NCBI GenBank assembly: GCA_965204535.1
Contig: OZ241996.1
Location: 1,152,001-1,216,000 of the forward strand
Reading direction: 5' to 3'
Source: a bacterium
GTDB taxonomy: Bacteria > UBA8248
DNA length: 64,000 nucleotides
Shown: one piece after another, positions 1-64,000 of the stretch
Numbering within the stretch: the first letter of the stretch is position 1
Layout: every line of letters starts with the position of its first letter
Notes under the pieces: model-generated
Seen by the model: only the letters and a program-made list of their open reading frames with translations
The model's database searches: none
What the model was told of the DNA's origin: nothing
Translations under genes and position numbers: made by a program

Positions 1-132
1 AAATCCCGATGCAACGAAATGCTGGCCGCTTTGAGGGAGATGGGCGTCACGCAGCCGCTTTTCCGGATACCCGACGAGACGCCCGAAGAGGACGTGAAGC
101 GCGCGCTCGGGGTTTTGGGAGAACTCGACTGA
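1..132 (+). CDS. C-terminal fragment of a gene entering from the window edge, possibly an LLM-class flavin oxidoreductase
   Basis: Frame 1 open from base 1: KSRCNEMLAALREMGVTQPLFRIP...LGELD*; the L..MGVT pattern is typical of LLM C-termini. Confidence 0.4.
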   Translation, partial: KSRCNEMLAALREMGVTQPLFRIPDETPEEDVKRALGVLGELD

Positions 133-136
133 ATAT

Positions 137-661
137 CTAAGCGGGGTATCGTCCCCAGCCTGCGATGTGGCCCCTCAGATAGCAGATTTGCCCGATGTGC
201 GAGAGGTGGTCACCGAGAAATCTTCCCAGTACCAGACCGAGCTTGATGGGCTTCTTGGTGTAGAAATCGATTTCTTCCCTGTCCAGGTCCGCCGCGCTCA
301 ACCCCGAGAGGCAGGGGAGCGTTTTGCCGCGCACCGCTTCGAAATAGCCCATCAGGGTGTCCTTGCTGGCTCTAAGGGCCAGTACCTGTTCGAGCGTGAA
401 GCCCACACCTGTGCATTCGGCGTCGGGCTCCATGCCGAACCGCTCGTGCCATTTCCCCTCTATCCAGAGCTCCGGGGTTCCGCCGAGGAACGAAAACGTC
501 CTGTCCTCGAAGCGCGTCATGTGCCAGATGAGCCATCCCATGGGATTGTCGTTCGGACCGGGCTGAAGCATGAGGTCCTCGTCGGTGACGTCTTCCATGA
601 CTTCTCTGAGCCTCATGCCGTAGGCTTCGAGGCGCTCCCTGATGATTGTCGGCGCATCCAT
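137..661 (-). CDS. DinB/YfiT-family protein
   Basis: N.MGWLIWHM..FED and H..HIGQI.YLR His motifs; GGAGG RBS. Confidence 0.85.
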   Translation of the reverse strand: MDAPTIIRERLEAYGMRLREVMEDVTDEDLMLQPGPNDNPMGWLIWHMTRFEDRTFSFLGGTPELWIEGKWHERFGMEPDAECTGVGFTLEQVLALRASKDTLMGYFEAVRGKTLPCLSGLSAADLDREEIDFYTKKPIKLGLVLGRFLGDHLSHIGQICYLRGHIAGWGRYPA

Positions 662-728
662 GCCGGGCCTCCTCCGTTCGTTGCGGAAACGAAAAACGCG
701 GGAATTATATACTTTAGTGCCTTAATGG

Positions 729-1004
729 TTATTCCCCTAATTTAGCATTGAATTTCTCTTCGAGTTTGTTGTCTATGACTTCTTCCAATCGTTTGAAGAA
801 TAAATCCATAGTCCCTTTATTTTTTTCACTTGTTCCACGAAGTGCACGATCCACGAACAATGCGCTTTGCATTTCTAAAATCAATTTTGCCAAATAATCA
901 GTTCTTTCATTTATACATTTTTCTAATTGAAGATATGCTTGTTGTATTTCAGACATGTCATCCTCCAGCTTCTTAATCCGTGCTTCTAGTTTTCCATCCA
1001 TCAT
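729..1004 (-). CDS. hypothetical coiled-coil protein (IS passenger)
   Basis: 91-aa ORF with AAGGAG RBS and heptad-like pattern. Confidence 0.6.
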   Translation of the reverse strand: MMDGKLEARIKKLEDDMSEIQQAYLQLEKCINERTDYLAKLILEMQSALFVDRALRGTSEKNKGTMDLFFKRLEEVIDNKLEEKFNAKLGE

Positions 1005-1057
1005 TATTTATACTCCTTTTCAGTTAATGAAAATTCTACAAATTCTGAAAATAATAC

Positions 1058-1086
1058 TTGACAACTCCGGCACCATCTAGTATAAT
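1058..1086 (+). promoter_or_regulatory. consensus sigma70 promoter of the transposase
   Basis: TTGACA (1058-1063), 17-bp spacer, TATAAT (1081-1086); AGGAG RBS before ATG 1114. Confidence 0.85.
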
Positions 1087-1113
1087 TGTGTCATTGAATA
1101 GGAGAAAGAATCA

Positions 1114-2052
1114 ATGGCACAGAAAGCACCAGGCAAGGCATTCAGAGAAGGCATGAGCATCATGGATGCAATGAAGATGTTTCCCGATGATGCAACCGCC
1201 GAAAAGTGGTTCATCGAGAAACGATGGCCTGTTGGCGTATGTTGTCCTGAATGTGGCTCCTTGAATGTTCTCACTGGCGCAAAGCACAAGACAATGCCTT
1301 TCAGGTGTCGTGAAAAGGAATGCGGCAAAAGGTTCAGCGTTCGCACTGGAACAATCATGGAATCTTCAAATCTCGGATATCAATTATGGGCTATGGCTCT
1401 TTACTTCTGCCTCACCAATCTCAAGGGCGTATCCAGCATGAAGTTACACCGAGACCTTGGGATTACCCAAAAATCCGCTTGGCACTTGACTCATAGAATC
1501 CGAAAGGCACTTGAATCAAATAGTGGATTTTTTGATAGTCCAGTAGAAATCGATGAGACTTATATTGGCGGTTTGGAAAGGAACAAGCATAAGGACAAGA
1601 AACAAAATGCCGGACGCGGCGCAGTAGGCAAATCCGCCGTAGTTGGTATCAAGGAGCGGAAATCCAACAAGGTTAAGGCCAAGGTGGTAGAAGATACAAA
1701 GAAAGAAACCTTGCAGGATTTCGTGAATGAAAACGTGGAAGGTGAAGCCGAAAAATACACTGATGAAAATCGTTCATACAGGGGATTGAATAACCACAAG
1801 AAGGTGAACCATAGCATGGGAAAGTGGGTGGACGAGATGGCTCATACAAACGGCATTGAATCCTTCTGGTCAATGTTCAAGCGAGGCTTTCATGGGACCT
1901 ATCACAAAATGAGCCATAAGCATTTACAACGATATGTCGATGAATTCTCTGGAAGGCACAATATCCGTAGTCTTGATACAATCAAGCAGATGGAGGCTAT
2001 GGTAAATGGCATGGACGGGAAGCGACTCAAGTATAAGGATTTGGTGGCTTAA
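1114..2052 (+). CDS. IS1595-family (ISXO2-like) DDE transposase
   Basis: Zn ribbon CPECG...CREKECGKRFSV; VEIDETYIGG, YTDE, HTNGIESFWS, KHLQRYVDEF motifs. Confidence 0.95.
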   Translation: MAQKAPGKAFREGMSIMDAMKMFPDDATAEKWFIEKRWPVGVCCPECGSLNVLTGAKHKTMPFRCREKECGKRFSVRTGTIMESSNLGYQLWAMALYFCLTNLKGVSSMKLHRDLGITQKSAWHLTHRIRKALESNSGFFDSPVEIDETYIGGLERNKHKDKKQNAGRGAVGKSAVVGIKERKSNKVKAKVVEDTKKETLQDFVNENVEGEAEKYTDENRSYRGLNNHKKVNHSMGKWVDEMAHTNGIESFWSMFKRGFHGTYHKMSHKHLQRYVDEFSGRHNIRSLDTIKQMEAMVNGMDGKRLKYKDLVA

Positions 2053-2053
2053 A

Positions 2054-2230
2054 ATGTCGAAGAAAAAGACGAAACAAAAATTGCCGGTAGTTGAAATCGT
2101 GAAATCGACGTATCAGCCTTCCAAGGCCGAACAAGAAAAAGAATTTGACTTGCCGAAAATGACGCTAGATGAAGCGGCGGAACGATTGTTGCGTCCAGTG
2201 CAAATACGTCATACGGACAAGCCGAAATAA
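2054..2230 (+). CDS. small basic protein immediately after the transposase
   Basis: ATG 1 nt after the transposase stop; MSKKKTKQKLPVVEIVKSTYQPSKAE..., 58 aa. Confidence 0.65.
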   Translation: MSKKKTKQKLPVVEIVKSTYQPSKAEQEKEFDLPKMTLDEAAERLLRPVQIRHTDKPK

Positions 2231-2255
2231 ACTCATTTCTCGTATAAATAGGTAT

Positions 2256-2477
2256 ATGAATACACACACTCTACCAAGAAACAAAAAAGAATTAACAGAA
2301 TTGATGGAAAGAACCGGAGAAGTGATTCCTAGAGATTGTTTTCCTGATGAAGAATCTTACGCAAAGTTTCGCCGAGGATTAGTTGCACTTGGCGAACTTG
2401 ATTATCATGGTCTGACTGATGAATATAAGGAAATGTGCCAGAGGGAGTTCGAAGGCCAGCTTGATGATCTAAAGTAA
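2256..2477 (+). CDS. hypothetical protein (IS passenger)
   Basis: 73-aa ORF MNTHTLPRNKKELTELMERTG..., AGGT upstream. Confidence 0.5.
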   Translation: MNTHTLPRNKKELTELMERTGEVIPRDCFPDEESYAKFRRGLVALGELDYHGLTDEYKEMCQREFEGQLDDLK

Positions 2478-2600
2478 TAAGAAAATCATTTATGGTTGGT
2501 TCAAACCGAGGAAGGGAAACAATAGTGGCGGCAAGTGCTCCAATGAATTTTTCTACTGCTTCTTGACTAAATTGGTTCTTGTTTGTCTCTTCATTATTCA

Positions 2601-3038
2601 TCATTTTTCGCTCCTGAAAAGTGATTCAATAGTTTCAATCTCAATACCTTCGTTATATTTGTCTACTTGATTCGGAATAGTGAACAAGTCGATGAACCAC
2701 CAGATGGCGTAAACAAACAATCCTAAAAAACCAATTGCCGCTAGAAACATTCCCTCGGACAATTCTTCGCCATATGAAACCTGGGAAGCCGGATCAATGC
2801 TCATGATAAGACCTATGAAAAGAAACCAAACGGCAATGGATGGCGCAATTACGTATAAAATTCCTGCCCAAATTCTACCGAGATAGAACTTGTGAATTCC
2901 AAGGAAACTTAAAAAGAACCATAGAACATAGGTCAGGCCAACGGATTTTTTCCTTCGTTCGACTTCACTTTGCAAAATATGAAATTCCCTATCATCAAGT
3001 TCCTTTTTCATGGCTATTAGATTTTGGGGACGATTCAT
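2601..3038 (-). CDS. TM2/NINE-domain membrane protein
   Basis: KKSVGLTYVLWFFLSFLGIHKFYLG and WWFIDLFTIP motifs. Confidence 0.85.
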   Translation of the reverse strand: MNRPQNLIAMKKELDDREFHILQSEVERRKKSVGLTYVLWFFLSFLGIHKFYLGRIWAGILYVIAPSIAVWFLFIGLIMSIDPASQVSYGEELSEGMFLAAIGFLGLFVYAIWWFIDLFTIPNQVDKYNEGIEIETIESLFRSEK

Positions 3039-3604
3039 GATGATGTTTCCTTTACGGGAGATTCTTTTCTAAACCAAATCCGGCTTTCTCTGGTGAAAGC
3101 AAATACTATGGCGATGCATTCAAGAAACAATCGAGCAGTTTGAGATATTTCCAAAAAGTTCAAGGAAACAAGTCCTGATGTAATTTCTGATATTTGAAGT
3201 GTAAAAGAAAGAATGGAAAATCCAGAAATAATGACGATGATCCATTTAGCGATATTGCTTCTCTTCCGTGAAGCGAGCAGACACAATATTGCTATGCTTC
3301 CATACACAAAAAGCAAAATTCCTAATTGAAGAAAAATGGATATTTCTACTTCAGGACGCATTTCGGGATAACGAACATATATTTGCAATTCTATGAATAG
3401 TGAAAGTAGATACGCGGCCTCGAAATTTTTGATTGACTGAGGTCTTTTATCCTGTTCTTCTTCCAATCTTTCTTGTTCTTCTTTCAATATTTGTTTTTGT
3501 TGTTTTTCTTCCTTCCATCCATCTTTTAATTTTCGATTGCGTTCTCGCGCTTCCCGTTCTTGACGTTTCCACCAAGGTTCTTGTTCTTCTGGTTTTTTGG
3601 ACAT
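3035..3604 (-). CDS. hypothetical membrane protein (charged N-terminus, about 4 TM)
   Basis: Start MSKKPEE with GAGG RBS; hydrophobic segments; ATGA overlap with the TM2 gene. Confidence 0.7.
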   Translation of the reverse strand: MSKKPEEQEPWWKRQEREARERNRKLKDGWKEEKQQKQILKEEQERLEEEQDKRPQSIKNFEAAYLLSLFIELQIYVRYPEMRPEVEISIFLQLGILLFVYGSIAILCLLASRKRSNIAKWIIVIISGFSILSFTLQISEITSGLVSLNFLEISQTARLFLECIAIVFAFTRESRIWFRKESPVKETSS

Positions 3605-3628
3605 GATTGCCTCTATGACAATAACATT

Positions 3629-3790
3629 CCCGGCTTTCCAACAAGGCCGGGCCTTGGCTACCATCACAGAGAGAAAGTGAAGTCTCGCCTATTTACCTTT
3701 TGTTCGGGGAGCTACCCCAAACTAGGTACGAAGGCTTTTGTATTCAGCGAGTGACCCGACGTGCGGTCGGAATCCCTCTATGATGGTAGC
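3629..3790 (-). ncRNA. candidate structured RNA, copy A of a three-copy family
   Basis: Closing stem GCUACCAUCAUAGAG/CUCUGUGAUGGUAGC; inner hairpins; core GGUCACUCGCUGAAUACAA shared with copies at 30393 and 32289. Confidence 0.6.
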
Positions 3791-3798
3791 TGGAAAAG

Positions 3799-3828
3799 AT
3801 GGTATGTGAGGTCGAATGTTAAAGTCAA
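3799..3828 (-). promoter_or_regulatory. sigma70-like promoter of RNA copy A
   Basis: TTGACT, 18 bp, TACCAT on the minus strand, 8 nt before the closing stem. Confidence 0.6.
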
Positions 3829-3937
3829 GATGCTATCAAACGGGGAGAAGTGAAAATGCGTATAAATAAATATAGGACTCTGGAAGATTAGGAAAGAAAT
3901 TGAAGAATATTTTTAGGCACTATTGTATATAATTCCC

Positions 3938-3968
3938 AAAACGCCCCTCGAAAACGGGGGCGCATTTC
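3938..3968 (-). terminator. likely intrinsic terminator of the deiodinase-like gene
   Basis: CGCCCC...GGGGCG hairpin followed by a T-run on the minus strand; the IS inserted at its tail. Confidence 0.55.
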
Positions 3969-3982
3969 AAAGACGAATTTCG

Positions 3983-4675
3983 CTAGATAGCCGTGTCGGC
4001 GCGAGCGGTGAAGATGGTGTGCTCCATCCTGGGCATCCCCTCGAACTTGGGATCCTCGTTCACCATCCCGGCCAGATATTCATCCACGTGCTCCGCATTC
4101 GACCACGTGCATTTGTAGGCCACTTTCCCATCTTTGCCGATGAGCCAGATGGTGTTCGGCAGGTCCCCGAGCATGGCGTGCACCTTCTGGTCCATTTCGT
4201 CGACGAGGATGTTGGTTTCCATGTTCTTTATTTCGGCCAGCTTCTGGGCGTAGCTTCGCTTGTGCTCGTAGGATTCGTGGTTTCTGATCTCGGGGAATCC
4301 GCGCTCGCCCGCGTGGGGTTCCCTCACGTAGAGATTGAAGACGGCCACGTCGCGATCCGCATATTTCTCCTGCAACTCTTCGTAAAACGGCACCTGCCGC
4401 CTGTACGGCGGTCACGTGATGGCGCCCGTGGTGATCACCACGTATTTCTTGCCCAGATAATCCGCCATGCGATGGACGTTCCCGTGAATGTCCTTGAGTT
4501 CGAAGTCGGGGAAGGGGGCGCCGGGAGGAAGAACGTCCGGGAATTTCTCATAAAAACTTTTGACCCGTTTGCTCGTGACGAGTTTGATGGTCTTCCACAG
4601 GTTCAGATACTGCCAGGACCAAAAACCCGCCAGCGGCCCCCAGGGTTTGGGGACGGAATCGTTAGCCGGCCTCAT
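3983..4675 (-). CDS. selenocysteine-containing deiodinase-like (thioredoxin-fold) protein, 230 aa
   Basis: ORFs 4412-4675 and 3983-4393 are in frame across TGA 4412-4414, giving TTGAIT-U-PPY (deiodinase GSCTUPPF), plus YVREPH motif and a downstream SECIS. Confidence 0.9.
4381..4407 (-). promoter_or_regulatory. bacterial SECIS element
   Basis: CGUA(C)AGGCGGC-AGGU-GCCGUUUUACG stem-loop; apical loop starts 16 nt after UGA and resembles the E. coli fdhF AGGUCU loop. Confidence 0.8.
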
Positions 4676-4872
4676 ATGAAATGACTCCTCTGCGATGTAC
4701 GCTTGATTGTATGATGGTGTGTAAGCCCGCTATTTGTTTACCCAATCGCAGAGTGAAACACAACCGCCAAGAAGTGGGAACGGAAAAAGGTTCCTGGGGG
4801 GTGAATTTTGCGAATTTTTTTCACATTGTTTTTCAAAATATTTTGTCATTTATCTAAAGTAAATTGTAGGGA

Positions 4873-5030
4873 TTAAAAATCGAACGACAGCTGCGGCTCT
4901 TTTTCCCCCGAAGCGCCTTTTGGGGGATGTTTCGAAGAATCTTTCTCTTTGCTTTGGGTGCGCGGCGGTTTTGTCGGGGTTTCTTTGCGCTGGCATCTCT
5001 CGGCGGTGTCGCGCAGGGTACGCAGAATAG
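4873..5030 (-). pseudogene. diverged duplicate of the 3' end of the 6156-6953 protease gene
   Basis: Encodes KPPRT...SSKHPPKGASGEKEPQLSFDF*, matching KPPRT...SSNHPQKGASGEKEPQLSFDFK*; no 5' part. Confidence 0.8.
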
Positions 5031-5175
5031 ATGTGTGGGAGCCATACGGACTGGTTATTCGTGAGGCCGACGCTGCAAGGTGCACAGTAGACCGACTTTG
5101 AACAGGCCAGGAGACAGAACTCTTGGTCGCTCAGAGTGCGCCTTGGCCGTTTCATCATGGTCCTGTTGCAGCCAA

Positions 5176-6102
5176 TTACGTGGATACCTCCAGAAACCGC
5201 TTTATAGCTTGTATGATACGTTCCGGTGCGTCCTCTTGAAGGAAATGACTCGCCTCCTCCAACTCATGCGTCGTTGCATGGGGATAAAGCTGTTGCCACA
5301 TGCGCAACACCGCAGGGGGAAGCACCGGGTCCTGCATACCCCAAACCAAGAGCACCGGGATATGCTGGAACTGTGTCAAGCCGTTCTCGATTTGTTGCAT
5401 CTCCGCGTAGGATTCGTCACTTGCCGTGACGGGAATATCGCGTGACCAGCACAGAAGCGCACGCCTGGATTCTGGTGTGCGGAACGGGGCTAGGTAGGCA
5501 TTCAGGACGGTCTCCGTGAGGTGGTTCGAATGGGCGGTCGTTCCCATCAACGCGGGTTTCACATAGCCATTCTTGCCCATAATAAAGGCTTCCCCACGGG
5601 GTGAGCGGATGAGTTCTATCAGCCGTGGCAACGGTCCCCCCGGCCACCGCGCGAACGCCCACGTATTCATCAGGATTAGCCGTTTCAAGCGGCTGGGATG
5701 TCGGATAGCGAAGCCCAGACCGACCGGCCCTCCCCAATCATGGACGACCAAGGTGATGTCGCGTAGTTCCAACCTCAAGATGAGCGTTTCGAGATTGTCA
5801 ATATGATGCCGGAGCCGATACGGATATGGGATTTCAGGCACGCCGGACTTGCCCATGCCCATGTGGTCGGGAACAATGCACCGGGCGTATTTGGAGAGGG
5901 ATGGGAGAAAGCGCCGATAGAGATAACCCCAAGTCGGGTCGCCGTGCAACAGGACCAGTGGGTCTCCTTCACCCACATCCACATAGTGCATTTGAAAGGA
6001 GTCCAGTTCCACATAGTGGGGCTCAAAAGGAAACGTCCCGTCAAAGTTCGCCTCTCTGAGACCAAGCACACGTCTGTTCCTTCCAATTCTCTTCCTGCTC
6101 AT
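5176..6102 (-). CDS. haloalkane dehalogenase family alpha/beta hydrolase (HLD-III/OleB-like)
   Basis: HGDPTWGYLYR, PDHMGMGKS, nucleophile motif VVHDWGG, ASHFLQED. Confidence 0.85.
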   Translation of the reverse strand: MSRKRIGRNRRVLGLREANFDGTFPFEPHYVELDSFQMHYVDVGEGDPLVLLHGDPTWGYLYRRFLPSLSKYARCIVPDHMGMGKSGVPEIPYPYRLRHHIDNLETLILRLELRDITLVVHDWGGPVGLGFAIRHPSRLKRLILMNTWAFARWPGGPLPRLIELIRSPRGEAFIMGKNGYVKPALMGTTAHSNHLTETVLNAYLAPFRTPESRRALLCWSRDIPVTASDESYAEMQQIENGLTQFQHIPVLLVWGMQDPVLPPAVLRMWQQLYPHATTHELEEASHFLQEDAPERIIQAIKRFLEVST

Positions 6103-6155
6103 ACAATAGGGCAGGTTGTTGACATCATGCTCCCCGAATAGAAACTTTCTAATTG

Positions 6156-6953
6156 CTACTTAAAATCGAACGACAGTTGCGGTTCTTTCTCGCCGGAAGC
6201 GCCTTTTTGGGGATGATTCGAAGAAATGTCTTCTTCTCCTCGGGTGCGCGGCGGTTTTTGGGGTGACTTCGCTTCTTCAGGCCTCGCATGGGTGGGGAGT
6301 TCAGATTCCCCCGGCGGGGGCCATCTCGGCTTTCTCGTTTCAGGCCGGGACGCAGCGTTCGGCCTCCCCGGCTCCTGAGAGTCGTTTCTCGACTTGAGGT
6401 CTGCGGCCGCCATTTCAAATGCCCTCGTCAAATTTTCAGGTTTTTGCCAGACGGCTTCTTGCGAGGATGCCCGGCCCCCGCCCTTCATGCGCATGAGTTT
6501 GGCTTTCAAATCCTCGATGCGCGCGTAAAAGCCGGGGCTGTGGGGCGTGGAGGGGATTCTGAGAAATTTCCGGTCGATGTGGTGCATGAGTTCGTGAATG
6601 AGTGTATCCAGAAACGTCTTGCCCGCGACGATCTGTTTGCGGATAGACGTGAGATTTGCGATTTCGATCATCGCGTTTCGGCAGTGGTAGACGCCGTAGA
6701 GCTTGTAGGCGAGTTTTCCTTCATACATTTCGTGGGGCTGCCGCTCGTTGATCACGCGCAGGCGCGCCCGCGGGATTTTGAGGCTTCGGCAGATGTTGTC
6801 GAGCAGTTTCTGGCCCAGCGCTTCGCGCTCGCTCGCGCTCGTGGATTCGATGAGCTTTCTGGTGAGTTCACGCTCCTCGTCTGCCGGTCGGTATTCGAGC
6901 GCCGGGAATTTGTTGGAGCGCGTGAAATCCGGTGTATTGCGGCGCCTGCCCAT
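6156..6953 (-). CDS. SprT/WLM/YgjP-like zinc metalloprotease with disordered tail
   Basis: TLIHELMHH...PHSPGFY zinc motif; terminal QLSFDFK. Confidence 0.75.
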   Translation of the reverse strand: MGRRRNTPDFTRSNKFPALEYRPADEERELTRKLIESTSASEREALGQKLLDNICRSLKIPRARLRVINERQPHEMYEGKLAYKLYGVYHCRNAMIEIANLTSIRKQIVAGKTFLDTLIHELMHHIDRKFLRIPSTPHSPGFYARIEDLKAKLMRMKGGGRASSQEAVWQKPENLTRAFEMAAADLKSRNDSQEPGRPNAASRPETRKPRWPPPGESELPTHARPEEAKSPQKPPRTRGEEDISSNHPQKGASGEKEPQLSFDFK

Positions 6954-7066
6954 GAGAGATGGTTTCCGAGACGAGTCCGGGCGGAACAAGTCGCAGATAT
7001 GCGATAAGCCAACGAGTCAGGATTATACGCGAATCAGACCCCCGTGGCGAGAGGGCTGATTCGGGC

Positions 7067-8104
7067 CTAGTCGTTCTCCAGAATCTCCTCGATCGTCACA
7101 ATCCGCCTCTCGGCGTTGCTCTTGAGAATTGCCCGCATGATGGCGAGCGCGCGAACACCGTGGCGCCCTGTGACTTCGGGGTCCCTGTCCTCTCGAATGG
7201 CGTCGACGAGGTCGTCGAACTGCTCGCGGTTGGCGAGGAGCCTTCCCTCCACGAGGTCGTGGTCGAGTTCCACGATTGTGGTTTCGAGCCCGCCCATCGG
7301 GTCGATGGGGCGCTTGAGGTTCGGGTTTTCCGTCGTGGAAAGACTCAGGTTCGCTTCGGTGCCCTGAATGTCGTAGGCGAAGTGGAACGGGGCCAGATAG
7401 CTGCTGGAAATAACGCCCATCAGCCCGCTCTTGAAGCGCAGGATGGCCGCGGCGGCGTCTTCCTGGGGGTTGGGGCCGCCCACCTTGGCGCATGAGCCGC
7501 TCACCTCGTCCACGTCGCCGAAGAGGTATTCCATCATGTCCGCAAGATGGATGGTATAGCTGTAGAGCGGTCCTCCCGGGTTCTCCGTGGCGTCCCACCG
7601 CATGCTCTTGGGACCGGCGGTGAAGCCGTGGTTGTTCGAAAAAGTGGCGACCGTGTAGTTCACCAGCCCCAAATCCCCGCTCTCCACGATTTCCTTTGCC
7701 TTGCGGAACATCGGCCAGCGCCGGAAGTTCTGCCCCATGTGGAGTTTGACGCCGAAGTCCCTGCAAGCCTGTTCGATGGATTTCGCGTCGGAAACGCTGA
7801 GCGCCATGGGCTTTTCCAGATGAATGTGCTTGCCCGCTCGGGCGGCGGCCATGGCGATTTCCTTGTGCACGGAGTTCGCGGTGGCGATGACGACGGCTTC
7901 AGTCTCAGAGTCGGCCATCACCTCGTCAATAGAAGTAAAATTCTTTCCGCCGTATTTGCCCACAAACTCCTCGCGGGAAGAGGGCGTGCGGGCGAAGCCG
8001 CCTGTGACTTCCACCTTGCCGGAAGCGAGGGCGGCGTCTGCGAGCACGGCACCCCACCAGCCGAGCCCGATGAAGGCCATGCCGATTTTTGGAGAATCAT
8101 TCAT
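7067..8104 (-). CDS. Gfo/Idh/MocA family oxidoreductase
   Basis: IGLGWWG Rossmann motif, GKHIHLEKPMA. Confidence 0.93.
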   Translation of the reverse strand: MNDSPKIGMAFIGLGWWGAVLADAALASGKVEVTGGFARTPSSREEFVGKYGGKNFTSIDEVMADSETEAVVIATANSVHKEIAMAAARAGKHIHLEKPMALSVSDAKSIEQACRDFGVKLHMGQNFRRWPMFRKAKEIVESGDLGLVNYTVATFSNNHGFTAGPKSMRWDATENPGGPLYSYTIHLADMMEYLFGDVDEVSGSCAKVGGPNPQEDAAAAILRFKSGLMGVISSSYLAPFHFAYDIQGTEANLSLSTTENPNLKRPIDPMGGLETTIVELDHDLVEGRLLANREQFDDLVDAIREDRDPEVTGRHGVRALAIMRAILKSNAERRIVTIEEILEND

Positions 8105-8175
8105 CTATGGTTTCCTCGTATAAAGAAAAATGCGCGTTACACCCAAGCGAATGGAGAGCGGGTAGCTGATTTCTT

Positions 8176-8943
8176 CTAGCGGCCCTGCCATTCGGGTTTT
8201 CTCTTCTCCATGAAGGCCGCGAGGCCCTCCTGTGTGTCGCGGGAGGTCTGGAGGCGGTAGCTGATGAGTTTGGCATTAGCGATGCCCTCGCGCACGTCGG
8301 GCGTTCTGAGCCCCTTGAGCACCGCTTCTTTCGTGTGCTGCACAGCCAGCGGCGCATTCTCGTTGATGAGGGTGGCCATGGCGCGGGCCTCGTCCATCAG
8401 CTTGTCCTGGGGCACAACCTTGTTCACCATGCCCCAGCGTTCGGCTTCATCCGCGGTAATATTCCTGCCGGTCAGCATGAATTCCATGGCGATGCCGGGC
8501 GGGATGGTCTTGGGCAGGCGCTGGTGGCCGCCGAGGCTCATCGCGCCGTATTTGGGCTGCGGGTAGCCGAAAACCGCGTTTTCGGAAGCAATCCGGATGT
8601 CACACGAGAGCGCCATCGAGCATCCCCCGCCATAGGCGTAGCCGTTCACCGCGGCGATGATGGGCTTGTAAATCTCGTATTCGCCGTACCACATTGTGGG
8701 CGAGTCGTGCTCATTGTACTGGCCCTCGCTCTCGACGACCGAAGTGAGGTCATGGCCGGCACAGAACGCGCGGTCCCCTGCGCCGGTGATGATGGCCGTC
8801 CATACGTTGTTGTCTTTCATGAATTTCTGACTGACGTCGTACAAATCGTCCACCATTTCTTCGGTGTAAGAGTTGAGTTTCTCGGGCCGGTTCAGGGTGA
8901 TGATGGCGGTTCTGCCTTCCACTTCATAATTGATGCGGCTCAT
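8176..8943 (-). CDS. enoyl-CoA hydratase/isomerase
   Basis: LNRPEKLN, FCAGHDL, KPIIAAVNGYAYGGG, EKRKPEW. Confidence 0.93.
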   Translation of the reverse strand: MSRINYEVEGRTAIITLNRPEKLNSYTEEMVDDLYDVSQKFMKDNNVWTAIITGAGDRAFCAGHDLTSVVESEGQYNEHDSPTMWYGEYEIYKPIIAAVNGYAYGGGCSMALSCDIRIASENAVFGYPQPKYGAMSLGGHQRLPKTIPPGIAMEFMLTGRNITADEAERWGMVNKVVPQDKLMDEARAMATLINENAPLAVQHTKEAVLKGLRTPDVREGIANAKLISYRLQTSRDTQEGLAAFMEKRKPEWQGR

Positions 8944-9190
8944 AGGACTTCTCCATATTGGTTTGACGAATCCGCTCGTTGCGTGTCCTTTGGGCCGAAA
9001 GTAGCGAGGCGACGGGGTTAAGTCAACGTCGGAGTGGAATCCTGCTCTTTCGACATACCTCCGAGTCTGCGTTTTCTTGACAGGTCAGGGCGCGGGTGCT
9101 AGCGTCGCCGCGAATTTCATATTCAGAATCATCTTTTGCGGGCTCGATATTTTCAGACCGAAATCTTTGTTTTTCGAGGAGGAAGACGCA

Positions 9191-10429
9191 ATGACGGACT
9201 ACCCCACGTGGGCGCGCGGGTCGATGATGGTCGACTGGGAGCACCGGATTGACATGGACCGCATGCGCCGAGAGCGCGTCGAGAAAACCCAGGCGGCGAT
9301 GAAGGAAAAGGGCATCGACGCCCTCATCCTCTGGAAGGACGAGAACGTGCGCTATCTAACGAGCGCGCGCGTCATCATGATTCAGTACCGCTCCTCCACC
9401 ACCTACGGGGTGCTGCTCAGACAGGAGGGAAACCCGACGCTGCTCGCCTCGAGCGGCGAGGCGCACCGCATCGAGGAGTGCATGCCCTGGATAGACGATT
9501 ACGTGCCCATCGGCATCCTGGAAGAGCCGGGCCTTGTGGAGCACACGGTGGGCACCGACATCAAGAAGCGCTTCGACGACTGGGGAGTTTCGAACGGAAC
9601 CATCGGTCTCGACGGGCACACGTTCACACAGCGGGCGATGATCGAAAAGTATTTCCCGGAAGCCACGTTCGTGGACGGCGAGCAGTTCATGTACATGAGC
9701 CGGGTGCAGAAGACGCCGGACGAGATAGCCTGCCTCCATCAGGCTTGCGCCATCGCCGACGCCGTTACCATCACGGCCTTGAACCACGCTGAGCCGGGCG
9801 TGCGTGAGTTCGACGTGGCGGCCGAGGCCATGAAGACGCTCTTCACCCACGGCGGGGAGTTCGGGCATCTGGCGTCTCCGTTCGTCGCTTCTGGCGAGCA
9901 CATGGCGCCGCCGACGCGCTTTCCCACCGATAAAATCATCAGGAACGCGGACATCGTCTTCATCGATATCGGAGCCTGCTGGAACGGGTATTTCGGCGAC
10001 TGCGGGCGCGCGAAGGTGGCCGGCGGCCCGCCCCATCCCATGCAGAAGAAGGTGTATACAACCGTCTACAAGTCGCTCAAGGCGGGGATCGAAAAGATGC
10101 GCCCAGGCTACACGAACGACGACTCGGCGGCGGAATTCCTGGAAGTCGCGCGCTCGGCAGGCTTGGAGGACAACTTTATCAAGCTGTTCATCGGACACGG
10201 CTGCGGCATTTCGCCCAACGAACCGCCATACGTGGGCGAGGTGATGCCCGGGGCCGAGAGCGTGGAGTTCGTGCCGGGGATGACGTTCGCCATCGAGCCG
10301 CTCATTTTCGTGCCGGGTATTCCCGGCGGGGCCGGCGTGCGGATTGAAGATCATATCCTCATCACCGAGGATGAACCCGTCTACATGACGCGCGCTCCCT
10401 ATTGCGAGGAATTGATCATTCAGGATTGA
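9191..10429 (+). CDS. M24 (Xaa-Pro peptidase family) metallopeptidase
   Basis: DIGACWNGYFGD, GHGCG, AIEP, GVRIED ligands; GAGGAGG RBS. Confidence 0.9.
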   Translation: MTDYPTWARGSMMVDWEHRIDMDRMRRERVEKTQAAMKEKGIDALILWKDENVRYLTSARVIMIQYRSSTTYGVLLRQEGNPTLLASSGEAHRIEECMPWIDDYVPIGILEEPGLVEHTVGTDIKKRFDDWGVSNGTIGLDGHTFTQRAMIEKYFPEATFVDGEQFMYMSRVQKTPDEIACLHQACAIADAVTITALNHAEPGVREFDVAAEAMKTLFTHGGEFGHLASPFVASGEHMAPPTRFPTDKIIRNADIVFIDIGACWNGYFGDCGRAKVAGGPPHPMQKKVYTTVYKSLKAGIEKMRPGYTNDDSAAEFLEVARSAGLEDNFIKLFIGHGCGISPNEPPYVGEVMPGAESVEFVPGMTFAIEPLIFVPGIPGGAGVRIEDHILITEDEPVYMTRAPYCEELIIQD

Positions 10430-10449
10430 GCAGGCGTTGACTTGAATCG

Positions 10450-10489
10450 GCGCCCCTGGCCTGAGGTCCGGGGGCGCTTTTTCATTTTG
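10450..10489 (+). terminator. intrinsic terminator
   Basis: GCGCCCC...GGGGCGC followed by a T-run. Confidence 0.7.
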
Positions 10490-10509
10490 TTGGTTGTGAG
10501 GCGAGGCAT

Positions 10510-11370
10510 GTGTTGACAGAGATTCCCCTGGCCATCGCGGCGTCGGCTTTTTTTGCGCTGACCTTCATCTTCTCGCGCCTGGCGACGCGGGAGGCGACGC
10601 CCGTGTTCGGCGGGTTCGTGGCTTCGGCCACGGTGACGCTCCTTTATCTGCCCTGGATAGCGGCGAGCGTACCGCTGAGCGCTTTCGCCAACCCGCACCT
10701 GCTCTGGTTCGTGGGGCTCGGCGTCATCACGCCCAGCATATCGAGGACGTTTCAGTTCGCGGGCGTCCAGCGCATCGGGGCGGCGCCTTCGGGCATCCTG
10801 CGCGGCCTGGGTCCTCTTTTCTCGAGCACACTGGCCGTCTTGCTGCTGGGCGAGCAACTCACGCCGATCCTCGCCCTGGGAACCGCCCTCATCGTCTGCG
10901 GCATCGTCGTCTTGTCGATCAGGAAAGACGAGATGCGCTCTTGGGCGCTCACCGGAATCGCCTACGCCATCGGCGCCACGCTCATATGGGTCATGCGCGA
11001 CCTCATCATCCGCTACTCCTCGCCGGATGTGCCCTACAAGACGCTGGCGATTTTCGTGATGGCGGGGACGTCGAGCATCGTCATGGCGTTGGTTCTTGCG
11101 AATTCCAAAAGCGGGCGCGAGGACTTCACCGGAAAGGGCCTCTTTTATTTCGTCCTCGTGGGACTCGCCAGTTTCTCGGCTCTGACATCGCTTTTCTTCG
11201 CCCTCGAGGAGGGACGTATCGTCGTTGTGACGCCGATCACCTCGGCGCAACCTTTGTTCGTGCTGCTCTTCTCGCGCTTCTTACCGCAAGGCATGGAGCC
11301 GCTGACGCCGCTCATGGTGCTGGGCGCGGCATTTATCGTCGCGGGAGGCGCGCTGATCAGCCTGGCGTGA
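10510..11370 (+). CDS. EamA/DMT transporter
   Basis: About 10 TM segments in a duplicated EamA pattern. Confidence 0.88.
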   Translation: MLTEIPLAIAASAFFALTFIFSRLATREATPVFGGFVASATVTLLYLPWIAASVPLSAFANPHLLWFVGLGVITPSISRTFQFAGVQRIGAAPSGILRGLGPLFSSTLAVLLLGEQLTPILALGTALIVCGIVVLSIRKDEMRSWALTGIAYAIGATLIWVMRDLIIRYSSPDVPYKTLAIFVMAGTSSIVMALVLANSKSGREDFTGKGLFYFVLVGLASFSALTSLFFALEEGRIVVVTPITSAQPLFVLLFSRFLPQGMEPLTPLMVLGAAFIVAGGALISLA

Positions 11371-12429
11371 TCAGTCGGCGAGTCTGTCGTTCAGGTCGAG
11401 ATCTCCGGCCAACTCCCTGAGCTGGGCGAGCACGGGCGCTGCGATGGGCACGCCGTCTCGGCGCATCTGTTCTTTTCTTCGCGCGAGATTCTCGCCCGGA
11501 ATCCGGATGGGGCTCTTGCCCTCCATGGGGGTGGAATTTCTGATCTCGCGGATTCTCATGTCCATCTCCGCCTTGAAATCATCCAGATCGCGGAAGATGT
11601 CTGGCCGCATGGCGAAAAACACCTGGCCGGTGTTCGTGGGTGTCTTGAAGTCCTTGTTGAAATCGATAACGTCAGATCCAAAGGCCGCTCCGTTCAGAAC
11701 GCCTGCGAGCGCGCCGATCATCATGTTCAGACCATATCCCTTGTGGCCCCCGATGGGCAGCAGAAAACCCTCCTCGGCGCGCGAGGCGTCGGTGAGGGGT
11801 TTTCCGTCTTTGCTCATCATCCAGCCCTCGGGCATCGGCTTTCCCTCCTGGGCGTAGACCTTCACCTTCCCGTAAGATGTCTCGGTGGTGGCCATGTCGA
11901 GGACGAAGGGGGGTTCCTCACCCGCCGGGATGGCGTAGGCGATGGGGTTGGTGCTCAGGAGCATGTCGACGCCGCCCCAGGGGGGCATGTGGTTGGCGTT
12001 GGCGACGGCCATGTACATGCCGATCATGTCGTGCGCGAGGGGCAAGGCGGCGTAGACGCCCGCGGCACCCGCGTGGTTCCCGTGCTGTATGCCGATCCAC
12101 GCAAGCCCGTTTTCTCGCGCCTTCTCGATGGCGAGTTCGGCGGCGAACGTCACGACCACCTGGCCGAAACCGTTATCCCCGTCGATGAGAGCGCTTACGG
12201 GGGTTTCGCGCTCGGCGCGGATGTCGGGCCTTAGGTTGTAGCCGCCTTCTCGGATTCTCCGGCAATAGGGAGGGAGCCGGAAGATGCCGTGTCCGTGCAT
12301 CCCGTGCAGGTCGGCTTCGATCATGCGGACGGCGCAGATACGGGCATGATCGTCCAAGACGTCGTACGCCACCAGGACGGCGTGAATGAAATTCTCCAGG
12401 CGTTCTACGGGGTAGCGTAGTTCGGACAT
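11371..12429 (-). CDS. Ldh_2 family (type 2 malate/L-lactate/sulfolactate) dehydrogenase
   Basis: ADLHGMHGHG, DGDNGFG, STNPIA, LDMATT, GGHKGYGL. Confidence 0.92.
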   Translation of the reverse strand: MSELRYPVERLENFIHAVLVAYDVLDDHARICAVRMIEADLHGMHGHGIFRLPPYCRRIREGGYNLRPDIRAERETPVSALIDGDNGFGQVVVTFAAELAIEKARENGLAWIGIQHGNHAGAAGVYAALPLAHDMIGMYMAVANANHMPPWGGVDMLLSTNPIAYAIPAGEEPPFVLDMATTETSYGKVKVYAQEGKPMPEGWMMSKDGKPLTDASRAEEGFLLPIGGHKGYGLNMMIGALAGVLNGAAFGSDVIDFNKDFKTPTNTGQVFFAMRPDIFRDLDDFKAEMDMRIREIRNSTPMEGKSPIRIPGENLARRKEQMRRDGVPIAAPVLAQLRELAGDLDLNDRLAD

Positions 12430-12669
12430 CGGGTCTCCTTGTTCGAATGGCGGTTTCCGTACTCACGGGGCGCGCCTGCGCGGCGTATGCGCACAGTTCC
12501 AACTGTAAAGATTCCTTAAAAATCGGGTTTTCTCACTTTGGTGAGATTTCTATGATATATTCCCAAGAGCCGTCATGGAAGGCGAATTCGCATCCATGGC
12601 ACAGTTCAAAACGATTCGCCTGTTCTGGAGAACACACCCGACTCCAGCCGCCACCCGAAAGGGGACGAG

Positions 12670-13674
12670 ATGAATTACATCAAAAAGCCCGAATGGTCGA
12701 TGTCCGAACGCGAGGCGACGCCCGAATCCGTTTTTTTGAACCGCCGCAAGTTTTTGGCGGGCGGCGCGGGTCTGATGCTGAGCCAGATGGTGACCCCTCC
12801 CTACTGGCCCGAACGGGACGGGCCGCTCACCCTGGCCCAGGCGAAGAAGGGGGTCGCACATCCTAAGGATCAGACAGTGGGCCTGTACCCGGCGCGCCGG
12901 AATCCTAAGTTCACGCTGGACCGGCCGCTCACGGAAGAAAAAGTGGCGGCCGAGTACAACAATTTCTACGAATTCGGCGGCAACAAGGCGATCTCCTGGT
13001 TGGCCAAGCGCATGGAGACGCGCCCGTGGCAGGTGGAGGTGAAAGGCCACGTCAAAAAGCCCAAAACCTACGATATCGACGAGTTGATCAAGGGCATGAC
13101 GCTCGAGGAGCGGCTGTATCGTTTCCGCTGCGTGGAAGCGTGGGCGATGGCCGTTCCGTGGACGGGTTTCAGGATTTCCGAACTCATCAAGAAAGTAGAG
13201 CCCACGAGCAAGGCGAAATACGTCAAATTCACCACCTTCCTGAACCGCAAGGTGGCGTTGGGGCAGCTCCAGGTCTGGTACCCTTGGCCTTACGTGGAAG
13301 GCCTCACCATGAAGGAGGCCATGAACGAACTGGCTATTATGGGCACGGGCATTTACGGTCATCCCATGCCGCAGCAGCATGGCGCGCCCCTGCGCCTGGT
13401 GGTTCCGTGGAAATATGGATTCAAGAGCATCAAGTCCATCGTTTCCATTGAATTTACGGAAAAGAGGCCCCGCACGTTCTGGGAGAAGGCGGGGCCCAGT
13501 GAATACGGCTTCTGGGCCAATATCAACCCGAAGTTCAACCATCCTAGGTGGTCGCAGGCGTCGGAGCGCATGCTGGGAACGAACGAGAGAAGGCCGACGC
13601 TTCTCTTCAACGGCTATGCGAAATGGGTGGGGGACATGTACCCGGACATGAACGACCGGAAATATTTCATGTAG
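12670..13674 (+). CDS. msrP: protein-methionine-sulfoxide reductase catalytic subunit MsrP
   Basis: Tat motif NRRKFL; YNNFYEFG; ERLYRFRCVEAW; GAPLRLVVPWKYGFKSIKSI; HPRWSQA. Confidence 0.95.
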   Translation: MNYIKKPEWSMSEREATPESVFLNRRKFLAGGAGLMLSQMVTPPYWPERDGPLTLAQAKKGVAHPKDQTVGLYPARRNPKFTLDRPLTEEKVAAEYNNFYEFGGNKAISWLAKRMETRPWQVEVKGHVKKPKTYDIDELIKGMTLEERLYRFRCVEAWAMAVPWTGFRISELIKKVEPTSKAKYVKFTTFLNRKVALGQLQVWYPWPYVEGLTMKEAMNELAIMGTGIYGHPMPQQHGAPLRLVVPWKYGFKSIKSIVSIEFTEKRPRTFWEKAGPSEYGFWANINPKFNHPRWSQASERMLGTNERRPTLLFNGYAKWVGDMYPDMNDRKYFM

Positions 13675-13690
13675 GCGCAGATTTCAGAGA

Positions 13691-13735
13691 AAAACCATCT
13701 TCCGGCCTTATAAGTTGCCGGGGGATGGTCTTTTT
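13691..13735. terminator. bidirectional terminator between convergent genes
   Basis: ACCATCTTCCGGC...GCCGGGGGATGGT flanked by A and T runs. Confidence 0.75.
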
Positions 13736-13748
13736 GTGCGATAGAAGG

Positions 13749-14924
13749 TTACGCTTTCAAGGCCTGATCCAGATCCTCGATCAAATCGTCCGCGTCCTCG
13801 ATCCCCACGGAAAGCCGGATCAGGGTGTCGCTGATGCCAAGTGCTTCTCTGCTCTCCTCGGTGAGAGAAGCGTGCGTCATGATGGCGGGATGCTCCACCA
13901 GGGATTCCGTCCCCCCTAGGCTCTCCGCCAGGGTGAACAGCCTCACGTTTTCCAGGAATCTGCGCGCCTCTGGCAGGCCGCCTCTTAAGTAGAACGCCAG
14001 CATGCCCCCGAAGCCGCTCATCTGCCTTTTTGCCAGATCGTGCTGGGGGTGAGATTCCAGCCCCGGATATATGACTTTCTCCACTCCGGGGTGCCCCTCA
14101 AAATGCCTGGCGATTTTCATGGCGTTTTGCTGGTGTTTTTCCATCCGCACGGGGAGGGTGTCGATGCCCCGCATGGTCATGTAACAGTCGAATGGAGCGG
14201 GAGTCGCTCCGAGCGCGTTCTGGTAATGCCTGATGCGCTCATGGAGCGCCTGGCTTTTCGTCACCAGCGCGCCGCCGACCACGTCGCTGTGCCCGCCGAT
14301 GTATTTCGTCGTGCTGTGAACGGCGATGTCCGCGCCCAGGGCGAGCGGTCTCTGGAAGTAGGGGCTCATGAAGGTGTTGTCCACGGCGACGATGGCCCCG
14401 TCTTTCCCGTACGTGGAGGCGATGCTCCGGATGTCGGCCATCTTTAAGAGCGGGTTCGTGGGGCTCTCTATCCAGATGAGCCGCGTGTTCTCCCGGATTT
14501 TACCGGCCAGGGACTCCTCATCCGCCATATCCACGTAGTCGCACGCGATGCCGAATTTCTCGAACCCCCGGAAATCCTTGCCCGTGATAAGGCGGAAGGT
14601 TCCGCCATACACGTCGTCCGAGCAAAGCATGTGATCGCCGTGGGAGAGCAGGGCGAAAAGTACCGTGGTGGTGGCGCCCAGACCCGAGGAGAACGCCAGC
14701 CCGTGGCACTCGGCATCCGCGTTATCGGGGCGTTCGAGGCCTGCAATGTTCATCTCCAAGGCCTCTCGCGTCGGGTTGCCCGAGCGCGAGTATTCAAAAT
14801 CGCCGACGGGGTCGCCGGGCGTATGCTGCTTGAACGTGCTGCTCAGGCAGATGTCGGGCTTCACGGCGCCGGTGAGTTCGTTGGGTTCTTTTCCGTGGTG
14901 AATTGCTCTGGTGGATATTTTCAT
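13749..14924 (-). CDS. cystathionine gamma-lyase/synthase (Cys/Met PLP enzyme)
   Basis: YSRSGNPTR, VDNTF, HSTTKYIGGHSD, LAESLGG, RLSVGIE. Confidence 0.93.
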   Translation of the reverse strand: MKISTRAIHHGKEPNELTGAVKPDICLSSTFKQHTPGDPVGDFEYSRSGNPTREALEMNIAGLERPDNADAECHGLAFSSGLGATTTVLFALLSHGDHMLCSDDVYGGTFRLITGKDFRGFEKFGIACDYVDMADEESLAGKIRENTRLIWIESPTNPLLKMADIRSIASTYGKDGAIVAVDNTFMSPYFQRPLALGADIAVHSTTKYIGGHSDVVGGALVTKSQALHERIRHYQNALGATPAPFDCYMTMRGIDTLPVRMEKHQQNAMKIARHFEGHPGVEKVIYPGLESHPQHDLAKRQMSGFGGMLAFYLRGGLPEARRFLENVRLFTLAESLGGTESLVEHPAIMTHASLTEESREALGISDTLIRLSVGIEDADDLIEDLDQALKA

Positions 14925-14970
14925 GTTGCTCCAAGAAAGCGGGGGTTGGTTACTGTTTCCGTATCGACCT

Positions 14971-15978
14971 CTATGACGCGCTCTTTGGTGCCGCCGCCTG
15001 CTCAATTTCCGCTTCATCCAGGAATGCGTTGGCGACCATCCATTCGTCGGAGAATATCTTGCTGAGATAGAACATGCCCGAATCCGGCATGAGGGTGACG
15101 ATTCTTTCGGGTTTTTCGAGGGATTCCGCGTACCGCACGGCGCCTGCGACCGCGCCGCCGGCCGAGCCGCCCACCAGGATGCCTTCTTCCCTCGCCAGCC
15201 TCCTCGCCATCAGGAGGCACTCAGCGTCGGTGACGCGGACGACTTCGTCGATGTTATCGAAACTGAGCGTCGCGGGCTTGAAGCTCTCTCCGATTCCTTC
15301 GGTCTTGTAGGAGCCCGCCTCGGGGTCCGTTTCCCCGTAGAAAAGGCCGTAGAGAATCGAGCCGATGGGGTCCACGCCGACGATTTTGATGTCGGGGTTT
15401 TTTTCTTTCAGGAATCTGCCCGTGCCCGAGATGGTGCCGCCGGTGCCCAGACCCGTGACGAACGCGTCGAAATCGCCTCCCGTCTGACGCCATATCTCGG
15501 GCCCCGTCATGCGGTAGTGGGATTCGGGGTTATTCGGGTTGTTGTACTGGTTCGCCAGTATGCAGTTGGGTGTCTCCTCCACGATCCTGCGCGCAACGCT
15601 GTAGTGGCTCTCGGGGTCGTCGAGCGCGACCGTAGGCGTGACGATGACTTTCGCCCCGTATGCGCGGAGCCGGTCGACTTTCTCCTGGCTCATCTTGTCG
15701 GGCATCACGAAAACACAATTGTAGCCCTTGATTGCGGCCACGATGGCGAGTCCCGCGCCGGTGTTCCCGGAAGTGGCCTCGACAATCATTCCACCCGGCT
15801 TGAGTTCGCCCTTTTTTTCCGCGTCTTCGACGATCAACGGTGCGATGCGATCTTTCACCGAGAGACCGGGATTCATGTATTCGACCTTGACGAAAAGTTC
15901 GGATTCCAGTTCTGAGCTGACCGAATTGAGTCTTACGATCGGCGTGTCGCCGATGGCCTCCAGAATGTTGTTCTTCAC
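14971..15978 (-). CDS. cystathionine beta-synthase / cysteine synthase family
   Basis: KVEYMNPGLSVKDR, EATSGNTG, MPDKMSQEK, GTGGT, YLSKIFSDEW (CBS-like). Confidence 0.9.
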   Translation of the reverse strand: MKNNILEAIGDTPIVRLNSVSSELESELFVKVEYMNPGLSVKDRIAPLIVEDAEKKGELKPGGMIVEATSGNTGAGLAIVAAIKGYNCVFVMPDKMSQEKVDRLRAYGAKVIVTPTVALDDPESHYSVARRIVEETPNCILANQYNNPNNPESHYRMTGPEIWRQTGGDFDAFVTGLGTGGTISGTGRFLKEKNPDIKIVGVDPIGSILYGLFYGETDPEAGSYKTEGIGESFKPATLSFDNIDEVVRVTDAECLLMARRLAREEGILVGGSAGGAVAGAVRYAESLEKPERIVTLMPDSGMFYLSKIFSDEWMVANAFLDEAEIEQAAAPKSAS

Positions 15979-16056
15979 TTGCTTATGCCCTCGAAAACGG
16001 CTTGAAAATTTGAAAGCATCATACTGCGAGACGATTATGCGGCATCCGCGCGGCGT

Positions 16057-17295
16057 CTACAAATCATCGAGAATCTCGACGGCCTGAAACAATTTTCCCT
16101 CCATGAACTCGAGGCTCGCCCCACCGCCCGTGCTTACGTGGCTCACTCGCTCGCTCAGCCCGGCCATCTCAATGGCCGCCGCGCTGTCGCCGCCGCCGAT
16201 GACGGTCGTGGCGCCGTTTTTCGTCGCCTCCGCGAGGGCATGCGCGACGGTGAAAGTGCCCTTATCGAACGGCTTGACCTCGAAGACGCCCATCGGGCCG
16301 TTCCAGACGATGGTTTTCGCCCCTGAAATCATCTCCGAGAATCGCTGCGCGGTTTCCGGGCCGATGTCGAGGCCCATGAGCCCCTCTGGAATCACGCCTT
16401 GGAATACTTCGAAGGATGCTCCCTCTTCGATGGCGCGCGCGGCGACGACGTCCGTGGGCAAAACGAGTTTCTCGCCCCCTAGGGATTGGAGTTGCCCGGC
16501 AACCTCGATCCTGTCTTCCTCCACGAGGCTCGCGCCCGTCTCCTGCCCGTTCGCCCGCATGAACGTATAGACCATGGCCCCGCCGATGAGCACCCGGTCG
16601 CATTTGCCCAATAAAGTTTCGATGACCATCATCTTGTCGGAGACTTTCTTTCCTCCGATGATGGCGAGGAAGGGTTTTTCCGGCGCATTCAGCGCCTCCC
16701 CCAGGTACTGAAGCTCCTTTTCCAGCAGGAATCCCGCAACGCGGGGCTTTCCGGCCATCATCTGCGGCACGGTGAGCATACTCGCATTATCGCGGTGGCA
16801 GGTGCCGAAGGCGTCGTTTACATAAACGTCGGCCAATGAAGCCAGCCCCTGTGCGAAGGCGTCTTTTTCCCGTCTTAGGGCCGTATCTTCAGAGGCCCCC
16901 TTATCCTTGATCTGCTCGGCCTTGTGGAAGCGGAGGTTTTCGAGAAGGCAGCATTCCCCGTCTTTTAGCGCTTCGACGGCGCTCTCGGCAGCGTGTCCCA
17001 CGCAGTCTTTCGCGAAGACGACGCTCTTGCCGAGTAATTCCCCGAGACGCTCGGCGATGGGCGCAAGGGTCCACCTGGCGTTGGCCTTGGGGCCTTCTCC
17101 CGTCGGGCGCCCAAGATGGCTCATGAGGACGAGGCGGCCACCGCCAGCCAATATGTGGTTTATCGTGGGGAGCGCCATGCGGATCCTGCGATCATCGGCG
17201 ATGCGGCCGTTCACGTCCTGGGGGACGTTGAAGTCCACACGCATCAGCACGCGCTTACCACGCACGTCGATGTCCGAGATGCTTTTCTTCGTCAT
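16057..17295 (-). CDS. pgk: phosphoglycerate kinase
   Basis: RVDFNVP, SHLGRP, LLENLRF, WNGPMGVFE, GGGDS, STGGGASLE. Confidence 0.97.
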   Translation of the reverse strand: MTKKSISDIDVRGKRVLMRVDFNVPQDVNGRIADDRRIRMALPTINHILAGGGRLVLMSHLGRPTGEGPKANARWTLAPIAERLGELLGKSVVFAKDCVGHAAESAVEALKDGECCLLENLRFHKAEQIKDKGASEDTALRREKDAFAQGLASLADVYVNDAFGTCHRDNASMLTVPQMMAGKPRVAGFLLEKELQYLGEALNAPEKPFLAIIGGKKVSDKMMVIETLLGKCDRVLIGGAMVYTFMRANGQETGASLVEEDRIEVAGQLQSLGGEKLVLPTDVVAARAIEEGASFEVFQGVIPEGLMGLDIGPETAQRFSEMISGAKTIVWNGPMGVFEVKPFDKGTFTVAHALAEATKNGATTVIGGGDSAAAIEMAGLSERVSHVSTGGGASLEFMEGKLFQAVEILDDL

Positions 17296-17475
17296 GGCTT
17301 GCCGCCTTTGTGAAAGTGAACGCCGCCTGGAATGCCGCCGAAGGACAAGTCGTGTATAAGAAAAATCGTCATGAAAATCCAGCGCCCGGCCGAAGGTCTT
17401 CGAGGTTTGCGTTTCAGTTTCGCTCGGCGCTAACGCAGATACGAGTATGAACGGGTTGCAAGGAAAGGGGAAGAG

Positions 17476-18270
17476 ATGATCACCATAGATTTAAGCGGAA
17501 AAATCGCCCTGGTGACGGGTTCGAGCCAGGGCATCGGGCAGGCGTGCGCCATGGTTTTGGCGCGCGCGGGGGCATCGGTCGCCCTCGCGGCCCGGAACGA
17601 GGAGAATTTGAAGCAGACCGCTTCCGACATTACCTCTGCCGGAGGACGCGCGGAGGTGATGGCGGGCGACCTCACCGCTGCCGGCCAGACGGAGCAGGTG
17701 GTGGAAGAGACTTGCGCCCGGTTCGGGGGAATCGATTTTCTCATCAGCGCCGCAGGCGTCAGCAGGCGGACAGACCCCATCGTAACGACGGATGAGGACA
17801 TCGACCTCGCCATCGACCTCAAACTCCGCGCCGCCATCCGCTTGACGAAAGCCGCGATTCCGCAGATGAGGAAGCGGGGCGGGGGCGTGATCGTCTATTT
17901 CTCGGGGCTGAGTCACGTCCATACCTCCGTGTACCACGGCTCGGGCTGCATCCCGAACGCGGGTCTCGCCGCCTACAAGCATCAACTCGCCCGGAGGCTC
18001 GCACCCGAGAACATCCGGGTGAACCTCATCAATCCGGGCACGACGGACACCCCGAGGTACGTCCGGCAGACGACGAAAATCGCGGAACTCACGAATCGAA
18101 CTTATGAGGAAGTGGATGCCGAAAGGCGCGCCGAACTGCCCATGGGCCGTCTCACGCGGGCCGAGGATTGCGCAGGCGCGACCTTGTTTCTGGTTTCCGA
18201 CCTGGCCTCGAACATCACGGGCGAGTCCATCAACGTGGACGGCGGTCGGTGCGACGTTGTGCGGCCCTAG
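17476..18270 (+). CDS. SDR family oxidoreductase
   Basis: TGSSQGIG, NLINPG, ITGESINVDGG. Confidence 0.9.
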   Translation: MITIDLSGKIALVTGSSQGIGQACAMVLARAGASVALAARNEENLKQTASDITSAGGRAEVMAGDLTAAGQTEQVVEETCARFGGIDFLISAAGVSRRTDPIVTTDEDIDLAIDLKLRAAIRLTKAAIPQMRKRGGGVIVYFSGLSHVHTSVYHGSGCIPNAGLAAYKHQLARRLAPENIRVNLINPGTTDTPRYVRQTTKIAELTNRTYEEVDAERRAELPMGRLTRAEDCAGATLFLVSDLASNITGESINVDGGRCDVVRP

Positions 18271-19031
18271 AGGGCGTTGCTGCCGCCGTCGAGATATATT
18301 GTCTGCCCGGTCATGTAGTCGCTCTGGGGGCCGCAAAGGTAGACGACGAGGGGCCGTATTTCTTCGATTTCGCCGTAGCGCTTCATGGGAACGTAGCGCA
18401 GGAATTCCTCGCTTTGCGCGGGATCGGCGATTCGATCGACCGTCATCGGGGTGGGGAAGCGGCCCGGCGCGATGTTGTTCACCTGAATGTTCTTCTCCGC
18501 AAGCTCGACGGCGAGCGCCTCGGTGAATCCCCGGACGCCAGATTTCGACGCCGCATAGGCCACCTGATTTGGGCGACCCCGACTGCCTGCGCCCGAGCCG
18601 AGGTTGACGATTTTTCCTTCTCCCACCTCGAGCATGAAGCGCACCGCCGCGCGGCAGCAATAGAACATGCCGCTCAGGTTCAAATCGATGGTCTCGTGCC
18701 AGATTTCGTTCGTCATCTCGAGAATCGGGCTGGGGAGCGACACCCCCGCATTGTTGATGAGAATGTGCGGGCCTCCGAGTTCTTTGTTGACCTGCTCGAA
18801 CAGGGCGTTCACCCGCGCCGGATCCGTGACGTCGCAGACGGCGGGTCTGGCTCTGATGCCGAATTTCTCGCATTCTTTCGCAGTATCAGCCATCGGCTCA
18901 GGCCGTCTGCCGATGAGGACGAGGTCCGCACCAGCCTCCGCCAGTGCGATGGCCATCGTTGCGCCGAGCCCCTGGCCGCCGCCCGTGATGCAGGCTACCT
19001 TGCCACTTAAATCTACGCCGGGTGAGGTCAT
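18267..19031 (-). CDS. SDR family oxidoreductase
   Basis: TGGGQGLG, NNAG, YAASK, TGQTIYLDGG. Confidence 0.92.
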   Translation of the reverse strand: MTSPGVDLSGKVACITGGGQGLGATMAIALAEAGADLVLIGRRPEPMADTAKECEKFGIRARPAVCDVTDPARVNALFEQVNKELGGPHILINNAGVSLPSPILEMTNEIWHETIDLNLSGMFYCCRAAVRFMLEVGEGKIVNLGSGAGSRGRPNQVAYAASKSGVRGFTEALAVELAEKNIQVNNIAPGRFPTPMTVDRIADPAQSEEFLRYVPMKRYGEIEEIRPLVVYLCGPQSDYMTGQTIYLDGGSNAL

Positions 19032-19218
19032 ATCTGCTCCGCTTTTCAGTCCGCCCGGCGAAAGGCCCCGCGCCGCGATTGCGCGCGCAAAGTCACTGCG
19101 GGGCTTTACCGCCGTGCGGTAGTGGGGTACATAAACCTTGGTTCCGCAATCATTTCGACGGACATTCTCTTCCACATTTTGGCGAAGAGTCAAAGTGAAC
19201 ATCTTAAGTGAGGATGCG

Positions 19219-20460
19219 ATGAGTCTCGCGCAGGCGCCTGCGGCAATCAGCAGCGAAAACATAGAGTTGGTCGGTTATCACGACTTGGAAGACAGGCCCG
19301 CCTTCAAAACGGCGATTCAGGAAGTGGACGGTCGGTTTTACCTCTACCTCTCGCAATTCTGGGTGAGCGGCTGGAGCATTCTCGACGTAACTGATCCCGA
19401 AAACCCCGAACTCCTCAAGTTTATTGAGGGTCCCGACAACACTTGGACGCTCCAGGTCCAGGTGGCGGATGGTTTGCTCATCACCTCCCTGGAGAGAATC
19501 CCTCCCGGCTGGGGGCCGCGGCCCGAGGATCCGCCCGAAGTCGAGGGCGTCTACATCTGGGACGTGAAAAAAGATCCGGCCAATCCGCAACTCATTTCGC
19601 ATTGGCAAACGGGAGCGGACGGCACGCACCGGAATTTTTATAACGGCGGTCGCTACGCCCACCTCTCCGCCTACGCGCCCGGCTATGACGGGAATATCTA
19701 CCGCATTCTGGATCTGGCCGATCCCCGGAACCCGAAAGAAGCGGGCCGCTTCTGGCTCCCCGAGCAGGAGAGTGCTGAGACCGATATGTCGGACGACTGG
19801 AGCGAGGGGATGCGCGTGTTCCAGCACGGGCCGGCCCATGCGGAAAACGGACGGGCGTATCTGCCTTATGCCCGCGGCGGGTTCGTCATCGCGAATATCG
19901 AGGATGTATCCAGCCCCAAACTCATCAGCCGTTTCAACGTCTACCCGCCGCTGGGCAGCGCGATCGCCGTGCACACGGCGTATCCCTATCTCAACCGGGG
20001 ATTCGCCATCATCAACAGCGAAGCCCTCAAGGAGAATTGCGACGAGCCGCTCAACTATACGGCGATCATCGACATCGAAGACGAGGCGAACCCGAGGCTC
20101 ATGTCGCTCTTCCCGGTGCCCGAGCCGCCGCCCGGTTATTCACACAAGAGTTTTTGTGAGCGCGGCGGACGCTTCGGCCCGCACAACCAGCACCACCCCC
20201 AGGGGATCGATTGTTTAGAGCAAAGAGAAGACCGCATTTATCTGACGTATTTCAACGCAGGCCTCAGGGTTTATGACATCTCCGAGCCCATCCACCCGCG
20301 CGAGATCGCGCACTACATCCCCGCCGACCCGACGAAACGTCTTGGCATGCTGCCCAGAACGCTCGTCACCCAGAGCGAGGATGTAATTGTCGACAGGCGC
20401 GGAATCATTTATGTGACGGACAAGAACCATGGACTTCATATATTGCGCTGCACCGTTTAG
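19219..20460 (+). CDS. LVIVD-repeat beta-propeller protein
   Basis: Repeated ILDVTDPENP, ILDLADPRNP and VYDISEP motifs; FGPHN. Confidence 0.85.
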   Translation: MSLAQAPAAISSENIELVGYHDLEDRPAFKTAIQEVDGRFYLYLSQFWVSGWSILDVTDPENPELLKFIEGPDNTWTLQVQVADGLLITSLERIPPGWGPRPEDPPEVEGVYIWDVKKDPANPQLISHWQTGADGTHRNFYNGGRYAHLSAYAPGYDGNIYRILDLADPRNPKEAGRFWLPEQESAETDMSDDWSEGMRVFQHGPAHAENGRAYLPYARGGFVIANIEDVSSPKLISRFNVYPPLGSAIAVHTAYPYLNRGFAIINSEALKENCDEPLNYTAIIDIEDEANPRLMSLFPVPEPPPGYSHKSFCERGGRFGPHNQHHPQGIDCLEQREDRIYLTYFNAGLRVYDISEPIHPREIAHYIPADPTKRLGMLPRTLVTQSEDVIVDRRGIIYVTDKNHGLHILRCTV

Positions 20461-20480
20461 GCGAAAAGGAGAAAAATTCT

Positions 20481-21170
20481 ATGCCTACCATCGTTGACCT
20501 TTCACGAGAGATCTACCACCGCACACCCGCGTATCCGGGCCAGCCGCCCATCCTGTATGCCGAGTGGAAAAACCACGAAGAGGCCTTCAAGGACTCGGGA
20601 AACGTCTGGGGGAACGCCCTGAACTTCGTCACCATGCCCGAGCACGGCACCACGCATCTCGACGCGCCGCGCCATTTCCACCAGGACGCGCAGCCGATGA
20701 ACGAATACCCGCTCGAGAACTGCATCGTTCGCGGCATCTGCATCGATCTGCAGCATATTGAACCCAGGGCGGAAATCAGTTCGGCGGATATCGACGCAGC
20801 GGTGAAAAAAACGGGTCTCTCGGTTCCCCAGGGCGGTACCATCCTCCTGTGCACAGGCCATCATGCCCGCACTTTCCCGACGAAGGCGTATGGGTTGGAT
20901 AATCCTGGCGTCAACGTGGAGGCCACCGAATGGCTGGCGGATCAGGGGATCGTCCATTTCGGGATTGATTCCATGCGTCCCGGCCCCGAGGGCGACGTCA
21001 ATGCTTTGGTCCACAAAACCTGCTGGGAGAGGGGGATTACCCACCTCGAAAGCCTATGCAACCTCGAAGCGCTGCTGGGCAAGGGCGAGTTCCAGTTCAT
21101 CTCCCTTCCGCTCAAGTTCCGCGAGGGAACGGGAAGCCCCGTTCGCGCGGTGGCGGTTCTCGACGATTAG
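20481..21170 (+). CDS. cyclase family (kynurenine formamidase-like) metal hydrolase
   Basis: HGTTHLDAPRHF, GIDS, PLKFREGTGSPVRAVA. Confidence 0.92.
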   Translation: MPTIVDLSREIYHRTPAYPGQPPILYAEWKNHEEAFKDSGNVWGNALNFVTMPEHGTTHLDAPRHFHQDAQPMNEYPLENCIVRGICIDLQHIEPRAEISSADIDAAVKKTGLSVPQGGTILLCTGHHARTFPTKAYGLDNPGVNVEATEWLADQGIVHFGIDSMRPGPEGDVNALVHKTCWERGITHLESLCNLEALLGKGEFQFISLPLKFREGTGSPVRAVAVLDD

Positions 21171-21180
21171 TTCTTGATTC

Positions 21181-21211
21181 GGGGTCCTCGCCGTATGGGG
21201 GCGAGGACCCC
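21181..21211 (+). terminator. strong hairpin / terminator
   Basis: GGGGTCCTCGCC...GGCGAGGACCCC followed by GTCTTTT. Confidence 0.6.
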
Positions 21212-21305
21212 GTCTTTTCGATGAATGGCCAAAATATGATAGGCTAGGCGTCTATCTTCGACATCCGCCCCGGGGAGGGGAGTTTTCAAGCCCTCCACAG
21301 AGCCT

Positions 21306-22040
21306 ATGCCAGAGTCTCCCAAGCCCCGATCGGAGTATGCGCTCGAACTGGGACGACGTATCGCGCGCGCGCGTGAGCGCAGGGGGCTGAACCGCAACCA
21401 GTTGGCGCGCGCCGCGGGCGTCACGTGGGCGAATCTCACACGATATGAACAGGGCCAGAACGAACCGAGCGCAAGCAAACTGTTTGAAATCGCAAAAGTG
21501 CTCGATGTGTCCGGCGATTGGTTGCTGGGCCGAACCGGCGCGCCGGAAATTCCAGGCGTCGGGCCTTTGGATGTCTCCTTGAGTATGAGTGATAACTTGC
21601 GGACGCCGGGCAAGGTGAGCGATGCGGAGTTTCGCGCCGTGCCTTTGGTGTCGGGTTCCATCGCTGCGGGAAGCGCCAGAATCGTGGATGAGCAAATCGA
21701 GGAATACGCTCTTATCCACGTTTCTCAAATTGCAGGGCGTGGGGATTTGGTATCCGTCCGAGTAGACCGCCAAATGGGCCGCAGTATGATTCCCACGATA
21801 CAGCCGGGTGCGGTGGTCGTCATCGATCGCCGTGACAAGGCGATCGCTCCCAATGGCATTTACGCCGTTCGGGATGAATCCGGCGGGTGTACGCTCAAGC
21901 GGTTGCAGTGGACCCCACCACGTCTATGGCTGGTGCCCGAGAATCGTGAAGACGTCGTCACGCATATTGATTTGGACGGGGAAGAGCCCGCCGATAGAAT
22001 CGTGGGCCGCGTCGTCTGGGCCTACCAGCCGCTCGCCTGA
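21306..22040 (+). CDS. XRE-HTH plus S24 peptidase (CI/LexA-like) repressor
   Basis: N-terminal HTH; IAAG cleavage site; GRSMIP Ser and TLKRL Lys. Confidence 0.88.
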   Translation: MPESPKPRSEYALELGRRIARARERRGLNRNQLARAAGVTWANLTRYEQGQNEPSASKLFEIAKVLDVSGDWLLGRTGAPEIPGVGPLDVSLSMSDNLRTPGKVSDAEFRAVPLVSGSIAAGSARIVDEQIEEYALIHVSQIAGRGDLVSVRVDRQMGRSMIPTIQPGAVVVIDRRDKAIAPNGIYAVRDESGGCTLKRLQWTPPRLWLVPENREDVVTHIDLDGEEPADRIVGRVVWAYQPLA

Positions 22041-22065
22041 GAGGGCTTTTTCAAAAACCCCTAAA

Positions 22066-23058
22066 CTAGGAGTCCATCAACTCCCTGCATTTTTCCGTGA
22101 GAGCGGGGATGACTTTTTTGTAGTCGCCCACGATGCCGTAGCGCGCGCGCTGGAAGATGGGCGCTTCGGCGTCCGTGTTGATGGCCACGATGTTCTTGCT
22201 CGGCCCTGCCCCGACCATGTGCTGCATGGCGCCTGATATGCCGACGGCGATATAGAGATTGGGGCTCACGATCTTGCCCGTCTGGCCCACCTGCATGGGC
22301 GTCGGCACCCAGCCGGCGTCGACGGCGGCGCGGCTCGCGCCCACGGCCGCTTTGAGAACCTGGGCGAGATCCTGGAGGTATTCGAAATTCTCTGGCCCGC
22401 CCAAACCGCGTCCGCCGCTCACGACGATTTCCGCATCTTCCAGGCGGACGCCCTCTGCTTCCACCTTTTTCGCCTCCACGAAATTCATTCGAATCTCATC
22501 TGCATCCACGGAAACGCCGATTTCCATGAACTCGCCCTCGCGGCCCTCTTCGATGTCGGCCAGCGGCAGGGCTTTCGCGCGCGTGGACGCGATAGAGAGG
22601 GAATCCGTTTTCGAACGTACGTGGCTGATGGCGCTGCCCCCGTGCACCGGACGGATGGCGGCGAGCTTCCCCTCCTCAATCGAGAGGTCCGTGCAGTCGT
22701 GCGCGTAGCTGGCCCCGTGCCGGAAGGCGAGCCGGGGTGCCACATCCCGCCCCATGGAGGTATTGGCGACCAGCAAGATATTCGGGCTCTCTTCTCCGAT
22801 GACGGCGTCGATTACTTTGAGATACGCCGCATTGGTGTAGCCTTCGAGAATATCCGATTCGGCCGCCAGCACCTTGTCGGCCCCAAGGGCGATGATTCCT
22901 TTCGCCAGTTCATACGTGCCCGCTCCGCCGAGAAGGAGGGCGACCAGGGAGCCTCCTTTTTCATCGGCGAGTTTTCGGCCGATACCGCAAAGCTCACTGC
23001 TTACGAGCGCCAACTTGTCCCCTGCGCGCTCGGCTAAAACGAGAACGTTGTTCGACAT
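22066..23058 (-). CDS. etfA: electron transfer flavoprotein alpha subunit
   Basis: [33 protein letters not shown]. Confidence 0.96.
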
Positions 23059-23076
23059 GATGTTGTTCTTTCTCCC

Positions 23077-23877
23077 CTAAATGATTTTATCTTCACGAAG
23101 GCGTAGGGCCAGAGCGCCGGCTGCTTCTTCGAGTGATTCGCCTTCGATGAATTCGCAGTTCCCGTCAAAAACGGGCTTGTAGAATTTGGTGACTTCAAAA
23201 GTGGCCGCCCCTTTTCCGACAGAGGCGGGGTCGATTCCGATGTCCGTCGCGCCCCAGACGGGGATCTGCTTGCGCGACGCCATGAGAATGCCTTTGACCG
23301 AGGGCAGGCGGGGCGTGTTGATCTCGTTGCTGGCGGTGAGCAGGCACGGAGTCGATACTTCCACGACCTCCACGCCGTCCTCCAGGGCGCGTTCGCACCG
23401 GATCCCTGAGTCCGTTTTCTCCACTTTCTGGAGCTGGCTCACGCTGGGAAGTTCGAGCGCTTCAGCGAGGGCGAGGGCAGTGGTTCCATAGCTCCAGTCG
23501 CTGCTCAACCTGCCGCAAAAGATGACGTCAAAACCGTCGATCTTTTGAATCGCGCCCGCCAGAATCCGCGCGATGGCGAAGGCGTCGGAACCCTCGAAAG
23601 CATCGTCTTGGAGCAAAATGGCTTCATCGCATCCCATGGCCAGGCATTTTTTCAGACCGTCTCTGGCTTTTTCGTCGCCCATCGTCATGACGGTGACTTT
23701 TCCGCCATGCTCTTCCTTGAGGTTGATGGCCGCTTCGACGGCGTTTTCACAAAAGCCGTTGATGACGGGCGATACGTTTGCGGGCGGGATGACGTCCATC
23801 TTCTCCTCATCGACCTTGAAATCGCGGGGAGGAATGTCGGGGTCTTGAACTTGCTTGATGCAGGCGATGATATCCAA
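23077..23877 (-). CDS. etfB: electron transfer flavoprotein beta subunit
   Basis: CIKQVQDP, NAVEAA, LAMGCD, NTPRLPS. Confidence 0.95.
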   Translation of the reverse strand: MDIIACIKQVQDPDIPPRDFKVDEEKMDVIPPANVSPVINGFCENAVEAAINLKEEHGGKVTVMTMGDEKARDGLKKCLAMGCDEAILLQDDAFEGSDAFAIARILAGAIQKIDGFDVIFCGRLSSDWSYGTTALALAEALELPSVSQLQKVEKTDSGIRCERALEDGVEVVEVSTPCLLTASNEINTPRLPSVKGILMASRKQIPVWGATDIGIDPASVGKGAATFEVTKFYKPVFDGNCEFIEGESLEEAAGALALRLREDKII

Positions 23878-24185
23878 AGGGTTGATTCTCCTTGTTGATG
23901 CCGGTTCGAATCCGTCATGGTTGTTTGAGGTGCTCGGATGTGTTGTGAATCAACAAAACGAGACGCCTAAAAATAATGAGATGGAGTCGATGCGTCAACC
24001 GAGAAAGGCGTTTTTCCCGATTTTGCCCGCCTCCCCGGCACGCGCTCCCAAAGCGGTTCGTCCTTTCATGTTTGACAGGCAAAAAAATCCGCGCGATAAG
24101 ATGAAAACGCTCCGGTATGAGGGCGAAACATTCCGACAGACGATTTTTCAGCGCGTTTCGGGTTTTGGATTAGAGGATCCCTTCC

Positions 24186-25277
24186 ATGTCAGAAGCAAGC
24201 GAAGCCCAGGTTCTAGAGGCTCTGAAGAAAGTGCGAGACCCAGAGGTCGGAAAAGACTTGGTGAGTCTCAACATGATCAAGGATGTCCAGATTTGTGGAG
24301 ATGCGGTCGCCTTTACACTGCAGTTGACCACACCTGCGCATCCGCGCAAGGAAGAGTTCGAGCAGGAGTGCAAGCTGGCGGTCGGCTCTTTGGAGAACGT
24401 GAATTCGGTGAACGTCCGGGTGACGAGCCACGTCACCGCGCGGCCATCGATGGCTGGCAAAATGGACGTCGTTGGTGTGAAGAACATCATCGCCATAGCG
24501 AGCGGGAAGGGCGGCGTGGGTAAATCGACCGTGGCGGTGAACGTTGCGCTCGCCCTGAGCCGGGAAGGCGCGAAGGTGGGGGTGCTCGACGCGGACATTT
24601 ACGGGCCGAGCCAGCCCCTGATGCTCGGAATCCCCGCAGCGCGGCCCATCGCCGAGGAGGGGAACAAGATACGGCCTCTGGAAGCTCATGGGCTAAGGGT
24701 CATGTCGATGGGGTTTCTGGTCGATGAGGACAGCCCCGTCATCTGGCGCGGTCCCATGGTCATGCGGGCACTCGTGCAGTTTTTGAGCGAGACGATATGG
24801 GGAGAACTCGACTATCTCGTCCTGGACCTGCCCCCCGGCACCGGCGACGCGCAACTGACCATCGTCCAGCAGGTTTCTCTGGCGGGCGCCGTCATCGTCA
24901 GCACGCCGCAGGACATCGCTCTTCTCGATGCGCGCAAGGGTCTGCAGATGTTCCGGAAAACCGACGTGCCCATTCTCGGGATCATCGAAAACATGAGCTA
25001 CTACGTGTGCCCCGAATGCGGGTATCGCGAGAACATCTTCGACACCGGCGGCGGGGAGAAGGCCTCCCAGCGCTACGAAGTCCCGTTCCTGGGCGCCATT
25101 CCACTCGACATCAAGGTGAGGCTGGGGGGAGACTTCGGCGTGCCCGTCGTAGCGGGAGAGCCGGATCATCCGACGGCCAAGGCATTCCGCGAGGCGGCCA
25201 GAAAAGTGGCCGAGCAGGTGGCCATCGCCAACGCCTCGGGACCCATATCGGTGCCGGAACTCAAGATCATCGGATAG
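24186..25277 (+). CDS. apbC: Mrp/ApbC Fe-S cluster carrier ATPase
   Basis: DUF59 N-terminus; SGKGGVGKST; DADIYGPS; DLPPGTGD; ENMSYYVCPEC. Confidence 0.95.
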   Translation: MSEASEAQVLEALKKVRDPEVGKDLVSLNMIKDVQICGDAVAFTLQLTTPAHPRKEEFEQECKLAVGSLENVNSVNVRVTSHVTARPSMAGKMDVVGVKNIIAIASGKGGVGKSTVAVNVALALSREGAKVGVLDADIYGPSQPLMLGIPAARPIAEEGNKIRPLEAHGLRVMSMGFLVDEDSPVIWRGPMVMRALVQFLSETIWGELDYLVLDLPPGTGDAQLTIVQQVSLAGAVIVSTPQDIALLDARKGLQMFRKTDVPILGIIENMSYYVCPECGYRENIFDTGGGEKASQRYEVPFLGAIPLDIKVRLGGDFGVPVVAGEPDHPTAKAFREAARKVAEQVAIANASGPISVPELKIIG

Positions 25278-25444
25278 AAGAGTCCGCGAAAGTGTGCGTC
25301 TTCATGCTGAAAGGTTAGGTTCGCAAATCTGACTTGGATCAACAGATTATCTTTAAGTCCACCGGTCGTTTCGTTCGTTTGTGTAGCTTTTCTCCGGCGA
25401 GCCGAGCACGCGATTTTTCATAAGCTCATAAGAGGATTAACGTC

Positions 25445-26392
25445 ATGGCGAAAGTAGTTTTGATCGATCCGCTTTATTCGACGCCGGCGTGGAACGTGGC
25501 TTCCGACTGGCTGGGAGCGGAGCACGAGGTCGTCGCTCCGGCCGAATACACGCCGGAGGCCATCGAGCCGCTGCTGCCGGATTCGGAAGGCATTCTCACC
25601 GTGTTCCGGCCCGTTTCGCCCGAGATGATGGACATGGCGCCAAACCTCAAGGTGGTGGCCAAACCGGGTGCTGGCGTGGACAACATCGACGTCGATGCGG
25701 CGAACGAGCGCGGCGTCATGGTCTGCAACGTCGAGGGCGTCCGGGGGCGCTCCGTGGCGGAACACGCCTTTTTCATGGCGCTGTATCTCGCGCGTCACGC
25801 CTGGATGCGCGATGAGCAGGAAACCTGGGAGCACGTGCCTGCGGTGCAACTGGGCGGCAAATCGCTCGGCATCGTGGGGCTCGGGGATATCGGCAGGAGA
25901 GCAGCGCGCATCGGCCATGGTTTCGGCATGGAGTTGCTCATCAACACGCGGACGGAGGATCCCTCCTACGTGCCTGAGGCGAAGCTCGAGTTCACCTCTT
26001 TCGATGCGCTTTTGCCGCGTGCCGATTTCCTGATCTTGTGCATGCCCCTGGCGCCCGAGATGCGGGGCATCATGAACAGGGCGAATCTCTTGAAAATGAA
26101 GCCGGACGCCATCCTCATCAACGTTTCGAGAGGCCCCGCCGTGGTGAGCGACGATCTTCTGGAGGTGATGCGCGGCGGCCATCTCGCGGGCGCGGGGCTC
26201 GACGTCACCGATCCCGAGCCCCTGCCGAAAGACCATGGCTTGTGGGGGATCGAGAACGTCATCATCAGCCCGCACCACGCTTCCCGGACGCCCGAGACGC
26301 AGGTCGCCGCGATGGATCGCACGGCGGAGAACATGCGTCTGGCCTTAGGCGGCCAAAGACCCGTAAACATCGTGAATCCAGGGGTCATGTAA
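25445..26392 (+). CDS. D-2-hydroxyacid dehydrogenase
   Basis: GAGVDNID, GLGDIG, INVSRG, LDVTDPEP, SPHH. Confidence 0.92.
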   Translation: MAKVVLIDPLYSTPAWNVASDWLGAEHEVVAPAEYTPEAIEPLLPDSEGILTVFRPVSPEMMDMAPNLKVVAKPGAGVDNIDVDAANERGVMVCNVEGVRGRSVAEHAFFMALYLARHAWMRDEQETWEHVPAVQLGGKSLGIVGLGDIGRRAARIGHGFGMELLINTRTEDPSYVPEAKLEFTSFDALLPRADFLILCMPLAPEMRGIMNRANLLKMKPDAILINVSRGPAVVSDDLLEVMRGGHLAGAGLDVTDPEPLPKDHGLWGIENVIISPHHASRTPETQVAAMDRTAENMRLALGGQRPVNIVNPGVM

Positions 26393-26444
26393 GCGATTCC
26401 CCAAGCCGGACAGGCCGACGCAGGCCGGCCGGGTCGGAGTGTGA

Positions 26445-27302
26445 ATGCCGTTTGAATTGGTTGCCCTGAGCCCGGCCGTCTTCTTCGCCCTCTCGAGCAT
26501 CATGACCAAAAGAGGGTTGGACGGCAGCACGCCGCACACGGGCAGCCTGGTCGTCCTGATCATGCAGCTTGTCTTCTTCTCCTCCTGCCTGGTGGCGGTG
26601 GATTTCTCCCGGATATCGGTTTCGGTCCACTGGATCGCTTTTCTGGCGGCGGGGATTTCCTCGCCCGCGCTGTCGTTGGTGTTCCTGTTTCGTTCGATCC
26701 AGAGGATCGGCGTCGCCTCGACAAGCCCGGTCTCCAACACCCACCCCATATTCGGGGCGTTCTGGGCGTTTCTGGTGCTGGGGGAACGCCCGCCCGCCGT
26801 CTTGTGGCTGGGTATCCTCGTTGTCGTGGCGGGTGTTTTCTGCATGACGAGTGGAGGAGGTCCGCTCGCCAGAGGCCGCGTGCTGCTGTTGCCGGTCACC
26901 GCGGCGGCTTTCATGGGGCTCGCCCACACGTTCAGGAAAATGGGGCTGGGAGGCGTGGAATCCCTTGTTTTCGGGGGGTTTCTGCAATCCGTCTCGGCAT
27001 GCGCCCTGGGTCCTTTGATCCTGAAGGCGGGCACCGGGTGGAGGCCGTTCGTGTTCAACAGGCCCTCGCTCGGCAACTTCATCCTGGCGGGTCTCGCGAT
27101 GGCGGCCGCCCAGTTGTGTCTCATGGCCGCACTGAGCATAGGGGAGGTGTCGCGCGTGACGCCCATGGTGGCGACGGTGCCGCTTTTCATGCTCGTGCTC
27201 GCACCCCTGATACTCGGGGAGCGCGAGAGGATCACCCCGCGTATCGTCCTGGGCGTGCTGATCACGGTGGCGGGGGTGATTCTGGTGACTTCGCTGCGCT
27301 AG
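26445..27302 (+). CDS. EamA/DMT transporter
   Basis: About 10 TM segments; LGER motifs in both halves. Confidence 0.88.
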   Translation: MPFELVALSPAVFFALSSIMTKRGLDGSTPHTGSLVVLIMQLVFFSSCLVAVDFSRISVSVHWIAFLAAGISSPALSLVFLFRSIQRIGVASTSPVSNTHPIFGAFWAFLVLGERPPAVLWLGILVVVAGVFCMTSGGGPLARGRVLLLPVTAAAFMGLAHTFRKMGLGGVESLVFGGFLQSVSACALGPLILKAGTGWRPFVFNRPSLGNFILAGLAMAAAQLCLMAALSIGEVSRVTPMVATVPLFMLVLAPLILGERERITPRIVLGVLITVAGVILVTSLR

Positions 27303-27702
27303 GCGCGATCCGGCTCGATTTCGACGTAACACCTTATCTTTCAAATATATAAATTTTCAGGAATTTACCGAAAAACCCCGCTAATTTATCGATATTTTCA
27401 GGAATTCCCCCGCCGCCGGAGGCGGCGACTCACCCCGCGACCATAGCCGATACCCGGGAGCGCGCATGACGGCAAATGCGGGGAAATGCGCGCCGGCGCG
27501 GGCGGGGCTTCCCCGACGGGCGGGGAATGATGGGTGAGACTGGAGAGCAGGGGCGGACCCGCGCGTCCGCGCCCGCGTTTTGTTTTCACCGTCGTTCCGG
27601 CGAATGACGGTGGAGACCGGGAGATTGGCCGAAGCCGGGGGGGGGGGTGGAGATGCAGCGGCGTTCTCGAAAACGGCGAGGCGGATTTTCGGGGAGAGGC
27701 GC

Positions 27703-28677
27703 TCAGGCGGCGATTTCGAGATAGGGCGATTCCCCCGGGACGGGGGAGCGGAGTTTTTCCAGAACGTGAGGATTCCGCCGGACGATCTCGAACAGCATTC
27801 CGAGGCTGAGGTGGTTGCAGAAATCATCGTCCCATTCCAACCGGTTCTCGCAGTTCTCCCTTGTCAACCGGAAGCGGGACCAGGAGAGTTTCCCGTCGGG
27901 GTCCTCTTCCATCCCCACGATGAGTTCGTCTCCGTAGAACCATATCCACATTTCCAAATCGCCGATGCGGACGGGTTCGACTTCGGGCCGCCCGCCCTTG
28001 AACCTGCCGAATGCGCCCACGCGGGCGAATGAGGGAACGTCGTCGCCGGTAACGCCGAGCTTATGGAGAATCTCCATCCCCAGTTCGAATGAAATCTCGG
28101 GGTCGTCGTTGTTGTGGGTGGAAAATTGTCCCACCACATCTTTCTCGCCCAGGTCGATCTTCAGCAGGGCGTATGGCTTCTCTCTCTTGAGAAACAACCA
28201 GAACTTGAATTCGCCGGCTTCGGTTTGTTCCCAGTATCTTTCTGCGTCCTCGCGCTTTCCGACGCAGATTTCGAGAGTTTTTCCGATGGCCATGAGCTTC
28301 TTGAGGGAGAGCACCTCTTCGAGCCGGAATTCCCCGCTGAGGGGGATGGTTCCGGGGGCGGCTTCTGCTTCGGCGCGCCTCTCGCGGGCGTCGGTCAACT
28401 CCTTTCTGAAGAGGTTTCCATTCTTGCAGGCCTCATCGAAGGAATGGCGGCAGCTCTTGAGGAGTTTCCCGGCCCTGCGCCTCACGGCCTCGTCCTCATG
28501 CCCGGAGCACTTGAGAGCTTGCCGGATGGACCTGAGTGCGGTGCGCACGGTTCGCTCGCCGGTCTCTCCCTTCTCTTGCAGGTAGGCGTCAATCCCGTTC
28601 TTGAGTTTTTCGAGGGGAAAATCCTCGCCTGCTTCTTTTTTCAGGCGGTTCCACTGCATCAGGCATTCGGCGTTCAT
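27703..28677 (-). CDS. PcfJ-like domain protein
   Basis: L..L..IG..LEICVG...Y...G...W......PYAL......QF..HNN resembles the PcfJ pattern EG..L.HCVG...Q..G..N. Confidence 0.55.
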   Translation of the reverse strand: MNAECLMQWNRLKKEAGEDFPLEKLKNGIDAYLQEKGETGERTVRTALRSIRQALKCSGHEDEAVRRRAGKLLKSCRHSFDEACKNGNLFRKELTDARERRAEAEAAPGTIPLSGEFRLEEVLSLKKLMAIGKTLEICVGKREDAERYWEQTEAGEFKFWLFLKREKPYALLKIDLGEKDVVGQFSTHNNDDPEISFELGMEILHKLGVTGDDVPSFARVGAFGRFKGGRPEVEPVRIGDLEMWIWFYGDELIVGMEEDPDGKLSWSRFRLTRENCENRLEWDDDFCNHLSLGMLFEIVRRNPHVLEKLRSPVPGESPYLEIAA

Positions 28678-28695
28678 GTTTTTCCCTTCATTTAT

Positions 28696-28719
28696 GGGAC
28701 TTATATACGATGGTGCCTA
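28696..28719 (+). repeat. solitary IS1595-type terminal inverted repeat
   Basis: GGGACTTATATACGATGGTGCCTA matches the right end of the 700-3937 element read inward (GGGAATTATATACAATAGTGCCTA) at 21 of 24 positions. Confidence 0.75.
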
Positions 28720-28784
28720 AATTACTTATTGGATGTTGACGATTTAGCTATGCTCACAATCTCGTCTGATTGTTTCCCGTTCCA

Positions 28785-37073: not shown

Positions 37074-38066
37074 ATGAGACTGAACGGTTCCGCGCCCACC
37101 CCGCCTTTCCGCCCGGCGTGGTTCTGTCGGGGGCGCCATCTCCAGAGCACATGGGGATATTGTTTGAGAAAACACCCGCGCGTCTCCTGGCGGCGGGAGC
37201 GCTGGGATACGCCCGACGGCGATTTCCTGGACGTCGATTTTCTCGATTCGGATCAACCGGACGCCCCGACGCTGCTCGTGCTGCACGGCCTGGAAGGTTC
37301 CGCCGATTCCCATTACGTGCGAGGTGCTGCGGGGAGGGCGCAATCGCTCGGCTGGCGGGCGCTGGCGATGAACTATCGCTCCTGCAGCGGCGAGCCGAAC
37401 AGGAATCCCAAATTCTACCACTGCGGGGAGACGGGGGACCCGGGATTCGTAGTGGCGCGGATTCTGGAGAGATTCACCGGGCCACTCGTTCTGGCGGGCT
37501 TCTCTCTGGGAGGGAACGTCCTGCTCAAGTGGTTGGGAGAATGCGGTGATGCGGTCTCGCCCCGCATACGTGGGGCCGCCAGTATTTCCCCAAGCTTGGG
37601 GCCCGCCGCGTGCGCGAAAGTGCTCGATTCCTTGACGGGTTATTTCTACAAATGGCATCTGCTGAGCAGCGTGAAGGAAAAAGCGGAGCGTTTCTCGAAA
37701 ATGCACCCCGGCCTCATCGACATCGAGGGGGTGAGGCGTGCGCGGACGTTCCACCGCTTCGACCGCCTCGTCATCGCGCCGCTCTATGGGTTCCGGGACG
37801 AGCTGGATTATTACGAGCAGGCGGACGCCTCACCCTATCTGCCCCGAATCCAAGTGAAGACGCTCATTCTCTCCGCCGAGAACGACCCCATCGTGCCGCC
37901 CCACGTGTTTCCCCGTCGAGAAATCGGGGAATCCGAGTGGCTGAGCGGCGTCTTGCTGAAAAGCGGCGGGCACGTGGGCTTCGTGTCGGGCGGCAACCCC
38001 CGCGCGCCGGTCTACTGGGCCGAGGAGCGGGCGTTCGAGTTTCTCGATGATTGTCTCAAAAGCTGA
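37074..38066 (+). CDS. YheT-family alpha/beta hydrolase
   Basis: HLQS.W, TPDGDF, LHGLEGS, GFSLGGN, GGHVGF. Confidence 0.92.
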   Translation: MRLNGSAPTPPFRPAWFCRGRHLQSTWGYCLRKHPRVSWRRERWDTPDGDFLDVDFLDSDQPDAPTLLVLHGLEGSADSHYVRGAAGRAQSLGWRALAMNYRSCSGEPNRNPKFYHCGETGDPGFVVARILERFTGPLVLAGFSLGGNVLLKWLGECGDAVSPRIRGAASISPSLGPAACAKVLDSLTGYFYKWHLLSSVKEKAERFSKMHPGLIDIEGVRRARTFHRFDRLVIAPLYGFRDELDYYEQADASPYLPRIQVKTLILSAENDPIVPPHVFPRREIGESEWLSGVLLKSGGHVGFVSGGNPRAPVYWAEERAFEFLDDCLKS

Positions 38067-38140
38067 CGCGGGGGGGAGCTCTGATGCCGTGATTCGGTGC
38101 ATGGAGTTGACCGGGGAGGAGCCGCAGGCTCTCGCCTTGA

Positions 38141-38272
38141 CCCCCCCCTCCCCCTTGTCAGGGGGTAAAAAAAGAAAGCCCCCCTTGCCGAAGGCAAGAA
38201 AAAACAAAAGCCCCTCTACCGGCGGCGGGCGTCGCCTTTTCATACCCCCCTGACAAGGGGGGTAGGGGGGGG
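38141..38272. repeat. CCCCCTTG...CAAGGGGG-type palindromic repeat cluster
   Basis: CCCCCCCTCCCCCTTGTCAGGGGGTA inverted against TACCCCCCTGACAAGGGGGGTAGGGGGGG. Confidence 0.65.
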
Positions 38273-38316
38273 TGCCTTTATCCCGTGAGGATAACTTTCT
38301 CAACAGCCCCCTTGTC

Positions 38317-39829
38317 GGGCCTGTTGAAAAACCCCTGGTTTTGTGATCGTATGGAGTTATCCCCCCTCGCCCGAGATGGGAGATTCCCCGATGTTGGACC
38401 GCAAGAGGCGCGGGCAGATGGAATTGTTCGTGGCCGGTTCGCTGGAGCAGTTGATTCCCGAAGATTACATATTGTTCCGGGTGAACCGCGTACTGGATTT
38501 GAGCTGGCTGCGCGAGGAAGTGGCGGGGTGCTATTGCGCGGACAACGGTCGACCGGGGATCGACCCGGAAGTGGTGGTGCGGTTGATGCTGGCGGGCCTG
38601 CTGCTGGGCCACGTGCACGACCGGCATCTGCTTCGCGAGGCGCAGGTGAACCTGGCGATCCGGTGGTTCATCGGTTACGAGCTGCACGAGGAGTTGCCGG
38701 ATCATTCAAGCCTGACGCGGATTCGCCAGCGCTGGGGGGAGGCGCGGTTCAAGGAGATATTGCGCCGCACGGTTCAGGCGTGCCTGGAGGCGCAGGTGGC
38801 GAAGGGGGAAGTGGTTCACATGGACGCGTCTTTGATACGTGCGGACGTGAGCTGGGAGAGTCTGGCGGCGCGCCACGCGGAGAAGGTGGTGCGGGAGAAC
38901 GACTCGGCGGATGAGACGGGGAAGAAGGGCGGCGGCGGTTCGGGTCCGGTGAGCCGAACGGACCCCGACGCTCGCCTGGCGCGCAAGAGCGCTCGGGCGG
39001 GGTTCGAGCCGAGCTACAAGCACCACGCGGTGGTGGACGACGAGCGGGGCGTTGTCCTCGACGTAGAGGTGACGGAGGGGACGTTGAACGAGCGGGAGAT
39101 GATGGAGCCGCAGCTGGATGCGGTTTGCGAGCTCACGGGTCGCGCGCCCGCGGTGGTGACGGCGGATAGTGGTTATGCGTATTCGAAGGTGTATGCGGGA
39201 TTGGAGCGTCGGGGGGTGGACGCGGTGATTCCGGCGAAGAAGGAGCCTTCCCAGAGCCGTGTTCCGCTGCAGTTGTTCCGCTACGACGAGCGGCGCAAGG
39301 TGGTGAAGTGTCCGGGCGGCAAGACGCTGCGTCCCCGGAAGGAGACGGAGCGGGGGCGCTACTATGGTTCGAGGACGCGCGATTGCGCGGGCTGCGCGCT
39401 GAGGTCGGATTGTCTTCCCAAGTCGCACACGAGCAGGACGGTGCTGATTCCGCATGAATATCCGGCGCTGTTGCGCGCGCGCCGCCGCCACGCGCGCCGG
39501 GGGGAGGAGGAGGGCCGGCTGTGGCGCCGCCACATGTCGCGTTCGGAGGGTTACCACGGCGAGGCGAAGAGTCGGCACGGACTGGGGCGGGCGGTGCGCC
39601 GGGGCCTTGCGAACATGAGGATCCAGGCCTACCTGACGGCGACTGCGGTGAACCTCAAGCGGCTGGCCGCCGCTTTTGCGGCGGGTATATTCGCTCTGTG
39701 GAGGGCCTGCGCCGCCCGGAGACGCCGAATGAGCGCATATCGCGGCCTCACGCGCCGATTGGGCTTCCTCTCCCAGGCCGCGTGAGCCGCCATACATCCC
39801 GCTTCAAAACGGGGTTTTTCAACAGCCCC
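38317..39829 (+). mobile_element. IS1182-family insertion sequence (1513 bp)
   Basis: 19-bp TIRs GGGCCTGTTGAAAAACCCC / GGGGTTTTTCAACAGCCCC; GTC duplicated at 38314-38316 and 39830-39832. Confidence 0.9.
38391..39785 (+). CDS. IS1182-family transposase
   Basis: GRPGIDP, AIRWF.G...PDHSSL, MDAS, TDPDA, ADSGY, CPGG..L, NLKRL. Confidence 0.93.
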   Translation: MLDRKRRGQMELFVAGSLEQLIPEDYILFRVNRVLDLSWLREEVAGCYCADNGRPGIDPEVVVRLMLAGLLLGHVHDRHLLREAQVNLAIRWFIGYELHEELPDHSSLTRIRQRWGEARFKEILRRTVQACLEAQVAKGEVVHMDASLIRADVSWESLAARHAEKVVRENDSADETGKKGGGGSGPVSRTDPDARLARKSARAGFEPSYKHHAVVDDERGVVLDVEVTEGTLNEREMMEPQLDAVCELTGRAPAVVTADSGYAYSKVYAGLERRGVDAVIPAKKEPSQSRVPLQLFRYDERRKVVKCPGGKTLRPRKETERGRYYGSRTRDCAGCALRSDCLPKSHTSRTVLIPHEYPALLRARRRHARRGEEEGRLWRRHMSRSEGYHGEAKSRHGLGRAVRRGLANMRIQAYLTATAVNLKRLAAAFAAGIFALWRACAARRRRMSAYRGLTRRLGFLSQAA

Positions 39830-39927
39830 GTCAAGGGGGGAGTGATTTTACAAACCGAGGTGGAGCGGCAAACTCATTCGTCGGGGTTTTTTCAATAGCC
39901 CTCTTGAAGGTCGGTCGGGATCCCACC

Positions 39928-39975
39928 GTAGCGGACAGGCCTCTGCGCCTGTCCGAGGTCGCGACCTGTCCCTAC
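39928..39975. repeat. GTAG-type REP pair
   Basis: GTAGCGGACAGGC...GCCTGTCCG and GGTCGCGACCTGTCCCTAC. Confidence 0.7.
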
Positions 39976-39999
39976 AAAACCATCACGCCCACCCGCGCT

Positions 40000-41094
40000 T
40001 CAGGCGTTTCTGTCGTATTCCCGGGATTGTAGTTTCTCGTGGCGCGCCGTCGCGCAACTGATGAGCCGGTCCAGCATTTCGGGGTAGGAGACGCCCGCCG
40101 CGCGGATCATGCGGGGGTACCCGCTCAACTGCGTGAAGCCGGGCAGGGTGTTCACCTCGTTGATGTAGAGCTCGCCCGTTCTCTCGCGGTAGAAAAAATC
40201 CACGCGGGCGAGTCCCGAACAGCCCAGCGAGCTGAAAGCGCCCCGCGCGTAGAGGCGGGTGTGGTCGGCCAAGGATTCCTCGACGGGTGCGGGGATGATC
40301 AACTCCGCGCGCCCCTCTTCGTACTTCGCCTCGTAGTCGTACCAGCCCGAACGCGTCGTGATCTCCATGATCGGACTCGCGAGGAATTCGCCCAAAGCGG
40401 GGCCTTCGAGCACGGAGCACTCGAGCTCGCGGCCCTGTGCGTGTTCCTCAATCAAGACCTTGCTGTCGAAACGGAAGGCGTCGGCAATCGCGTCGCCGAG
40501 TTCACCTGCGCTCTCCACCAGATGGACGCCGACGCTGCTGCCCGAAGAGGAAGGTTTGACGAAGAGGGGATAGCCGATCTTCGAAGCCGCCTCCTCGCAG
40601 AGGGCGTCGCGGTCTGCACCCCAAGTTTCTGGAAACAGCGTGAGCGCGGGAAGAACAGGCAGTCCCGCCGCGCGCAGCACCGCCTTGGCGACGGTCTTGT
40701 CCATCGTGATGGCCGAAGACGCGCACCCCGAGCCCACGAAGGGGACTTCAGCCAGCTCGAATAGGCCCTGCAGCGTGCCGTCTTCCCCGAAAGTGCCGTG
40801 GATGATGGGAAAGTATACGTCGATAGCGAAGTGCTCACCGCTCCCGGCGTACCGGAGCGGCACTTCACCCGGCGTGCCCGAAAAGAGAACTTCCTCGCCC
40901 GCATCTTCCGGCGCATCGGGGGCGGGGAGGGCGATCCATGCCCCCGATCTCGTGATGAGGATGGGATGAACGTCGTATTTCTCAGAATCGAGCTCCGCCA
41001 TGATGGCCCGGCCCGAGTTGCAACTCACCTCGTGCTCGGTCGATCTGCCGCCGAACACGACGCCGACGCTTGTCTTTCGGGGTGTAGACGCCAT
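40000..41094 (-). CDS. ddl: D-alanine--D-alanine ligase
   Basis: FGGRSTEHEVS, HGTFGEDGTLQG, VKPSSSGSSVG, YDYEAKY, NEVNTLPGFT. Confidence 0.96.
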   Translation of the reverse strand: MASTPRKTSVGVVFGGRSTEHEVSCNSGRAIMAELDSEKYDVHPILITRSGAWIALPAPDAPEDAGEEVLFSGTPGEVPLRYAGSGEHFAIDVYFPIIHGTFGEDGTLQGLFELAEVPFVGSGCASSAITMDKTVAKAVLRAAGLPVLPALTLFPETWGADRDALCEEAASKIGYPLFVKPSSSGSSVGVHLVESAGELGDAIADAFRFDSKVLIEEHAQGRELECSVLEGPALGEFLASPIMEITTRSGWYDYEAKYEEGRAELIIPAPVEESLADHTRLYARGAFSSLGCSGLARVDFFYRERTGELYINEVNTLPGFTQLSGYPRMIRAAGVSYPEMLDRLISCATARHEKLQSREYDRNA

Positions 41095-41147
41095 TTGCGG
41101 CGAATCCTTCCTCGGGGCGCGCGAAATGTTTCAGGTGGGCGTGGGGT

Positions 41148-41714
41148 TCAGCGTATCAGTTTCGAGAGGAATTTGAAATCCTCGGTGCCTGCGACGCGGA
41201 GAAGCTCGAAGAGCGCCTGTTCGGTCGTGGCGGGAATGGCGCCCGCGCGCTCGAGCGCCGAGAGGCCCGTCCGCCAGTTCAGCTTCGAGCGCGAGCAGGT
41301 GGCGTCGGCCACCGCGTGGACGATGAAGCCGTTATCGAGCAGGTCGAGCGCCGTCTGGTAGCAGCACACGTGCGTCTCCGCACCCGTGAGCAATATCTTT
41401 GTCCTGCCCGTCTCGTGCAGGCGCGGCAGGAACGTCTCCTCGGCGCAGCAGCTGAACGCGATCTTCTCGATGGGGGTGAACCCCGGCACCTTCTCCGCCA
41501 CCTCGGAGAGGGTGGGGCCGAGTCCCTTTGGGTATTGCTCGGTGACGAGGACCGGGAAATCGAGTCGCGCCGCCGCCTCCGCCAGAGTGAGGATGCGTTC
41601 GACGACCTGCGCGCGCACGTCTTCTCTCATGGCGGACATGAGCCTCTCCTGCGCGTCGACGATGAGCAGGAGGCAGTCTTCGGGTTTAAGCCGGAACGAG
41701 TCGATGTCGGCCAT
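41148..41714 (-). CDS. isochorismatase-like hydrolase
   Basis: IVDAQERL, TEQYPKGLG, EK..FSC, GAETHVC..QTALDL. Confidence 0.92.
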   Translation of the reverse strand: MADIDSFRLKPEDCLLLIVDAQERLMSAMREDVRAQVVERILTLAEAAARLDFPVLVTEQYPKGLGPTLSEVAEKVPGFTPIEKIAFSCCAEETFLPRLHETGRTKILLTGAETHVCCYQTALDLLDNGFIVHAVADATCSRSKLNWRTGLSALERAGAIPATTEQALFELLRVAGTEDFKFLSKLIR

Positions 41715-41868
41715 TTGCTCTCCTCAAGCGGGAAATGATGAAAAAGGCTATTACAGGGTTTTCGCGCGGTCAAGGAATGACCCAAAGCCTTGATTCCCTT
41801 ATGTCCGTGGGATAGCATCGCGCAGTAAATTTTCAGGCCATCATGGATACCAACAAAAGGGGAACAAC

Positions 41869-42861
41869 ATGCCGGACAAGGCGAAAGTCGTCCTGACCGA
41901 TTACGTCTGGGAGTCCCTGGACGTCGAGAACGAGATTTTGGGAGAGCTGGCCGATATCGTCGCCATGCAGACGAAGGCGCCCGCGGAATTTCTGGCGGAA
42001 GCCGCCGATTGCGACGCGATCCTGAACACCTACGCCGGCCCCATCACCAAAGAGGACATGGCGGGGATGCCGGATTGCAAGATCATCGCGCGCTACGGCA
42101 TCGGCGTGGACACGATTGACTTAGACGCCGCCACGGAGGCGGGCATCATCGTCACGAACAATCCCACCTACTGCATCGAGGAGGTCGCCGAGCACACGAT
42201 GGCGCTCCTGCTCGCATCGGCGAGGAAGGTGGCGTTTTACGATCGCCGGGTGCGCGCGGGCGAGTGGGCGGTGCCGCCGGGCAAGCCCATGTTCCGCCTT
42301 GTGGGCGCGACGCTGGGTCTCGTGGGCTTCGGGAACATCGCCCGCATGGTGGCCGCCCGCGCCGCATCGTTCGGGATGCGGGTGCTGTTCAACGACCCCT
42401 TCGTGGCGCAGGGCCAGTTCGATGCGCCCGGCGAGAAGGTGGATGAGTTGGCCGATATGTACGCCGAGGCTGATTTCGTCTCCATCCATCCGCCGCTCAT
42501 CCCCCAGACGCGCGGGATGATGAACGATGCGGCCTTTGCGCAAATGAAGAACACCGCCGTCATCATCAACTGCTCGCGCGGCCCGATTATCGATACCGAC
42601 GCTCTCGTGCGCGCGCTCGATTCCGGCGAAATCGCAGGCTGCGCCCTCGATACGACCGACCCCGAGCCCCTGCCCGACCCACATCCCTTGCGGGGGCGCG
42701 AGAACGTCATCATCAACCCGCACGCGGCTTGGTACAGCGAGGAGTCCATGGTGGGCCTGCAACAGGGCGCGCCGGGAGAAGTCAGGCGCGTGCTTTCCGG
42801 TGAATGGCCCGTGAACGTCGTGAACCGCGCCGTCAAGGAGAACAACAGGGCGGGGTTGTAG
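41869..42861 (+). CDS. D-2-hydroxyacid dehydrogenase (CtBP-like)
   Basis: RYGIGVD, YCIEEVAEH, GFGNI, NCSRG, NPHAAWYS. Confidence 0.92.
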   Translation: MPDKAKVVLTDYVWESLDVENEILGELADIVAMQTKAPAEFLAEAADCDAILNTYAGPITKEDMAGMPDCKIIARYGIGVDTIDLDAATEAGIIVTNNPTYCIEEVAEHTMALLLASARKVAFYDRRVRAGEWAVPPGKPMFRLVGATLGLVGFGNIARMVAARAASFGMRVLFNDPFVAQGQFDAPGEKVDELADMYAEADFVSIHPPLIPQTRGMMNDAAFAQMKNTAVIINCSRGPIIDTDALVRALDSGEIAGCALDTTDPEPLPDPHPLRGRENVIINPHAAWYSEESMVGLQQGAPGEVRRVLSGEWPVNVVNRAVKENNRAGL

Positions 42862-42909
42862 GGGAGAGTGATTCTCGATCGTGCCTTGATTCGATTGGCG
42901 CAGATTCTC

Positions 42910-42935
42910 GTAGGGGCGGGCCTCTGTGCCCGCCC
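42910..42935. repeat. GTAG-type REP
   Basis: GTAGGGGCGGGC...GCCCGCCC. Confidence 0.65.
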
Positions 42936-42962
42936 GGCGTTCTTGCCGAAGCGAACCGCCGT

Positions 42963-43334
42963 CTAGCTTGGGTTTTCTTCTGTCGTGCGAAGAAGATTTT
43001 GCAATTGCGGCAATAGGCTGGGAATGCCTTCCTCGATCATGGTCCAGACGAGGGTATCGTCCATTCTCATATAGCCGTGAGCCAACTGGTTTCGCGCGCC
43101 GATGATGCTGCCCCAGGGGATATCAGGATATCGGTCGCGCACCTCGTCAGGGATGCGGGTTGCCGCTTCGCCGATGAGTTCGAGGTTGCGTAGTGTGGCG
43201 TCGTACGTGATCTTGCTGGCGACGAATGCCGCCTGGTCTAATCCCGCGGTATAATCCAGGACCCTGCCGCAGAATTCGATCATGTCCTGAACATAAAAGC
43301 GCCATTCGCGCTCGCCCTGACCGGCCTCAGACAT
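42963..43334 (-). CDS. hepT: HepT (DUF86/HEPN) toxin
   Basis: RNLELIGEAA, IPW..I.G.RNQLAHGY (RX4HXY). Confidence 0.9.
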   Translation of the reverse strand: MSEAGQGEREWRFYVQDMIEFCGRVLDYTAGLDQAAFVASKITYDATLRNLELIGEAATRIPDEVRDRYPDIPWGSIIGARNQLAHGYMRMDDTLVWTMIEEGIPSLLPQLQNLLRTTEENPS

Positions 43335-43617
43335 GAACGATCTCCCGTTCGACATAGGGGCGTATCTCGGCGCGCACCATCTTTTCCGTCGCCAGATCGA
43401 CCTCGCGGCCAAGCAGATCCTCGATGTAGAACTGCGCGTCAAAAAATCGTTTCCAGTGCGCCGGACCATCGAAATGAACGAGAATATCCACGTCGCTGTC
43501 CTCCCCGGCTTCGTCGCGCGCGAAGGAGCCGAAAATGGCGAGTTCGGCGACGCCGAAGCGCTCCGCGAGGATCCCCTTGTGCGCCCGGAGAATTTTCAGG
43601 ACTTCATCCCGCTTCAT
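43327..43617 (-). CDS. mntA: MntA minimal nucleotidyltransferase antitoxin
   Basis: FGSFARDE...SDVD, GREVDL; overlaps hepT. Confidence 0.9.
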   Translation of the reverse strand: MKRDEVLKILRAHKGILAERFGVAELAIFGSFARDEAGEDSDVDILVHFDGPAHWKRFFDAQFYIEDLLGREVDLATEKMVRAEIRPYVEREIVHV

Positions 43618-43977
43618 CGCTGCTCCCGTTAATTCATGAAACAGTGTAATTTCTCCTGTTTCTTCTCATATTTTATCGTATTCCAGATGAAAGCCGTCCA
43701 CAAGTTCGCAAAACTCCCGCCATCCGTCGAGAAACGCGCATCCGCTCTTGACACGAGGCGGTTTCGCCCGTAATAAGAACCTTGCGTTTGCTCAAATCCT
43801 GATGGTCTCGGCGTCCGGCGAGGCCATGCGCCGCCCGTGGCGAAACCAAGCGAATCGGTTTCATTATCCGTCGGTATCGGGGATAATGTATCCGCGCGAC
43901 GCTTGGTAGTCGACAGGCTTTGGGATGCGCGAAGTCGAAAGGTGGTTCGAGTCTCGAAACGGGAGTGCAGAGTCCGC

Positions 43978-44532
43978 ATGAACACTCGCTTGAAAGCCCC
44001 TCCGGTGAAGCTGCCCGCCGATTACGAGGAGGAGGCGAAAGAGAAAAGGCCGTTCATCGACCGCAGGCGGTTCATGAACTACACGGGGTGGCTCGGCGTC
44101 CTGGGCGCCATCAACGTCGCGCTGATCGGTTTCCTGCGATTCATGTTCCCGCGCGTTCTGTTCGAACCGCCCACCGAGTTCAAGGCGGGGGACCCGGCGG
44201 ATTACGCCGTGGGCGTGGTGGACACCCGCTACGTGAACAGCGAGCGCGTCTGGATCATCCGCGAGCAGAATGGCTTCTACGCCCTGAGCGCGATTTGCAC
44301 CCATCTGGGATGCACGCCGAAGTACCTGGGTTCCGAGGACAAGTTCAAATGCCCGTGCCACGGGAGCGGGTTCCGCCGAAGCGGCATCAACTTCGAGGGA
44401 CCGGCCCCGAGGCCGCTCGAGAGGCTCAAAATCGGCCTGGCCGAGGATGGGCAACTGTTGATTGACAAGGGCAAGCTGTTTCTCCACGAGAAAGGGCAAT
44501 GGGACGACCCGGGCGCTTTTCTCTTTATTTAG
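43978..44532 (+). CDS. qcrA: Rieske Fe-S subunit of cytochrome bc complex
   Basis: Tat DRRRF; CTHLGC and CPCHGS; GPAPRPL. Confidence 0.93.
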   Translation: MNTRLKAPPVKLPADYEEEAKEKRPFIDRRRFMNYTGWLGVLGAINVALIGFLRFMFPRVLFEPPTEFKAGDPADYAVGVVDTRYVNSERVWIIREQNGFYALSAICTHLGCTPKYLGSEDKFKCPCHGSGFRRSGINFEGPAPRPLERLKIGLAEDGQLLIDKGKLFLHEKGQWDDPGAFLFI

Positions 44533-44580
44533 TATAAGGGCTTATTTATTCGTTCGGTGCGAGTTCGTGGGGGTTTTTAG

Positions 44581-45369
44581 ATGCCGAGTTTGAAAGAACG
44601 CTTGAACCTGGATCAGGTGAAACGTAGTGTGCTCGACTCCCAGGTGTGGAGGTCGATGTTCCGCCACGGGTATGAGGACACGCCGAGAAACCGCGTTCTC
44701 ATGGTCGTGGACAACCTCTGGCTGCACCTGCATCCCACGAAAATCAGGCGTCACGCCATCCGCATCCGCTTCACGTGGTGCATGGGCGGGGTGACGTTCC
44801 TGTTGTTCCTCTACCTCGTCGTCACCGGCGTGGTCTTGATGTTTTACTACCGGCCCGTGGGCGAGTACGCCTACGCGGACATCAAATACCTCGAATTCGA
44901 CGCCCCCTTCGGCATGTTCATGCGCAACATGCACCGCTGGGCGGCGCACGCCATGGTCATCGCCGTGTGGCTCCACATGCTGCGCGTCTTCATGACGGGC
45001 TCCTACAAGCCGCCGCGCGAGTTCAACTGGGTCATCGGAGTGCTGCTGCTCACGCTCACGCTGCTGCTCAGCTTTACCGGCTATCTGCTCCCCTGGGATC
45101 AGCTCGCCATCTGGGCGGTGACGGTCGGAACCAACATGGCGCGGGCCACGCCTCTGCTGGGGTCCGAGGGCCCGTTCGCCGAAATGGTGGGCGTGACGCC
45201 GCGCTTCGACGCGCGCTCCGCACTCCTGGGCGGAACCATCGTCGGTCCGCCCACGCTGTTGCGCTTCTACGTGCTGCACTGCATCGTCGTCCCGCTGATA
45301 GCGGCGATTCTGATGATGGTGCATTTCTGGAGAATCCGAAAAGACGGCGGCATCTCGGGTCCTTTGTAG
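44581..45369 (+). CDS. qcrB: cytochrome b, b6-like N-terminal subunit
   Basis: WCMGG (heme ci Cys), [26 protein letters not shown]. Confidence 0.93.
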
Positions 45370-45401
45370 TCTTGGGGGCATAAAAAAGAAGGGCGAGGAC
45401 A

Positions 45402-46181
45402 TTGGCGAAGGAAGACAGGGTTGTCGGCTCTGCCGATGAGATGGCCAAGACGAGTTGGGAGCGGGTGAACGACAAGGTTCACGTGTGGCCCTACCTCACG
45501 CGCCTGGAGTTCATGTGCGCGATCATCATCACCATATTCTTGGTGGTGTGGTCCATCGTTATCGACGCGCCCCTCGAAGAGCCCGCGAACCCTTCCGTCA
45601 CGCCGAACCCTTCGAAGGCGCCGTGGTATTTCCTGGGCCTTCAGGAGTTGCTCGTCTATTTCGACCCGTGGATGGCGGGCGTCGTGCTGCCCACCCTCAT
45701 CATCGTGGGCCTGATGGCCATCCCCTTCATCGACGTGAACCCCAAGGGGAACGGCTACTACACTTTCCACGAACGCAGATTCGCCATCTTCACCTTCCTG
45801 TTCGGTTTTCTGGTCCTGTGGGTGTGGATGGTGGTGCAGGGAACCTTCCTGCGCGGGCCGGGGTGGAACTTCTTCATGCCCTGGGAGTACTGGGACCCGC
45901 ACAAGGTCGTTGCCCTGACGAACGTGGACCTGCCCTACATGCTCGGATTCAGGAGCTACTGGGGCCAGGCGGCGTGCGGCACGGTGCTAATCCTGCTCTG
46001 GTACGCCACCATACCGGCTTACTACATCTGGCGGCGCGAGCGCATGAAGAACGTAGGCCTGGTGCGCTATCTCATCAAGGCGTCTTTGAACATGACGATG
46101 ATGGGTATCGTGGCGAAAATGGTGCTGCGTATCGGGCTCAACGTCAAATACGTGCTCGTCACGCCCTGGTTCAACATTTAG
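45402..46181 (+). CDS. cytochrome b C-terminal (subunit IV-like) protein
   Basis: VWPYL, PLEEPANP..TPNPSKAPWYFLGLQE, RGPGW. Confidence 0.85.
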   Translation: MAKEDRVVGSADEMAKTSWERVNDKVHVWPYLTRLEFMCAIIITIFLVVWSIVIDAPLEEPANPSVTPNPSKAPWYFLGLQELLVYFDPWMAGVVLPTLIIVGLMAIPFIDVNPKGNGYYTFHERRFAIFTFLFGFLVLWVWMVVQGTFLRGPGWNFFMPWEYWDPHKVVALTNVDLPYMLGFRSYWGQAACGTVLILLWYATIPAYYIWRRERMKNVGLVRYLIKASLNMTMMGIVAKMVLRIGLNVKYVLVTPWFNI

Positions 46182-46206
46182 GTTTTCCTCAACCCGAGCG
46201 GAGAAG

Positions 46207-46314
46207 ATGGTTCAGGACAGACAGCGCAAACATCTCTGGTGGGACGCCTGTGGCGTGAAGGTGGCCATCGTCGTTCTGATCGTCGTCTCGGGTGTAATTT
46301 ATTTTTTGGCGTAG
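46207..46314 (+). CDS. 35-aa single-TM microprotein at the end of the bc operon
   Basis: GGAGAAG RBS; MVQDRQRKHLWWDACGVKVAIVVLIVVSGVIYFLA*; lies before the terminator. Confidence 0.6.
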   Translation: MVQDRQRKHLWWDACGVKVAIVVLIVVSGVIYFLA

Positions 46315-46365
46315 GGGATACTTGAAGCCGCAGAAATCGCCTGAAACTTCAAAGAATAATTGTTG

Positions 46366-46395
46366 AGCCGCTTCCTCATGGAGACGGCTTTTTTT
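46366..46395 (+). terminator. intrinsic terminator
   Basis: AGCCG...CGGCT followed by a T-run. Confidence 0.7.
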
Positions 46396-46414
46396 GTTCG
46401 AATGTCTCTTTTTT

Positions 46415-46488
46415 GTAGGGACAACCCCCGGTGGTTGTCCTTTATCGGATGGCGCAACGGCTGGACAGGCACGGGGGCCTGTCCCTAC
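46415..46488. repeat. GTAG-type REP doublet (REPIN-like)
   Basis: GTAGGGACAACC...GGTTGTCC and GGACAGGC...GCCTGTCCCTAC. Confidence 0.7.
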
Positions 46489-46541
46489 GTGTTTATCGCG
46501 CGTTTTCTCTTTTGACGCATTCTTTTACTGGAACAGCAGAA

Positions 46542-47054
46542 TCACTCCGCGCCAGGCCAGGCCATGTCGTGGGCGTGGAGTATCTCGCGGAGCTTCGCGA
46601 CGTTGATGAGCTCCATGGGAGCGCCTTCGGAGTATTTCTGCACCTCTTCGGTGAAATATCCCGTCGAGATCAGGATTCCCTTCAAGGCCCTTTCGGCGCG
46701 CACGGTGTCGGAGAGGCCGATGACCCGTATCGAGTTCACGAAGTCGCCTTCGGGCACGAGAATGCCGTGGATGATGTAGTCGCCCCCGAGAATGGGCGCG
46801 GGGTTGTGCGCGAGGATGTCGATTTCCTCCTCGTTGACCCAGTGAATCTCGACGATGCGCATGTTCATGCTCTCGAGCAGGTCCACGAGCATGCGCTCGA
46901 ACGCCTGGGGAGACATCTGACGCAGGGATTCGATTTCAGAATCGTTTCTGGTCTGTTCGGCATCCGCTTCGAGTGCGATGTTCGATGTCGTTCGCTTGAC
47001 GAACAGTATGGTAATAAACCCCAGGAAGAGCGCGACGAAAATGAGTTCTAGCAT
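46542..47054 (-). CDS. membrane-anchored Mrr-like (restriction endonuclease fold) protein
   Basis: N-terminal TM; MSP.AFE.ML..L, IDILA, KGILISTGYFT, ELIN...L; lacks the Q.K catalytic motif. Confidence 0.7.
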   Translation of the reverse strand: MLELIFVALFLGFITILFVKRTTSNIALEADAEQTRNDSEIESLRQMSPQAFERMLVDLLESMNMRIVEIHWVNEEEIDILAHNPAPILGGDYIIHGILVPEGDFVNSIRVIGLSDTVRAERALKGILISTGYFTEEVQKYSEGAPMELINVAKLREILHAHDMAWPGAE

Positions 47055-47178
47055 GTCGGTATCCGGAAGACAGCTAAGAGGGAGGGCGTCGCGACAGAAG
47101 TAAACATCCGGAATTCAAGGGTCCGTACACGGTGGTTGTTGAAGCTGGGCGATGAGTTCGAGTGGATGAGCAAAGCGC

Positions 47179-47346
47179 TTATCGAATCATCTCGTCGTAG
47201 ACGTCGTCTTTTTTCCCCTTTTTGATGAGCCTGTCGTGCCTCAAGCCTTGAGAGATGGCCAGCCAGACGAAGAACGCCACCAGGGGAATCATGAATGCGA
47301 TGGGGATGTTGTCGGGTTTCGTCAGAATGAGCAGGAAATTTTCCAT
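47179..47346 (-). CDS. small membrane protein with KPDNIPI motif, probable bc-complex associate
   Basis: AAGGA RBS; MENFLLILTKPDNIPIAFMIPLVAFFVWLAISQGLRHDRLI... Confidence 0.7.
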   Translation of the reverse strand: MENFLLILTKPDNIPIAFMIPLVAFFVWLAISQGLRHDRLIKKGKKDDVYDEMIR

Positions 47347-47589
47347 CTCGAATCCTTTTCGGTCGAATTGGCGGTAAATGAGCAACGCCGGTATTCTGAC
47401 GCAAATCCGGGCCGAGGGCAAGAGAATCAGGGGTTTCGCTCCCGCATATCAGTTGTTTCACCAGCGATACGCCTTGACAACCGGCGCGCGGAATGGATAT
47501 ATCTTTGATATCGAGAGTATGTCGCCGGAGTTATTGCGTGGAGCCGGCGCGTCGCCCTTTGTGATTCAAGTCATTCAAGAGGCGCTGAT

Positions 47590-48069
47590 ATGCCGCATTT
47601 TATCTTCGACGCTTGTATCGGGTGTTCCGTGTGCGAACCCGTCTGCCCCACGAAGGCCATCACGGGCGAGCCGCGCGAGATATACAAGATCGACCCCACG
47701 CTCTGCATCGACTGCGGTGTGTGCGGCAAGTATTGCCCGGCCTTCGCCATACAGGACGATACGGGCGACATCATCAAGAACATCAAGCACAAGGAAATGC
47801 CCAAGGCGTTCGTGATCGAGGAGAACTGTACGGGCTGCATCTGGTGCGTGGACGTGTGCCCGTTCGACTGCATCCGCATGGCGCCCTCCTCCGTGGAGCG
47901 CGACCACAGCGCGGTGGCCGTGGTGGATCAGTCCACATGCGTCGGCTGCCGTCTGTGCGAGGAGATTTGCAACAAGGGAGCGATCATCGTGCCCAAGCAC
48001 GAAGACGAATCCGAATACATGACGCCGTTTATGCACGAGTTCGTCACCTCGCCGCTTCGCGCGTATTAA
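47590..48069 (+). CDS. ferredoxin with four 4Fe-4S motifs
   Basis: Four CxxCxxCxxxC motifs. Confidence 0.92.
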   Translation: MPHFIFDACIGCSVCEPVCPTKAITGEPREIYKIDPTLCIDCGVCGKYCPAFAIQDDTGDIIKNIKHKEMPKAFVIEENCTGCIWCVDVCPFDCIRMAPSSVERDHSAVAVVDQSTCVGCRLCEEICNKGAIIVPKHEDESEYMTPFMHEFVTSPLRAY

Positions 48070-48090
48070 GACGAGGCGTATCACACCAGG

Positions 48091-48118
48091 GCTCCCCCGG
48101 AATCGGGGGAGCTTTTTT
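48091..48118 (+). terminator. intrinsic terminator
   Basis: GCTCCCCCG-GAAT-CGGGGGAGC-TTTTTT. Confidence 0.85.
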
Positions 48119-48252
48119 ATTGAGCGAACTCCTTGACGCTGTGTGGGTGCTCAGGTAGCGTTTTCCTGGATAAAGGCTTTATATTCATCGAAAGAGCCTG
48201 ATTTTGCTCTTTTTCGCATCGAGCCGAGCAAGTCGAAAGAGGAGGAAATTCG

Positions 48253-50487
48253 TTGCCTCCAGTTTTGACGTCACGCCCGCCCGCCCGGATCATGGACATC
48301 GTCGATCTGGTCGAGGAATACTCGCCGGACTGCTCGGACTTGCTCACCAAGGCCTATATCTACACGGCGAAGGTCCATAAGGGGCAATCGCGCATTTCCG
48401 GCGAGCCCTACATATCCCATCCGTTGGAGGTGGCCCGGCTTCTGGCGGAGTTGCGCCAGGACCCCGAAACCGTATGCGCGGGGCTTTTGCACGACACCGT
48501 GGAGGACACCGCCACCACGCTCGGGGAAATTGACGAGCATTTCGGAAAGGACGTCGCCGAACTCGTGGACGGCGTCACGAAGCTCGCGAAGATCGACGTT
48601 TCGAACACGCAGGTCCGCCAGGCGGAAAGCTACCGCAAGATGCTGATCGCCATGGCGAAGGATATTCGCGTCATCATCATCAAACTCGCCGACAGGCTCC
48701 ACAACGCGCTGACGCTCCACCATCTTCCCCAGAAAAGCAGAGAGCGCATTGCGCGCGAGACGGCGGAAATATACGCCCCGCTCGCCAACCGCATCGGCAT
48801 CGGGTGGCTCAAGGGAGCGCTCGAGGACGTGGCGTTCAAGCACCTGCATCCCAAGGAATTCCTGGAGATCGACGAGATGCTCCGCGACGGCCTCGAAGAC
48901 CGCGAAGCGTACATGAGTGTCGTCATGGAGCGATTGAGGGAGATTCTAGAGATGGAGGGCATCGAAGGCGATGCCTCCGCCAGATTCAAGCTCCACTCCA
49001 GCATCTACGAGAAGATGCAGACGCAAAACCTCGATTTCCACCAGGTGTACGACATTTGCGGCGTGAGAATCATCGTGGATTCCATGAAGGATTGTTATGC
49101 CGTATTGGGAATCCTGCATTCCACGTGGACGCCCATTCCCGGACGCTTCAAGGACTACATCGCCCTTCCCAAAGCGAATCTGTATCAATCCCTCCACACC
49201 ACCATCGTGGGGCCGGAGGGCCAGCGGGTGGAGTTCCAGATCCGCACGAAGGAGATGCACCGGGTGGCGGAGGAGGGCATCGCCGCGCACTGGAAATACA
49301 AGGAGGGCGATGAGACCGACGACGGCATGGCCGACAAGTTCGAGTGGATCCGGAGAATCGTGGAAAGCCTGAACGAGGAGTCCGACCCCAGGAACCTGGT
49401 CGACTCCGTCAAGGTCAACCTGTTCCAGGACGAGGTGTTCGTTTTTACGCCCCGGGGCGAGGTGAAGAGCCTGCCGCGCGGGGCGACGCCGGTGGATTTC
49501 GCTTTTTCCATCCACACCGAGGTGGGGAGCCGTTGCGTAGGCGCCAAGGTCAACGGAAAAATTACGCCGCTGAGTACGCTGCTCGAGAACGGCGACATCG
49601 TTGAGATCATCACGAATCCGCACCGCAGGCCAAGTGCGGACTGGCTGAAGTTCGTCGTCACCGCCCGGGCGAAGCAGAAAATCAGAAACTGGATAAGACA
49701 GGAGCAAAAAGAGCGCTCCCTCACGCTCGGCCAGGAGTTGCTCGAAAATGAGCTGGAGCGGTGCGTGGAGAAGAAGGAAGTCGCGGGGTACATGAAGCCG
49801 AAGGAATTGAAAGGGGTGGCGCGGTCCTTCGGGGCGCAAAGCGATGAAGATTTGTTGATTTCCATAGGTTTCGGGCGCGTATCCGCGCGGCAGGTGGTGC
49901 ACAAGCTGTTGCCCGAGCAACTCGTGCGCGAGCGGGAGAAGCGGGAGAACTCCCGTCTCAGGCGTCTCGTGAACCGCGTGAGCCGCCACAAGAACAAATC
50001 GGGCATCCTCGTCAAGGGCCAGGACGACGTTTTGATTCGTTACGGGAAATGCTGCCAGCCGATTCCGGGCGACGGGATCGTGGGTTTCATCACGCGCGGA
50101 CGCGGCGTGACGGTGCACAACGAGGGTTGTCCCAACATCAAGGCGTTGATGGACGATCAGGAGCGTCTGGTGGAAGTCGCCTGGGGCGAAGTCGACAAGG
50201 ATCAGATGCACCTGGTGACGCTCGTCGTCGAGGCGCGCGACAGGCCGGGCGTGCTGGCGAGCCTGAGCGCCGACATCGCGACTTGTGATGCGAACATCTC
50301 GCGCGTCGAGGCCGAGACCTTCGGGAACAAGGCGAAGATACGCCTGGACGTGCAGGTGCATGATCTGGCCCAACTCAACGAAGTCCTCAAGAAGGTTCGC
50401 GGCGAAAAATATATCTTCTCAGTCAACCGCATCGCGCCCGAGGTGGCCCCGGTCCAGGGGAAGGTTCCGCAGATTCCCACGGAGTAG
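48253..50487 (+). CDS. rel: bifunctional (p)ppGpp synthetase/hydrolase (long RSH)
   Basis: LHDTVED, IKLADRLHN, RFKDYI, YQSLHT, EFQIRT, TGS, CC and ACT domains; GGAGG before TTG. Confidence 0.96.
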   Translation: MPPVLTSRPPARIMDIVDLVEEYSPDCSDLLTKAYIYTAKVHKGQSRISGEPYISHPLEVARLLAELRQDPETVCAGLLHDTVEDTATTLGEIDEHFGKDVAELVDGVTKLAKIDVSNTQVRQAESYRKMLIAMAKDIRVIIIKLADRLHNALTLHHLPQKSRERIARETAEIYAPLANRIGIGWLKGALEDVAFKHLHPKEFLEIDEMLRDGLEDREAYMSVVMERLREILEMEGIEGDASARFKLHSSIYEKMQTQNLDFHQVYDICGVRIIVDSMKDCYAVLGILHSTWTPIPGRFKDYIALPKANLYQSLHTTIVGPEGQRVEFQIRTKEMHRVAEEGIAAHWKYKEGDETDDGMADKFEWIRRIVESLNEESDPRNLVDSVKVNLFQDEVFVFTPRGEVKSLPRGATPVDFAFSIHTEVGSRCVGAKVNGKITPLSTLLENGDIVEIITNPHRRPSADWLKFVVTARAKQKIRNWIRQEQKERSLTLGQELLENELERCVEKKEVAGYMKPKELKGVARSFGAQSDEDLLISIGFGRVSARQVVHKLLPEQLVREREKRENSRLRRLVNRVSRHKNKSGILVKGQDDVLIRYGKCCQPIPGDGIVGFITRGRGVTVHNEGCPNIKALMDDQERLVEVAWGEVDKDQMHLVTLVVEARDRPGVLASLSADIATCDANISRVEAETFGNKAKIRLDVQVHDLAQLNEVLKKVRGEKYIFSVNRIAPEVAPVQGKVPQIPTE

Positions 50488-50548
50488 GACGCTTTCCCGC
50501 CGTTTCGGCGTAATGACGCGCACCCCGATTGTCTCATGACCAGGGCGA

Positions 50549-51283
50549 ATGACGCTGAAACCTATCGCCCCTTCAGGAATCGATGACGGATCGATGACCG
50601 ACTTGCTCCACCACCCCTGGGAGATCGCGCCCCCCGAAGCGGTTCGCCTCCAAAAGGCGCTTGAAAAACGCCTGGCCCTGCATCCGCTGTCCGCCGCGCC
50701 GAAAACGATCGCGGGCGCCGATATCTCATGCGAGTGGCGCGGGCGGTTCGGAGTAGGGGGAATGGTCGTTTTCTCCTGGCCGGACATGCGGCCCGTCGAC
50801 GAATCGTTCCATGGTGGAGATTTGCGGTTCCCCTACGTGCCGGGGCTGCTCTCTTTCCGGGAGGGGTTCTTGCTCGAAAAAGCCTATCTGGGCTTGAGGG
50901 TAAAGCCGGACCTCATCATCTTCGACGGGCAGGGCACGGCCCATCCCAGAGGACTCGGTATCGCCTCGCATTTGGGACTTCGCCTGGGCGCGCCTTCCAT
51001 CGGATGCGCCAAGAGCCGCCTGTTCGGCGACGCCGCCGAGCCGTTGGGAGAGGAAAAAGGGGATTGGCGATACCTGCTCTCACCTGATGGGCGGAAGATA
51101 GGCGCCGTCCTCAGGACGAGGCGGGGGGTGAAGCCCGTCTATATATCTCCCGGCCACCTCATCGACATCGAGGACTCGGTGCGCTGGGTGCTGGCGGCCA
51201 CTTCCCGGTTCCGTCTGCCCGAGGTGATTCGCGCGGCCCACAGGCGCGTGGGCGAGGAGCGCGTGAGGCGGAAGATGCGATAA
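50549..51283 (+). CDS. nfi: endonuclease V
   Basis: AGADIS, FPYVPGLLSFRE, DGQGTAHPR, GCAKS, RLPE..R.AH. Confidence 0.95.
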   Translation: MTLKPIAPSGIDDGSMTDLLHHPWEIAPPEAVRLQKALEKRLALHPLSAAPKTIAGADISCEWRGRFGVGGMVVFSWPDMRPVDESFHGGDLRFPYVPGLLSFREGFLLEKAYLGLRVKPDLIIFDGQGTAHPRGLGIASHLGLRLGAPSIGCAKSRLFGDAAEPLGEEKGDWRYLLSPDGRKIGAVLRTRRGVKPVYISPGHLIDIEDSVRWVLAATSRFRLPEVIRAAHRRVGEERVRRKMR

Positions 51284-51312
51284 AAAAGCGCCCCTTGCGA
51301 GGCGCTTCTTTT
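51282..51312. terminator. bidirectional terminator
   Basis: AAAAAAGCGCC...GGCGCTTCTTTT between convergent genes. Confidence 0.7.
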
Positions 51313-51328
51313 GTTTGGAAGTCGAGGT

Positions 51329-54283
51329 CTAGCCGGGCGAAGCGTCGCTTTCGGCCTGTTCGGCCTCAGCCTCTTTTTCGGGCTTCTCGGTTCGAGGCGC
51401 TTCGTTCTTCGCGCTGGACTCAGCGGGCTTGAGGAAATTCGTCTCGATCATCAGGTAATCGCGCATCGCGCGGATTTGCCGGTACGCGTCTCCCCCGAGG
51501 AGTTCTTCGTCGATGGGCTCGCCGTGGCTCTCTATCGTCGCCTTTCCGATGGTTTTTCCGAGATCGGTAGGCGAGGAGATGGTCATCTTCTTCTCATCTA
51601 TTTCCGCCACCTTCACGAGGTGCGTGGCGCCGCCGACGCGCAGGGTGGCGAATTGCTCTTCCGGCAACTCGACTTCTTCCGTGGCTTCGAGTTCGTAGAT
51701 GAACAGGTCGTCTTCCTTCTCGCCCCGGATGCCCTTGATGATTTCAGACTGGGAGCCCGCGCCCTCGAAGAAGTTGGGCATCTTGGTTCCCGGCTGGATT
51801 TTGCCCGGGTATATCAGCCAATCGACTATCCAGTCAGGACGCAGTCGATTCTTGGAGAAAAGCAGGTTCGGCGCCGTAGGCGGCTCCTGTCCCGGCGGGG
51901 GCGGCCATTCTCCATGACAGGCCAGGCATTCGGCCATTGCAAAGAGCTTTTTGCCGGCCTGGAGGTTTTCCGCGCTCACGCTCTTGGCGTCGAAATGGAT
52001 ATAGGGATTCAGTTTCGAGTCCAGCGCGGCGAAGTAATCCACGAGCGCCGCAGCGTCTTTCTCGGGCATCTGGAAGCTGGGCATCCGCACCTTGAGCCAT
52101 GGCCGCAGCGTCACGACGTTGCGCAGGAAGCCGAAGAACCAATCGGGCTGCACCTTTCTTCCCTCGCCGTTCAGCAGGGGCGGACCGTTCGTCTTGTCCT
52201 CATAGCGCCTGAGCAGGTCGCCGCCCCAGTTCTCGATGACGTGGCAGCCGTTGCAGTTGTATTTCTCGATCATCCGGCGGCCGTTTTCGATTCGCCGGGC
52301 GCGGGTGTCGAGCACCTGGTGGACGCTGTGGGGCGCGCCGTGCGGCGTCATGGAGCGCAGCAGGGTGCGTATGGCGGAGACCTCCGGATCGGAGAATTCG
52401 AAGTTCGGCATGAGCAGCGTTTCGCGCTCGGTCTGGTAGAGTTGCGGGTTCTTGAGCTTGCCGAACGTCCACGCCTCCCAGGTGTGGGGCATGTCGACCA
52501 CGTTGCCGAAGGAGAGCTCGAAGGGTTTTTTGGCCGCGAAGCGCGTCAGGTCCGGCCCGATCTTGGAGAGCTTCTCGGTGCCGGGGATGACGTGGCAGCC
52601 GAAGCAGCCGCGCGTTGCCACGAGTTTCTTGCCGCGCTCGAACGAGGCCTCATCGCCGAGTTTCCGGGGCTTGGGCCGTTTTGACTCAGGCGTGAGGCTG
52701 ACAAGGTAGGCGGTGACCGCACTCGCTTCCTCATCCGTGAGACGAAGGCTCGGCATCTTGGTGTCGTGCCAATAGGCTTTCGGGTTCTTGAGCCAGCGGA
52801 ACAGCCAGTCGGGCTGGATCTTGGCGCCGATGTTCTGGAGCGCCGGTGCGAAATCGCGGTTGCGGTAGACGATGGGCCTGCCGTTCACGCCTTCGAGCGG
52901 GGGCCCGAGCTCCAGGTCTTTTTCGTTTCGGATGTGGCAACCCAGGCAACCGACCTCTTCGAAGATGGATTTCCCTTGCTTGATCTGCGCGGCGTCATCG
53001 AGATTCGGGAACGCGGCGGATTCCACCTTGCGCGGCCCCTGCCGCCAGACGTATGTGGCGATGTCCAGCGCTTCCTGGTCCGACAGGCTGAAATAGGGCA
53101 TGCGGGTGCGCGGGTTGTAGTCTTTCGGCCTCTTGACCCAGGAGACGAGCCAGGCGGGCGCCACCTTCTCCTGGATTCTCGAGAGGTCCGGCCCCACCTT
53201 GCGCAGGCCTTCCGTGCCCGGAAGGGTGTGGCAGCCGTTGCAGCCGAGTTCTCTGGTGAGGGAGATGCCGCGCGAGATTTGTGGCGCCTCGGGGATGTTG
53301 AATGTCTCGGTGTGGCAGCTTCTGCACTTGGTTTGCGTTTCGCTGCCATGCAGAAGAGGGTCTTCCCAGAATTGCACGTGGCCGTGGGCCGTATTGAGGC
53401 TGGTGACGGCCGTTCCCTGACCGCCGTGGCAAAGCGTGCAACCGACCTTGTTGAATTCGTGCTTCGAGAGATAAAGACGCCTGTTGGGGTGCGTGCGGAA
53501 CGGTTGGGGCGCATCCTCGAAGCCCGCCCTGTTGATGCCCAGGTGACAGGTCTGGCACCGTTCCACCTTCATCACGGGTTCGTTGAAGTTGTTGCGCTCA
53601 TATTCGCGCAGGACGAGCTGGCTGATCTCATAGGGACGGGCGGAGATGCCTTTCAGCCGCCGCTCCTGGGAGGAAATATCGCCGGCTACTTTTCGCCGCG
53701 TCGCCTGGAGCGTTTTCAGTTCTTTTTCCTTGGCCTCAATCTTTGCCTTTATCGCGTCTCTGTCGGCTTCGGCCTTCTCCGCGACGGGCGTTATCTCATC
53801 GAGGAGGGCCTTGGCCTCGTCGACTTCGGTTTGCTCGGCTTCTTTGTCATGCCCTTGCCGGATGGCTTCCTGGAGATAGAAGTAGGACTGATCGAAGAGC
53901 GCTTTTCTGAAGCCAAGCTCCTGCACTTTCTCGAAAGCGTCGAGTTCGCTCTTCGTGAGTTCTGCTTTCAGTTGCTTGAGTTCTTCGTCGCCCGCGAGTT
54001 TTTGTTCTTGCGCGGCGATTTTCTTGTCGAGGTCGGCGACCGCGGAGCCGGTGGTTTTCTTGAGTCTGGCGAGTTCCTTCTCTACCTGGGCTTTTTCATA
54101 GGCGTTGAACTGTTTCTGGTATTGTTTCCAGGGTCTGCGCGTGAACGCCTCGTCCCAGACGGTCCAGAAAGTCACCGCGACCATGAAGAGGCCCAGGATG
54201 AAAAACGGAATCGGACTGGTTTTTTCTTCCGGAGGTTTGAAGTCTCGGCCTTGCATCTTGAAAAAACGCTCCCCCACCGGCAT
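51329..54283 (-). CDS. membrane-anchored multiheme cytochrome c (8 CxxCH)
   Basis: CQTCH, CTLCH, CRSCH, CNGCH, CLGCH, CFGCH, CNGCH, CLACH; repeated T.MP motifs; N-terminal TM and coiled coil; start may be 54256. Confidence 0.92.
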   Translation of the reverse strand: MPVGERFFKMQGRDFKPPEEKTSPIPFFILGLFMVAVTFWTVWDEAFTRRPWKQYQKQFNAYEKAQVEKELARLKKTTGSAVADLDKKIAAQEQKLAGDEELKQLKAELTKSELDAFEKVQELGFRKALFDQSYFYLQEAIRQGHDKEAEQTEVDEAKALLDEITPVAEKAEADRDAIKAKIEAKEKELKTLQATRRKVAGDISSQERRLKGISARPYEISQLVLREYERNNFNEPVMKVERCQTCHLGINRAGFEDAPQPFRTHPNRRLYLSKHEFNKVGCTLCHGGQGTAVTSLNTAHGHVQFWEDPLLHGSETQTKCRSCHTETFNIPEAPQISRGISLTRELGCNGCHTLPGTEGLRKVGPDLSRIQEKVAPAWLVSWVKRPKDYNPRTRMPYFSLSDQEALDIATYVWRQGPRKVESAAFPNLDDAAQIKQGKSIFEEVGCLGCHIRNEKDLELGPPLEGVNGRPIVYRNRDFAPALQNIGAKIQPDWLFRWLKNPKAYWHDTKMPSLRLTDEEASAVTAYLVSLTPESKRPKPRKLGDEASFERGKKLVATRGCFGCHVIPGTEKLSKIGPDLTRFAAKKPFELSFGNVVDMPHTWEAWTFGKLKNPQLYQTERETLLMPNFEFSDPEVSAIRTLLRSMTPHGAPHSVHQVLDTRARRIENGRRMIEKYNCNGCHVIENWGGDLLRRYEDKTNGPPLLNGEGRKVQPDWFFGFLRNVVTLRPWLKVRMPSFQMPEKDAAALVDYFAALDSKLNPYIHFDAKSVSAENLQAGKKLFAMAECLACHGEWPPPPGQEPPTAPNLLFSKNRLRPDWIVDWLIYPGKIQPGTKMPNFFEGAGSQSEIIKGIRGEKEDDLFIYELEATEEVELPEEQFATLRVGGATHLVKVAEIDEKKMTISSPTDLGKTIGKATIESHGEPIDEELLGGDAYRQIRAMRDYLMIETNFLKPAESSAKNEAPRTEKPEKEAEAEQAESDASPG

Positions 54284-54478
54284 TTTGAGCGGAAATTCCG
54301 GGTTTCTTGGCTAAAATCCGGCTGATTATAGGTACGGGCATGACGGGCGTCAACCGCAGAGCGGGTAGTTTTGACTTAAGATAATTCCGCCTGCATACGG
54401 GGAGAATATGCTGAAAACGCGAAGCGCCTCCCGAAAAAGACGGCGGGTGTTCATGCCCCGCATTCGCCTCGCCTGAAG

Positions 54479-57400
54479 TTATTCGTTTTGGCTTCTGATG
54501 ATGCCGGCGAGTTGGCCGATGATGGCGATGGAGATGGTCGGGTGCTCGTGAATCAGTTCGAGAAGGGGCTCTTTCTCGATACCCAGCAATGAGGTGTCCC
54601 GGCTGGCTCGCGCGCCTGCGCTTCTGCCCTCATCGCCGAAAAGCGCGATTTCCCCGAACGAGGTCGGGGGACCGAGCGTGGCCAGAATCCTCGGCGCCCC
54701 GTTCGCTTGGTTGAGGATGATTTCTATCTCCCCGTCCACGATGACGTAGAGATAATCGCAAGGGTCTCCCTGTTCGAAGAGAACCGTTCCCTCCGGTATC
54801 TGGATTTCCCTGGAAATGTGGCTCAGTATTTTCAACTCGTCCGCGCTCAACGTCTCGAACATGTTGACGCCTTTCAAGAACAGGGCTTTTTCGATGGTCG
54901 AGAGCATGAATTTCTCCTGTCCGTGTAGAATTTCGCCGACCGCGCCGTCTCGGGGGCGATCCCGGCGCGTCTGGATGCGCACCAGTCGGCTTTCGTCATT
55001 CTCCATGGTTCTCAAGAACGCCTCAAGTTCGTCTTCGTCTTTCCCGATGATTCTCGTTGCGACGACCGCCGCCTCGCGGACGTAGGGGTCGCCCTCGGAG
55101 GCCCGCGCCTTGAATTGCGCGCGCCATTCGGCGGTCGCCTCATCCGGTTCGCTTTCGAGGTGTTTGCCCGCCGCGTCGACGGCGATGGCCTGGAGCCACG
55201 CGTTTTCGGAATCCATATAAGTCGTCAGCACCTCGTCAATCGATCCTTCGGGTATCTCCCACAGTTTCCTGCCCTCGGAGACCTTGTCGGCGGTCGACCT
55301 GCCGAGCAGCAAAGGTTCGAGAGCCAGAATCAGGACTCTCGTATTGCCGGCCGAAGAGAAGTTCGAGAGCGTTTCGATGGCGATGGCTCTCGACGAGGAG
55401 CCGCCCCGTGCGAGGGATTCCGACACGGTATCCACCGTCTTCTCGTCTCCAATCACCCCCAATAGTTCCAGCAAAACCAGTTGTCTTTCCGCGACGACGT
55501 CTTCAAGCGCTTTTCTCAGCATCGTGAAGGCGGGTGCGTTTTCCCGGCGTTCGATGACGTGGAGGTGATTGATGACGCCGTAGACTTCCCGCAGGTGCTC
55601 CACGGCGAACCCGGAGAGGGAGTCCACGATTTCCTGCGCGCTCATTTCGCGAAAGCCGTTTTGGGCGCTTCTGGACAAAAGCGGAGCGAGAAACGAAAGC
55701 ATCCCGGAGCCTTCGAGGGAGAGGGTTCCTTTTCGCTTCATGTTCTTGAGCGATTCGACGGCCTCTCGTCTCACCAGAAAATCGACGTCCGAGAGAGCGG
55801 TCAGGGCGCGTTCGAAACTCTCCCGCGAGCCTTTGTTGCCCAGTTGCCGGACGCCTCTGCGCCTGATGGCCGCGCTCTCATCCGAAGTGGTCACCCGGAT
55901 GACTTCTTCCATGCTCTCCTCATCGACTCCCTGGTTCATGGCCAGAACTTCTATCGCCTCCAAGGCGGCTTCGCGGACTTTCTCCTCGTCCTGATAGAGA
56001 TAGGGAATCAATCGTCTGATGAAGCGCGGGTTCTGAAGCTCTCCCATGCACCTGAGGGCGCAGACCCTGGCCGCCGCGTCTTCTTCGTTCAGCATCCGGT
56101 GCAGGGTTTGCAGGCCGTTGGCGAGCCAGAACAGATCGTCCGAGCGGACGAGCAGCTCGACGGCACGGGCCCGGACTTCGGGGGAGTCGCTCTCCAGATT
56201 CTCGTGGACCAGTTCCGCCGTCTCCTCCGTCAGTCCGATGCTTTCCGCCGCATCCATGGCGGCGCACTGGAGGAGCGGTTCCTCGCAAGTGAGGTACCCC
56301 TCCAGCAGGGGCCGCATTTTCTCGCCCTCATCGGCTCCGGGAGCCTTGGCGAGAATTTTCAGCAACTCGGCCGCTGCCCCTCCTTTTCGCCGGGGGATTT
56401 CTTCGAGGATGATCCCGAAAATTTCGCTTCTGCCGCTTTCCGCCATCATCTGCGCCGTGAAGACGCAAAGATCATCGTCCCCCTCGCGGATGTTTTTCCT
56501 GAGTATCGCCATGCTCTCATCGTCAACCGGGCCGAACCCTTCCTGGGCGTAGCGGAACAGGCCTAAGTTTCTCTCCTCGAGCATCCGGCGCAGGGCGGCG
56601 CCGTATTCATGGCGCACGAAGAAGCCGACGGCCAGATAGGCGAAGGCGATGAACAAGGAGATGAGCGCCAATTGGCCTGCGCTCAAGGGGAAGAGGGCGA
56701 GACCGGTGGGCTTGATGATGAGCAGGGCGACGCCGCTGACGATGCTGGCCACGGCGACCACCTGGCCTGCGACGAACGCGCCGACTCTCGCGCGGATCGA
56801 GGGGGAGACGGCGTTATAGAGCAGGGCGTTGATGGCATTTCGAATCGATTCCTGGAGGTTCTTGTTGTTGAAGCGCAAGAAGACGGCGGAATAGAAGCCG
56901 GGCGAAATCGCCATGCCCGCGAGGCCGACGATGGTCGTGAGCGGGTAGAGGAGGTTCGCCGTTCCCAGGCCGAGCCGCTTGATGATGCGCGGGGTGATGA
57001 ACGTCTGGACGAGCAGGGAGAATGCGCTCCCGATGGCGGTGAAATACCCTAAGAACGAGGCGAGTTGCGCGCGGTCGGGAAAGACTTCGCGGAATACGAG
57101 GCTGTATTGGAAATCCTGAAAACTCCTGAGAATCACCACGATGAAGCTGAACAGGGCGAACGCGCAGACGTATCTGTTCGTCCGCATGAGCGCGAGATTG
57201 CCGCCTTTTGTGGCCGTCTTGGTTGTTTTGCGCTTTTTGGGGCCCGCATCGTCGATCAGGTGGTCTCTCAGCCGCCGTTCGGTGTATTGCACCACACCGA
57301 CGCTGACGACAATGGCGCCGATCCATACATAGAGCAGATTCGAGACGCTCCCCAGGACGGGGATGAGCAGTGGAATGGCGAGGCCGCCGACAATGCCGCC

Positions 57401-57886
57401 GTAGCGTCCCCCGGTCAGGATGATCGGAACCAGCCGTTTGGATTGCAGGACGTCGAGATACTGCCCGTACAGGGCGCGGAAATTGTTCGGCAGCATATTC
57501 GTGAACATGACGAACAGCGTGTGGAGAAGCGGGAATGCGATCGGCATTGCGTAGGCGCGGAAATCCGCGAAGATGAGCAGCTTGATGCCGAAAACGAGCA
57601 CGATGAAAAAGATCAGGACGGTCTTGAACATCGCCGGAATCGAGAGTTTTTCGGTCAGCGAGGAGTAGAAGGTGCTGATGAAGATGATCATCAGGGCGTT
57701 GAATATGTACATATAGGGGAGAAAACCCGGGCCGACTTCCGAGAGGAACAGGGCTTCGGATACGGTGAGCCCGATGGAGAACTGAATCCCGATCAGGAAA
57801 TAGAAGAAAAAGAACACCGAGAAGACGAGCAACTCCTCTTCCTGGATGTTGAAGACTTTTTTGAGGAGTTTCTTCATGTGGGTCAC
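54479..57886 (-). CDS. NTT/Npt1-like MFS domain + HEAT repeats + cNMP-binding domain protein
   Basis: About 12 TM, ALFL..VG...LPYMY, HEAT-like repeats, C-terminal FGEIALF..EGRSA. Confidence 0.85.
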   Translation of the reverse strand: MTHMKKLLKKVFNIQEEELLVFSVFFFFYFLIGIQFSIGLTVSEALFLSEVGPGFLPYMYIFNALMIIFISTFYSSLTEKLSIPAMFKTVLIFFIVLVFGIKLLIFADFRAYAMPIAFPLLHTLFVMFTNMLPNNFRALYGQYLDVLQSKRLVPIILTGGRYGGIVGGLAIPLLIPVLGSVSNLLYVWIGAIVVSVGVVQYTERRLRDHLIDDAGPKKRKTTKTATKGGNLALMRTNRYVCAFALFSFIVVILRSFQDFQYSLVFREVFPDRAQLASFLGYFTAIGSAFSLLVQTFITPRIIKRLGLGTANLLYPLTTIVGLAGMAISPGFYSAVFLRFNNKNLQESIRNAINALLYNAVSPSIRARVGAFVAGQVVAVASIVSGVALLIIKPTGLALFPLSAGQLALISLFIAFAYLAVGFFVRHEYGAALRRMLEERNLGLFRYAQEGFGPVDDESMAILRKNIREGDDDLCVFTAQMMAESGRSEIFGIILEEIPRRKGGAAAELLKILAKAPGADEGEKMRPLLEGYLTCEEPLLQCAAMDAAESIGLTEETAELVHENLESDSPEVRARAVELLVRSDDLFWLANGLQTLHRMLNEEDAAARVCALRCMGELQNPRFIRRLIPYLYQDEEKVREAALEAIEVLAMNQGVDEESMEEVIRVTTSDESAAIRRRGVRQLGNKGSRESFERALTALSDVDFLVRREAVESLKNMKRKGTLSLEGSGMLSFLAPLLSRSAQNGFREMSAQEIVDSLSGFAVEHLREVYGVINHLHVIERRENAPAFTMLRKALEDVVAERQLVLLELLGVIGDEKTVDTVSESLARGGSSSRAIAIETLSNFSSAGNTRVLILALEPLLLGRSTADKVSEGRKLWEIPEGSIDEVLTTYMDSENAWLQAIAVDAAGKHLESEPDEATAEWRAQFKARASEGDPYVREAAVVATRIIGKDEDELEAFLRTMENDESRLVRIQTRRDRPRDGAVGEILHGQEKFMLSTIEKALFLKGVNMFETLSADELKILSHISREIQIPEGTVLFEQGDPCDYLYVIVDGEIEIILNQANGAPRILATLGPPTSFGEIALFGDEGRSAGARASRDTSLLGIEKEPLLELIHEHPTISIAIIGQLAGIIRSQNE

Positions 57887-57973
57887 TTATCAAGCGGTGG
57901 AGAGGATACTTCGTGAGATTATCGCCTCCCGGAAGCTCCGGAGTGGAAGCGAACTTGCGCTGTTGATTCTAGC

Positions 57974-59590
57974 CTAGGCTTTTTGAGATTTCCATGAGTA
58001 GAACGACAAGGCGTCCTCCGTCCACTGCGCGCAGTTTCGGCTGAATCTATCCCATCGGCTGTTGGCGCATTGGGCGCGGACGGGGTCGGCGTTGCCCTCG
58101 GCAATGAGGCCGTTGAGGGGCGAGAGGTCGAATTCGGCTCGAACGGGCACTCTGCCGCGCTCATCGGGGCCGAGGAGAGACAAAAAGCGCGCGAACGCGT
58201 CGAATGCGCCTCGAATCTTCTCGCACAGGTGCTCCGCGCCTCCCGCATATGCGACCAGGGGCGGCACCAAAGGGGCGTAGCGGTTCAGTTCCATGCCTCC
58301 CTCCGTGCGGTTCGTGATGCTGTCCACGCCGACGACCCCGACCGAATCCTCCGAGAATTCCACCGGAAAGAGTCTGCCGTAGAGCGTTTCCACGATCATT
58401 CCCTCACGGCTGAGCCTCAGATGAACGCGGACGCTGAACAGGCCGAAATCGATCCAGTCGCATATCAGCGGCAGGTAGCGCGCGTCGAACACCTGCTCGT
58501 AGTTCTCGATGGCGCTCGCCAGGAGGCGAATCGAATCCTCACGCGTGCGGGACGCTTCGCGCAGTTCGGATTCGAGTCTGGGCGCGCAGTTTTTGAGCAT
58601 CTGCCCCAAAACGTCCGGGGAAGCGCCGCCTTCCGCCCTTCTGGTCTTGACGTAGGCTTTCGCGGTCGCCGGGCTTTCCTGGAAGCGGTGAACGAGCCAG
58701 TCCATCGCCTGGAGGTGATCGTGGTTTTCCGCGTCGAGAGACAAGGGGAGGGGAATCGCGTGGTCCGCCGCGACGCCGAGCCTGCTCAAATCCGGAAGCC
58801 CGAACCCGTTGGGGTAGACGTCCAGCCGAAAGCATCCGCGTCCCCCGCCGCCTTCCTGCGGTTTGACGAAGAAAGTCCCCGTCCCCCGTTTCCGCGATAA
58901 GGTGGAGGCCCTGTCCAGAATGGCGGCGGCGGTTTCCGCAGGTCTTCCCCCGTTCAGTTCCACCACTTCATAGTCGGCCGTCAGGCGACGCTCGGGACCG
59001 CCCGCTTCGGGGTTTTCCGTATCCGTCCCGTTTCCGTTCAGGAGTTCGTACGTGGTTTTCTTGTTGGAGAGCGGTCCGCCGGGTGCAGTGAGAGCCCCCG
59101 GCGCGACGACGATTCCCCGGGCTTCCAGGACCCTGGCGAGGGTGGCGTCGTAGAGGCTTCTCTGGGCGGTCTGGCTGATGACGAGCAACTCTTTCGGCGC
59201 TCTGGCGGCGCGGGCCAGAAGTTCCTCCCGCCGGTTCAGGACCCTGACGGGGATGGACAACCCGAGTTGCTTCAGGTGCGCGCGCATCACCCGCGCCGTT
59301 TCCATGGTGAGGGGGAGTCGGCTCGGGGAGCCGTCCAGCAAAAGGATTTCTCCCGGACGCCGAATGGGCGGCGCGTCTTCCAGAATGCGTAAGTCTGCGA
59401 AACGGGGTTCGCGCGACGCCCAGTGGTTGAGGCTTTCGATCAGCGTTTCGTTCAGATCGCCGTCAGGCGAGTCGAACTCCCGGCTCACGCGGTAAAGATC
59501 CCAGACACCGCCGCTCGCATCGGGCGTGAGATTGTAGAGAGCGGGTTCCCGCGCGATGCGGGGATGGTTTGATGGTTTGCGCGAGGTCAA
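57974..59590 (-). CDS. divergent ATP-grasp-like protein (start uncertain)
   Basis: SNKKTTY, FFVKPQEGGGGRG, EFDL...EGNA. Confidence 0.55.
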   Translation of the reverse strand: MTSRKPSNHPRIAREPALYNLTPDASGGVWDLYRVSREFDSPDGDLNETLIESLNHWASREPRFADLRILEDAPPIRRPGEILLLDGSPSRLPLTMETARVMRAHLKQLGLSIPVRVLNRREELLARAARAPKELLVISQTAQRSLYDATLARVLEARGIVVAPGALTAPGGPLSNKKTTYELLNGNGTDTENPEAGGPERRLTADYEVVELNGGRPAETAAAILDRASTLSRKRGTGTFFVKPQEGGGGRGCFRLDVYPNGFGLPDLSRLGVAADHAIPLPLSLDAENHDHLQAMDWLVHRFQESPATAKAYVKTRRAEGGASPDVLGQMLKNCAPRLESELREASRTREDSIRLLASAIENYEQVFDARYLPLICDWIDFGLFSVRVHLRLSREGMIVETLYGRLFPVEFSEDSVGVVGVDSITNRTEGGMELNRYAPLVPPLVAYAGGAEHLCEKIRGAFDAFARFLSLLGPDERGRVPVRAEFDLSPLNGLIAEGNADPVRAQCANSRWDRFSRNCAQWTEDALSFYSWKSQKA

Positions 59591-59607
59591 GGTTTCGTTC
59601 TCGATGC

Positions 59608-60777
59608 CTAAAACACCCACTTGCGCTGACGCATGAAGTGTTTGATCACCCAGTCCGCAATGGCGCCGCCCACGGCATTGTCGGTCGCAAGGGAAGAGGG
59701 GTTCGGGGCGATGCAACTCAGGGCGCGTATCCCCGTCATCCGATACGCCTCCTCGCGCGCGTGCGCTTCGTTGGCGAGCCTTCCGGAAATGAGCATGTTT
59801 TCCTCCTCCACCCCCAGGTGGCTTCGGATCCAGTGGACGATGAGCGTTGATTCCAGCGTATCACATGCGCAGACGATCAACCCTCTGCGCGAGAGCCAGT
59901 CTTTGACCCAGGGGTCGCTCGCCACGTGAAGGCTGGCGTCCGAGGAGGGAGAATCCGCCAGTTCCGCGATGACGATTTCCGCCTTCGCGCATGCGTGGCG
60001 AAGCAGGTTTTGGGCGCATCGCCTGACCTTGTGCCTGGAGACGCCGCACGTGGAGGCGAGGCCCGCGTCGACGAAATCCCAGCCGAGTCTCGCGGAGTCG
60101 AAAAACCCGAGCGGTCTTCCGTAGTTCACCTGCATGAGGTCCCGCATCCGGCCGGTTCCCGTGAGTTTCACGTATGAAACGTGAATGCCCGAGGAGTGCA
60201 GGGCGGAGGCGAGCGAAGACGCACAGGTCGTTTTGCCCACGTCCATATCGGAGCCGGTGACCAGGATGATGGGAGCGCAGGGAACTCCCTCTTCATCCAC
60301 GGGGCAGCGGGTATCGGGAATGACGGGGAGATGAGAAAGCAGAGCGGGTTCGCCTCGATGCGCGACACCTCCTTTCACCACTATTCTCACGCACGGCGTT
60401 TCGGGGTTCGTGCGGATCCCGCAGACGCCGCCGACATTCAACAGGTCGAGCACAGTTCCGGGTGCTGCGGGAGAGTCCGGCTCATGGCCCGAAACGCTGC
60501 GATTCGCATATCGCCCGCCGATCGCAACGACCACGTTCATCTTTTCGCGCAATTTTGCTTCGCTCGTCATCCAGGCGTCTTGCGTCCCCTGGAGGACTTC
60601 GAGCGATTCCAGGCGATCGACGGGAGCGTTTCCGGGCGCTGCGACGACTTCACCCAGTGCGATTCCGTTCGAGGGAACGGGCCTGGGGTCGGGCGTGAAA
60701 TCCGCATCGAACGCATACGGGATTTCAGGCGACAGGAACAATCCTCGGGCGGTGGATGCGAAAAAGTCCAGTTTCAA
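59608..60777 (-). CDS. DUF1611-like P-loop protein
   Basis: GGRYA, LLNVGGVCG, TGSDMDVGKTT, KLTGTGRMRD, DFVDAG, ELAD. Confidence 0.75.
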   Translation of the reverse strand: MKLDFFASTARGLFLSPEIPYAFDADFTPDPRPVPSNGIALGEVVAAPGNAPVDRLESLEVLQGTQDAWMTSEAKLREKMNVVVAIGGRYANRSVSGHEPDSPAAPGTVLDLLNVGGVCGIRTNPETPCVRIVVKGGVAHRGEPALLSHLPVIPDTRCPVDEEGVPCAPIILVTGSDMDVGKTTCASSLASALHSSGIHVSYVKLTGTGRMRDLMQVNYGRPLGFFDSARLGWDFVDAGLASTCGVSRHKVRRCAQNLLRHACAKAEIVIAELADSPSSDASLHVASDPWVKDWLSRRGLIVCACDTLESTLIVHWIRSHLGVEEENMLISGRLANEAHAREEAYRMTGIRALSCIAPNPSSLATDNAVGGAIADWVIKHFMRQRKWVF

Positions 60778-60790
60778 TTTGCACCATGTC

Positions 60791-62260
60791 CTAAGCGGGA
60801 GAAAGAGCGAGACGGCGCGTGAATGTATCTATCATTTCCCGGGCGGCGGGGGATATCTGCTCTTCTCCCTCTTCATAATAGATGGATGAGACGCCCTCGA
60901 GCTTACAGAACGCTCCCCTCGGCTCTACTATGGTGCTTTTCGCCGGGGGAGAGCAAGTGACAAGCACCTCATCCTGGTCTTGAACGTCGCTCAGGCGATA
61001 ACCCCGCCTAATGAATTCGGGCCTCCCGTTTTGGACGGTGTAGATTCCGGGTTCCAGCGAATAACCGATTCGCACTCTCGAAGGGCTCGTGTTTCGAATC
61101 AAAAGCTGAAAACCGGATAAATCCGCTCGTCCGAGTTCGGCGAGCGAATCCCGGTGCGCCTCGAGAGCGGCGCCCGGCCTCAGGAATTCGGCCATATGCC
61201 AGTAGGTGGTGGTGGGTGCGTCGCCGTGTATTTCCTCGAGTTCGGTCATCAGTTGCGTGGTTCCCAGCACGCGCGGGTTGAGTTCGAGGGCATAGGGTTC
61301 GTCCCGATGGACGATGAAATCGACGCCGTATATTCCCCGGTAGCCCGCACAGGCTATCCACTCTCCGATTTTCAGGGTGAATTCCTCGATTTTTCGCCGG
61401 CTCCTCTCGGAAACCAGCCGATACGCCGCATAGTCGCTTCCGGCATAGTCGAAGCGGTGCATGGAGCAGCCGGGAATTCCCGTGAACATCACCGAAGGGT
61501 GGGACATCCAGGGTTTGCTGTCATAAATCAACCCCGCCGTTCCCAGGGCGGGGCCGCTCAGAAACGCGCTCACGATCACCGGCGCATCGGGGCCCAGTTT
61601 TTCGATGAGTTCATCCCGTTTGTTCGCGAGCGCCTCGGATGAGTCGATGAGGTGTGTCTGATTGCCCGAGGAGCCGATTCGCTCCGAAATGATCATGACC
61701 GGCCCGAATTGATCAAGTTGTTTGGGTCCGAGTTCGCCGAGGACCGCCACGTCGCCCGGGGGAACGGCGAACCCCGCTTCGACCGCCTGGCGCCGAAACG
61801 CTATCTTGTCGTCGAATCTCGTCTTGACTTCCACCGGGTTCGCCAGGATGCGGAGCCTGCCCTCGGCTTCTTCTGCGAGTTTGCCGAGGAATTCCGTGGA
61901 GCGGTAGGGGATGACGTATCGGGGAGCATCCCCTTGCGAGAGAAATTCCCGAATTTGAGAGCCCAAAGCTCCTTCGTAGGCCTCTACGAGTGATGAATGC
62001 GTCCATACGATCCGTCTGTTCCGCCCGCGCTCCACGGCGAAATAGCGCAGGCGCCTGTCCCATTCGGGCCCGTCGAGCCCGTAGTCGCAGGCGATGAGGA
62101 AATCGAGGGGGACGATGTTTTCCACCGTGATCGAATCGACCGCGCGCAGCCCCTGAAAGCCGAACGTCGATCCGTCCGGAACGGCGGAGGTCAAGATGTC
62201 GTTAAAATCATTTTTCGTGTGAGAAGGCAAGGAGGGTGTTCCTTCACCGAGAATCATCAC
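60791..62260 (-). CDS. ATP-grasp ligase
   Basis: DDKIAFR, GSSGNQT, GYRGIYGVDF, ELNPR..GTT. Confidence 0.8.
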   Translation of the reverse strand: MMILGEGTPSLPSHTKNDFNDILTSAVPDGSTFGFQGLRAVDSITVENIVPLDFLIACDYGLDGPEWDRRLRYFAVERGRNRRIVWTHSSLVEAYEGALGSQIREFLSQGDAPRYVIPYRSTEFLGKLAEEAEGRLRILANPVEVKTRFDDKIAFRRQAVEAGFAVPPGDVAVLGELGPKQLDQFGPVMIISERIGSSGNQTHLIDSSEALANKRDELIEKLGPDAPVIVSAFLSGPALGTAGLIYDSKPWMSHPSVMFTGIPGCSMHRFDYAGSDYAAYRLVSERSRRKIEEFTLKIGEWIACAGYRGIYGVDFIVHRDEPYALELNPRVLGTTQLMTELEEIHGDAPTTTYWHMAEFLRPGAALEAHRDSLAELGRADLSGFQLLIRNTSPSRVRIGYSLEPGIYTVQNGRPEFIRRGYRLSDVQDQDEVLVTCSPPAKSTIVEPRGAFCKLEGVSSIYYEEGEEQISPAAREMIDTFTRRLALSPA

Positions 62261-62452
62261 AAGTGTACATGCGGCTCCGAAATCGAAAAACAGGCGATTT
62301 TAATTCGTTAGCCTCACGAATATCAAGGCAATTCGACGATTCGAGGAACGGTGATTTCACTCCTCGGAGCTTCTGCAACGTGCAGTGCGCTATGCTAGGA
62401 TACGGGGCGTCCCAACTCCCCAATATCGACACCTAGGCGCGAGAACAGGTGA

Positions 62453-63385
62453 ATGTCCGAAGAGAGAAACATGCCCGAATCGGCGTTGGATACCGATGAA
62501 TCCCCGATGATGTCGGAATCGGAGCTCAGGTGGGAGAAATTCCGCCGGAGTTTGGTGCGCGCCAAACCGGCGATGCTCGGGGGCGTTTTTCTCATCCTGC
62601 TGGTGGTCGTCTCTCTTTCCGCCCCCCTCATCGCGCCGCAAGACCCGAGCCTGGTGGACGTCAACCTGCGCCTGAAGCCTCCCGTGTGGGAGGAGGGCGG
62701 GAGCGTGAGCTACCCCCTGGGAACCGACGCGCTGGGCCGGGACATTCTGAGCCGGCTCATGTACGGGGGCCGCGTCTCCATTCTGGTGGGCTTGAGTTCG
62801 GTGGTGATTTCGGGGGTGATCGGCATCGTCCTGGGCCTCGTCTCGGGTTTTTTCGGCGGGAAAATCGACGATCTCATCAGCGGGTTTTCCGAAATCCAAC
62901 TGGCGTTTCCCTTCATTCTGCTGGCCCTCACGATCATGGCGGTCGTCGGGCCTGGGCTGCTCAACATCATCGTGGTGCTGGGGATCAGCCGGTGGGTGGC
63001 CTACGGCCGCGTCGTCAGAGGGCAGGTCATCTCGATAAGGGAGCGCGAATTCGTGGAAGCCACCCGCGCCCTGGGCTACCCCTTGTACCGCATACTGTTC
63101 ATGCAAATTCTGCCCAACACCCTCTCGCCTCTGATCGTCATCGCCACCTTCGCCGTGGCGGGAAACATCATTTCCGAATCCTCGCTGAGTTTCCTCGGGC
63201 TCGGCGTGCCGCCTTCTGTCGTCACCTGGGGGGGCATGTTGTCCGAGGGCCGTGAATATCTGAGAGGCGCGTGGTGGATGGCGACTTTTCCGGGTCTCGC
63301 CATCATGGCGACGGTATTGAGCATCAACCTCATCGGCGACTGGCTGCGGGACTACATGGACCCCCGCCTCGGCGATGATATGTAG
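62453..63385 (+). CDS. peptide/nickel ABC transporter permease (DppC/OppC)
   Basis: LGTDALGRD, EFVEATRALG (EAA loop), ESSLSFLGLG, GDWLRD..DPR. Confidence 0.93.
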   Translation: MSEERNMPESALDTDESPMMSESELRWEKFRRSLVRAKPAMLGGVFLILLVVVSLSAPLIAPQDPSLVDVNLRLKPPVWEEGGSVSYPLGTDALGRDILSRLMYGGRVSILVGLSSVVISGVIGIVLGLVSGFFGGKIDDLISGFSEIQLAFPFILLALTIMAVVGPGLLNIIVVLGISRWVAYGRVVRGQVISIREREFVEATRALGYPLYRILFMQILPNTLSPLIVIATFAVAGNIISESSLSFLGLGVPPSVVTWGGMLSEGREYLRGAWWMATFPGLAIMATVLSINLIGDWLRDYMDPRLGDDM

Positions 63386-63406
63386 GTTTCTGAAGGGAAT
63401 TCGTGC

Positions 63407-64000
63407 ATGAAAAGGGCCTTGTTGTGCGGATGTTGTTTACTGCTCGTAGCGCTCGCCGCCTGCGGCCGCGAAGCGAAAGAGGGTCCCTTCACGGTTCTCC
63501 TCTCGGTGGAGGCCAATACGCTCGATCCCCATTTCGCGACGGCCACCATCGAGTGGAGCATATTGATGAACATGTTCGACCCGCTCATTGAGCGGCGCGG
63601 CGATATGACGCTGGGCCCCGCCCTGGCCGAACGCTGGGAGGTGGACGAGACGAAAAAGGTCTGGACGTTTCATCTTCGCAAAGGAGTCAAATTTCATAAC
63701 GGCGAGCCTTTCGATGCGGAATCCGTGCGCTACACCTTCGAGCGGATGCGGGACAGGAAGCTCAAGCCCCGCATCACGGTTTACCGGAGGATTTTCCTGG
63801 ACAGGGTGGAAAAAGTGGACTCCCACACCGTGAAGATTCATACGAAGCGCCCGGTCGCCACCCTGCCGGTGTGGATGGTGAACGCGTTCATGTTGCCGCC
63901 GAAGTACTATTCGTCGACCCCGCCCAAGGAACTGTTGAAGAAACCCGTGGGTACCGGGCCCTACAAGCTGGTGAAATGGGTCAAGGACGACCACATCGAG
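63407..64000 (+). CDS. peptide ABC transporter substrate-binding lipoprotein (family 5), truncated by the window end
   Basis: Lipobox LAAC; TLDPH, P.LAERW, FHLRKGVKFHNGEPF, PVGTGPY. Confidence 0.92.
   Translation, partial: MKRALLCGCCLLLVALAACGREAKEGPFTVLLSVEANTLDPHFATATIEWSILMNMFDPLIERRGDMTLGPALAERWEVDETKKVWTFHLRKGVKFHNGEPFDAESVRYTFERMRDRKLKPRITVYRRIFLDRVEKVDSHTVKIHTKRPVATLPVWMVNAFMLPPKYYSSTPPKELLKKPVGTGPYKLVKWVKDDHIE

What the first reader, a model, noticed from the sequence alone, without database searches (positions are those of the whole stretch)
3629..3828. RNA copy A sits inside the right end of an IS1595 and reads into its passenger genes
Seen: the promoter lies about 110 bp inside the right TIR, points inward, and the structured element ends about 25 nt before the start of the membrane-protein/TM2 pair. 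A related IS1595-type end lies at 28696, in the island holding copies B and C. Inference: the RNA may be a component of cargo-carrying IS1595 elements, either controlling cargo expression or acting with the transposase. I know of no ncRNA described for IS1595.
Basis: partly seen in the sequence, partly recalled or inferred. Interest (0 to 1): 0.75.

Follow-up and report, generated by a model that had tools for sequence, protein, structure and literature searches.

The report
Transposon-carried translation-switch leader RNA
A real folded RNA sits at the predicted start of a cargo message inside a jumping gene; it is a distant, enlarged relative of the phage and integron RNA sRNA-Xcc1, usually precedes exported or membrane proteins, and likely masks or unmasks their ribosome-binding site rather than helping the transposase.

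Summary
Observation confirmed. 700-3937 is a precise IS1595 insertion (TIRs, 7-bp target duplication, empty site in two other studies). Behind an inward sigma70-type promoter lies a 145-nt structured RNA (3790-3646, minus strand). It has 17 copies in this genome, relatives in several phyla, strong covariation and no Rfam hit at gathering score.

Its core matches sRNA-Xcc1 (RF02221, sub-threshold), which in prophages precedes antirepressor genes. This version adds a long 5' helix that knots the fold and, in the long form, a palindromic hairpin loop.

IS1595 enrichment is real and specific: 9 of 18 transposases lie near a copy, against 3 of 101, 1 of 19 and 5 of 127 for other mobile genes. It is not obligatory, and it is scattered on the transposase tree, so the RNA is cargo, not a transposase partner.

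Downstream genes mostly carry export signals. Each copy's 3' arm is complementary to its own ribosome-binding region (z -4.6 to -7.3, controls null), as in phage sRNA-Xcc1. Best reading: a cis two-state translational switch; trigger untested.

The scan reported similar extended Xcc1-like leaders on other DNA; the notes I saw mention neither the IS1595 link nor the palindrome.

The parts
693..699 (+). left target-site duplication AAAACGC (right copy 3938-3944)
   Evidence: empty site
700..725 (+). left TIR of the IS1595 element
1114..2052 (+). IS1595 DDE transposase, 312 aa
   Evidence: PF12762 7e-39 and PF12760
2601..3038 (-). cargo gene 2, TM2-domain membrane protein, 145 aa
   Evidence: PF05154
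3035..3604 (-). cargo gene 1, predicted membrane protein, 189 aa, first gene behind the RNA
   Evidence: hydropathy; no Pfam; Atlas look-alikes are unnamed, score 0.87, leads only
3610..3624 (-). ribosome-binding region that mimics the 5' strand and can pair 15 bp with the RNA's 3' arm (predicted OFF helix)
   Evidence: duplex -16.0 kcal/mol; fold with the 5' strand unavailable
3629..3634 (-). W strand: pairs with Z in a hairpin that excludes the Y:Z helix
   Evidence: enriched over shuffles in 33 of 64 long-form copies
3646..3653 (-). Z strand: 3' side of the Y:Z helix (equivalent to the closing helix of sRNA-Xcc1)
   Evidence: 99% of cells paired in 64 sequences; alignment
3657..3683 (-). 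3' arm: pyrimidine-rich linker (3683-3677) plus P1 3' strand (3676-3657); candidate anti-RBS
3684..3751 (-). conserved core arm: P3 (3751-3746 / 3689-3684), near-invariant loop strands (3745-3736 and 3694-3690), P4 (3735-3731 / 3699-3695)
3703..3721 (-). P4b hairpin with palindromic loop (3714-3710); long form only; candidate self-pairing site
   Evidence: 54 of 64 long-form copies have a 4-nt or longer palindrome there
3753..3760 (-). Y strand: pairs with Z (pseudoknot) or with X at 3770-3766
3773..3790 (-). P1 5' strand at the predicted +1; holds most of the 3' arm (predicted anti-anti-RBS)
   Evidence: P1 covariation; spacing from -35
3799..3828 (-). sigma70-type promoter, -35 at 3828-3823 and -10 at 3804-3799
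   Evidence: consensus match only
3912..3937 (-). right TIR
28696..28721 (+). orphan IS1595-type end
   Evidence: no partner found
30393..30513 (+). copy B, short form; own -35 at 30357-30362; no SD-led ORF found close behind
   Evidence: 117.5 bits with model R1; sequence
32289..32408 (+). copy C, short form, partly decayed; 61 nt before a predicted lipoprotein gene (32470-33738)
   Evidence: 80.2 bits

Best explanation
The element is a conserved, structured RNA at the predicted 5' end of the cargo message, built on the sRNA-Xcc1 core, that likely acts in cis as a two-state translational switch for exported and membrane proteins, and that IS1595 elements carry as optional cargo together with promoter and gene. 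Shown by comparison: the helices; the two alternative partners of the 3' arm (the transcript's 5' strand, and the copy's own ribosome-binding region); the link to export-signal genes; the specific but optional link to IS1595. Inferred mechanism: P1 forms first during transcription and, with the Y:Z helix, closes a three-helix junction that holds the arm, leaving the RBS free (ON). When Y:Z gives way to the X:Y and Z:W hairpins, the free linker seeds pairing with the RBS, which can invade P1 (OFF). The trigger is untested. I favour a ligand or protein that binds the near-invariant internal loop and stabilises ON, with slow refolding to OFF otherwise, which would limit output of envelope proteins. 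Self-pairing through the palindromic loop may tune the long form.
For: Covariation: 24 short-form sequences, 95.6% of cells paired, 22 of 33 pairs changed on both sides, 0 of 500 shuffles; 64 long-form sequences, 93.2%, 24 of 36 pairs. A -35-like word lies 35-38 nt before P1 47 times among 88 sequences. Export signal (own heuristic) on the first ORF: 29 of 39 within 100 nt and 41 of 56 within 350 nt, among 89 copies, against 337 of 2545 and 26 of 186 genome ORFs; 32 of 48 in metagenome copies. Arm against own RBS versus permuted RBS, 53 dereplicated pairs: linker z -4.6, whole arm z -7.3, kept after GC stratification. Coding-region, upstream, X and 5'-strand controls are null. The effect holds in the long form (z -6.4, n=37) and weakly in the short form (z -2.3, n=16). 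Close relatives of copy A keep 17-32 kcal/mol arm:downstream helices with different downstream sequences. Whole-leader folding: P1 in 46 of 53 minimum-energy folds; with the 5' strand blocked the arm pairs at or near the RBS in 39 of 53, and opening the RBS costs 3 kcal/mol more (43 costlier, 4 cheaper). Phage sRNA-Xcc1 shows the same arm:RBS match, z -12.8, n=34. IS1595 link.
Against: No expression or probing data. Reserving Y and Z for the pseudoknot did not change the predicted RBS cost (8.67 vs 9.03; p=0.24; slightly the wrong way), so the role of Y:Z in switching is unsupported by folding alone, which cannot model the knot. The 5' strand outcompetes the RBS in 52 of 53 copies, so the full OFF helix needs a trigger or only the linker pairs. 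In copy A the linker alone pairs poorly with the RBS (-3.6); its match lies in the P1 strand. The own RBS is among the top three partners in only 12 of 53. Many copies have no close downstream ORF (33 of 89 none within 350 nt), including a genus-wide orthologous one. X:Y is only modestly enriched (16 of 64). Copies are related, so p-values overstate. The export-signal call is a heuristic, and copy A's own gene lacks an N-terminal signal.
Confidence: 0.6

Rival explanations
1. A constitutive expression module: promoter plus a 5' stabilising fold that gives long-lived messages for exported proteins. The arm:RBS match is a relic of phage ancestry or of local duplication, not a working switch.
For: P1 begins at the predicted +1 and wins in 46 of 53 folds. 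Terminator-like tails occur in only 4 of 88. A weak excess of direct repeats between the 5' strand and the RBS region was seen (p=0.04).
Against: The RBS match is copy-specific and kept with different sequences and registers. A plain stabiliser needs neither near-invariant loop bases nor the Y:Z helix.
Confidence: 0.17
2. The product is a discrete RNA, cut out or terminated, that acts in trans or as a self-assembling structure, as proposed for sRNA-Xcc1; the link to cargo is secondary.
For: sRNA-Xcc1 is an 88-nt discrete RNA by Northern blot and RACE (PMC2996969, passages). ORF-less and tandem copies exist. The palindromic loop is kept by switching among AGCU, GAUC, GGCC and CAUG.
Against: Strong positional link to start codons, 22-74 nt, and copy-specific RBS complementarity. 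The short form lacks the palindromic hairpin. No common terminator.
Confidence: 0.13
3. The RNA is a cofactor or guide for the IS1595 transposase.
For: Specific enrichment near IS1595 over other mobile genes; all 13 nearby copies lie downstream of the transposase domain.
Against: Most copies have no transposase nearby (13 of 116). About half of the IS1595 transposase hits have none. Presence is scattered on the tree (12 changes against 11 shuffled) and identical enzymes occur with and without it. Distance and strand vary.
Confidence: 0.04
4. The conserved core is catalytic or a nuclease-recruiting site that processes the message.
For: Near-invariant unpaired bases and a knotted fold; the discrete 88-nt sRNA-Xcc1 species.
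Against: No ribozyme family scored in Rfam on 20 copies at E up to 10. The junction before Z varies from 0 to 4 nt without a fixed base, unlike the HDV-like catalytic junction (HDV features recalled).
Confidence: 0.06

Closest known systems
sRNA-Xcc1 (Rfam RF02221)
   Same: Closing helix (our Y:Z), the arm with the AAUACAA-A / GAAUA internal loop, location on mobile DNA directly before a gene, and a third arm complementary to the downstream RBS.
   Different: Here the third helix is formed with the transcript's 5' end, which knots the fold, instead of a local hairpin. Length is 115-155 nt against about 88. The long form has an extra palindromic hairpin. It has its own promoter at P1. AUG at the helix edge is found in 10 of 64 here against 54 of 66 in phages. 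Downstream genes are exported proteins here, antirepressors there (18 of 26). Best score 29.5 bits against a cut-off of 53.
Gifsy-1 isrK-orf45-anrP leader and P4/P1-type immunity leaders
   Same: A mobile-element leader with two alternative folds, one translationally silent (PMC4825925, passages).
   Different: Those need a trans-acting RNA and translation of a leader ORF. No C4 or isrK match at gathering score was seen in the window or 14 own-genome loci, and no conserved leader ORF start.
Passenger-carrying IS1595 elements (MTnSag1, tISCpe8)
   Same: IS1595 DDE transposase, about 25-bp TIRs and 8-bp target duplications with cargo (PMC5704250, passages); 8-bp duplications in sister elements.
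   Different: This copy has a 7-bp duplication and carries a promoter-RNA-membrane-gene module. Searches (listings only) showed no paper on an IS1595 non-coding RNA. Assignment to the ISNwi1 group from the GGNNATTAT end is recalled, not tested.
Second-messenger riboswitches (c-di-GMP-I, c-di-AMP)
   Same: Many copies per genome, tandem copies, and surface-protein genes downstream (the riboswitch traits are recalled).
   Different: No match to these models at E up to 10 on 20 copies; each copy brings its own promoter; ligand binding untested.

Membership tests
IS1595 family | ISXO2-like DDE transposase with zinc ribbon | tested here: met
   PF12762, PF12760
IS1595 family | TIRs and target-site duplication, precise insertion | tested here: met
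   7 bp here, 8 bp in sister elements
sRNA-Xcc1 (RF02221) | score at or above the Rfam gathering cut-off (53 bits) | tested here: not met
   best 29.5 bits, 1 of 20 copies listed; no match in the own genome
sRNA-Xcc1 (RF02221) | closing helix plus arm with the AAUACAA / GAAUA loop | tested here: met
   alignment; 3 of 4 genome-wide RF02221 hits fall on motif copies; our model scores one Xcc1-pattern site at 33 bits
sRNA-Xcc1 (RF02221) | third arm as a local hairpin in an un-knotted junction of about 88 nt | tested here: not met
   the arm pairs with the 5' end; P1 covariation
sRNA-Xcc1 (RF02221) | expressed as a discrete small RNA | not testable with these tools
   needs RNA data for this organism
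Riboswitch (translational) | alternative pairing that hides the RBS | tested here: met
   (computational)
Riboswitch (translational) | direct ligand binding changes the fold | not testable with these tools
   needs in-line probing
Terminator-type attenuator | conserved intrinsic terminator in the leader | tested here: not met
   4 of 88
Transposase guide RNA (bridge, seek or omega type) | obligate, position-fixed companion of the enzyme | tested here: not met
Retron ncRNA | adjacent reverse transcriptase | tested here: not met
   no RT family among 145 of 159 ORFs scanned around 14 own-genome copies or 14 window ORFs

The most novel reading that the evidence does not exclude
The sRNA-Xcc1 core is an unrecognised sensor domain. 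This knotted version is a new riboswitch-like translational control for exported proteins, spread between bacterial phyla as a promoter-RNA-gene cassette by IS1595 transposons, and its long form works as an RNA dimer through a palindromic kissing loop.
Probability: 0.2. Interest if true: 0.85.

Novelty: new variant of a known kind. Interest (0 to 1): 0.6.

Why it matters
It recasts sRNA-Xcc1, published as a trans-acting sRNA and annotated in Xanthomonas, Xylella and phages, as the core of a cis RBS-masking leader, which can be tested with simple reporters. It also shows an IS family ferrying a reusable expression module for surface and secreted proteins across phyla. If the near-invariant loop binds a ligand, or the palindromic loop dimerises messages, it would be a new regulatory class.

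Tried and rejected
Rfam at gathering score: nothing in the window or on the motif in 14 loci. RAGATH-32 at 14.7 bits on the other strand was taken as chance.

Expression: no RNA holder listed, which is no evidence either way.

Viral collection: our motif patterns gave 1 hit that is chance on inspection and 0 hits. Plasmid blastn gave one 31-nt hit at E 0.2.

RBS tests limited to the sequence from Z onward were null; they left out the arm. The first hairpin test did not separate from its shuffles (64 of 78 against 75%) and mis-located Z in several rows, so it was redone.

No partner TIR was found for 28696.

Pattern-only hits without model support were dropped: L094, L191, L232, L243; L080, L082, L212 and L239 are weak. 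L110, titled Alphaproteobacteria, is identical over the motif to a genus copy and was not counted as a separate phylum.

Resemblances to c-di-AMP, c-di-GMP, HDV-like ribozymes and the L1 stalk were recalled leads that no model supported.

The original sRNA-Xcc1 family paper (Chen 2011, PMC3256417) is not held; I saw only its title in reference lists and others' summaries. It may already describe transposon-borne homologues and their downstream genes. No supplements were read.

Full report
The insertion sequence is real. Inverted arms at 700-725 and 3912-3937 are flanked by a 7-bp duplication and enclose a 312-aa IS1595 transposase, small ORFs, and two convergent cargo genes: a predicted membrane protein (3604-3035) and a TM2 protein (3038-2601). 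Of four runs laid, one holds the filled site and may be the source. The other three, from two studies, have contigs joining 692 to 3938.

The RNA is real and multi-copy. The region folds with z -6.85. A model from 24 sequences finds 17 copies in this genome and matches in 20 of 22 same-genus genomes, 1 of 14 other same-family genomes and 2 of 7 same-class genomes, and none in 15 unrelated ones. A pattern scan of GTDB gave 45 stretches, mostly records titled Nitrospinota or unnamed, plus model-supported copies in records titled Gammaproteobacteria, Vicinamibacterales/Acidobacteria and Alphaproteobacteria. A metagenome scan stopped at 121 stretches; 80 were examined and gave 71 model matches at E up to 0.05, mostly the long form to which copy A belongs (118 bits with the second model).

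Anatomy, 5' to 3': P1 5' strand at the predicted +1; X; Y; P3; a 10-nt loop strand; P4 with an optional hairpin P4b; a 5-nt loop strand; P3; a pyrimidine linker; P1 3' strand; Z; W; RBS. P1, Y:Z, P3 and P4 are supported by pair counts on both alignments, with 0 of 500 shuffles reaching them and slid controls far lower. Y:Z crosses P1. Y can also pair with X, and Z with W; Z:W beats shuffles in 33 of 64 long copies, X:Y in 16 of 64 long and 13 of 24 short. The P4b loop is a palindrome of at least 4 nt in 54 of 64: AGCU 45, GAUC 4, GGCC 3, CAUG 2. The other 10 keep a central GC. That pattern suggests self-pairing between two molecules; this is inference.

Link to IS1595. In this genome 5 of 17 copies lie in elements bounded by TIRs and a duplication (four with a transposase, one 1,061-bp non-autonomous). 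Four more lie near orphan ends, and one complete element has no copy. In 19 same-genus genomes, 13 of 46 transposase hits have a copy within 4 kb against 0.56 expected, while only 13 of 116 listed copies are near one (7 matches were unlisted; one more pair appeared). In five near-closed genomes the figures are 9 of 18 for IS1595, 3 of 101 for DDE_Tnp_1, 1 of 19 for IS66 and 5 of 127 for tyrosine integrases (kin are not independent). In metagenomes 14 of 58 distinct copies have an IS1595 transposase within the 2.5-kb flanks. On a tree of 37 selected transposases (24 with, 13 without) the label needs 12 changes, like shuffled labels, and one identical enzyme occurs in both states. Elements with 80-94% similar transposases keep the RNA near the right end but carry different genes behind it. 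So IS1595 is a favoured vehicle and the RNA travels with the cargo.

What follows the RNA. By a hydropathy heuristic, 29 of 39 first ORFs within 100 nt carry an export signal, against about 13% of genome ORFs (the set includes orthologues); in metagenomes 32 of 48. Of 38 scanned, 9 have a Pfam family: TraT, TbpB-like, OMP barrel, autotransporter, S8 and M10 peptidases, nuclease and two rhodaneses. The rest are unnamed. Thirty-three of 89 copies have no SD-led ORF within 350 nt.

Relation to known RNA. Scanning 20 short copies at permissive E-value gave one telling hit, sRNA-Xcc1 at 29.5 bits: its closing helix is our Y:Z and its main arm carries the same loop strands. In five genomes RF02221 gave four hits, all below cut-off, three of them on motif copies. 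A pattern from its core found 120 or more viral stretches; of 40 scanned, 35 pass the RF02221 cut-off, and 18 of 26 downstream proteins have antirepressor domains. From passages read: sRNA-Xcc1 is an 88-nt RNA by Northern blot and RACE (PMC2996969); it lies upstream of symE in integron cassettes (10.1101/2025.06.18.660453) and upstream of an ORF6N gene in APSE phage (10.1101/2020.03.17.996009); it has seven homologues in Xylella (PMC12189769). Searches (listings only) showed no description of this extended form or of an IS1595 RNA. The 2011 family paper could not be read.

Mechanism. In phage sRNA-Xcc1 the third arm pairs with its own antirepressor RBS (z -12.8, n=34). In our family the equivalent arm does the same (z -4.6 for the linker, -7.3 for the arm, n=53), and six control pairings are null. 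The 5' strand binds arm positions about 10-28 and leaves the linker free, whereas the RBS binds from the linker onward. For copy A the free fold keeps P1 (-81.0 kcal/mol); with the 5' strand unavailable the arm closes over the RBS around the Z:W hairpin (-67.8). Across the set this costs 3 kcal/mol more to open the RBS. X:Y, Z:W and arm:RBS are mutually compatible and nested, while P1 plus Y:Z form the other state, so the conserved alternatives sort into two folds. The phage form mostly has an AUG at the helix edge (54 of 66), ours does not (10 of 64). This fits a change from activation by a translating ribosome, as in the Gifsy-1 leader (PMC4825925, passages), to activation by an internal 5' strand; that step is inference.

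Against this: blocking Y and Z alone changes nothing in nested folding, P1 is the stronger partner in 52 of 53, and there are no RNA data.

Earlier scan notes, unchecked by sequence here, describe a leader family for surface proteins in sponge-associated Nitrospinota and extended sRNA-Xcc1-like two-state leaders in many genomes, one mentioning RBS masking. I had the export-signal link, and the Xcc1 and RBS results. The sponge habitat comes from that note, not from my calls.

Verdict: observation confirmed, interpretation partly supported. This is a new variant of a known but unexplained RNA, most likely a cis translational switch for envelope cargo, preferentially spread by IS1595.

Noticed in passing
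L008 4269-4345 and 5819-5895 (G000:C2, inside IS1595 2512483-2516925): Two tRNA genes (called Val-TAC and Ser-TGA) lie inside the TIRs of a sister IS1595 element, opposite to the transposase.
   Followed up: no
L010, L004, L162, L154, L148, L182: 20-300 nt behind the RNA: A second conserved leader segment (GC hairpin followed by a G-rich and a C-rich stretch) is inserted between the RNA and the cargo gene in several copies, most of them near IS1595 ends.
   Followed up: no
L006 4061-4290 and orthologues in about 15 same-genus genomes: A vertically kept copy with no TIR nearby; downstream it repeats both P1 strands, and an SD-AUG for a 6-codon ORF can pair with the 5' strand.
   Followed up: partly
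L143, L159, L146, L183, L129, L092: Tandem arrays of 2-4 copies, several with their own promoter, most ending before a glycine-rich lipoprotein gene.
   Followed up: partly
L011 3985-4082, L012, L013 and several copies in G002: A 5'-truncated subfamily without P1 5' strand or clear promoter, near-identical between copies and often beside tyrosine integrases.
   Followed up: partly
L014 4019-4141; L135 5000-5127: Copies upstream of a sugar transferase (PF02397) and of a probable glycosyltransferase, extending the envelope theme.
   Followed up: no
window 30768-31394 and 31538-32077: A P-loop ATPase-like gene broken into two ORFs follows copy B; then a 179-aa ORF without Pfam, with similar proteins behind truncated copies elsewhere.
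   Followed up: no
window 4876-4972 and 6162-6258: A 97-nt direct repeat, 84% identical, at the 3' end of two minus-strand ORFs on either side of a hydrolase-like gene.
   Followed up: no
G000:C1:186593, C2:349009, C2:2959647: Three near-identical orphan ends like this element's right TIR, each inside a repeated integrase-bearing unit.
   Followed up: no
window 38307-38335 / 39811-39839: Inverted repeats around a DDE_Tnp_1 transposase, a separate insertion sequence.
   Followed up: no

Follow-up and report, generated by a model that had tools for sequence, protein, structure and literature searches.

One reading frame across an internal TGA

A stretch of the minus strand of the window (the whole 64,000-nt piece of DNA analysed here) raises the question of whether a TGA between two open reading frames ends a gene or encodes selenocysteine (Sec) within one, and, in the latter case, what the encoded protein might do. 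The ORF list presents the locus as two ORFs, at 4675-4412 (87 aa) and 4393-3983 (136 aa). Both lie in one frame, ...VITTGAIT*PPYRRQVPFYEEL...NLYVREPHAGE..., with a single internal TGA at codon 88 (4412..4414, minus strand; context VITTGAIT*PPYRRQV), which we infer to be read as Sec; the YVREPH motif falls on codons 116-121. An earlier, sequence-only reading had joined the two fragments through the TGA into a gene at 3983..4675. This was confirmed, with the strand now assigned as minus: 4675-3983 is one intact gene of 230 codons plus a TAG stop (3985-3983), as indicated by its translation and by selection on both sides of the TGA. Frame and stop position were identical in 29 related loci, and the median dN/dS against the window gene was 0.105 for codons 1-87 (23 of 27 pairs, four saturated ones having been dropped) and 0.091 for codons 89-230 (27 of 27 pairs), with L050 and L056 excluded from the pairs because of their length. 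A 253-aa plus-strand ORF (3923-4684) was taken as a shadow ORF, since stops break it in 15 of 29 relatives.

A Shine-Dalgarno-like GAGGAG (4684..4689, minus strand) lies 5' of the ATG, and GGAG occurs there in 29/29 related loci. Just past the stop, a terminator-like GC hairpin is followed by four U residues (3941..3963, minus strand; fold −17.7 kcal/mol, z −1.6). A promoter and terminator scan returned nothing above chance and did not call this hairpin at 3941..3963. Because most same-genus loci have a hairpin and a longer U-run after the stop, the deiodinase-like gene is probably transcribed alone. Standard annotation pipelines split the gene, as had been anticipated: none of 60 matches exceeded 59% query coverage, and 84 close matches of 86 were half-gene fragments. 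The immediate consequence is a correction of annotation, since protein collections represent a gene found in 48 of the 51 genomes of the phylum only by halves labelled hypothetical.

Coding status of the internal TGA

The genome carries the full selenocysteine machinery, namely a tRNA-Sec (selC) scoring 75.9 bits (cut-off 47) together with selA (572.8 bits), selB (389 bits) and selD (331.5 bits), all above their curated cut-offs. The selD gene of this genome has a TGA at its own catalytic position. At one related locus (L056:6001-10101), the deiodinase-like gene is arranged tail to tail with selB-selA, at a distance of about 40 bp.

Codon 88 was TGA in 32/32 genome copies, which comprised the window gene, both paralogues from the same genome and 29 related loci from genomes (56-98% identity). 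Of 55 metagenome loci fetched, five do not reach the site and the other 50 all have TGA there; a few of them duplicate the genome set. Distant homologues were taken as the best 150 matches of an exhaustive search, and in the 134 that span the Sec site the corresponding residue was Cys in 124, Ser in 5, Gly in 3, Asp in 1, Arg in 1 and Trp in none. The expectation that homologues should carry Cys here, rather than Trp or Arg, was thus borne out. A tree built by a quick method, with neither animal deiodinases (Dio) nor an outgroup, requires six changes of the Sec label and is compatible with one origin or several.

Translation of the TGA as Trp was rejected, because long coding-like ORFs in this genome end in TGA more often than in any other stop (636/1,453) and release factor RF2 is present. 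An internal UGA that encodes selenocysteine at the active site is very likely on these sequence comparisons.

A hairpin downstream of the UGA

We then considered the RNA element that would direct such recoding. A SECIS-like hairpin, AGGCGGC-AGGU-GCCGUUU, lies at 4385..4402 (minus strand), with a stem of 7 bp and a conserved core of 5-6 bp plus the loop. The bacterial SECIS model calls for a loop of 3-9 nt with G in one of its first two positions, located 16-37 nt past the UGA, on a stem of 4-16 bp (PMC13188914, as given in the accessible sections). The hairpin conforms to it with a 4-nt loop, G as the second loop base and a 7-bp stem, and its loop begins 16 nt after the UGA, so that it stands at SECIS distance as the sequence-only reading had noted. 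The minimum-energy fold of 60 nt consists of 4 bp, a bulged C, 7 bp and the AGGU loop. Hairpin stability was rejected as proof of a SECIS, given that the folding z-score was −1.2 and that an equally stable, model-conforming hairpin follows 39 of the 636 ordinary TGA stops of the genome. What raises the hairpin above chance is the universal TGA in the genome and metagenome copies, the Cys that aligns with it in distant homologues, and the pattern of synonymous variation in the adjoining codons.

Among 28 orthologues, the third base was invariant in only 10 of 215 degenerate codons, and six of these are consecutive, at codons 91-96. The third base varies, by contrast, in each of the other conserved Arg (7), Val (11) and Pro (14) codons. 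These comparisons provide strong evidence for a constraint at the RNA level that falls exactly over the hairpin (codons 91-96). Codons 173-177 also showed little variation, but this proved to be an artefact of changes in the amino acids.

Conservation of the stem itself was followed in an alignment in which 22 of 31 rows had been chosen by a pattern requiring TGA. The five inner pairs were formed in 22-28 of 28 distinct sequences, giving a consensus of 5 bp, and compensatory, double-sided changes occurred at three of six upper pairs in the same 28 sequences. Upper-stem cells were paired in 86% of cases, a value reached in 0/500 shuffles and compared with 59.5% in a +1 slide control. Covariation was 0.269 against 0.106 in shuffled alignments, although the +1 slide control came close, at 0.238, and relatedness inflates such tests. 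The lower four pairs behaved differently: one never varies and involves positions fixed by the amino acid, and three were formed in only 10-18 of 28 sequences; the A13-U30 pair was formed in 2/28. The 11-bp extended stem was therefore rejected as a conserved element. The 11-bp stem with a bulged C and AGGU loop that had been described earlier does exist in the computed fold, but its conservation is limited to the upper 5-7 bp. Right after the UGA, a 5-bp hairpin, CCGCC/GGCGG (window 4397-4411, minus strand), overlaps the 5' arm of the SECIS and competes with it; a ribosome positioned at the UGA would melt this competitor.

The opposing interpretation is that the TGA is a true stop, the locus being either a pseudogene or two genes, the second with codon 95 (GTG) as its start. 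All close relatives have GTG or TTG at this codon, and gene callers split the locus there; the hairpin is also weak when taken alone, and the Sec reading draws on sequence rather than on protein-level data. However, splitting the locus leaves neither half with a catalytic residue, dN/dS is ~0.1 on both sides, Cys aligns with the TGA, and the distant TGA-bearing homologues L150, L151 and L159 have no start codon at the position of codon 95. Moreover, the hairpin loop and its closing pair account for GUG or UUG at this codon. A true stop, or readthrough as Trp, is accordingly very improbable, and it is almost certain, in our judgement, that SelB would bind the AGGU hairpin and insert Sec88.

Family and fold

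Three Pfam models matched the protein above their cut-offs: AhpC-TSA (45.6 bits), T4_deiodinase (PF00837, 40.7 bits against a cut-off of 27) and Redoxin (40.6 bits). The best NCBIfam match was NF038285, ‘deiodinase family protein’ (E 1e-20, residues 54-189), but membership of this family was rejected at 74.5 bits against a cut-off of 250, for a model 347 positions long. With a single query sequence, two TlpA-like proteins ranked above Dio3. Family profiles gave a different order, with mouse Dio3 (1e-26) and Dio2 (9e-21) followed by ResA (6e-14), and Dio3 came first in both profile searches. A structure model of the protein (pLDDT 92.8) aligned best in VIA-align with Dio2 (9h48; Z 17.7, rmsd 2.8, 161 aligned) and Dio3 (4tr3; Z 17.1, rmsd 2.6, 163 aligned), although 2ls5, an uncharacterised thioredoxin-fold protein, ties with them at Z 16.9, within one Z unit. 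Foldseek placed ResA first by E-value, and among the rows listed Dio3 and Dio2 had the top query TM-scores (0.59 and 0.58). Identity to Dio is 21-23%. The label ‘deiodinase-like’ was therefore well chosen, with PF00837 above its cut-off and Dio3 and Dio2 as the best solved matches. The motif match claimed with it is close and inexact, GAIT-U-PPY standing against GSCT-U-PPF and YVREPH against YIEEAH.

The encoded protein is predicted to be a soluble thioredoxin-fold enzyme. No transmembrane segment was found, the peak 19-residue hydropathy being 0.65, at residue 70. Codons 1-47 (4535..4675, minus strand) encode a soluble N-terminal helical extension with a PxGPxxGxWSWxY motif and helices modelled at residues 18-22, 26-34 and 36-47; within it, G13, P14, G17, W19, S20, W21 and Y23 were invariant in 10/10 sequences. 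Animal deiodinases differ in having an N-terminal transmembrane anchor. Their activity requires a homodimer.

A common thioredoxin-like core links the protein to the TlpA/ResA redoxins and the BCP/AhpE peroxiredoxins (Z 15-16.9). Peroxiredoxins are defined by PxxxT/SxxC and a catalytic Arg, and TlpA-ResA redoxins by CxxC. These motifs are absent from the window protein, which has ITTGAITUPPY at the active site (with I81 and A85) and T175 at the catalytic-Arg position; conversely, TlpA/ResA and BCP/AhpE lack its YxxExH and second-His elements. With bacterial PF00837 selenoproteins, in contrast, it shares the in-frame UGA aligned with Cys, a bacterial SECIS and a PF00837 score above cut-off. The PF00837 example of the 2026 review is a UxxC protein and the window protein is UxxY, with no second Cys; since Cys occurs at +3 of the Sec site in only 11/134 homologues and Dio itself is UxxF, UxxC was not taken as defining. 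What sets the window protein apart within this class is its own soluble N-terminal extension, and, for its subgroup, TGA forms alone were found. We conclude that it belongs with the bacterial deiodinase-like selenoproteins and lies outside the iodothyronine deiodinases proper.

Such proteins have a history. Bacterial deiodinase-like proteins, both Sec- and Cys-containing, were described in 2005 from the Sargasso Sea, along with a guess at a different redox function (Zhang et al. 2005, PMC1088965), and a 2026 review, in its accessible sections, still counts theirs as a family of no known function (PMC13188914). The earlier statement that the class is known in bacteria and its substrate is not was therefore right as far as these sources go. 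Among mostly non-subscription papers, represented by listings and the beginnings of abstracts, we found no characterised bacterial deiodinase-like member. The available portion of the BSepDB paper names three UBA8248 genomes among the ten richest in selenoproteins, one being the L050 record, with 54 genes, and that portion of the main text does not mention ‘deiodinase’ (PMC13326102). Neither ‘deiodinase’ nor ‘UBA8248’ occurs in the one of its supplements that was searched, of about 4 million characters; the BSepDB database may already contain the deiodinase-like gene family. The window gene thus adds a member to a class predicted since 2005, in a lineage already listed as selenoprotein-rich.

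The active site compared with animal deiodinases

The window protein and Dio have in common the T-U-P-P-aromatic motif and the deiodinase insertion in the fold. Tyr116, Glu119, His121 and His133 (codons 116-133; 4277..4330, minus strand) match Dio3 Tyr197, Glu200, His202 and His219, and T87 matches Dio3 Thr169, the Dio3 numbers having been computed from the Sec170 offset in the profile alignment. T87, Y116, E119, H121 and H133 were invariant in 10/10 sequences. Among the best 150 distant matches, 9-11 of which do not span each given site, the equivalents of Thr, Tyr, Glu and the first His were kept in 120, 130, 132 and 131, respectively, and the second His in 88. Pro173 occupies the position of Dio3 Phe258, as in Dio1, and A85 that of Dio3 Ser167, a change tolerated in DIO1. 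Dio3 His219 we take to be DIO1 His174. In the part of the DIO1 study available, the Thr125 hydroxyl is essential, Ser123Ala has reduced activity and His174Gln is inactive (PMC9141512).

Other Dio features have been lost. Both resolving Cys are replaced, the proximal Cys168 by I86 and the distal Cys239 by T154, and the only other Cys of the window protein, C189, is Ala or Ser in other genera. The proximal Cys of DIO1 is reportedly needed for glutathione recycling only (PMC9141512), and Dio2, which lacks the proximal Cys, is described as active with DTT (PMC11592359, accessible text). Similarly, the Glu/Arg/Lys-Arg site proposed to hold the amino-carboxylate in Dio (PMC11592359, including section 3.3, in the text available) has changed: Glu259, Arg260 and Arg275 correspond to Asn174, Thr175 and Trp191, the last by ungapped extrapolation. 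The equivalents of Asn174 and Trp191 were kept in 125 and 119 of the best 150 distant matches. A further difference from animal Dio is that the SECIS of the window gene lies in the coding region. Retention of Thr/Tyr/Glu/His/His, together with loss of the anchor, the resolving Cys and the tail residues, points to an enzyme that would work in a deiodinase-like way and is not an iodothyronine deiodinase.

Proposed chemistry and its alternatives

By analogy with Dio1 and Dio3, we propose that the protein may be a thiol-driven aryl de-iodinase or de-brominase that acts reductively on a halogenated aromatic compound, the reading that we rank first, with a probability of roughly 0.45. In the proposed mechanism, the Sec88 selenolate would halogen-bond to an activated aromatic ring and abstract I+ or Br+, Thr87-Glu119-His133 would deliver a proton back to the ring, and an external small thiol or a partner redoxin would directly reduce the oxidised Sec to regenerate the selenol. 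Direct reduction is suggested by the lack of both Dio resolving Cys. The genome, 95.7% complete, has one GCS2-family ligase, matches to mshC and gshB that fall below cut-off, and no match to bshC. The exchange of the Glu/Arg/Arg tail site for Asn174/Thr175/Trp191 suggests a halophenol or a halogenated diaryl ether as the substrate, rather than a halotyrosine or thyronine. Animal deiodinases are reported to debrominate polybrominated diphenyl ethers (PBDEs) (PMC7144113, text available in part).

Deiodination of halogenated amino acids (iodo- or bromotyrosine, or thyronine-like compounds) by a selenoprotein working in the manner of Dio, with the tail held by other residues or by the N-terminal helices, would account for the TUPPY/F motif and the relay that match Dio2 and Dio3. 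Such an active site could be capped by the conserved N-terminal extension, which is basic and aromatic. Set against this is the replacement of all three Dio tail residues, with the substituting Asn and Trp themselves widely kept among distant matches. By this comparison, halotyrosines are less likely substrates than halophenol-type compounds, and we regard a Dio-style amino-acid deiodinase as unlikely.

The main rival to an aryl dehalogenase is a selenoprotein with a general redox role, that is, a reductase with a single Sec acting on peroxides, on hypohalous acids or halamines, on sulfoxides or on mixed disulfides, in which the deiodinase-type network just tunes the Sec. The conserved network could indeed be structural or serve other substrates, and the thioredoxin/peroxiredoxin-type fold has many near-equal matches, AhpC-TSA among the Pfam models. 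The gene stands alone, most of the phylum's genomes have 2-4 paralogues, and the Dio substrate-tail residues are absent. The Cys clan of the family proved very widespread in the exhaustive search; given this and the near-universality of the gene in the phylum, a general redox job fits as well as a niche substrate. A redox function was also the proposal of Zhang et al. in 2005 (PMC1088965, in the part available). Against this role, the protein has neither CxxC nor UxxC and lacks the peroxiredoxin motif and catalytic Arg, the Tyr/Glu/His/His set that it has in common with Dio was not seen in the TlpA-type rows of the homologue alignment, and family profiles put Dio3 first. We consider a general redox role a serious possibility.

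The aryl-dehalogenase reading can be extended, more tentatively, to a soluble Se-dependent aryl reductive dehalogenase that would use neither B12 nor flavin, would employ the full animal Dio relay on iodo- or bromophenols or halogenated diaryl ethers, would occur as several UGA-hidden paralogues across the phylum, including sponge-associated members, and would represent the ancestral chemistry of the thyroid-hormone deiodinases; this broader proposal we hold to be rather doubtful. Sponges are rich in organohalogens, and aromatic dehalogenation, if true, would be an added route in marine halogen cycling. The protein offers a handy test case for the 2005 question of bacterial deiodinase-like function, being small, predicted to be soluble and intact in its Dio relay, with natural paralogues and Cys homologues available for comparison, whereas animal deiodinases are membrane enzymes. 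Many of its relatives in the family would do just as well.

Distribution and genomic context

Within the phylum, 48 of 51 genomes contain a match at E ≤ 1e-15. Most of these carry 2-4 copies, and a TGA lies inside all listed matches of more than 100 bits that span position 88. Close relatives also occur in records titled Nitrospinota or Tectomicrobia from other environments. Metatranscriptome contigs cover the gene at 89-96% identity, one of 711 nt spanning 4015-4703, and paralogue-like contigs were found as well; three of four runs compared are labelled sponge metagenome. These contigs indicate relatives in the libraries, not expression.

Among close relatives, the surroundings of the gene include genes for an enoyl-CoA hydratase-like protein, a Gfo/Idh/MocA protein, an M24 peptidase, an LLM oxidoreductase and a DEAD helicase. 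This synteny is absent around distant orthologues and around paralogues, and 20 further family loci, whose ORFs were read by eye, show no common pathway. Across the 32 loci and these 20, no conserved neighbour points to dehalogenation or to a substrate. The upstream haloalkane-dehalogenase-like hydrolase gene (5176-6102; 209 bits against a cut-off of 241) was rejected as a functional associate, since among the 32 loci it occurs only in the window and L028. It is flanked by two 97-bp copies (4876-4972 and 6162-6258, 83.5% identical) of the upstream gene's 3' end, L033 and L040 have other inserts at the same spot, and the hydrolase gene is a recent arrival. The link with a downstream DinB/MST gene, seen in 20/32 loci, was not counted either, as these loci are all close relatives and most have a terminator-like hairpin between the two genes.

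In the window, the deiodinase-like gene and its usual DinB/MST neighbour are kept apart by a 3.2-kb low-GC insertion (700-3937; genes of 34-45% GC) that L028 does not have. The insertion begins within the U-run of the terminator-like hairpin and contains an IS1595 transposase gene (1114-2052), a TM2-domain gene (2601-3038) and orphans.

Paralogues and variant family members

The same genome (G000) has two more deiodinase-like genes with an in-frame TGA, L026 and L027 (C2:1144997-1145608 and C2:105729-106343), 40-41% identical and each with its own hairpin; a genome-wide PF00837 search listed only these two, at 65.5 and 52.1 bits. One of them lies upstream of LLM-type and flavin-reductase-like genes (read by eye). 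Elsewhere, two different paralogues stand in tandem on one strand (L088:6981-8436 in G039, and G038:C50:9946-11422). Copies at L106:5630-5965, L100:6691-7341, G004:C1:4762519-4762854 and G001:C1:92636-93251 appear broken or decaying, being interrupted after residue 116-130 or, in L100, having lost Glu119 and Pro173 and carrying an AAGU loop.

At L107:6203-7396 (G012), tandem thioredoxin-like genes have GSSSDWG at the active-site position of the one and GSST-TGA in the next; the GSST-TGA gene is a further selenoprotein candidate, with redoxin- and DsbD-like ORFs downstream (read by eye). In L151, L159 and L160, TGA-bearing deiodinase-like domains occur as fusions with EF-hand-like repeats and, at the C terminus, a CxxC thioredoxin domain, and Cys versions of these fusions occur in P0106, P0146 and P0163.
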